A stretch of DNA of 30,978 nt, from NCBI GenBank assembly GCA_043736755.1, contig JAYTBY010000734.1:1-30978 (forward strand). Direction: 5' to 3'. The number at the start of each line of letters is the position of its first letter. The first letter of the stretch is position 1. This DNA is from Planctomycetota bacterium. Its GTDB lineage: Bacteria; Planctomycetota; UBA1135; GCA-002686595. The notes under the pieces are model-generated. The model worked only from the letters and a program-made list of their open reading frames with translations, was not told the DNA's origin and searched no databases. The position numbers and the translations under genes were made by a program. Of this stretch, positions 1 to 30,978 are shown piece after piece.

Positions 1-744
1 TCAGATCGCCAGCGCCGCGAGAGCCTCGTGGACACGATCGACATGGATGCCGGGTCCGCGCAGCTCCGTCGACTTCGACAGCTCGCCGTCGACGAGGAAC
101 AGCACGCGATCCGCGAACGTCGCATCGCGCGGGTTGTGCGTCACGAGCAGAACGGAACGCCCGTCCTCGTCGACGAGCTTCCGCAGGATCTGCATGACCT
201 CGAGCCCCGCCTTCTGCGACAAGTTGCCCGTCGGCTCGTCCGCCAGGATCAGCGGTTGACCGCCGGCGAGCGCTCGCGCGATCGACGCACGCTGCATCTC
301 CCCGCCCGACAACTGGTGCGGGAATGCATCGCGGCGATTCGTGATCCCAAGCTTCGTGAGCAGCGCGACGAGGCGCGCCTCATCGCGCTCGGGATGCGAT
401 CCCGCGATCGCGAGCGGCAAGCCCACGTTCTGCAGCACCGTCAAGTTCGGCAGCAAGTTGAAGAACTGGAAGACGTGGCCGAGCGCCGAACGACGCTCGA
501 GCGTGCGCGCTTCCTCGGTGAGTTTCGAGAGGTCTTTCCCACGCAGGACGATGCGACCCGCGGACGGTTGGTCGAGCCCGGAGAGCAGATGAAGCAGCGT
601 CGACTTGCCGGAACCGCTCGGCCCCATGATGCACGTGAACTCACGCTCGCGGACCTCGAACGACACGCCGCGCAGGATCGCGAGCTTGTCGGCGCCTTCG
701 CCCTGGAACCGATAAACGTCGTGCGCTTCGACGAGAGTTGTCAC
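1..744 (-). CDS. ABC transporter ATP-binding protein, LolD/MacB-like
   Basis: Walker A GPSGSGKS, signature LSGGE, Walker B ILADEPTGNL and H-loop VTHN. The stop codon lies at 1-3 and the start overlaps the mazG stop by 4 nt. Confidence 0.93.
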   Translation of the reverse strand: MTTLVEAHDVYRFQGEGADKLAILRGVSFEVREREFTCIMGPSGSGKSTLLHLLSGLDQPSAGRIVLRGKDLSKLTEEARTLERRSALGHVFQFFNLLPNLTVLQNVGLPLAIAGSHPERDEARLVALLTKLGITNRRDAFPHQLSGGEMQRASIARALAGGQPLILADEPTGNLSQKAGLEVMQILRKLVDEDGRSVLLVTHNPRDATFADRVLFLVDGELSKSTELRGPGIHVDRVHEALAALAI

Positions 745-1622
745 GTCGCGGCTTCTTTCTCAGCGACTTTCGCCGTCTGCCACGCCGCCATCATCCGCTC
801 GAGCGTCGCGACGTTCATGGGGACTTCGAGCGACGCTTCCATCGAACGAAAGCGTGATTCGAAGCGACGGACGGCGCTGCGCGCGGCGCGCTCGGGATCG
901 ATGTCGAGGTAGCGGCCGAGGAACGCGGCTGCGAGCAGGACGTCACCGAGTTCGTGCTCGATGCGCGCGCGCGCCGCAGCCGTCGCACCGGGCAATCCGT
1001 CGCTCGAGAGATCTGCACCGACGAGTGCCTCCTCGAGCTCGCGCACTTCCTCGTGCACCTTGGCCAGTGCACCCACGGGATTCGCCCAGCGAAAACCGGC
1101 TGAAACCGCCTTCCCGCCGACACGGTGCGCGCGCTGCAACGCCGGCAACGCGACGGGAACGCCGGCGATGGCACTGGCGTCTTCGTGCTTCTCCTCGCGC
1201 TCCGTCTTCTTGATCGCTTCCCAGTTCGTGAGCACTTGCTCGGCCGTCTCGGCGACGACCTCGCCGAACACGTGCGGGTGACGACGGATCAACTTGTCGG
1301 AGATCCCGTGCGCCGCGGCAGCGAGGTCGAAGGCGCCGTCCTGCTCGGCGATGCGGCACAACAGCGCGACGACCATGAGCACGTCGCCGCATTCCTCGGC
1401 GGTCTGAGCCAAGTTCCCACGCTCGATCGCCTCGACCGCTTCGTGCGCTTCCTCGACCAAGTGAGGCGCCATCGAAGCGAGCGTCTGCTTCCGGTCCCAC
1501 GGACATCCGTCGGGGGCGCGCAACCGATCGACGACGGCCAGCAAGCGCGCGAACGCCACCGCGCGCGGGTCGGCGGCGGCGGCAGCGGGGTCGACTGTGG
1601 GCGGCGCGACGCGGTCGCTCAT
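741..1622 (-). CDS. mazG: MazG nucleoside triphosphate pyrophosphohydrolase
   Basis: LRAPDGCPWDRKQT, EEAHE, EECGDVL, KLIRRHPHVFG and a second EELE/ELGD repeat. Start placed at ATG 1622 (MSDR), inside the longer track ORF. Confidence 0.93.
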   Translation of the reverse strand: MSDRVAPPTVDPAAAAADPRAVAFARLLAVVDRLRAPDGCPWDRKQTLASMAPHLVEEAHEAVEAIERGNLAQTAEECGDVLMVVALLCRIAEQDGAFDLAAAAHGISDKLIRRHPHVFGEVVAETAEQVLTNWEAIKKTEREEKHEDASAIAGVPVALPALQRAHRVGGKAVSAGFRWANPVGALAKVHEEVRELEEALVGADLSSDGLPGATAAARARIEHELGDVLLAAAFLGRYLDIDPERAARSAVRRFESRFRSMEASLEVPMNVATLERMMAAWQTAKVAEKEAAT

Positions 1623-1690
1623 GCGCCGCAGGGTACGCGGCCCGAGGAGAGCCCGCGAGCCCTGGAGATCGGGCAAGTTCCGTAGAAGCG

Positions 1691-2674
1691 TCAGCGCTTC
1701 TCGATCGACCGCCGCTCGACCGCGCAATCCACGATGCGGTTCACGAGCGTCGTGTAGTCGATCCCTGCCGCCGCGGCCGCAGTCGCGAACTCGCTCGTCC
1801 GCTCCAGATAGCAGCTCGCGTTGACCTCGATCACGAAGATCTCGTTATCCGGTGTCAGACGCAGGTCGACCCGGCCGTAGTCGCGAACACGCAACGCGCG
1901 GTATGCGTCGAGAGCTACGCGCTGGACCCGCGCGCGCATCTCGTCCGAAAGCTGCGCGAGCACCGATTTCGTCCCTTTGAACTCGACGCTGTCCTCGTCC
2001 CACTTGGCCGCGGATCCGAGGATGCGCGGAGCTCCCTCGGGCAGCCCTGAGAAGTCGATCTCGATCGGCGGGAACGCGGTGGGCCGCACGTTGCCGAGCA
2101 CGCCGACGTGCAGCTCGCGCCCTTCGATGAACTGCTCGACGAGCGCGTCGTCCTTGAACTTCTCCTGGACGAGCATGACGCGCTTCAAGAGGTCCTTCGG
2201 CCCTTCGACGAGCGAAGACGCGTCGATGCCGATCGACGCGTCCTGGCTCAAAGGTTTCACGAAGAGCGGCATGCGCAAGTTGCCGCTCGTGTCGAGGCTG
2301 GAATCCCGCGAGAACACCGCGAAATTCGGGAACGGAACGCCGTCGAAGGCGAGCAGCTTCTTCGTGATCGCCTTGTCCTGCGTGATGAAGAACTCGCCCG
2401 GTCCGCCGCCGGCGTAGGGCACTTCGAGCAGGTCGAGCAGACCGACGACGCACACCGCGCCCAGGCGAACCTTGCCGAAGTTCTCGAACAGGTTGAAGAC
2501 GAGTTCGGGCTTCGGTTTGCTCAATCCGTCGATCAAAGCGTGCAAATCGCGGTGCACGCCGAGCACCGTCGCCTCGTGCCCGCCCGCCGTCAGCGCACCG
2601 ACGACTTGGTCGACGACGACGTCGTACGAGCGCGGGTCTTTCTTCTCGAGATCGGTGAGAACGACGATGCGCAT
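1691..2674 (-). CDS. D-alanine--D-alanine ligase-like ATP-grasp enzyme
   Basis: LLDLLEVPYAG, DKAITKKLL, FVKP..ASIGI, VEQFIEGRE, GRVDLRL and IEVN match the Ddl ATP-grasp layout. Some specificity motifs are non-canonical. Confidence 0.85.
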   Translation of the reverse strand: MRIVVLTDLEKKDPRSYDVVVDQVVGALTAGGHEATVLGVHRDLHALIDGLSKPKPELVFNLFENFGKVRLGAVCVVGLLDLLEVPYAGGGPGEFFITQDKAITKKLLAFDGVPFPNFAVFSRDSSLDTSGNLRMPLFVKPLSQDASIGIDASSLVEGPKDLLKRVMLVQEKFKDDALVEQFIEGRELHVGVLGNVRPTAFPPIEIDFSGLPEGAPRILGSAAKWDEDSVEFKGTKSVLAQLSDEMRARVQRVALDAYRALRVRDYGRVDLRLTPDNEIFVIEVNASCYLERTSEFATAAAAAGIDYTTLVNRIVDCAVERRSIEKR

Positions 2675-2722
2675 CGCCCGACTCTAGGCGAAGGCCGGCG
2701 CTTCGGGCAACGACTTGGAACG

Positions 2723-4036
2723 TCAGCGAGGCGCCTGGAGCGCGACCTTGACCGGCCCCGCGCCGCGCCAGTCGGCCTTCGCGAGCGCGATCTCGACGGC
2801 GTCGGCGAAGCTCGCGGAGATCACGCCGGAGCGCACGGACTTCGTGTTCCACACGATCTCGATGGGTGCCCCGATGTCGAGCAACTCCGACGCGAGCGCG
2901 AGCTCGAGCGACGCGATTCCGCGCGACTCGATCGTCACGGTCTGACCTTCGATCCGCGCGTCGAGGTGCGCGACAGGCGGGCTCGCGTCCAGGCCGTCGC
3001 CCTCTTTCGCGAGCTTCGTCACACGGACCCAGTAGGCGTGCGGCGCCTGCGTCGTGAGCAGCGCACGTCGCACCCGCTTCGGCCACGGATCGCGCGGGGT
3101 CTTCGCCAACGCTGTCAGCGCCTTCGACATCTTCCCGAAGACGGTGCCGTTGTGCTCGCCGTCCGCGATCTCGACGTAGGTCACGGGAAACCCGAGGTCC
3201 TTCAAGAGCTGCGTCGTCTTGCGCGGGCCCTCGACGTTGCACTTCGAGTCTTTGTCGCCGTGCACGACGTAGACGGGCAGGTTCGCGTAGCAATCGAGGT
3301 AGCGGTCGGCGTGCCACGACACGGACGCGATCGGCGCGATCCCGGCGAAGCGGTCGGGTCGTGCGCGGCCGAGGTACCAGGACCAGTATCCCGTCTGCGA
3401 GATCCCCCCAGCGTAGATGCGATCGGGATCGACCGCGAAGCGTGACAACACGTCGCGGAACAAGTCGTCGAAGACGGCCGCGACCTCGTCCTCGGGACGC
3501 TCTTCCCTCAGTCCGCCGGTGCCGAGCTGCTCGATGATCTCGGTGCGCACGACGAGCGCCCCCTCGAGACCGGCGTCATCGGCCGACGAGCGGAAATACC
3601 CTGTGAAACTGGCCTTTCCCGCGAGAGTTTTGCCTGCGCCGCTGCCATGACCGGGATCGAGGACGAGCGGCGCCGGCTTCGACGGGTCGTAGCCCTTCGG
3701 AACCGAGACGAGGTAACCGAAGACGTCCCCGCCGCTCGCGAACGTGAAGCCGACGGTGACGTCGGCGAAGCGCTCGAACTTCTCCTTCGTCTTGCCGACC
3801 GTGCGCGGTTTCGGATCTCCGCTCGGAAGCTTCGGGCCCGCGCGCAAGGCCTCCATCAAGCTCGCGAGCGAGTACTTGGCATCGAGGGACTTCGCCTGTG
3901 CGACGAGCTTCGCGGACTTCGAATCGTCGGCCAGCGCTTCGGCGAACGCAGTCCGAAACTTGGCAGCGTCCGCTGCGGGAAGTGCGGGCTTCTGGGCGGC
4001 GAGAAAACCGACGAGTACGAGCGCAAGAGTCGTCAT
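2723..4036 (-). CDS. Exported alpha/beta-hydrolase (esterase/peptidase-like)
   Basis: Hydrophobic N-terminus MTTLALVLVGFLAA, YDPSKPAPLVL, DPDRIYAGGISQTG nucleophile elbow, VHGDKD and GEH catalytic Asp/His positions. Start set at ATG 4036. Confidence 0.75.
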   Translation of the reverse strand: MTTLALVLVGFLAAQKPALPAADAAKFRTAFAEALADDSKSAKLVAQAKSLDAKYSLASLMEALRAGPKLPSGDPKPRTVGKTKEKFERFADVTVGFTFASGGDVFGYLVSVPKGYDPSKPAPLVLDPGHGSGAGKTLAGKASFTGYFRSSADDAGLEGALVVRTEIIEQLGTGGLREERPEDEVAAVFDDLFRDVLSRFAVDPDRIYAGGISQTGYWSWYLGRARPDRFAGIAPIASVSWHADRYLDCYANLPVYVVHGDKDSKCNVEGPRKTTQLLKDLGFPVTYVEIADGEHNGTVFGKMSKALTALAKTPRDPWPKRVRRALLTTQAPHAYWVRVTKLAKEGDGLDASPPVAHLDARIEGQTVTIESRGIASLELALASELLDIGAPIEIVWNTKSVRSGVISASFADAVEIALAKADWRGAGPVKVALQAPR

Positions 4037-4043
4037 GGGAACC

Positions 4044-5216
4044 TCAGGGTTTGCACCACGCGAGGACGCGCTCGGCCTGTGCGCGGTTCTTCGGAGAGAG
4101 ATGGCGGAGCTTCTCCGGACCGACCGCACCCACGCCAGCGTCTTTCAGGATCGCGGCCAGATCGACGCCGGCCTTTGCGAACGCCTCGGTGCGCACGTCC
4201 TCGGTGATGGCCAGCAAATCGTCGACCTGGGAGTCCTCGGGCGAGTCGTAGCTCTGCCAGATTTCAGCGTACTCGCGCGCCCAGCGCGTCGCGTTGTCGC
4301 GCAGGACATCCGCGACCGGCCTGTCGCGCCACTGGGCGAACCACGTACCGCCCGTCGTCTCGCCGCGCCACAGGTTCTTCCACGCGTACGTGTGGAGGTA
4401 GAGCACCGCGCGCTCCTTCACCGAGGTCGTCTGGTCCTCGAAACCGAGCGCGAGGACCTCAAGCGCGAGCGGATGTCCGCCGTCGAAGACGAAGGGCTTC
4501 ATGGCCTGCTCGCGGTGCTCGGCCGACAGCTGGACCCAGATCAGCGTGAGCATCTCGACGCCTTGCGTGCCCGGAAGCTCGGCCAGTTTCCCCGCGACTT
4601 TCAGTCCGTGCCGCCAGGACGTGTCCTGCTCGTGGAAGTACTGCTTCCAAGTTCCCGCGGCGGACACGAGGTCCATCCCCTGCCCGTCCCAGTTCATGTA
4701 GCCGCCGGAGCCGATCAAGAAGGTCTTCACGTTCGTCATCGGCTTGCGATCGATCACCGCCTGCCCCGCTCCACGCCCAGTGAACGGGTAGACCGCGGGG
4801 CCTGGAACCGCTGCGGCCGCGAGCCGAGCCTCGAGCCGCGCCATCAAGGCCGCGGTCGCCTGCTTCTCCGCGTCCAACGCAGCGCGCGCTTGAGCCTGCG
4901 CTTCGCGGTTCGACCACAGGAGCGCCCCAACGGCGACGAGGAGCATCACGGTCAACACGACTTGAATGCGTTGCAGCACGATTCTCTCCCCCATCTGTGT
5001 CCGCGCGCACTCGCGCCGGATCTGGCCCAGGTCACCGAAACGACGCAGCGCTTCGGCGCGCGCCTCGTCCGTCGAAAGTCCGCTGCCCGCGAGCTCCCGC
5101 GCCGATTCCTCGACGTGGTACGCGAGCTCGGCGTCGATGTCGGCGCGGATCTCCGCCACCGGTCGCGCGTCCGGCGCGCACGCGAAAATCCCGATTCGCT
5201 CGAGGAACGTGCTCAC
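4044..5216 (-). CDS. Permease-prefix-domain membrane protein with helical C-terminal domain
   Basis: DIDAELAYHVEE..ARAEALRRFGD prefix typical of genes following acidobacterial-type PadR, then one TM helix (IQVVLTVMLLVAVGALLW). The GTG start is 1 nt after the padR stop. Confidence 0.75.
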   Translation of the reverse strand: MSTFLERIGIFACAPDARPVAEIRADIDAELAYHVEESARELAGSGLSTDEARAEALRRFGDLGQIRRECARTQMGERIVLQRIQVVLTVMLLVAVGALLWSNREAQAQARAALDAEKQATAALMARLEARLAAAAVPGPAVYPFTGRGAGQAVIDRKPMTNVKTFLIGSGGYMNWDGQGMDLVSAAGTWKQYFHEQDTSWRHGLKVAGKLAELPGTQGVEMLTLIWVQLSAEHREQAMKPFVFDGGHPLALEVLALGFEDQTTSVKERAVLYLHTYAWKNLWRGETTGGTWFAQWRDRPVADVLRDNATRWAREYAEIWQSYDSPEDSQVDDLLAITEDVRTEAFAKAGVDLAAILKDAGVGAVGPEKLRHLSPKNRAQAERVLAWCKP

Positions 5217-5217
5217 G

Positions 5218-5565
5218 TCAGGCTCCCTTCGTGTGCGGAGCTCCGAGCACGCGGCCGACGGCGTCACTGACGCGACGCCACGCGGATTCCTGCTCGCGCA
5301 ACGCGCTGCGACCCAGCGGGGTGAGTCGGTAGTACTTCGCGCGACGATTCGACTCGCTGACGCCCCACTCGGACGCGAGCCACGCGCGTCGCTCCATGCG
5401 GTGCAGCGCGGGATAGAGCGTGCCCTCCTCGATGCGCAGGTCCTCCTCGCCGCGATCCTGGATCGCGCGCACGATCGCGTAACCGTGCATCGCTCCGCGC
5501 GTCAGCACCTTGAGGGCCAAGAGCTCGAGCGCTCCCGGCGGCAGTTCGACGTTTCCGGCAGTCAT
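5218..5565 (-). CDS. PadR family transcriptional regulator (acidobacterial type)
   Basis: HGYAI, IEEGTLYPALHRME, WLASEWGVSESNRRAKYYRLT. Confidence 0.93.
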   Translation of the reverse strand: MTAGNVELPPGALELLALKVLTRGAMHGYAIVRAIQDRGEEDLRIEEGTLYPALHRMERRAWLASEWGVSESNRRAKYYRLTPLGRSALREQESAWRRVSDAVGRVLGAPHTKGA

Positions 5566-5570
5566 GGCGT

Positions 5571-5621
5571 TCCCCTCGTGAATCTAGGGGTAACGCACAC
5601 TCCCCTAGACCGTCAAGGGGA
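5571..5621. promoter_or_regulatory. Two 21-bp palindromic operator-like sites upstream of padR
   Basis: TCCCCTCGTGAATCTAGGGGT (5571-5591) and TCCCCTAGACCGTCAAGGGGA (5601-5621), 30 bp apart. The first covers the padR RBS and the second contains a minus-strand TTGACG (-35-like). Confidence 0.7.
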
Positions 5622-5749
5622 GTCGTCACAATTCGCCCCGCGCAGCGCAAGACGCCTCTCCGCGCCCGTGAAGCCGTCGCGGGCCCGCGCGCCGCAGAGC
5701 TGCGCACTGGGATTCGGACAGGCCTCTGGGCCGGTCCCGTCGCGACCGC

Positions 5750-5932
5750 TCAACCCGACGAGATGCGCTTGCGCAAGTCCTCGACGAGCGAGGACGCGAC
5801 GCCTTGCGGGACGCCCTTCTCGTTCGCCATGAGGAGGATCGCCTGGTTCAGCTTGTCGCGTTTGATCAGGACGATCAGCTTCGCTTCGAGCTCCTTCGGC
5901 GTCAGAGTCGGCTTGGGGTCGCGTGCGGTCAT
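5750..5932 (-). CDS. Possible separately translated 60-aa protein, ribosomal L7/L12 C-terminal-like pattern
   Basis: The ATG is preceded by GGAG at 6-nt spacing, in frame with que[33 protein letters not shown] resembles the KIxAIK..GL.EAK..VE pattern. Confidence 0.4.
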
Positions 5933-6664
5933 GGTTTTCTCCGTGAGTTCCGAACGCGGCGCGCGCTCGTCGGCATAGGGAATGGGATCGTGAACGCCGG
6001 CTTCCGCGAAGCCGCGCAAACGCAACTGGCACGCGTCGCAATGCCCGCAAGCGAAGACCACGTCGGCGCGCGCAATCGGGTCGTAGCACGTGTGCGTCAA
6101 ACCGAAATCGACGCCGAGTTCGATCCCGCGTCGCACGATCCCGGCCTTCGAGAGCGCCGCGAGCGGTGCGTGCACCGTGAACCGTTCGCCACGCTCGGCA
6201 CCGGCTGCGGTCGCGACGCGCGCCAAGTCCTCGAACGCGCGCAGGAACTCCGGCCGACAATCGGGATAGCCCGAGTAGTCGACGGCGTTGACGCCGAGGA
6301 AGAGGTCGCGCGCTCCGACGACTTCGGCGAAGCCGAGCGCGATCGAGAGGAACACCGTGTTGCGCGCCGGAACGTAGGTCGATGGCACGCCGATGCCGAT
6401 CGCCGCGTGCGGGCGATCTTTGGGCACGTCGACGTCGTCGGTCAGCGACGATCCGCCGATCGCGCGCAGGTCGAGCGCGACGACGCGGTGGTCGATCGCT
6501 CCGCCGAGATCGGCGACGCGGCGCGCGGCCACGAGTTCGAGGCCGTGACGCTGACCGTAGTCGAAGGACAACGCGTGGCAGGTGAAACCCAGCGCCCGCG
6601 CCTCGGCCAACGCGACGGCGGAATCCATGCCACCCGAGACGAGGACGATCGCGCGGCGAGCCAC
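5750..6664 (-). CDS. queC: 7-cyano-7-deazaguanine synthase QueC with in-frame C-terminal extension
   Basis: [38 protein letters not shown] and CGHCDAC Zn motif. GTG start at 6664. There is no stop after DPIPYA (about 5972). Confidence 0.93.
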
Positions 6665-6674
6665 GCGATGCAGG

Positions 6675-7007
6675 TTAGCGCGTAGAGGCCGCGTCCGTGA
6701 CGCCGACTTCGAGTCGCGGCGACCGCTCGAGCCGAGGGCGCACGCGTTCTGACGCGGGGCCGATGAAGCAAACGCGATCGGACTGCACGAAAATGACCGG
6801 CGCAGCGCCCGGTTGCCCCGGTCGGCGCTCACAACGCGAGAAGAGTCGGAACTCGTCCGCGCGCAGAGGCTCGGGCGAGGACCAGGCCACGATCGGCCTG
6901 TCCGGGATTGGCGGGCACGGGCCCGTCGCGCACGGTGTACCCGGGTCAGCGAGGCGCGCCGCGGCGATGCCGAGGACGAAAAGCAGGACTTGGACGAGCT
7001 CGAACAT
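6675..7007 (-). CDS. Small hypothetical protein with signal/TM N-terminus
   Basis: GAGGG RBS 6 nt upstream of the ATG, N-terminus [17 protein letters not shown] and four Cys. It fills the gap between queC and mrp. Confidence 0.4.
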
Positions 7008-7143
7008 GGGATTCCCTCTCGATGGGTCCCGATGGACGCGGAGGCGGAACTCCTCTTCCCGGGAGTTCCCCCGGACGCGCGGCGATTCCGACGCATCCGT
7101 GTCTCGACGCACAGACCGCAACGAGCCGACGACTTCGGTCGCC

Positions 7144-7152
7144 TGCTAGAAT
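7144..7152 (+). promoter_or_regulatory. Extended -10 element (TGnTAGAAT) upstream of mrp
   Basis: TGCTAGAAT ends 28 nt before the GTG start, and there is a GGAG RBS at 7172-7175. Confidence 0.45.
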
Positions 7153-7180
7153 CCTCGGCTCGAAACACCCTGGAGATACC

Positions 7181-8332
7181 GTGTCCGACGTCACGAAAGA
7201 ACAGATCCTCGAAGCCCTGCGGCATGTCATCGACCCGGACCTCGGGCGCGACATCGTCAGCCTCGGCTTCGTCACGACGGCCAGCGCCTGCGACGGCGCG
7301 GTGAAGGCCGTCATCAACCTCACGACGCCCGCTTGCCCCGTGAAGGACCAGCTCAAGGCGCAGGCCGAGACGCTGCTGCGCGCCATCCCTGGCGTGAAGG
7401 CCGTGAACGTCGAGATGACGGCGGTGTCTAAAGCTCCGAGCGGCCCCGAGCGCAAAATCGCGCCCGATATCCGTCACATCGTCGCGGTGTCGTCGGGCAA
7501 GGGCGGCGTCGGCAAGAGCACGGTCGCGGTGAACCTCGCGTGCGCGTTGGCGCGGACTGGCGCAACGGTCGGCCTCGTCGATTGCGACGTCTATGGCCCC
7601 GACGTGCCGATGATGATGGGCCTCTCGGGCGAGCCCGAAGCCAGCGGCGGCAAGCTCATCCCCAAAGTTCGACACGGCGTGCGCACGATGTCGATCGGGT
7701 ACCTGCTCGAAGAAGACAAGCCCGTGATCTGGCGCGGACCGATGGTCCACAAGCTGATCGAGCAGTTCTTGGGCGACGTGCAGTGGGGCGCGCTCGACTA
7801 CTTGCTGGTCGACATGCCGCCGGGCACCGGTGATGCGCAACTGTCACTCGCGCAGATCGTGCCGCTGACCGGCGCCGTGCTCGTGACGACGCCGCAAGCC
7901 GTATCCACGTTCGACGTGAACAAGGCCGTCGCCATGTTCAAGCAAGTCAACGTGCCCGTGCTCGGCATCGTCGAGAACATGGCCGGATACGTGATCGAGG
8001 GCCTCGTCGAGGGCGCGAAGTCGGGCACCAAGATCCGCCTCAACGTCGGGGCAGAGGACGTCGTCGTGAACGTCGACATCGAAGGCCGTTTCTCGACCGT
8101 CGTCGACATCTTCGGCAGCGGCGGCGCGCAGAAACTCTCGACGAAACACGGCTTCCCGATCCTCGGCTCGATCCCGCTCGATCCGCGCGTGCGCGTCGGC
8201 GGTGATGCCGGCGATCCAATCACGATCGCGGATCCGAAGTCGCTCATCGCACAGCGGTTCGCGGAGATCGCGGGACGGGTGGCGCAGCGCGTCGCGATCC
8301 AAGCGCACCGGGCGTTGCCGATCCTGCAGTAA
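7181..8332 (+). CDS. mrp: Mrp/ApbC (NBP35 family) Fe-S cluster carrier ATPase with N-terminal FeS-assembly (DUF59-like) domain
   Basis: [64 protein letters not shown]. Confidence 0.93.
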
Positions 8333-8450
8333 GCGTTCGAGTTCATCGTCACGCGAGCCCGTCGTCGCGCGAACAGAGTGCGAGGCGGATCGAGCACCGA
8401 GCTCGCGGCAACCAACTGCGGCCGAGCTAGATAGGCTGTGGCCGGGGAAC

Positions 8451-8510
8451 GCGCGGGTGTGGCGCGCGGGTGTGGCGCGCGGGTGTGGCGCGCGGGTGTG
8501 GAGCGCGGGT
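8451..8510 (+). repeat. 13-bp tandem repeat (GCGCGGGTGTGGC) x4.6
   Basis: Units start at 8451, 8464, 8477, 8490 (ends GA) and a partial unit at 8503. It lies between the convergent mrp and HEPN genes. Confidence 0.95.
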
Positions 8511-9037
8511 CAGCGACCGCGCAGTCCGCGCCACGAGATGGCCGCGAGGCCGAACACGCGCGCCTCGCGGGATGCGCGCATGCGCTCCCAACGTGACATC
8601 GATTCGGCGGCGAGCCAGTGGGCTTGCTCCGCTTCAGGTCGAGTGATCGGCGCACCAAGATCATAGTCGGCCTGATGTCGCATCTTGTGCAGTTCGATGA
8701 AGCCCTTCGCGGCGAACGCGAGATCTTCGGACGTCGCGTCGTGGCCGGCGAAGCAGCGTCGAAGCGGTTCCGGCAGGGACCTGGGCCCCGCGAGGAACCG
8801 TTCGGCACACTCACGCAACGAACCGTGATCGAAGGAACGGGCCAACGCGTGGCGCAGAGCCCGATCGCCGCGACCGGCGCCCACGACTTGAAGACCGATC
8901 TCCTCGATCAAGAAGTGGAACAGCGCGTAGTAGGCTGCGCTTGCAGATCGACGGGTGCTGGCTTGTGCCGGCCGGCCCGCCTCGCGCGTGGCCAGGGCAG
9001 CGGACTGATCGAGGAGGCCGTGATGGAGCTTCTGCAT
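8510..9037 (-). CDS. HEPN-domain protein (UPF0332-like)
   Basis: N-terminal RRSASAAYYALFH and C-terminal LHKMRHQADY (R-X4-Y variant of the HEPN motif). Start at ATG 9037. Confidence 0.7.
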   Translation of the reverse strand: MQKLHHGLLDQSAALATREAGRPAQASTRRSASAAYYALFHFLIEEIGLQVVGAGRGDRALRHALARSFDHGSLRECAERFLAGPRSLPEPLRRCFAGHDATSEDLAFAAKGFIELHKMRHQADYDLGAPITRPEAEQAHWLAAESMSRWERMRASREARVFGLAAISWRGLRGR

Positions 9038-9353
9038 CGCCTTGTTCCGGCCCCTTCCACTCGGACTTGAGCCGAATGAAGAGAACGGGGAACCGCTCAT
9101 CGTCCTGGCGATCGAGCTCCCTGAAGATGGCCGCCTGAATCGGGATCGTCCAACTGAAGTCCTTGCCCTGCTCGGCCGTCAACGCGTCGACCACGACGAA
9201 CACGTTGAGCCATTCGTCCTCGCCCGGAGCCGTGTAGCGCTCCGCGACGAGTTCGAGCACCCGCGGATTGCGCGGCAAGCGCATTTTCCTCGGGTCGAGA
9301 ACGGGCAGGTCCTTGCGGCGATGGATCACGGATCGAGTGTCGATGACGTCCAC
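8811..9353 (-). CDS. Hypothetical protein, possible degenerate nucleotidyltransferase-fold partner of the HEPN gene
   Basis: Protein-like core ERYTAPGEDEWLNVFVVVD...DERFPVLFIRLKSE directly upstream of HEPN. The start is uncertain (GTG 9353, GTG 9329 or ATG 9284), and the 3' part overlaps HEPN by 227 nt. Confidence 0.5.
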   Translation of the reverse strand: MDVIDTRSVIHRRKDLPVLDPRKMRLPRNPRVLELVAERYTAPGEDEWLNVFVVVDALTAEQGKDFSWTIPIQAAIFRELDRQDDERFPVLFIRLKSEWKGPEQGDAEAPSRPPRSVRCPGHARGGPAGTSQHPSICKRSLLRAVPLLDRGDRSSSRGRRSRRSGSAPRVGPFLRSRFVA

Positions 9354-9508
9354 CGGCTGGTCAAGCAACCCACATCCACGGCACGTGGAGCGCGCGACGC
9401 ACGGACCGAGCCGACGAGTTCCCCGTTCCGCGATCCGGATGATCCACGAGCACTCTGTAGTGCCGACATGGCGCGACCGACTATCCTGCACCGCGTAGCG
9501 CACTCGAC

Positions 9509-10705
9509 ATGACCTCAGCGAGCACGTCCCCCCCGCCGCATCGCGCCGCCGTCGCGACGCTCGGCATCGTCGGCGGCGGTCAGCTCGCGAAGATGACGGC
9601 GCAGGCGGCCACGCAACTCGGTTGCGAAGTCGTCGTCCTCGAGCGCCAAGTCGATTTCCCGGCGCACGCGCTCGACACGCGCTGGATCCACGGCGATTGG
9701 GACGATCCCAAGAAGTTGCTCGAGCTCGCGGCCGAAGTCGACGTCGTCAGCCTCGAGAACGAATTCGTGAGCGGCGCGGCATTGCGCGCCGTCGAGGAAG
9801 CGGGCCACGTCCTGCGCCCTTCCGCCGCGACGATGGCGCTGGTGCAGGACAAGTTCGTGCAGAAGCAGACGTTCGCGGCGGCAGGACTTCCGTTGACGCG
9901 CTTCGAGGCCGTCGAGACACCCGCCGACGTCGCCCGTGTCGCCGCGGACTTCGGTTGGCCGCTCGTCCTCAAGCGACGCACGCTGGGCTACGACGGCAAG
10001 GGCAACGCCACCATTCGATCGAGCGCTGACGTCGAAGCGGCGTGGCGCAAGCTCTCGGGCGGACCGGGACGCATCTATGCCGAGGAGTTCTGCCCGTTCA
10101 CGTTGGAGCTCGCGGCGATCGTCGTCCGCGGCCTCGACGGCGCGACACGCGAGTACCCGGTCGTCGAGACCGAGAATCGCGACCACGTGTGTCGCGTGGT
10201 GCGCGTACCGGCGCGCGTCGAGACCAAGGTCTCGACGGAGGCCGCGCGCATCGCACGAGCCGCCGTCGAGTCCGTACGCGGAGTGGGCGCCTTCGGCATC
10301 GAGATGTTCCTGATGAGCGATGGCCGCGTGCTCGTCAACGAGATCGCGCCGCGCGTCCACAACACGGGTCACTACACGATCGAAGCCTGCGCCACGTCGC
10401 AGTTCGAGAACCATGTGCGTGCCGTGCTCGGCCTGCCGCTCGGATCCGCCGCGATGCGCGCACCCGCCGCCGTCATGGTCAACTTGCTCGGTGTCGGCAC
10501 CGGAACGGGCGCGCCGATCGGGCTCGAGCGCGCGTTGCGCGTCGACGGTGCGAGCGTCCACGTCTACGGCAAGAGTACAAGTCAGAAGGGCCGCAAGATG
10601 GGCCACGTGACGGCGCTCGGCGCTACGCTCAGCCTGGCCGAAGCACGCGCGCTGGCCGCGGCCGACGCGATCCGCTTCGGCGAACTCGAAGGAAACGATC
10701 GATGA
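9509..10705 (+). CDS. purK: N5-carboxyaminoimidazole ribonucleotide synthetase
   Basis: [56 protein letters not shown]. Confidence 0.96.
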
Positions 10706-11235
10706 CCAAGAAGACTGCTCCCGTGAAGTCTGCCCCCGCTCCGCTCGTCGGCATCATCATGGGCAGCGACTCGGACTTCGGGACGATGAAGCTCGCGGCC
10801 GACGCACTGCAGGAGTTCGGCGTGCCGCACGAGGTGCGAGTCGTCAGCGCGCACCGGACGCCCGACGACATGGCGCGCTACGCGAAAGAAGCGGCTGCAC
10901 GCGGATTGCGCGTGATCATCGCCGGCGCGGGCGGCGCGGCGCACTTGCCCGGCATGGTCGCGTCGTTCACGAGCCTCCCCGTCATCGGCGTTCCGATCGA
11001 GACGCAGTCGCTGCGCGGCCTCGACTCGCTCTACTCGATCGTGCAGATGCCCGCCGGCGTCCCCGTCGCGACGGTCGGCATCGCGAACGGCCGCAACGGG
11101 GGACTGCTCGCCGTGCGCATCCTCGCCGCGAGCGACGCCAAGCTGCGCGCGCGCTACGAAGCGTCGATGGCCGCGCAGGCCGAGATCTCGCGCAAGAAGA
11201 ATGGCAAGCTGCAGGACCTCCTGGCGCAAGGCTGA
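10702..11235 (+). CDS. purE: N5-carboxyaminoimidazole ribonucleotide mutase
   Basis: [51 protein letters not shown] overlap with the purK stop. Confidence 0.97.
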
Positions 11236-11241
11236 TCGCAC

Positions 11242-12225
11242 GTGGACCTCCTGGAAAGCGTTCGTCAGAACCTGCTCTCGCCGGGACCACTCTTCTTCGC
11301 TCTCGGGATCCTGGCCGCCACTCTGAAGAGCGACCTCAAGCTGCCCGAGGCGCTCTACAGTTCGTTGACGATCTATTTGCTCGTGGCGATCGGCTTCAAG
11401 GGAGGCGCATCGCTCCACGAAGCGGGTCTCGCGGCCGTGTGGTTCCCACTCCTCGTCGCAGCACTGCTCTCCGCGGCCGTCCCGTTGTGGACGTACCCAT
11501 GCCTTCGATTCTGGGGCAAGTTCGCCGCCGCGGATGCCGCTTCGATCTCAGCCCACTACGGATCCGTCAGCGCAGTCACGTTCACCGTCGCCACGGGATT
11601 CCTCGCGAACGCGGGCATCGCTCACGAGGCCTATGCGTCGGCGCTCCTCGCGATCATGGAATCGCCGGCGATCCTGGTTGGCGTCTTGCTCGGCAAGTCC
11701 GCCTCGAGCGTCGAGCATTCGAAGCTCTCCGATTCGTTGCGCGAGGCTCTGCGCGAGGTCCTTCTTGGCAAGACGATCGTCTTGTTGGTTGGCGCGCTGT
11801 TCGTCGGCTACATGAGCGGAACGCGGGGACTCGATGCCGTCAGCGGGTTCTTCGTCCTACCGTTCCAGGGAGTGCTGGCGCTCTTCCTGCTCGAGCTCGG
11901 GCTCGTGGCCGGCCGACGACTCGGCGATTTGCGGCGGGCCGGGCCCTTCCTGCTCGCCTTCGGGATCGTTGCCCCGACGGTCCATGGGGCGATAGGAGTC
12001 GCGCTCGGTCTAGCGATCGGACTCTCGCCGGGCGGAGCCACGCTGCTCGGAACACTCGCGGCATCCGCCAGCTACATCGCTGCACCCGCCGCAATGCGCC
12101 TGGCATTGCCCGAGGCCAACCCGACCTTGTCGCTCGCATCTTCCTTGGCGATCACGTTTCCGTTCAACGTCACGTTGGGGATCCCCCTCTACTTCCACAT
12201 GGCCTCGAGCTGGAGTTCGCCGTGA
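11242..12225 (+). CDS. sbtA: Sodium-dependent bicarbonate transport family permease (SbtA-like)
   Basis: About 10 hydrophobic helices, with AIGFKGG, AHYGSVSAVTF, MESPAI, SASYIAAPAAMR and ITFPFNVTLGIPLY family motifs. Confidence 0.9.
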   Translation: MDLLESVRQNLLSPGPLFFALGILAATLKSDLKLPEALYSSLTIYLLVAIGFKGGASLHEAGLAAVWFPLLVAALLSAAVPLWTYPCLRFWGKFAAADAASISAHYGSVSAVTFTVATGFLANAGIAHEAYASALLAIMESPAILVGVLLGKSASSVEHSKLSDSLREALREVLLGKTIVLLVGALFVGYMSGTRGLDAVSGFFVLPFQGVLALFLLELGLVAGRRLGDLRRAGPFLLAFGIVAPTVHGAIGVALGLAIGLSPGGATLLGTLAASASYIAAPAAMRLALPEANPTLSLASSLAITFPFNVTLGIPLYFHMASSWSSP

Positions 12226-12530
12226 CCACCAACCTCCATCCGATGCGGCTCGTGACGATCGTCTGCGAGGCGCTGGCCAAGGACATCGTGCTGCGGCTCG
12301 CGCGCGAGTGCGGTGCACACGGTGCGACGATCGGCCCCGCGTCCGGTCTCGGAGCAACCGGTGAGCGTCCCGCCGACATCGAGGAAGCGGCCAACGTGCG
12401 CGTGGAACTCGTCGTCACACCCGAGACCGCCGCACGCATCGTCGAGTCCGTCGAGCGCGAGCTGTTCCCGCGATTTGCCTGTGTGCTGTGGGAGACCGAC
12501 GTGCGGGTGCTACGGCGGAGCAAGTTCTGA
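12222..12530 (+). CDS. sbtB: PII-like regulator of SbtA (SbtB-like)
   Basis: RLVTIVCE, GAHGATI..ASGLG.G.R T-loop and NVRVELVV. GTGA overlap with the sbtA stop and a GGAG RBS. It is the 3' end of track ORF 11439..12530. Confidence 0.85.
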   Translation: MTTNLHPMRLVTIVCEALAKDIVLRLARECGAHGATIGPASGLGATGERPADIEEAANVRVELVVTPETAARIVESVERELFPRFACVLWETDVRVLRRSKF

Positions 12531-12559
12531 AAAAAAGGCAGGACCGGAGGGCCGTGTCG

Positions 12560-12651
12560 GTTGCGATCGGTGTCAGTCGAATCCATCCACGCAACAGGGC
12601 TTGGCTCGTTCCCCCGTTGTGTGGATGGATTTGACTGACACCGATCGCAAC
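12560..12651 (+). repeat. 36-bp-arm inverted repeat (long hairpin)
   Basis: Arms at 12560-12595 and 12616-12651 give 34 Watson-Crick pairs and 2 G-T pairs around a 20-nt loop. Confidence 0.92.
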
Positions 12652-12667
12652 GCAGCGTGCAGGTCTC

Positions 12668-12757
12668 GGAGCGTGTGAAGAATTCACACGCGACGCGCCG
12701 CGGGAGCGACGCAGATGGTGTCTGTGAGCGTGTAGGCTCGACTCTTTCACACGCTCT
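12668..12757. mobile_element. 90-bp MITE-like element, copy A
   Basis: Terminal inverted repeats GAGCGTGTGA/TCACACGCTC. It aligns without gaps to 19121-19210 at 67/90 identity. Confidence 0.6.
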
Positions 12758-13836
12758 CAGCCGCGCTTCGCGAGGGCTTCTTCGTACTCCTTCAGCGTGC
12801 CGGCGAGTTGCGGGTCGAGCGCGGCAGCCTTGCGTTGGAACGCGACGGCCTTGTCGAGGTCACCACGCACGAACCACGTGCGCGCGAGCGTGTCGAGGAT
12901 GCCACCGTCCTTCTCCTTCGTGATTTCGACGGCACGAACGGCGAGTTTCGTGGCCAGCTCGGGATTGGGCGTCGCGACTTTGGATTGGGGGTCCACGATG
13001 GCCCACGCGATCGAGTGCAGCGCGCTCGCGGAGTCCTTGCAGGTCGTGTCGAGCGCATCCTGCGCCCACTTGTTCGCGCGATCCATGTCACCCACCTCGA
13101 GCGCCAGGATCTGGTACTTCGCGGCGGCCGCACCGCCGAACTTCTCGACGTCGATTGCGAGCATGTCGTCGAGTGACTTGATCGCCGCCTCCCAGTCCTT
13201 GGCATTCGCAGCCCGGTTCAGCTCTTCCTGGAGCTTCATGCCCCGCGACTCGAGCTCCTTGGCCTTCTTGCTCGCCACAGCGAGTGCGGCGATGTCATGC
13301 TTGCCGGCCACGACGGTCTCGAGCGTCGCGTCGATCGACATCGGATGGCCGATGTAGGCGATCTTGCCGTTGCCGTCGACGAGGAACGCGCACGGGATGC
13401 CCTGCTGCTGCGCCGCGCGCATGTAAGCCGTGTTCGTCTTGCCCGCGTCGTCCCAAGCCACGGTGTACGACATGACGTCGCCCTTGGCCTTGACCATCGT
13501 CTCGACCTGCTCGAGTGAGTTGTTCGGATCCTCTCTCGTCACACCGATGATCGTGAGTCCCTTGTCGGCGTACTTCTTCTGCAGCTCGCTGAGGTGCGGC
13601 ATCCCGACGATGCACGGACGGCACCACGTGGCCCAGAACTCGACGATGTACGTCTTGCCCTTCTGGAAAGCCGCGACGGGCTCGCCCTTGACCCACTTGC
13701 CAATCGCGAGCACGGGTGCGGCGTCACCGACGCTCAGCACGGACGGCGTGGTTTGCGCGGGCGTCTCTACCGAAGCAGACGTGGAGGACGGCGTACCGAG
13801 TAGAGCGGCGCCAAGGAGAGCGGTGCGAAGAAGCAT
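12757..13836 (-). CDS. Exported TlpA-family thioredoxin-like protein with TPR-like C-terminus
   Basis: Signal peptide, VEFWATWCRPC, IPCAFLVDGNGKIAYIGHP and a helical C-terminus (ILDTLARTWF..AVAFQRKA). Confidence 0.9.
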   Translation of the reverse strand: MLLRTALLGAALLGTPSSTSASVETPAQTTPSVLSVGDAAPVLAIGKWVKGEPVAAFQKGKTYIVEFWATWCRPCIVGMPHLSELQKKYADKGLTIIGVTREDPNNSLEQVETMVKAKGDVMSYTVAWDDAGKTNTAYMRAAQQQGIPCAFLVDGNGKIAYIGHPMSIDATLETVVAGKHDIAALAVASKKAKELESRGMKLQEELNRAANAKDWEAAIKSLDDMLAIDVEKFGGAAAAKYQILALEVGDMDRANKWAQDALDTTCKDSASALHSIAWAIVDPQSKVATPNPELATKLAVRAVEITKEKDGGILDTLARTWFVRGDLDKAVAFQRKAAALDPQLAGTLKEYEEALAKRG

Positions 13837-14101
13837 GATGATCCTGGAGAGATTGAGGCCCGGGTGTCGCGGCGAATCCTCGGAGCCCGACCGGGTCCGG
13901 AACGCCGCGGAACAGTTTCAGAGAGGGTAACGCGGCGAATCCAGAGACGTGCCTACGACTTGAATCGAGCCACAGGACAGCGGTTCTCGCGCCCTGGCAT
14001 TCAACGCAGAGTGCACCAGCACGGAGGGTGAGCGCGGTTGCAAACCCAATGCGTACAGACTCGCAGGTGGAGCCGAAGGCTGGCCGTCCGTGGTTGCCAA
14101 G

Positions 14102-15955
14102 TCAGGCCGCACGCCGAGTCGCGCGGTGGATCAACAGCGCCGCGCCAGCGAGCAGCGCGAGGGAGAGGATCATCTCGAACCCGCCGAACACCTCGGGCTT
14201 CGGCTTCGGCCCCTCACGGAGCAGATCGCGCGCTGCGATGTAGACGCCAGCGAGCCCCTCACCGGCGACGAAGCCCGATGCACACAGCACGCCCGACTCG
14301 ACGTCGAGTTGTTCTTTCGGCCTCGAATCGCACCAGCGCCGCACGCAACCGCCGACGAACACCGCGGCCATCGTCGCGAGTGGCAGATAGATGCCGAGCG
14401 CGAATGGCAGCGCGGGCAGGCCAGCCAGCACTCCGACGAGCGACAGCGATCCGCCCATGGCGAGCAAGTCCCAGGGCAACTGCGCACCGAGCACGGCCTC
14501 GACCATCGTCGCCATCAATCGCGCCTGCGGTGCTTCGAGCGCTCCGTCACCCACCATTCCGCGCGACATGCACATCGCGATGACGACGCCCGCCACGACC
14601 CAGCACGCGACACAGGCGGCCAACAGTTGTCCGTACTGCTGCAGGTAGGGCGTGCCCTTCACGAGCCAGCCGGTCTTCAGATCCTGCGAGATGTCGCCAG
14701 CCTTGCTGGCCGCGACACACACGACCGTTCCGACGGTCAACACGGCCGCTTGAGCCGCGAGCCCCTTCCAACCCAGCGCGAGAAAGATCCCCGCGGTGCC
14801 AGCCAACGTGATCAGCGCCATGGCACTCGTCGGGTTCGACGACACGCCGATCACGCCGACGAGCCGCGACGACACGGGCACGAACAGGAAGCCGAACAGC
14901 GCGACGCCCAGTGCTGCGACGATCCGCGCGCCGAGGCTCAAATCTCCGGCAAAAATGCCTGGAACGACCGCCAACGACACCACGAGTACGACGAGGCCGC
15001 TGACGAGGAGTGCGGGCGGAAGGTCGCGGTCGGTGCGGTCGCCGCTCGAGCTCGCACTCTCACCGCGCACACCGCGGATCACCGCCGCGAGCGACGCGAT
15101 CATCGTGGGCCCCGTGCGCACGATCGTGACGATTCCGGCCGCGGCAACCGCGCCCGCGCCGACGTAGAGCATGAATCGTGACTTGATCAGCTTCGGCGTG
15201 AGCGCCGCAACATCCGCAACCGATGCATCCAAGATCCCGGTGAGGTGCGCCTTGGTGATGAGCGGATAGAGCACGAGCGAGGAGATCAGTGCTCCCGACA
15301 CCATGACCGCCGCAGCGCGGAAACCGACGATGAAGCCAACCGCCATCAAAGCCGGCGCGATGGCCAAGGTGAGGCCGCCGTTCTGGAGGAACGCGGGCCT
15401 CCACGCGACTTCTTCGGGCAGCAAATGCAGTGCGCTCAACACGATTTTGATCGTGGCACCGACGGCGAGGCCGATGAAGATCCACTTCCCCGCCGATGCG
15501 GTGCGCTGCGTCGCGTGCAAGACCTCCGCGCACGCTCGTCCCTCGGGATACGGCAACTCCGCGTCAGCTTGCACGATCAGCAGGCGGCGCAACGGGATCA
15601 TCGCCAGGATGCCGAGCACGCCGCCGGCCATCGCGAGCAGCGCGACCTGCCACACGGGCGGCGCGAATCCCCACAGGAACAAGGCCGGGATCGTGAAGAT
15701 CGTGCCCGACGCGAGCGAGCTCGACGCGCTGCCGATCGTCTGCGCGAGGTTGGCTTCGAGGATCGTGCCGCCGTTTCGGAACGCCTTGAAAGCCGCAGCC
15801 GACAGCACCGCGATCGGGATCGAGGTCGAGACCGTCAGGCCCGCGGTCAAGCCAAGGTAGGCGTTCGCGGCACCGAAGAGGCACCCGAACAGGAGGCCGA
15901 ACAGGACTGCCTTCCAAGTCCATTCGGCCACGAGGGAACCGGCGCGTTCGTTCAT
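14102..15955 (-). CDS. OPT family oligopeptide transporter
   Basis: AYLGLTAGLTVSTSIP, GTIFTIPAL, LPYPEGRAC, SSNPTSAM, DISQDLKTGWL, PQARLM, SGFVAGEGL and many TM helices. Confidence 0.93.
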   Translation of the reverse strand: MNERAGSLVAEWTWKAVLFGLLFGCLFGAANAYLGLTAGLTVSTSIPIAVLSAAAFKAFRNGGTILEANLAQTIGSASSSLASGTIFTIPALFLWGFAPPVWQVALLAMAGGVLGILAMIPLRRLLIVQADAELPYPEGRACAEVLHATQRTASAGKWIFIGLAVGATIKIVLSALHLLPEEVAWRPAFLQNGGLTLAIAPALMAVGFIVGFRAAAVMVSGALISSLVLYPLITKAHLTGILDASVADVAALTPKLIKSRFMLYVGAGAVAAAGIVTIVRTGPTMIASLAAVIRGVRGESASSSGDRTDRDLPPALLVSGLVVLVVSLAVVPGIFAGDLSLGARIVAALGVALFGFLFVPVSSRLVGVIGVSSNPTSAMALITLAGTAGIFLALGWKGLAAQAAVLTVGTVVCVAASKAGDISQDLKTGWLVKGTPYLQQYGQLLAACVACWVVAGVVIAMCMSRGMVGDGALEAPQARLMATMVEAVLGAQLPWDLLAMGGSLSLVGVLAGLPALPFALGIYLPLATMAAVFVGGCVRRWCDSRPKEQLDVESGVLCASGFVAGEGLAGVYIAARDLLREGPKPKPEVFGGFEMILSLALLAGAALLIHRATRRAA

Positions 15956-16150
15956 CGTGCGCGGATGCTACGCGGCCCGCGCGCTGGAGGAAGGAGGAAG
16001 CCCCGCCGCGCGACAAGATCCGCGCGCGGAAGGAGGCTCTCGCCACCTGCGGTAGGACCGGGTGCCGGCCCCTCTCTTGGTCGACGACAGCCCGGCCATC
16101 ACCCGGCGGGTAGCCTGAGGAAGAAGTCGGCCGAGCACGGACTCACGAAA

Positions 16151-16915
16151 TCAGGCCGAAAAACCGACTCCACCGGCGATCCGACCATCCGGCGCGAGCT
16201 CGAAAGCGTTCGTCCCCCGCAGTGTGGACTTCCCGTCGGCCCCGATCGCCTGCCAATCGACCAGTGCGAGACCCTGGACGTGGCGCGGCTCGCCGACCCG
16301 CTCGAGCCGAACCTTCGGCATGTGCCGTTTGGCCGCGGCGACGTGCGCCAGCAAGTCGTCACGGCCGGCGACGAGTGCCCACGCATCGCGAAACGTGACG
16401 GTTTCCATCGTGGCGTTGCCGAGGAGCCACGCGCGCTCCGACGCGTCATCGCTCGACCAGGCGGCGAGCCAACCGTCGACTTTCGCGGTGAGTCCGGCGT
16501 GCTGCTCCTTCGCGACCAGTCCGGCGAGGACCGCGAGCTGGTAGCGCCAACCATCGACGTGTTGGTCGCGTGAGGACACGTCCGGAAACTCATGGAGCAG
16601 CGCGAGCGCGGTGCCCTCAGGCTGATCCGCGAGGCTCAATCGAACGCGCGACGCGCCCCACGCCGGACGTTTCGACGAATCCTTGAAGCCGTACGTGAAC
16701 GCGACGCCCTCGCCCGCATTGAATTCGAAGACTTCACCACCGACCTCGATCCCGTTCACGAACCGGATGAGGACCTGGCCACCGACACGCGGTTCGAGCT
16801 TCGAGCCCGCCCACCACCACGCGGCGAATCGTTGCGAATCGGACAGGAATCCGAACGTCGTCGCGCGCATGGCGCGCAAGAGGACGTGACGCTCGATCGT
16901 GGGGCTCGTGCTCAT
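16151..16915 (-). CDS. SRPBCC (AHSA1-like) domain fused to SnoaL/NTF2-like domain
   Basis: FAAWW..EPRVGG, SRVRLSL..GTALALLH..DGW..L, then WLAAW..D..ER, VTFRD..GRDDL, G.N.FELAPDGRI. Start set at ATG 16915. Confidence 0.75.
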   Translation of the reverse strand: MSTSPTIERHVLLRAMRATTFGFLSDSQRFAAWWWAGSKLEPRVGGQVLIRFVNGIEVGGEVFEFNAGEGVAFTYGFKDSSKRPAWGASRVRLSLADQPEGTALALLHEFPDVSSRDQHVDGWRYQLAVLAGLVAKEQHAGLTAKVDGWLAAWSSDDASERAWLLGNATMETVTFRDAWALVAGRDDLLAHVAAAKRHMPKVRLERVGEPRHVQGLALVDWQAIGADGKSTLRGTNAFELAPDGRIAGGVGFSA

Positions 16916-17119
16916 GCGGGCGTTGAGAGTAATCGCGCGCATCACCCAGGTCGATCGAGAGAACTCGACGAGCATTTCGCAGTTCGACGTCGGCCTCGAC
17001 ATGGGCCTCGACATGGATCAGCCGCTCAGCGATCCCGTCCGCAGCGCATCCCGCCAACTTCTCCGCGGTTGCTGAATCGTCTTGATTCAGACCTCGAGGA
17101 ATCGTCGTACGCTCCTCGA

Positions 17120-19099
17120 ATGCTGGCCCCCCTGTTCCTGGTCCTTGCCGCCACCGTGTCAGCTCCCCACCACCAGGAGACTGCGCCCGCGCACAAGAAA
17201 CACCCGGCTCCGCACGACCCGTCGCGCTTCCTCACCTCGCGCAAGAGCCCGATCCAGTTGCCGCTGCCGAACGAGGAAGACGCGTTCTTCTTCGCGGTCT
17301 TCGGCGATCGCACCGGCGGCCCCGCGGACGGCGTGAAGATCCTCTCCGAGGCCGTCGACGACGTGAACCTGCTCGAGCCGGATCTCGTCATGACCGTCGG
17401 CGATCTCGTGCAGGGCTACAACGACACGCCCGAGTGGATGCTCCAGATGACGGAGTTCAAGGGGATCATGAACCGCCTGAAGAGTCCGTGGTTCCCCGTC
17501 GTCGGGAACCACGATCTCTATTGGCGCGGCAAGGGCGAAGCACCGCTGCTCGAGCACGAAGCGAGCTACGAGGAGCACTTCGGTCCGCTGTGGTACGCGT
17601 TCCGGCACAAGAATGCGTGGTTCATCGCGCTGCACTCGGACGAGACGAATCCCGACACAGGCAAGAAGCTGTTCGACGATCCCGCGCACCAGCGCATGAG
17701 TCCCGATCAGTTCGCGTGGCTCACGAGCGTGCTCGAGAAAACGAGCGGTGCGGAGCATGTTTTCGTGTTCCTGCACCATCCGCGCTGGTTGCGCGGTGGC
17801 TACGGAGACGACTGGGACCGCGTGCACGCGTTGCTCGCGCAGGCCGGCAACGTGCACGCGGTCTTCGCCGGTCACATCCACCGCATGCGCTACGACGGAC
17901 GGAAGGACGGCATCGAGTACTTCGCGCTCGCGACCGTCGGTGGAGCGCAGGACGGTTGGGCCCCCGAAGCGGGCTACTTGCATCAGTACCACGTCGTCAC
18001 GGTGAGGAAGGCCGGCATTGCCGTAGCCTCGTTCCCGGTCGGCGCGGCGATGGATCCGCGCGTGATCACCGGCGCGATCAGCGATGACGTGCGCGCGCTG
18101 GGCAGCTCTCTCGAGCCACGCTGGAGCGGCCGCGGTGTGTTCACACCCGAGCTCGGCGCCCTGGGCACTTGCACGCTCGAAGTGCGCAATCCCTCGAAGC
18201 GCACGATCGAGGTCACGGTCGTCCCCGAGAGCGGCGATTCACGCTGGACGTTCGGACCCGATCACGTGCACGCGAAGATCGAACCTGGATCGAAGGCCTC
18301 GATCGAGCTGTCGATGCGGCGCCCGAACGCAACGCTCGACTCCGCGTTCCGCGTGCCCGTCGCATCGGTCTCGGTCGAGTACTTGGGCGAAGGCCTGCGC
18401 GTACCTCTACCGCAAAGAAGTTGGGCGATGCCGCTCGACCTCGCGCACTTGCCGTTGCCGCCCGTGCCGCAAGGCGAGCGCGCACTCGCACTCGACGGCA
18501 CAGAGGACGCGCTACTCGTCGCCGCACGCGACATCGTCGTTCCGGACGGCCCCTTCACCGTCGAAGGCTGGCTGAACGCGCGCGAGTTCCGGAAACGCCA
18601 GGGTCTCCTCTGCCGCACCGAGAGTTCCGAGTTCGGGATCTTCGTGAACGAAGGCGCACCCGAGTTCAGCGTCCACCTCGACGGCCGCTACACGACGGCC
18701 GAGGCGCGCGAGCCGAAGCTCACGGCTGGCAAGTGGCACCACGTCGCCGGAGTCTTCGATGGATCGGAAGTGCGCCTCTACGTGGACGGCTCCGTCGTCG
18801 CGCGGCGCAAGGGCTCTGGGAAGCGCACCACGAACGGCTTGCCGCTCGTCGTCGGCGGTGACGTCGGGCAAGGCGGTGTCCCGAACTCGTTTTTCAGCGG
18901 GTTGATCGACGAAGTGCGCGTGTCGAGCCTCGCGCGCTACACGCAGGATCGATTCGATCCCATTCGTCGCTTCGACTCCGACGCGGACACGCTGCTGCTC
19001 CTGCACATGGACGGAACCAGCGGTCCGTGGTTCCCCGACTCGTCCACTCGGGCGGCGCACGCGACGACAGCAGGCGATCCGCGGATCGAAACTCCCTGA
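17120..19099 (+). CDS. Exported calcineurin-like metallophosphoesterase with C-terminal LamG/ConA-like domain
   Basis: GD, GDLV, GNHD, HHP and GHIH motifs. The C-terminus has FTVEGW, WHHVAGVFDG..RLYVDG and GLIDEVR. A signal peptide follows ATG 17120. Confidence 0.85.
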   Translation: MLAPLFLVLAATVSAPHHQETAPAHKKHPAPHDPSRFLTSRKSPIQLPLPNEEDAFFFAVFGDRTGGPADGVKILSEAVDDVNLLEPDLVMTVGDLVQGYNDTPEWMLQMTEFKGIMNRLKSPWFPVVGNHDLYWRGKGEAPLLEHEASYEEHFGPLWYAFRHKNAWFIALHSDETNPDTGKKLFDDPAHQRMSPDQFAWLTSVLEKTSGAEHVFVFLHHPRWLRGGYGDDWDRVHALLAQAGNVHAVFAGHIHRMRYDGRKDGIEYFALATVGGAQDGWAPEAGYLHQYHVVTVRKAGIAVASFPVGAAMDPRVITGAISDDVRALGSSLEPRWSGRGVFTPELGALGTCTLEVRNPSKRTIEVTVVPESGDSRWTFGPDHVHAKIEPGSKASIELSMRRPNATLDSAFRVPVASVSVEYLGEGLRVPLPQRSWAMPLDLAHLPLPPVPQGERALALDGTEDALLVAARDIVVPDGPFTVEGWLNAREFRKRQGLLCRTESSEFGIFVNEGAPEFSVHLDGRYTTAEAREPKLTAGKWHHVAGVFDGSEVRLYVDGSVVARRKGSGKRTTNGLPLVVGGDVGQGGVPNSFFSGLIDEVRVSSLARYTQDRFDPIRRFDSDADTLLLLHMDGTSGPWFPDSSTRAAHATTAGDPRIETP

Positions 19100-19120
19100 A
19101 CACGCACGGGTCGGCTTCGC

Positions 19121-19210
19121 AGAGCATGTGAAGAAGGAACCGGCGACGCGCCGTGGACTCGACGCAGAGGGTGCCTGAACGCGTGGTGGTTCGATTTCCT
19201 CACACGCTCT
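19121..19210. mobile_element. 90-bp MITE-like element, copy B
   Basis: AGAGCATGTGA...TCACACGCTCT, collinear with 12668-12757. Confidence 0.6.
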
Positions 19211-19240
19211 CGGAGTCCCGTAGCTCTGATCCGCAGCGAG

Positions 19241-19387
19241 AGAGCGGTGAATTCATCACGCGCGCCGAGAGGTTGTGAAATAATCGAGCGCCGCCTCCAC
19301 CGAGAGGTCTTTGGGTCATCCGAGTCCGTGGTCTCGCGTGAAACACGTGACTCCGTAGCCCGCGCGATCGATTGATTCACACGCTCT
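19241..19387. mobile_element. Longer related element with the same ends, copy C
   Basis: The left end AGAGCG-GTGAATTCATC matches the reverse complement of the right end GATTGATTCACACGCTCT with a 1-nt deletion and two mismatches. The interior differs from copies A and B. Confidence 0.45.
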
Positions 19388-19399
19388 GAGCCCGCAGAC

Positions 19400-19828
19400 T
19401 CACAGCACGACGATCGCCACGATCGCGATTCCGAGCGCGGTACGCAGTCCCGCGCGGCCGGAGTTCTTGGCGCGGACCGAGGTGGCGCGCAACACGCTCG
19501 CCCAACGCCGTCTCTTCGGTTGCGCGACGACGACCGCCTCCTTTTCCGCCTTCGAGAGCTGCTTCAGCGCGTGCTCGACGCGCTGCGCCGCCGCGCGATC
19601 GCCGATCGCGACCTGGTACACGAGCGCGAGCGGCCCGCGCCCGCGCAGCGCCTTCGCCCCGCGGCCATGCTCGTGCTGCTCGAAGCGCCGTTCGACATCG
19701 TTGCTGATGCCGGTGTAGAGCGCGCCGCTCGCCGTGCGGACCATGTAGAGCGACCAGCGCACAGGAGGTGCGGGTTCCTTGGGCTTCGCCCGTCGGCGTC
19801 TGCCGGGCCTCGCCTCACTGCTTCCCAA
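19400..19828 (-). CDS. GIY-YIG nuclease family protein (UPF0213-like)
   Basis: LYMVR..GALYTGI.ND..RRF.QH..G.GAK.LRGRGP..LVY, E..LKQLSKAEKE. TTG start with AGGAGG 6 nt upstream. Confidence 0.88.
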   Translation of the reverse strand: MGSSEARPGRRRRAKPKEPAPPVRWSLYMVRTASGALYTGISNDVERRFEQHEHGRGAKALRGRGPLALVYQVAIGDRAAAQRVEHALKQLSKAEKEAVVVAQPKRRRWASVLRATSVRAKNSGRAGLRTALGIAIVAIVVL

Positions 19829-20126
19829 GCGCTCCCTCCTGCCTCGATCCCGCGATGGGCCACCGGCGTTCGACGACCAGCCGCGAACGTCCCGCACCCA
19901 GAGCGCGCTCAGGATAGAGCCCGGGAATGGTCTCGGTGAACTGGCCTATCCCCAGATTCCTGCCCACCGCCGGCGTCTCGAACGTCGCCGGAGCCGGCCC
20001 GAGGCGAGTCGTCGTGAGCAACGCGCAGTGAGCGCCCGAAGATCACGACCGCGCGCGACTGGGTCTTCCCGCGCAGTCAGGGCGAGGATCTCGCGGCCGC
20101 GCGGAATGCGGCCGCGAGTCGAGCGA

Positions 20127-21281
20127 TCACTTCGACTTCGTCTTCAGCTCGCCCAGGAGCTGATCGATCGCCGCGTCGAGCTTCTCGCCGCGCACGTTCT
20201 TGAAGCGGATCCGTCCTTCACCATCGAGAACGTAGATCGTGGGCCAACTCGACACGTTCCAACGCGTCGAGATGGGGCCGCTGGTGCTGCCGCCATTCCA
20301 AAAAGAGCGCCACGTGATCTTCTCTTCGACCAGCGTCTTCTTGAGCGCGTCGCGATCCTTGTCGCTGTTGACGCCCACGATCGCGAAAGGTTCACCAGCG
20401 AGACGTTCCACGAGCGACCGCTCGTGCGGGTACATGGCCCGGCAAGGGCCTCACCAATGTCCCCAGAAATCGATGACGACGACTTTGCCGCGGTAGTCAC
20501 TGAGTTTGAAGGCCGTGCCCTCGATGTCCTCGGCTTCGATGTCGGGCACGATCTTGCCGATCGTGAGCTTCTGAAGCTCGAACAGCGCACCTTCTGCGCG
20601 CGGGCCGATCGCTCGACCACGCGAATCCAAGACGTCGGCGTAGTCCTTCGCAACGCGCTCGAGCACCGCGACGTACTGCTTTTCGACAACGTTGGCGCCC
20701 GACTTCCGTAGGGATTCCGAGCGTTCCGCGCCGTGCCGCTTGGCGTGCGTTTCGGCCGAGACGTCTCCGGCCTCGACCGAGCGCAGACCGTCGAGGTCGT
20801 ACTTGACGTGGTCGGCGAGCATGCGGATAGAACGGCCGCGCACGCTGCGATCGCCAGCGTTCTCGGCCAACGTCTCGACACGCGCGCGCGCGTCGGGCCG
20901 TGAGTTCGGACGCAGGCTGTCCAAGAGATCGCCGAGTGCCGGGCTCGCGATGTCCTTCGACAGGAGTTCGTCGAGGTACGAGTCGGACATGCTGGCCTCG
21001 ACGCCGGACGTCACCATCCACACGCGCACGCGGACAGCGAGCTCGCCGCGCGGGTCGTCTTTCATCAGCGCCTTCGCACGAAGCGCGAGTTCGACGCGCT
21101 TCTCATCGAGCGCGTTCTTGTCGAAGCCGGGTTGGCCGACATCCTTCGATGCGGACTCCAGTTCGGCGCGGAGTTCCGCGACGGGGTCCGTGGCGACTTG
21201 GACCGAACCCTGGAGGGCTGGATCCAGTGCCGAAGCCGGCGCAGCGAGCGCCAGCAGCAAGAGCAGTTGGGTGGGTTTCAT
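20127..21281 (-). CDS. Exported TlpA/AhpC-TSA-type redoxin selenoprotein (Sec277, UGPC motif)
   Basis: Track ORFs 20451..21281 and 20127..20435 are one frame separated only by TGA at 20451-20453, reading FWGHW-U-GPC, with UGA at the first Cys of CxxC. It has a signal peptide and a SECIS-like hairpin. Confidence 0.9.
20409..20426 (-). promoter_or_regulatory. Bacterial SECIS-like stem-loop
   Basis: On the minus strand, CACGAGC-GGTC-GCTCGTG. The apical loop starts with GG-U and begins 32 nt after the UGA. Confidence 0.7.
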
Positions 21282-21293
21282 GGCTTGCTCAGT

Positions 21294-22157
21294 CTAATCA
21301 CGCCGCACGGCCGCGAGGATGGATCGCGTCGCGTGGCTCTTGTTCAGGGTGTAGAAGTGGATGCCCGGCGAGCCACCCTCGAGCAGCTTGCGGCATTGCT
21401 TGATCGCGTGCTCGATCCCGGTCGCCATGACGAGCGCGGGGTCGTCCGCGACGCGCCTCAAGCGCTCGAGCAAGTCCTGCGGTATCGAAGCCCCACACAA
21501 CTTCGTGAAGCGCTCGACCTGAGCCACGTTCGTGATGGGCATGATCCCCGGAACGATCGGCACGCGAATGCCGGCCGCGCGTGCGCGGCGGACGAAGTCG
21601 AAGAAGTACTCGTTGTCGAAGAAGAGCTGCGAAATGAGGATTTGTGCGCCAGCGTCGACCTTCGCCTTCGTCCAACGCATGTCGGCGTCGCGATCCGTCG
21701 ACTCGACGTGGTTCTCGGGGTAGCACGCGGCGCCGATCGAGAGTGGCCAGCCCTCCTTCAACATCGCGATGAGTTCGGTCGCGTGGCCCATGTCGCCCGG
21801 TGGCATCGTCGACCCGTCTTTGGGCTGATCGCCGCGCAGCGCGAGCACGTTTTCGACGCCGGCATCGACGAGGCGATCGACGATGAGGCGGATCTCGGCG
21901 CGCGTCGAGCCCAAGCACGTCAAGTGCGCCATCGTGTGGACGCCGACTTCACGCTGCAGCTTCGTCACGACGTCGATCGTGCGGTCGCGCGTGCTACCTC
22001 CTGCGCCGTAGGTGACCGACACGTAGTCGGGCTTCCACACCTCTTGGAGATCGGCGACGGTGTTGAGCAGCGCGCGCGCACCCTCGTCCGTCTTGGGCGG
22101 GAAGAACTCGAAGCTGAACACCGGCCAGCCGCGGCCGTGGAGGTCGCGGACTTTCAC
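21294..22157 (-). CDS. metF: 5,10-methylenetetrahydrofolate reductase
   Basis: FSFEFFPPKT, SVTYGAGG, AHLTC, LALRGD, AACYPE, SQLFFD, PGIMPI, GIHFYTLN. GTGA overlap with the thioesterase stop. Confidence 0.95.
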   Translation of the reverse strand: MKVRDLHGRGWPVFSFEFFPPKTDEGARALLNTVADLQEVWKPDYVSVTYGAGGSTRDRTIDVVTKLQREVGVHTMAHLTCLGSTRAEIRLIVDRLVDAGVENVLALRGDQPKDGSTMPPGDMGHATELIAMLKEGWPLSIGAACYPENHVESTDRDADMRWTKAKVDAGAQILISQLFFDNEYFFDFVRRARAAGIRVPIVPGIMPITNVAQVERFTKLCGASIPQDLLERLRRVADDPALVMATGIEHAIKQCRKLLEGGSPGIHFYTLNKSHATRSILAAVRRD

Positions 22158-22570
22158 GCGGCCTCCTGGATCTCTTCGAACTTCGCGCGAAATCGCGCCG
22201 GCAACTCGATGCTCTTCATGATGCGTAAATCGGTGCACACGGTCGTCATGCGCGCGTCGACGCACAGGACGCCGTCGAGTCGAAACACGTAGCGCAGCGC
22301 GATCGAGGAGCGACCGAGCTTCGTGCAGGTGACGCTCACCTCGGGACGGTCACCGAAGCGCAGCGGCGCTGAAAAATCGACTTCGCTATGCACGAGCGGG
22401 AAGCCGATGCGGTCCTCGAGGAGCAGCTTGTAGTAGCGCACTCCAACGTGGTGCTCCCACAGCTCCTCGTAGACTTCGTGCACGTAGTCGTAGATCCGCG
22501 GGTAGTACGCGATCCCCGCGGGATCGACATGTCCGAAGCGCACTTGGATCGTCGTCGTGAAGGCCGGCAT
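22154..22570 (-). CDS. Acyl-CoA thioesterase, 4-hydroxybenzoyl-CoA thioesterase (hotdog) family
   Basis: VRFGHVDPAGIAYYPR, FPLVH..VDF.APLRFGD, LGRSSI. Confidence 0.88.
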   Translation of the reverse strand: MPAFTTTIQVRFGHVDPAGIAYYPRIYDYVHEVYEELWEHHVGVRYYKLLLEDRIGFPLVHSEVDFSAPLRFGDRPEVSVTCTKLGRSSIALRYVFRLDGVLCVDARMTTVCTDLRIMKSIELPARFRAKFEEIQEAA

Positions 22571-22575
22571 CCGGT

Positions 22576-23358
22576 TCAGGATACCGCGGCGCCCTCGACG
22601 AAAAGGTGCGGCCAAGCCTCGCGCGCGGCATCGAACGCGATCGATCCGAGGGCTTCGACGAGTTCGTGGCCCTCCTTCGCCGTGGCCGCCGCGGGATCCC
22701 CGCAGTACGCGTGCTCCGCGCCGGCATCTTGGAACGTCTTCACTCCTTCCTTCATCTTCGCGAGGAGGTGAATCGACACGGGCGCCAGGCGCGCACGCTC
22801 GCTGTCGCGGACGGAGGCGGAGTCCGCGGCTAGCACGATGCTCGTCTCGTAGCTCCCAGCGTGGCAATCGCCGCTCTGGAACTCCGCGCCGAGGCGCGCC
22901 GCGTTCTTGCGTCGCGTGACGTCGGCCAGGATCGCGTGGGCTTTGCGCTTGCCGCGCTGCGCATGGTCGAGGAGGACGCCGCGGAGGACGTCGACGTGCG
23001 CGGGCTCGAGGTGACCATTCACGAGGAGGACGTGCTCGATCCCTTGCAGCTCGAGGCCGACGACCACGTCGTCGATGAGCGCCCACAAAGTCCCGGGTTG
23101 GAGCGAGATCCGCCCCGCGAACCCGCGTGTGTACTCGGTCAGACCGAAAGGGATCGCGGGCAAGAGGAGCGCCGGCACTCCGCTCGCATCGAGCTTGGCG
23201 GCAGCACTGCGCGCCATCGCGAGCGCGATCGTCACGTCGGTGTCGAGCGGCAAGTGCGGACCGTGCGGCTCCGTGCTGCCCACGGGCAGGATGGCGACGG
23301 TGCGCGGGCCGAACGCGGCTCGGGCTTCGGGCCAGGTCATCTTCGCCAGTTCGGACAT
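22576..23358 (-). CDS. Creatininase/creatinine amidohydrolase family protein
   Basis: ILPVGSTEPHGPHLPLDTD, LVNGH, DCHAGSYETS, GDPAAAT. Confidence 0.9.
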   Translation of the reverse strand: MSELAKMTWPEARAAFGPRTVAILPVGSTEPHGPHLPLDTDVTIALAMARSAAAKLDASGVPALLLPAIPFGLTEYTRGFAGRISLQPGTLWALIDDVVVGLELQGIEHVLLVNGHLEPAHVDVLRGVLLDHAQRGKRKAHAILADVTRRKNAARLGAEFQSGDCHAGSYETSIVLAADSASVRDSERARLAPVSIHLLAKMKEGVKTFQDAGAEHAYCGDPAAATAKEGHELVEALGSIAFDAAREAWPHLFVEGAAVS

Positions 23359-23521
23359 GCGGACACGATAGCAGTGCCGTGCGCGGGTACGAGTGCGTCG
23401 CGCACCGCGAGGAGTGGCTCTGCACTTCGATGGGCCACGGATTCCTGGTTCGAGCAGGTGTCGGCTCGACGTCGGGATCTCGTGGACACTCGGTGTCCGA
23501 CGTCGAGCGCCACACGCCTGC

Positions 23522-24010
23522 GAAATGTGCGCGGAATCAAACCTGCGCTGATGTGCGCTGCCCTCGGTGCGCGTCGGGCGTTGTCCGTGCCCCAAGGCCT
23601 GCTCGTCCTACGGGGTGGACACGGCTCGAGCACGATCACCTTGGCCGTGGCCGCATGCGGCTCGAGCAGGACACGCGTCGCACCCGTCGGGGTCGAATGC
23701 CGCGGTCCCCGAGAGATGTGCGCGGAATCAAACCGCCGCCGGGGCGATCCGAGCTGTCGCAACGCATTGGGCATCGTCGGTGAGCCGAGGCTCCGTCGCT
23801 TCGCGATACGTGTAGATAGCGCATCGTCTTGTACTGCGTCGCGGCGGCCACCTCGGTCCGTGGCCACGCAGGGCGTTGTGAGGACAGGCGCGTTGCTCGC
23901 GCCGACGTCTGACGCCGACGTCTGACGCCGCAGAGCGCCAGAAATGTGCGCGGAATCGAACCGCCGCCGAGGACGAACTGAATCGTCGCGATTTCTGCCC
24001 GATTCCGCGC
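23522..24010 (+). repeat. REP-like repeat cluster upstream of RAYT
   Basis: GA(A/G)ATGTGCGCGGAATC(A/G)AACC at 23522-23543, 23713-23734 and 23941-23962, plus an inverted partial copy CGATTCCGCGC at 24000-24010. Confidence 0.75.
23901..23930 (+). repeat. 13-bp tandem duplication GCCGACGTCTGAC x2.3
   Basis: Units at 23901-23913, 23914-23926 and a partial unit to 23930. Confidence 0.85.
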
Positions 24011-24054
24011 GACCGCGCCGAACGCCGTTCGTCGTGCGAGGGGGAGGCGACTCG

Positions 24055-24849
24055 ATGACTCGCACATCAACCCGAGTCCACCAGCAGCACTCACTCTTTC
24101 CTCGCGGCGGCGCGCGAGAAGGCGCAGGCCGCAAGCCGAACGGTGAGCGCGCTCGGGTTGGGCACGACACTCGGCAGCGCATGTCGCGCCACACTCCCGT
24201 CCACGTCACGACGAAGCTCCTTCCGCGACTCCCGAGCTTGCGCAGCGAACCCGCGCTCACTGTCGCGCGTGAGACTCTCGTCGCTGGCGCGGACAGGTTC
24301 GGATTCCGCCTGGTCGAGTACTCGATCCAGTCAGACCATTTCCACTTCCTCGTCGAAGCGCGGGACGAAGTCGCTCTCGGCCGTGGGATGAAGGGGCTCC
24401 TCGTGCGACTCACGAAATCGCTGAACCGTGCGTGGGGACGGACCGGCCATCTCGTCGGCGATCGCTACCGCACACACGTGCTCCGGACTCCTCGCGAAGT
24501 GCGTCAGGCCCTCGTCTACGTGCTTCAGAACGGCAAGAAGCACGGTGCGCGCTTCCACGATGTCGATGCCTGCTCCTCCGGCCCGTGGTTCGCTGGCTGG
24601 TCGGATCACACGCCGCCAGCGAGCCGAGTCCTGCCGCGAGCGGAATCCTGGCTGCTATCGGTCGGCTGGGTGAAGTGCGGCCTTCTTTCGAAGCACGAGG
24701 GGCCACAAAGTGTCGGTCGATCATCCAACGGAGCCGTTGGGAAGGTAGCGGCTCAGCGAGAGCCGCGTCGATCGGACGCAAGCGGTTCACGCCAGCGAAA
24801 CGAGCTCGCACGAGACGAGCTCGCAGCGGCTCACTTCGATCATCCGTGA
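24055..24849 (+). mobile_element. Y1 HUH transposase, REP-associated tyrosine transposase (RAYT)-like
   Basis: PVHVT, FRLVEYSIQSDHFHFLVEA (HUH), LNRAWGRTG..GDRY and ALVYVLQN (catalytic Tyr). GGAGG RBS at 24043-24047 and flanking repeats. Confidence 0.8.
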
Positions 24850-25160
24850 AGTCGCGGTCACGGCCCGAGGGTGCCGACGCACGGGGCCGGCGCATCCCAA
24901 GGCGCGCACGACAGCAGAACCAGAGCCGTGGTGGATCACCGACACTTCACGGAACCGTCTCATCAGCCGACGAGGATTGCGATCGTGTGCAACCAGGGAC
25001 ACAGGTGTCACCCATGTACCCGGGTCGGACCATCGCTCGACCGGGCGGCTCTGGTTCCGTCGAACAAGTACGGGCACAAGTGACGCGGCCAACTAGGAAG
25101 TTCGACGGTTCCGTGGAGCAGGCGCGTGAGCGGATGCCGACGCATGTCCACCGAAGGTGC

Positions 25161-26759
25161 TCAGTTCGTCCCGTTCTTGCCCCGCCCGTCGATCTCGGCT
25201 TTCAGGATCTTGCGTGCGACCTTGCCACGATCGTTCTTCGGCAACGTGTCGCGCCATTCGAACCAGCGCGGATACTTGTGCGGCGCGATGCTCGACTTCG
25301 CGTGGGCTTTCAGCGCGGCCGCTGTCTCGTCACAGCCCTTCCAACCCGGCTGCAAGACGACGAACGCGAGCGGCTTCACGAGCTGCTGCTCGTCCTCGGC
25401 GCCGACGACACACACTTCGGCGACCGCCGGATGCTCGAGCAAGCAGTTCTCGATCTCGAGCGGCGAGACCCAGATCCCCGAGACCTTCAACAAGTCGTCG
25501 TCGCGGCCCTCGTACCAGAAGCGACCTTCGGCATCGCGACGGAAGATGTCGGCGGTTGTGCACGTGTCGCCTTGGAACGTTGCGACCGACTTCGCGCGGT
25601 CGCCCCAGTAGCCGATCGCGGTCGATCCGCCGCGAATGCGCAGGCGACCGGGTTCGCCGACGGGAACGAGAGCGCCGCTCGGGTCCACGATGTCGGCCTC
25701 GTAGCCGCGCACGAGGCGACCGAGGCTGCCCGGCGTCACGTCGCCAAAGCGGCTGGTCACATAGATATGGAACATCTCGGCAGAGCCAATTCCGTCGAGG
25801 ATTTCGACGTTCGTGCGCTGCTTCCACTCCTGGTAGAGAGCGGGCGGAAGCGCTTCACCGGCGGAGAGGCACACGCGCAAGGACGACAGATCCGCGCTCT
25901 CCATCCGTGGCGAGCGCAGCATCGCATTGATCATGGTCGGCACGCTCGTGAGCAGCGTCGGGCGATGCCGCGCGATCGAATCGAACAGCAGCTCCGCCGT
26001 CGCGCGCTCCGGGAAGAGCACAGCGCTGCCGCCGAAGCGGAACGGGAACATCAAGTTCGTGCCGGTCGCGTACCCGAAGAAGAGCTTCGGCACGGACAGA
26101 CACACATCGTCCGCGCAGTAACCGACGACCTCGTTCGCGTAGACCTCGGCGTTGAACGCGAAGTCAGCCTGAACGTGCACGCACGCCTTCGGCGCGCCGG
26201 TCGATCCCGACGTGAAGAGCCAACCAGCCAAGTCGTCCGGCCCGGTCGGTTCCATCTCCGCGAGCGTCGAGCCCGGATCCTCGCGGCCGAGCGCTTCCTC
26301 GAACGCTGTGAATCCACCCGCATCCGGGCCGACGACGAGCGCCTCGCGGCAGAGTCGTGACGCGCGGATCGCGGGCCCGATCTCGGCCAAGACGTCCGTG
26401 TGCGTGATGACGACGCGCGCCTTCGTGTAGTCGAGGTACTCGGCGTAAGCATCGCGATGCAGCAGCGGGTTCACCATGGCGAACACACCGCCCGCGCGCA
26501 GCGTCCCGAACCACGCGTCGGCGAACTCGAGTACGTCCGGGAGGACGATGAGAACGCGCTCCTCCGGTCGAACTCCCGCGCGCCGTAGCACCGCGGCGAC
26601 TCGTCGCGCGCGATCGCTGATCTCCGTGTACGTCCGCGACCGTTGGTCTTCGCGCAACGCGATCTTGGCACCTCGACCCTCACGCAAATTGCGATCGAGG
26701 AAGTCGTCGCAGAGGTTGAAACGCTCTGGAAACGGTGGAAGAACGTCTCGGTAGGCCAT
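25161..26759 (-). CDS. Benzoate-CoA ligase family (aromatic acid-CoA ligase)
   Basis: WLFTSGSTGAPK, SVPKLFFGYATG, SAGEALP, DGIGSAEMFHIY, GR.DDLLKVSGIWVSP.EIE, YKYPR-like HKYPR, KNDRGK. Confidence 0.9.
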   Translation of the reverse strand: MAYRDVLPPFPERFNLCDDFLDRNLREGRGAKIALREDQRSRTYTEISDRARRVAAVLRRAGVRPEERVLIVLPDVLEFADAWFGTLRAGGVFAMVNPLLHRDAYAEYLDYTKARVVITHTDVLAEIGPAIRASRLCREALVVGPDAGGFTAFEEALGREDPGSTLAEMEPTGPDDLAGWLFTSGSTGAPKACVHVQADFAFNAEVYANEVVGYCADDVCLSVPKLFFGYATGTNLMFPFRFGGSAVLFPERATAELLFDSIARHRPTLLTSVPTMINAMLRSPRMESADLSSLRVCLSAGEALPPALYQEWKQRTNVEILDGIGSAEMFHIYVTSRFGDVTPGSLGRLVRGYEADIVDPSGALVPVGEPGRLRIRGGSTAIGYWGDRAKSVATFQGDTCTTADIFRRDAEGRFWYEGRDDDLLKVSGIWVSPLEIENCLLEHPAVAEVCVVGAEDEQQLVKPLAFVVLQPGWKGCDETAAALKAHAKSSIAPHKYPRWFEWRDTLPKNDRGKVARKILKAEIDGRGKNGTN

Positions 26760-26812
26760 GGCGATGCGAAGCAGGCTCGAGCGAGACGCAGGCGGCGCTC
26801 GACGTGGGTTGG

Positions 26813-27676
26813 TCAGCCCTTTGCGGCCGCGAGCGCGGCGCGGAACGGCGCGACGGACCCGTAGCGTTCACTGCGATCCGCCATCAAACCGCCCAGGATC
26901 GCCGACTCCAGCGCGAGCGGGACCGACACCTTCGGAGCGCGCACGTTCATCAGCGGCGGCGCCTTTTGCAGCTTCTCCTGGAACACATCGAGGAAGCTCT
27001 TGCCCTTCCACGGGAGGACTCCGGTCGTGATCTCGTAGAGCACGCAGGCGAGGTTGTAGACGTCCGACTGCACATCGGGCGACTCGCCGCCGAACTGCTC
27101 GATCGGCGCGTAGAACGGCGTGCCGATGAGCGCCGTCTTGTCGCCCAGGTGCTTTGCGCTCCACAGGCAAGCCGTGATGCCGCCGTCGATCAGCTCGACA
27201 TGCCCCTTCGCATCGCGGACGCGAATCGTGTTCGGCTTCACGTCACCATGAACGAGCCCCGCGGCGTGGATCGCGCCGAGCCCGTCGAGGAGCTCCAAGC
27301 CGATCTTGACGACTTCCGCGGCCGGAAGCGGCGCCTTTTCCTTGGCGTGATCGCGCAGGGACTTCTCGTGCGGAACGTCCGTCACGACGAAGATCGTGCC
27401 GTCTTCGAACTCGCTCACGCTGTGCGTCGTGAGCACGGCGCGCGACTCGACCTTCGTCCACTCGCGCATGGCTCGCGCGAAGTCGCGTGATTGCTCGCGC
27501 CCTTCGAAAAGCGACGCTGGGAACACTTGCAACTCACGTTCGGCCTTCGCTTCGAGATCCTCGACCACGAACGTCGTCGACATGCCGTCGCGTCGATTCG
27601 CGCGCACGATCTTGTAGCGATCGCCGAGGACCTTGCCGGGGATCAGGTCGAAGAGGGATAGAGCCTTCGTGTGCAT
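26813..27676 (-). CDS. Hanks-type Ser/Thr kinase-fold protein, probably a pseudokinase
   Basis: LGDRYKI, HGDVKP, GTPFYAPIEQ and SDVYNLACVLYE.TTG..PW are present. The N-lobe catalytic motifs are degenerate. Confidence 0.8.
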   Translation of the reverse strand: MHTKALSLFDLIPGKVLGDRYKIVRANRRDGMSTTFVVEDLEAKAERELQVFPASLFEGREQSRDFARAMREWTKVESRAVLTTHSVSEFEDGTIFVVTDVPHEKSLRDHAKEKAPLPAAEVVKIGLELLDGLGAIHAAGLVHGDVKPNTIRVRDAKGHVELIDGGITACLWSAKHLGDKTALIGTPFYAPIEQFGGESPDVQSDVYNLACVLYEITTGVLPWKGKSFLDVFQEKLQKAPPLMNVRAPKVSVPLALESAILGGLMADRSERYGSVAPFRAALAAAKG

Positions 27677-27961
27677 GGGCGGACAGGCTACTCGCCGGAG
27701 CCCGATCGTGTCGATTCAAAGAGACCAGAGCCGCGGTTCTGCGGGACTTTTCGGACGTCGATGACGTTCGCCTTGGCCCGCACGCAGGCGGATCGGAACG
27801 GAGCGCAACACGACCACTTGTACAGTACGTCCTTGCAGATCTGCGCGAGTGGCCTGACGCATCACTCTCGGAGTCAGCCGAAATCCGAGCGGATAGCGGC
27901 TCGCGCGTAGAGCACGCAACATTCTCCCAACCTCGAGCCGAAGGCAACGTAGTCCCACGCC

Positions 27962-29356
27962 ATGAGAACCATGCTCACGGTCGCCATCGCCGTCTCCTGC
28001 GTGCAGGGCTCCGTGGATGCGCACACGGGAGACTGGCTCGACGCTCGCGCTGTCGTAGAGCGCGTCGAACGAGTCACGGGGCGTGGATTCGTGCTGGATT
28101 CGAGCCATCCGAGACGACCTGACGATGCCCAGCGGTTGGCGTTCACGGCGTCTTGGATCTTCGATCCCGAGGTCGGGGAGGCGAGTATCGAGCTCACCGA
28201 GTCAGGTGAACCGGCCCTCTGGTGGTTCGAACGTCGCGGCCGTGTGTTCCAGGTCGATGACAAGGGCATCGAGATCGCGGCGCGCTCATTCGGCGATTTG
28301 TCGGCAGCTTGTGTCGCGGCCTTGCATTCGCGGAGCGTCGAGAACGCGCTCCGGGAGCGACGTGACGCGTGGCAGATCATGGGGACCGATGGTCCGCTGA
28401 TCCTCGCTTGGAACGACGCGCTGTGGACGGTCGAGATCGATCGCACAGAGGGACGGGTGAACGGACTCGAGCGCCGGCTCGCGCACCAGCAGTACGGCGA
28501 CTACACCGAGACCATCCGCTTCGAACGCGAACAGTCGACGACAGGAACGTCTTTGCGCACCGTCGTTTCACACGGCGAGCTCGAAGTCGCACGATTGGAG
28601 CTCGAGAGCGCGGTCGCGTGCGATCCAGCGCCGATTCCAAGCGGTGACGAGGAGCGCGAGCGCACGCGCGCGATCTCGACGCGCGACCTGACCTGGATCG
28701 ACGTCGCGCCGCATCTCTACTCGATCGAGATCGCCGCCCAGAACACCCGCATCACGGTCGCGGAATTCGGGGACCACTGCGCGGTGCTCGAAGGCGCGTA
28801 CAACTCCCGCATCTGCGACCTGGTCGCGCGCGCCGTCGAGACGAAGCTAGCGAAGCCCATCCGCTACTTCGCCTTCAGCCACCTGCACGGGCAATACATC
28901 GGCGGAGTGCGCTCGTTCGTTCACGCGGGTGCCACGATCCTCGTGCCAGCCACCACCGCGCCCCTCGTCGAGCGAATTGCCGCAGCTCCGCACACGGTCC
29001 GACCGGATGCCCTCGCGGTGGATTCGAAGCCTTTGAAAGTCGAGATCGTGAAGGACCGACTGCGGATTCAAGACGGTACGAACACGCTCGACGTGCTCCT
29101 GGTGGAGTCGGCGCACACGAACGAATACCTCGTGTTCCACTTCCCACAGCAGAAAGTACTGCTGAGCGGGGATCTGCTGTTCCTGCGTGAGGGTCAGGGT
29201 CTGACCGGACGCTCCAAGCTCTTCGCGGAAACCGTTCTGGGACTCGAACTCGAATTCGAAACGGTGCGCTGCACCTGGCCACTCGAGGGCTACGGCACGA
29301 AGAACGTGGTGACGCGGGACGAGCTGATCGCGGGCCTCGCCTTGTCGAAGGACTGA
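27962..29356 (+). CDS. Exported protein with C-terminal metallo-beta-lactamase-fold domain
   Basis: Signal-like N-terminus, KPIRYFAFSHLHGQYIGG, APHTVRPD, SAHT..YLVFHFPQQKVLLSGDL. Confidence 0.7.
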   Translation: MRTMLTVAIAVSCVQGSVDAHTGDWLDARAVVERVERVTGRGFVLDSSHPRRPDDAQRLAFTASWIFDPEVGEASIELTESGEPALWWFERRGRVFQVDDKGIEIAARSFGDLSAACVAALHSRSVENALRERRDAWQIMGTDGPLILAWNDALWTVEIDRTEGRVNGLERRLAHQQYGDYTETIRFEREQSTTGTSLRTVVSHGELEVARLELESAVACDPAPIPSGDEERERTRAISTRDLTWIDVAPHLYSIEIAAQNTRITVAEFGDHCAVLEGAYNSRICDLVARAVETKLAKPIRYFAFSHLHGQYIGGVRSFVHAGATILVPATTAPLVERIAAAPHTVRPDALAVDSKPLKVEIVKDRLRIQDGTNTLDVLLVESAHTNEYLVFHFPQQKVLLSGDLLFLREGQGLTGRSKLFAETVLGLELEFETVRCTWPLEGYGTKNVVTRDELIAGLALSKD

Positions 29357-29380
29357 GCGCGAGGCTTGCGGAAACCGGAT

Positions 29381-29407
29381 CGAGACCGTTCCCCTCGGAA
29401 CGTCTCG
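29381..29407 (+). other. Imperfect hairpin after the MBL-fold gene
   Basis: CGAGAC-C-GTTCC-CCTC-GGAAC-GTCTCG. There is no U-tract, so it is not a classic intrinsic terminator. Confidence 0.35.
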
Positions 29408-29624
29408 GTGGTCACGTCAGCCTCGAGCGAGTGCGCCTTGCCTCGCGATCCGACGTGCCGACGCGAGCACCGACTAGGACCGGCACGAGCCGTTGCGCTT
29501 CCGTAGGTACGTCAGGCTCGCGCTCCCTCGCAGTTCAGCATGCAGCTCCCCGCGGATCCGATGCAGGCTTCATGGAGTCGACGCGACGAAGCGTCGGCCG
29601 CCGGTGCATTGGTACCTTGCCGCG

Positions 29625-30978
29625 ATGCAACTCGTTCTCCTGGCTGCCTGCGCCCTTGCTCGAGTACCGAGCGCGATCCCCCCGACGACGTTTGCCGTGC
29701 GACTCGATCCGGTGGTCCGTTCCGATGCTGCGACCGGTCGCCTGGTCGTCCTCCTTGTGCGTGAGGGTTCCAAAGTCGGTGCACGTCGCGAACCCGCGGA
29801 CGGGCCGTTCTTCGAGGATCCGCAACCGCTGTTCGGGATCGAGGCGCGAATCGCTCCGGGAGAGACCCTGGTGCTCGATGACCGGGCGACTTCGTTCCCG
29901 ACCAAGCTCTCTCTGCTCCCGCCGGGAAAGTACCGCGCACAGGCGCGCTTCGATCTCGTGCACGCGGACAGCGCGTGGAAGCGCGAAGACGGGAACCTGT
30001 TCTCGAAAGCCGTGACGATCGAGGTCCCGACCCAAGCACCGATCGAGCTCGTCCTCGATCAGAAAGTCGTCGTTTCTCCGCCGCGAACCAGCGCCGGCGT
30101 CGAGTGGTTCGAGGTGCGCTCCGAGCTGCTGTCGAAGTTCCGCGGCCGCGAAGTCGTGTTGCGCGCGGGCGTCGTTCTCCCCGCGAAGTACGATGCCACG
30201 CGCAAGTACGCTGCGATCTACGACGTTCCCGGCTTCGGCGGCAATCACCGCAGTGCGAGCGCCAGGTCGAAGAAAGAAGCGGAAGACTCGAGCCCGAAAG
30301 GCCTACTCGCGCGCGAGACGTTCGAGATCGTCCTCGATCCGGAAGGCCCGAACGGTCACACGTTGTTCGCGGACTCGGACAACAACGGACCGTGCGGAGC
30401 GGCGCTCGTGCGCGAGTTGATCCCGGCACTCGAGGGTAAGTACCCGTTGATCGCCGAGCCTTCGGCCCGTGTCCTGCGCGGCCACAGCTCGGGCGGGTGG
30501 TCGACGTTGTGGCTCGCGCTCACCTACCCCGACGTCTTCGGCGCGACATGGTCGAGCGCGCCCGACCCCGTCGATTTCCGACGTTTCCAGCGCGTCGATC
30601 TGTACGCGGGAGAGAACTTCTACGTGGTTCTCGGCACCGAGATCGCGAGCTATCGCATCGACGGGGAGGTGCGCATGACGACTCGCCAGGAGAACGGCGG
30701 CGAGGAGGTCGTCGGCCCCGACAACACCTCCGCGCAGCAGTGGGACTCGTGGTTCGCGGCGTTCGGTCCGCGGAACGAGCGCGGCCATCCCGCAGCGCTC
30801 TACGACGTGGCGACCGGGCGCATCGATCGCGCGGTGGCCGAGTCCTATCGCCGGTACGACATCGGCGCACTGTTGCGCTCGGCACCGGAGAAGTATGCGC
30901 CGATCCTGCGCCGGAGCGTGCGGCTCGTCTGCGGCGGCGAGGACAGTTTCTACCTGAACGAGGCCGTCGAACTGCTGG
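29625..30978 (+). CDS. Exported putative esterase (alpha/beta hydrolase), truncated at window end
   Basis: Open frame from ATG 29625 (MQLVLLAACALA) to the window edge, absent from the ORF track. GHSSGGW nucleophile elbow at 30480, FADSDNNGP, WSSAPDPVDF. Confidence 0.85.
   Translation, partial: MQLVLLAACALARVPSAIPPTTFAVRLDPVVRSDAATGRLVVLLVREGSKVGARREPADGPFFEDPQPLFGIEARIAPGETLVLDDRATSFPTKLSLLPPGKYRAQARFDLVHADSAWKREDGNLFSKAVTIEVPTQAPIELVLDQKVVVSPPRTSAGVEWFEVRSELLSKFRGREVVLRAGVVLPAKYDATRKYAAIYDVPGFGGNHRSASARSKKEAEDSSPKGLLARETFEIVLDPEGPNGHTLFADSDNNGPCGAALVRELIPALEGKYPLIAEPSARVLRGHSSGGWSTLWLALTYPDVFGATWSSAPDPVDFRRFQRVDLYAGENFYVVLGTEIASYRIDGEVRMTTRQENGGEEVVGPDNTSAQQWDSWFAAFGPRNERGHPAALYDVATGRIDRAVAESYRRYDIGALLRSAPEKYAPILRRSVRLVCGGEDSFYLNEAVELL

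Follow-up and report, generated by a model that had tools for sequence, protein, structure and literature searches.

A very probable selenocysteine codon in the gene for a predicted exported TlpA/ResA/DsbE-like oxidoreductase of Planctomycetota

One reading frame across an internal TGA

The stretch of DNA analysed here (the window, 30,978 nucleotides) is contig C734 of a Planctomycetota sediment MAG with a size of 4.6 Mb and a completeness of 82%. An ORF listing with translation table 11 gave two adjacent pieces on the minus strand, 20451..21281 (276 aa) and 20127..20435 (102 aa). Before any database search, a sequence-only reading had proposed that the two ORFs join in one frame through a single TGA, and this was borne out. 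The minus-strand frame 21281..20127 contains one internal stop, the TGA at 20451-20453, and its read-through product has 384 residues (...KVVVIDFWGHW-U-GPCRAMYPHE..., with U as residue 277). Pfam thioredoxin-fold matches (AhpC-TSA, Thioredoxin_8 and Redoxin) cover residues 241-367 and run across the TGA, and therefore neither ORF fragment alone is a complete domain. U277 and C280 are the only Sec/Cys positions of the protein. The features of the locus are as follows.

20127..21281, minus strand: whole gene of the putative selenoprotein, 384 codons plus the terminal TGA (20127-20129), with the ATG at 21281
21228..21281, minus strand: predicted Sec-type signal peptide, residues 1-18, ending in A-S-A, judged by eye from sequence features
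20568..21185, minus strand: predicted all-alpha N-terminal domain, residues 33-238, eleven helices, about 205 residues (AF2)
20130..20561, minus strand: TlpA/ResA/DsbE-like thioredoxin-fold domain, residues 241-384 (Pfam, Foldseek, VIA-align)
20451..20453, minus strand: UGA, very probable selenocysteine codon, residue 277, first position of the W-U-G-P-C redox motif
20442..20444, minus strand: Cys280, putative resolving residue of UxxC and sole Cys of the protein; column invariant in a 23-sequence alignment
20241..20243, minus strand: Pro347, cis-Pro position (W-P-T), assigned from sequence position; column invariant in the 23-sequence alignment
20409..20426, minus strand: putative SECIS hairpin, 7-bp stem with GGUC apical loop (CACGAGC-GGUC-GCUCGUG)

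The metF gene (MTHFR, window 21294-22265, minus strand) ends 12 nt upstream of the redoxin start codon on the same strand. This adjacency was present in 7 of 7 same-genus genomes (including loci L021-L026) and absent from more distant relatives. Other neighbours encode a GIY-YIG protein, a creatininase-family protein and an OPT transporter. No functional link to the redoxin emerged from this neighbourhood, metF included, and no link to genes of cytochrome c maturation or copper chaperones was found in it. Another ORF of the window (23944-24849, plus strand) has a weak match to IS200-like Y1 transposases (22.9 bits, just below the cut-off). Starting 9 nt past the stop codon of the redoxin gene, an 11-bp G+C-rich hairpin (window 20090-20118, minus strand), not followed by a U-run, may be a terminator or stabiliser.

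Homologues of the redoxin were collected by a six-frame search of 40 related genomes. An orthologue was present in all seven same-genus genomes (62-83% identity, aligned over residues 1-384), each time with exactly one internal TGA, and the search also returned dozens of paralogues with exactly one TGA. At the column of residue 277, the loci of these relatives have TGA in 50 cases and Cys in most of the other 10. In a set of GTDB loci, assigned by name to Planctomycetota, Pirellulaceae, Gemmataceae, Fimbriiglobus and others, the codon is TGA in 47 and TGC/TGT in 16. The two sets are overlapping samples that together hold about 95 homologous genes with TGA. An alignment of 23 sequences has Cys in this column in 21 of the 22 full-length database homologues. 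The placement of the UGA at the attacking Cys of a WCxxC motif, and the expectation that homologues carry TGA or Cys at the site, thus agree with both locus sets and with the full-length homologues.

Could the TGA be a nonsense mutation or a sequencing or assembly error, and the locus a pseudogene or a pair of small genes? Table-11 gene calling does yield two ORFs, and the 276-aa fragment is stored as a protein in public databases. The split that had been predicted for standard annotation also recurs among close relatives, whose public gene calls are fragments of 274-287 aa that end at the UGA; the public labels of the fragments of about 276 aa are “redoxin/peroxiredoxin” or “hypothetical”. 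However, the same TGA recurs in the roughly 95 homologous genes, which come from different families of the phylum, the frame downstream of it is conserved in homologues, and the thioredoxin fold spans it. Positions 20451-20453 are moreover covered by Logan contigs from three sediment metagenome samples, one of which is probably the source of the assembly. All three agree on an unchanged TGA with no other letter, and neither TGC nor TGT was seen. Pieces from one metatranscriptome run (X20) were only 90-95% alike and lay away from the UGA, and they speak neither for nor against transcription. Together with the Sec machinery and the SECIS described below, the shared TGA, the conserved frame, the fold and the metagenome contigs effectively refute a pseudogene or an error, which we regard as very improbable.

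Domain architecture and the type of oxidoreductase

An AF2 model built with 22 homologues had a pLDDT of 91.7 and a pTM of 0.83. The N-terminus is hydrophobic (mean Kyte-Doolittle value of 2.26 over residues 6-18), and residues 1-30 were modelled with low confidence (pLDDT about 50). The eleven helices that follow correspond to the long helical N-terminal domain that the sequence-only reading had described. This domain had no match in Pfam and no informative match in searches with Foldseek against the PDB, VIA-align wide and the ESM Atlas. Its combination with a redoxin is also seen in AFDB clusters that carry ResA or redoxin annotations, and in the full-length Cys homologues.

The C-terminal domain could be assigned more closely. 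Foldseek against the PDB gave TM scores (by target) of 0.86-0.88, and the VIA-align Z scores were 19.7 for 3gl3 (DsbE), 18.9 for 2f9s (ResA), 15.7 for 1kng (CcmG) and 14.4 for 1jfu (TlpA). Superposition on the ResA/DsbE/TlpA chains gave an rmsd of about 2 Å over 128-136 residues, which is nearly the whole of these chains. The domain has the N-terminal extension and the central insert of the ResA/DsbE/TlpA type. The W-U-G-P-C motif occupies residues 276-280, and a helix starts at residue 278 in the AF2 model, which places UxxC at the N-terminus of helix 1.

Among the NCBIfam models, the best matches were ResA, TlpA and DsbE, all far under their cut-offs (TlpA, NF047696, 59.1 bits against a cut-off of 230; ResA, NF002854, 63.3 bits against 170). 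No selenoprotein-specific NCBIfam model reached its cut-off. Since the scores are under the equivalog and subfamily cut-offs, the protein belongs to the superfamily (cd02966) but is no orthologue of any named enzyme. The description “TlpA-type”, given from sequence alone, hence applies to the fold and the superfamily, and fails as a statement of TlpA orthology. Like the Cys-type extracytoplasmic thiol-disulfide reductases ResA, CcmG/DsbE and TlpA (2f9s, 3gl3, 1kng, 1jfu), the protein combines this fold with the position of the CxxC motif and the cis-Pro column, and it may be exported as they are. It differs from them by the Sec in place of the first Cys, by the additional helical domain and by the scores under the equivalog cut-offs.

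Sec is typical of peroxide-reducing enzymes such as GPx, and a true selenoprotein at this locus might thus be a thiol peroxidase of the peroxiredoxin-like kind and not a disulfide reductase. The top Pfam match is indeed AhpC-TSA (PF00578, 61.6 bits against a gathering cut-off of 26), a model that also covers TlpA-like proteins, and Bcp-type peroxiredoxins are among the structural neighbours (Z 15-16). However, ResA/DsbE/TlpA-type chains outrank all peroxiredoxins in both Foldseek and VIA-align, and the top NCBIfam matches point the same way. The peroxidatic motif of Sec-containing peroxiredoxins is PxxxTxxC(U) (PMC13188914). It is absent here: the residues before U277 are D-F-W-G-H-W, with a Gly and no Thr at position -3 and no Pro at position -7, and the motif itself is the thioredoxin-like W-U-G-P-C. 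We therefore favour a disulfide reductase and consider a peroxidase unlikely.

The recoding signal and the Sec machinery

The hairpin at 20409..20426 begins 24 nt past the UGA, with its loop 31 nt past it, and has a predicted MFE of -10.5 kcal/mol (z -3.97). A 2026 review describes the bacterial SECIS (bSECIS) as a loop of 3-9 nt on a stem of 4-16 bp, with a G in the first two loop positions, 16-37 nt between UGA and loop, and an MFE of -7.5 kcal/mol or lower (PMC13188914). The 4-nt GGUC loop with its G in first position, the 7-bp stem, the distance of 31 nt and the folding energy agree with all four of these criteria. At gathering thresholds, no Rfam family, and thus no curated family of bacterial SECIS elements, matched anywhere in the window. 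The SECIS call was therefore built on the consensus model together with comparative data.

The comparative data are stronger evidence for a SECIS than the fold and the criteria in the single sequence. In 49 distinct Sec-type sequences, the six codons of the hairpin are nearly fixed (for example CAC in 47/47, CGG in 36/37, TCG in 39/39 and CTC in 48/49). In nearby columns for Arg, Leu and Ser, the commonest codon is used in only 39-70%. This codon fixation within the hairpin supports a constraint at the RNA level. In the alignment, 92% of the cells are paired, a value that was reached by none of 500 shuffles and by no slid register. Two compensatory pairs were found (C-G to A-U in L079 and G-C to C-G in L059), along with one further change to G-U. 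A second sample added a change from C-G to U-A in L107 and G-U wobbles in L103, L129 and L128. As the hairpin hardly varies, the covariation signal comes from these few changes.

In more divergent paralogues, the top two pairs are open, leaving a loop of 6-8 nt in which the loop G is kept. In most Cys-type paralogues, the hairpin is missing and the codons are different, also in the case of a similar peptide (HERELV). One such paralogue lies 6 kb away in the window (12757-13836, minus strand); it is Cys-type and TlpA-like (W-C-R-P-C), has a weak C-terminal TPR match and is without a SECIS-like hairpin.

Three further structures were considered and rejected. In the sequence analysed here, a small hairpin can fold immediately behind the UGA (GGCCC...GGGCC, 20436-20450), but it is only 72% paired in the 49 homologues, no better than shuffles. 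It is a by-product of the Gly-Pro-Cys-Arg-Ala codons and was left out of the signal for lack of conservation. Long-range GGGG/CCCU pairing proposed by RNAalifold (columns 5-8 with 79-82) joins invariant Trp-Gly and Pro-Phe codons and has no covariation. An extended lower stem was seen in the single-sequence fold and was no better than shuffles (z -0.8).

The GGUC loop of the hairpin matches the apical loop of fdhF. The helix of fdhF begins near its UGA, some 11 nt ahead of the minimal upper hairpin. Unlike that helix, the stem found here starts 24 nt past the UGA, and no bulged U is evident. The hairpin shares with the E. coli fdhF-type bSECIS model its location within the ORF, the small G-containing apical loop and a distance of 16-37 nt from the UGA (PMC13188914).

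A selenocysteine codon at this locus had implied selA, selB, selC and selD elsewhere in the genome, and all four were found in the MAG with scores above the curated cut-offs: selA with 467 bits, a full-length selB with 338 bits over model positions 1-581, selD with 318 bits, and tRNA-Sec (selC) with 73.9 bits and the anticodon TCA. The selD gene (contig C75 of the MAG, G000:C75:3022-3966, minus strand, locus L009) carries its own in-frame TGA where the catalytic Cys would be encoded (...NCAG-U-AAKMP...), and therefore SelD itself is a selenoprotein. The same contig also carries selA (7360-8730). In at least four further genes of the MAG with a thioredoxin fold, TGA is the codon of the first CxxC residue, namely in C781:1787 (W-U-GPC), C808:5316 (W-U-GAC), C389:3400 (W-U-GPC) and C362:527 (C-U-INC). 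The hairpins downstream of the TGA in these four genes are unlike the invariant one.

Could the UGA instead stand for one of the standard amino acids (Trp, Gly or Cys), through a changed genetic code or general read-through? One homologue (L142) does have TGG, a Trp codon, at the site. However, TGA is the terminator of 7 of the 9 Pfam-supported genes of the window and is in-frame in none of the other eight. Neither selA nor selB contains internal stops, TGA occurs in the homologues once and solely at the Cys column, and a dedicated tRNA-Sec and SelB are present. A reassigned or leaky UGA is the least credible of the alternatives and can almost be dismissed.

The Sec-redoxin interpretation of the sequence-only reading is thus supported by the machinery, the TGA/Cys column, the metagenome contigs and the fragmentary gene calls. 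We conclude with high confidence that the locus is a genuine Sec-decoding gene. It is equally probable that the two adjacent ORFs are a single gene for an exported TlpA/ResA/DsbE-like oxidoreductase, in which Sec replaces the nucleophilic first Cys of WCGPC.

SelB-dependent Sec insertion at UGA-277, directed by the GGUC hairpin, is supported by the computation. SelB loaded with Sec-tRNA(Sec) would bind the 7-bp hairpin 24 nt past the UGA, and Sec would be inserted without termination. By analogy with the protein family, the product would then be exported via its signal peptide. In the periplasm, the selenolate of U277 would attack a substrate disulfide or another oxidised thiol, possibly a sulfenate or a peroxide, forming a U277-C280 selenylsulfide. 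The selenylsulfide would be re-reduced through a membrane electron shuttle of the CcdA/DsbD type; a DsbD_TM gene (DsbD/CcdA-type membrane electron shuttle) was found in the genome. By the same analogy, selection or docking of the substrate is probably the role of the helical N-terminal domain.

In bacteria, decoding of UGA with a SECIS competes with termination by RF2. Sec insertion might accordingly be inefficient or selenium-dependent, with the helical fragment of 276 residues as the main product and the UGA as a selenium-sensing switch, and the N-terminal helical domain does look like a self-contained fold in the AF2 model. However, residues 241-276 of such a fragment would be a broken thioredoxin domain with half a beta-strand, and conservation peaks in the downstream catalytic domain. 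A switch of this kind appears improbable, slightly more so than the peroxidase discussed above, and production of the full-length Sec oxidoreductase is the preferred reading.

Known relatives and distribution in Planctomycetota

UxxC selenoproteins of the thiol-disulfide-isomerase-like or TlpA-like kind have already been catalogued (PMC13188914; PMC4807772, Table S9). The protein described here resembles them in its TlpA/redoxin-type thioredoxin fold, in the Sec at the first position of UxxC, in the existence of Cys homologues, and in a SECIS that lies within the coding region just downstream of the UGA. It differs from them by the N-terminal helical domain of about 205 residues and by a 7-bp GGUC hairpin that is near-invariant across Planctomycetota. 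The gene thus adds a further member to the known UxxC selenoproteins and points to no new mechanism.

Planctomycetes are absent from the text of the 2026 review (PMC13188914). Selenoprotein candidates described as “thiol-disulfide isomerase-like thioredoxin” were listed for planctomycete P1 in a 2016 genome paper on planctomycetes from Porphyra (PMC4807772, Table S9). They come from the same phylum and represent the same kind of protein; the P1 candidates had been split in two by IMG and have Cys in the closest NCBI match. The likeness is drawn from the descriptions, and in contrast to the two P1 candidates, for which bSECISearch gave no SECIS, the gene found here has a clear SECIS that comparative data support.

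The distribution of the signal was assessed with an exact pattern, consisting of TGG-TGA, six free bases, TGY, fifteen free bases and the first 17 bases of the hairpin. Matches were present in 63 of 401 sampled Planctomycetota genomes, belonging to 46 of 287 genera, with 1-6 copies each. The reversed control pattern had 0 matches in the same sample of 401 genomes. The near-invariant combination of UGA and hairpin is thus a simple and specific probe for such genes.

Some Cys-type homologues have kept the hairpin. In L140, L141 and L143, the Sec column holds TGC/TGT, and in L142 it holds the Trp codon mentioned above; in all four, the hairpin is letter-perfect. From their sequences, L140-L143 appear to be former Sec genes that were converted by a recent change of one base, with the SECIS remaining as a “fossil”. 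They fit the dynamic exchange of Sec and Cys that has been published (PMC1794560). Pairs of Sec and Cys genes that share an intact hairpin are clean material for a comparison of Sec with Cys, and for a bacterial SECIS the locus likewise offers a clean comparison.

A broader scenario may be put forward, although we hold it only tentatively and would sooner bet against it than for it. The redoxin with helical domain and UGPC motif might be an ancestrally Sec-containing, phylum-wide family of Planctomycetota that grew to several paralogues per genome. Recognition by SelB would have kept the 47-nt cassette from UGA to hairpin near letter-identical, and the Cys members would have arisen by repeated single TGA to TGY changes that left fossil SECIS elements. 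If this were true, the family would be a natural series for what is gained by Sec over Cys in an exported reductase.

The main value of the present analysis lies in the correction of annotation. The gene and many of its relatives are held publicly as fragments of about 276 aa without the catalytic domain. As a consequence of these fragment entries in public protein sets, the redox proteins and the selenium use of Planctomycetota are under-counted.

We also note that the summed word depth of the Logan sediment contigs rises from about 12 to 72-101 in window 20400-20477, and that contigs break there. Such a rise would be expected if the cassette of about 47 nt is common to many organisms or paralogues in the community.
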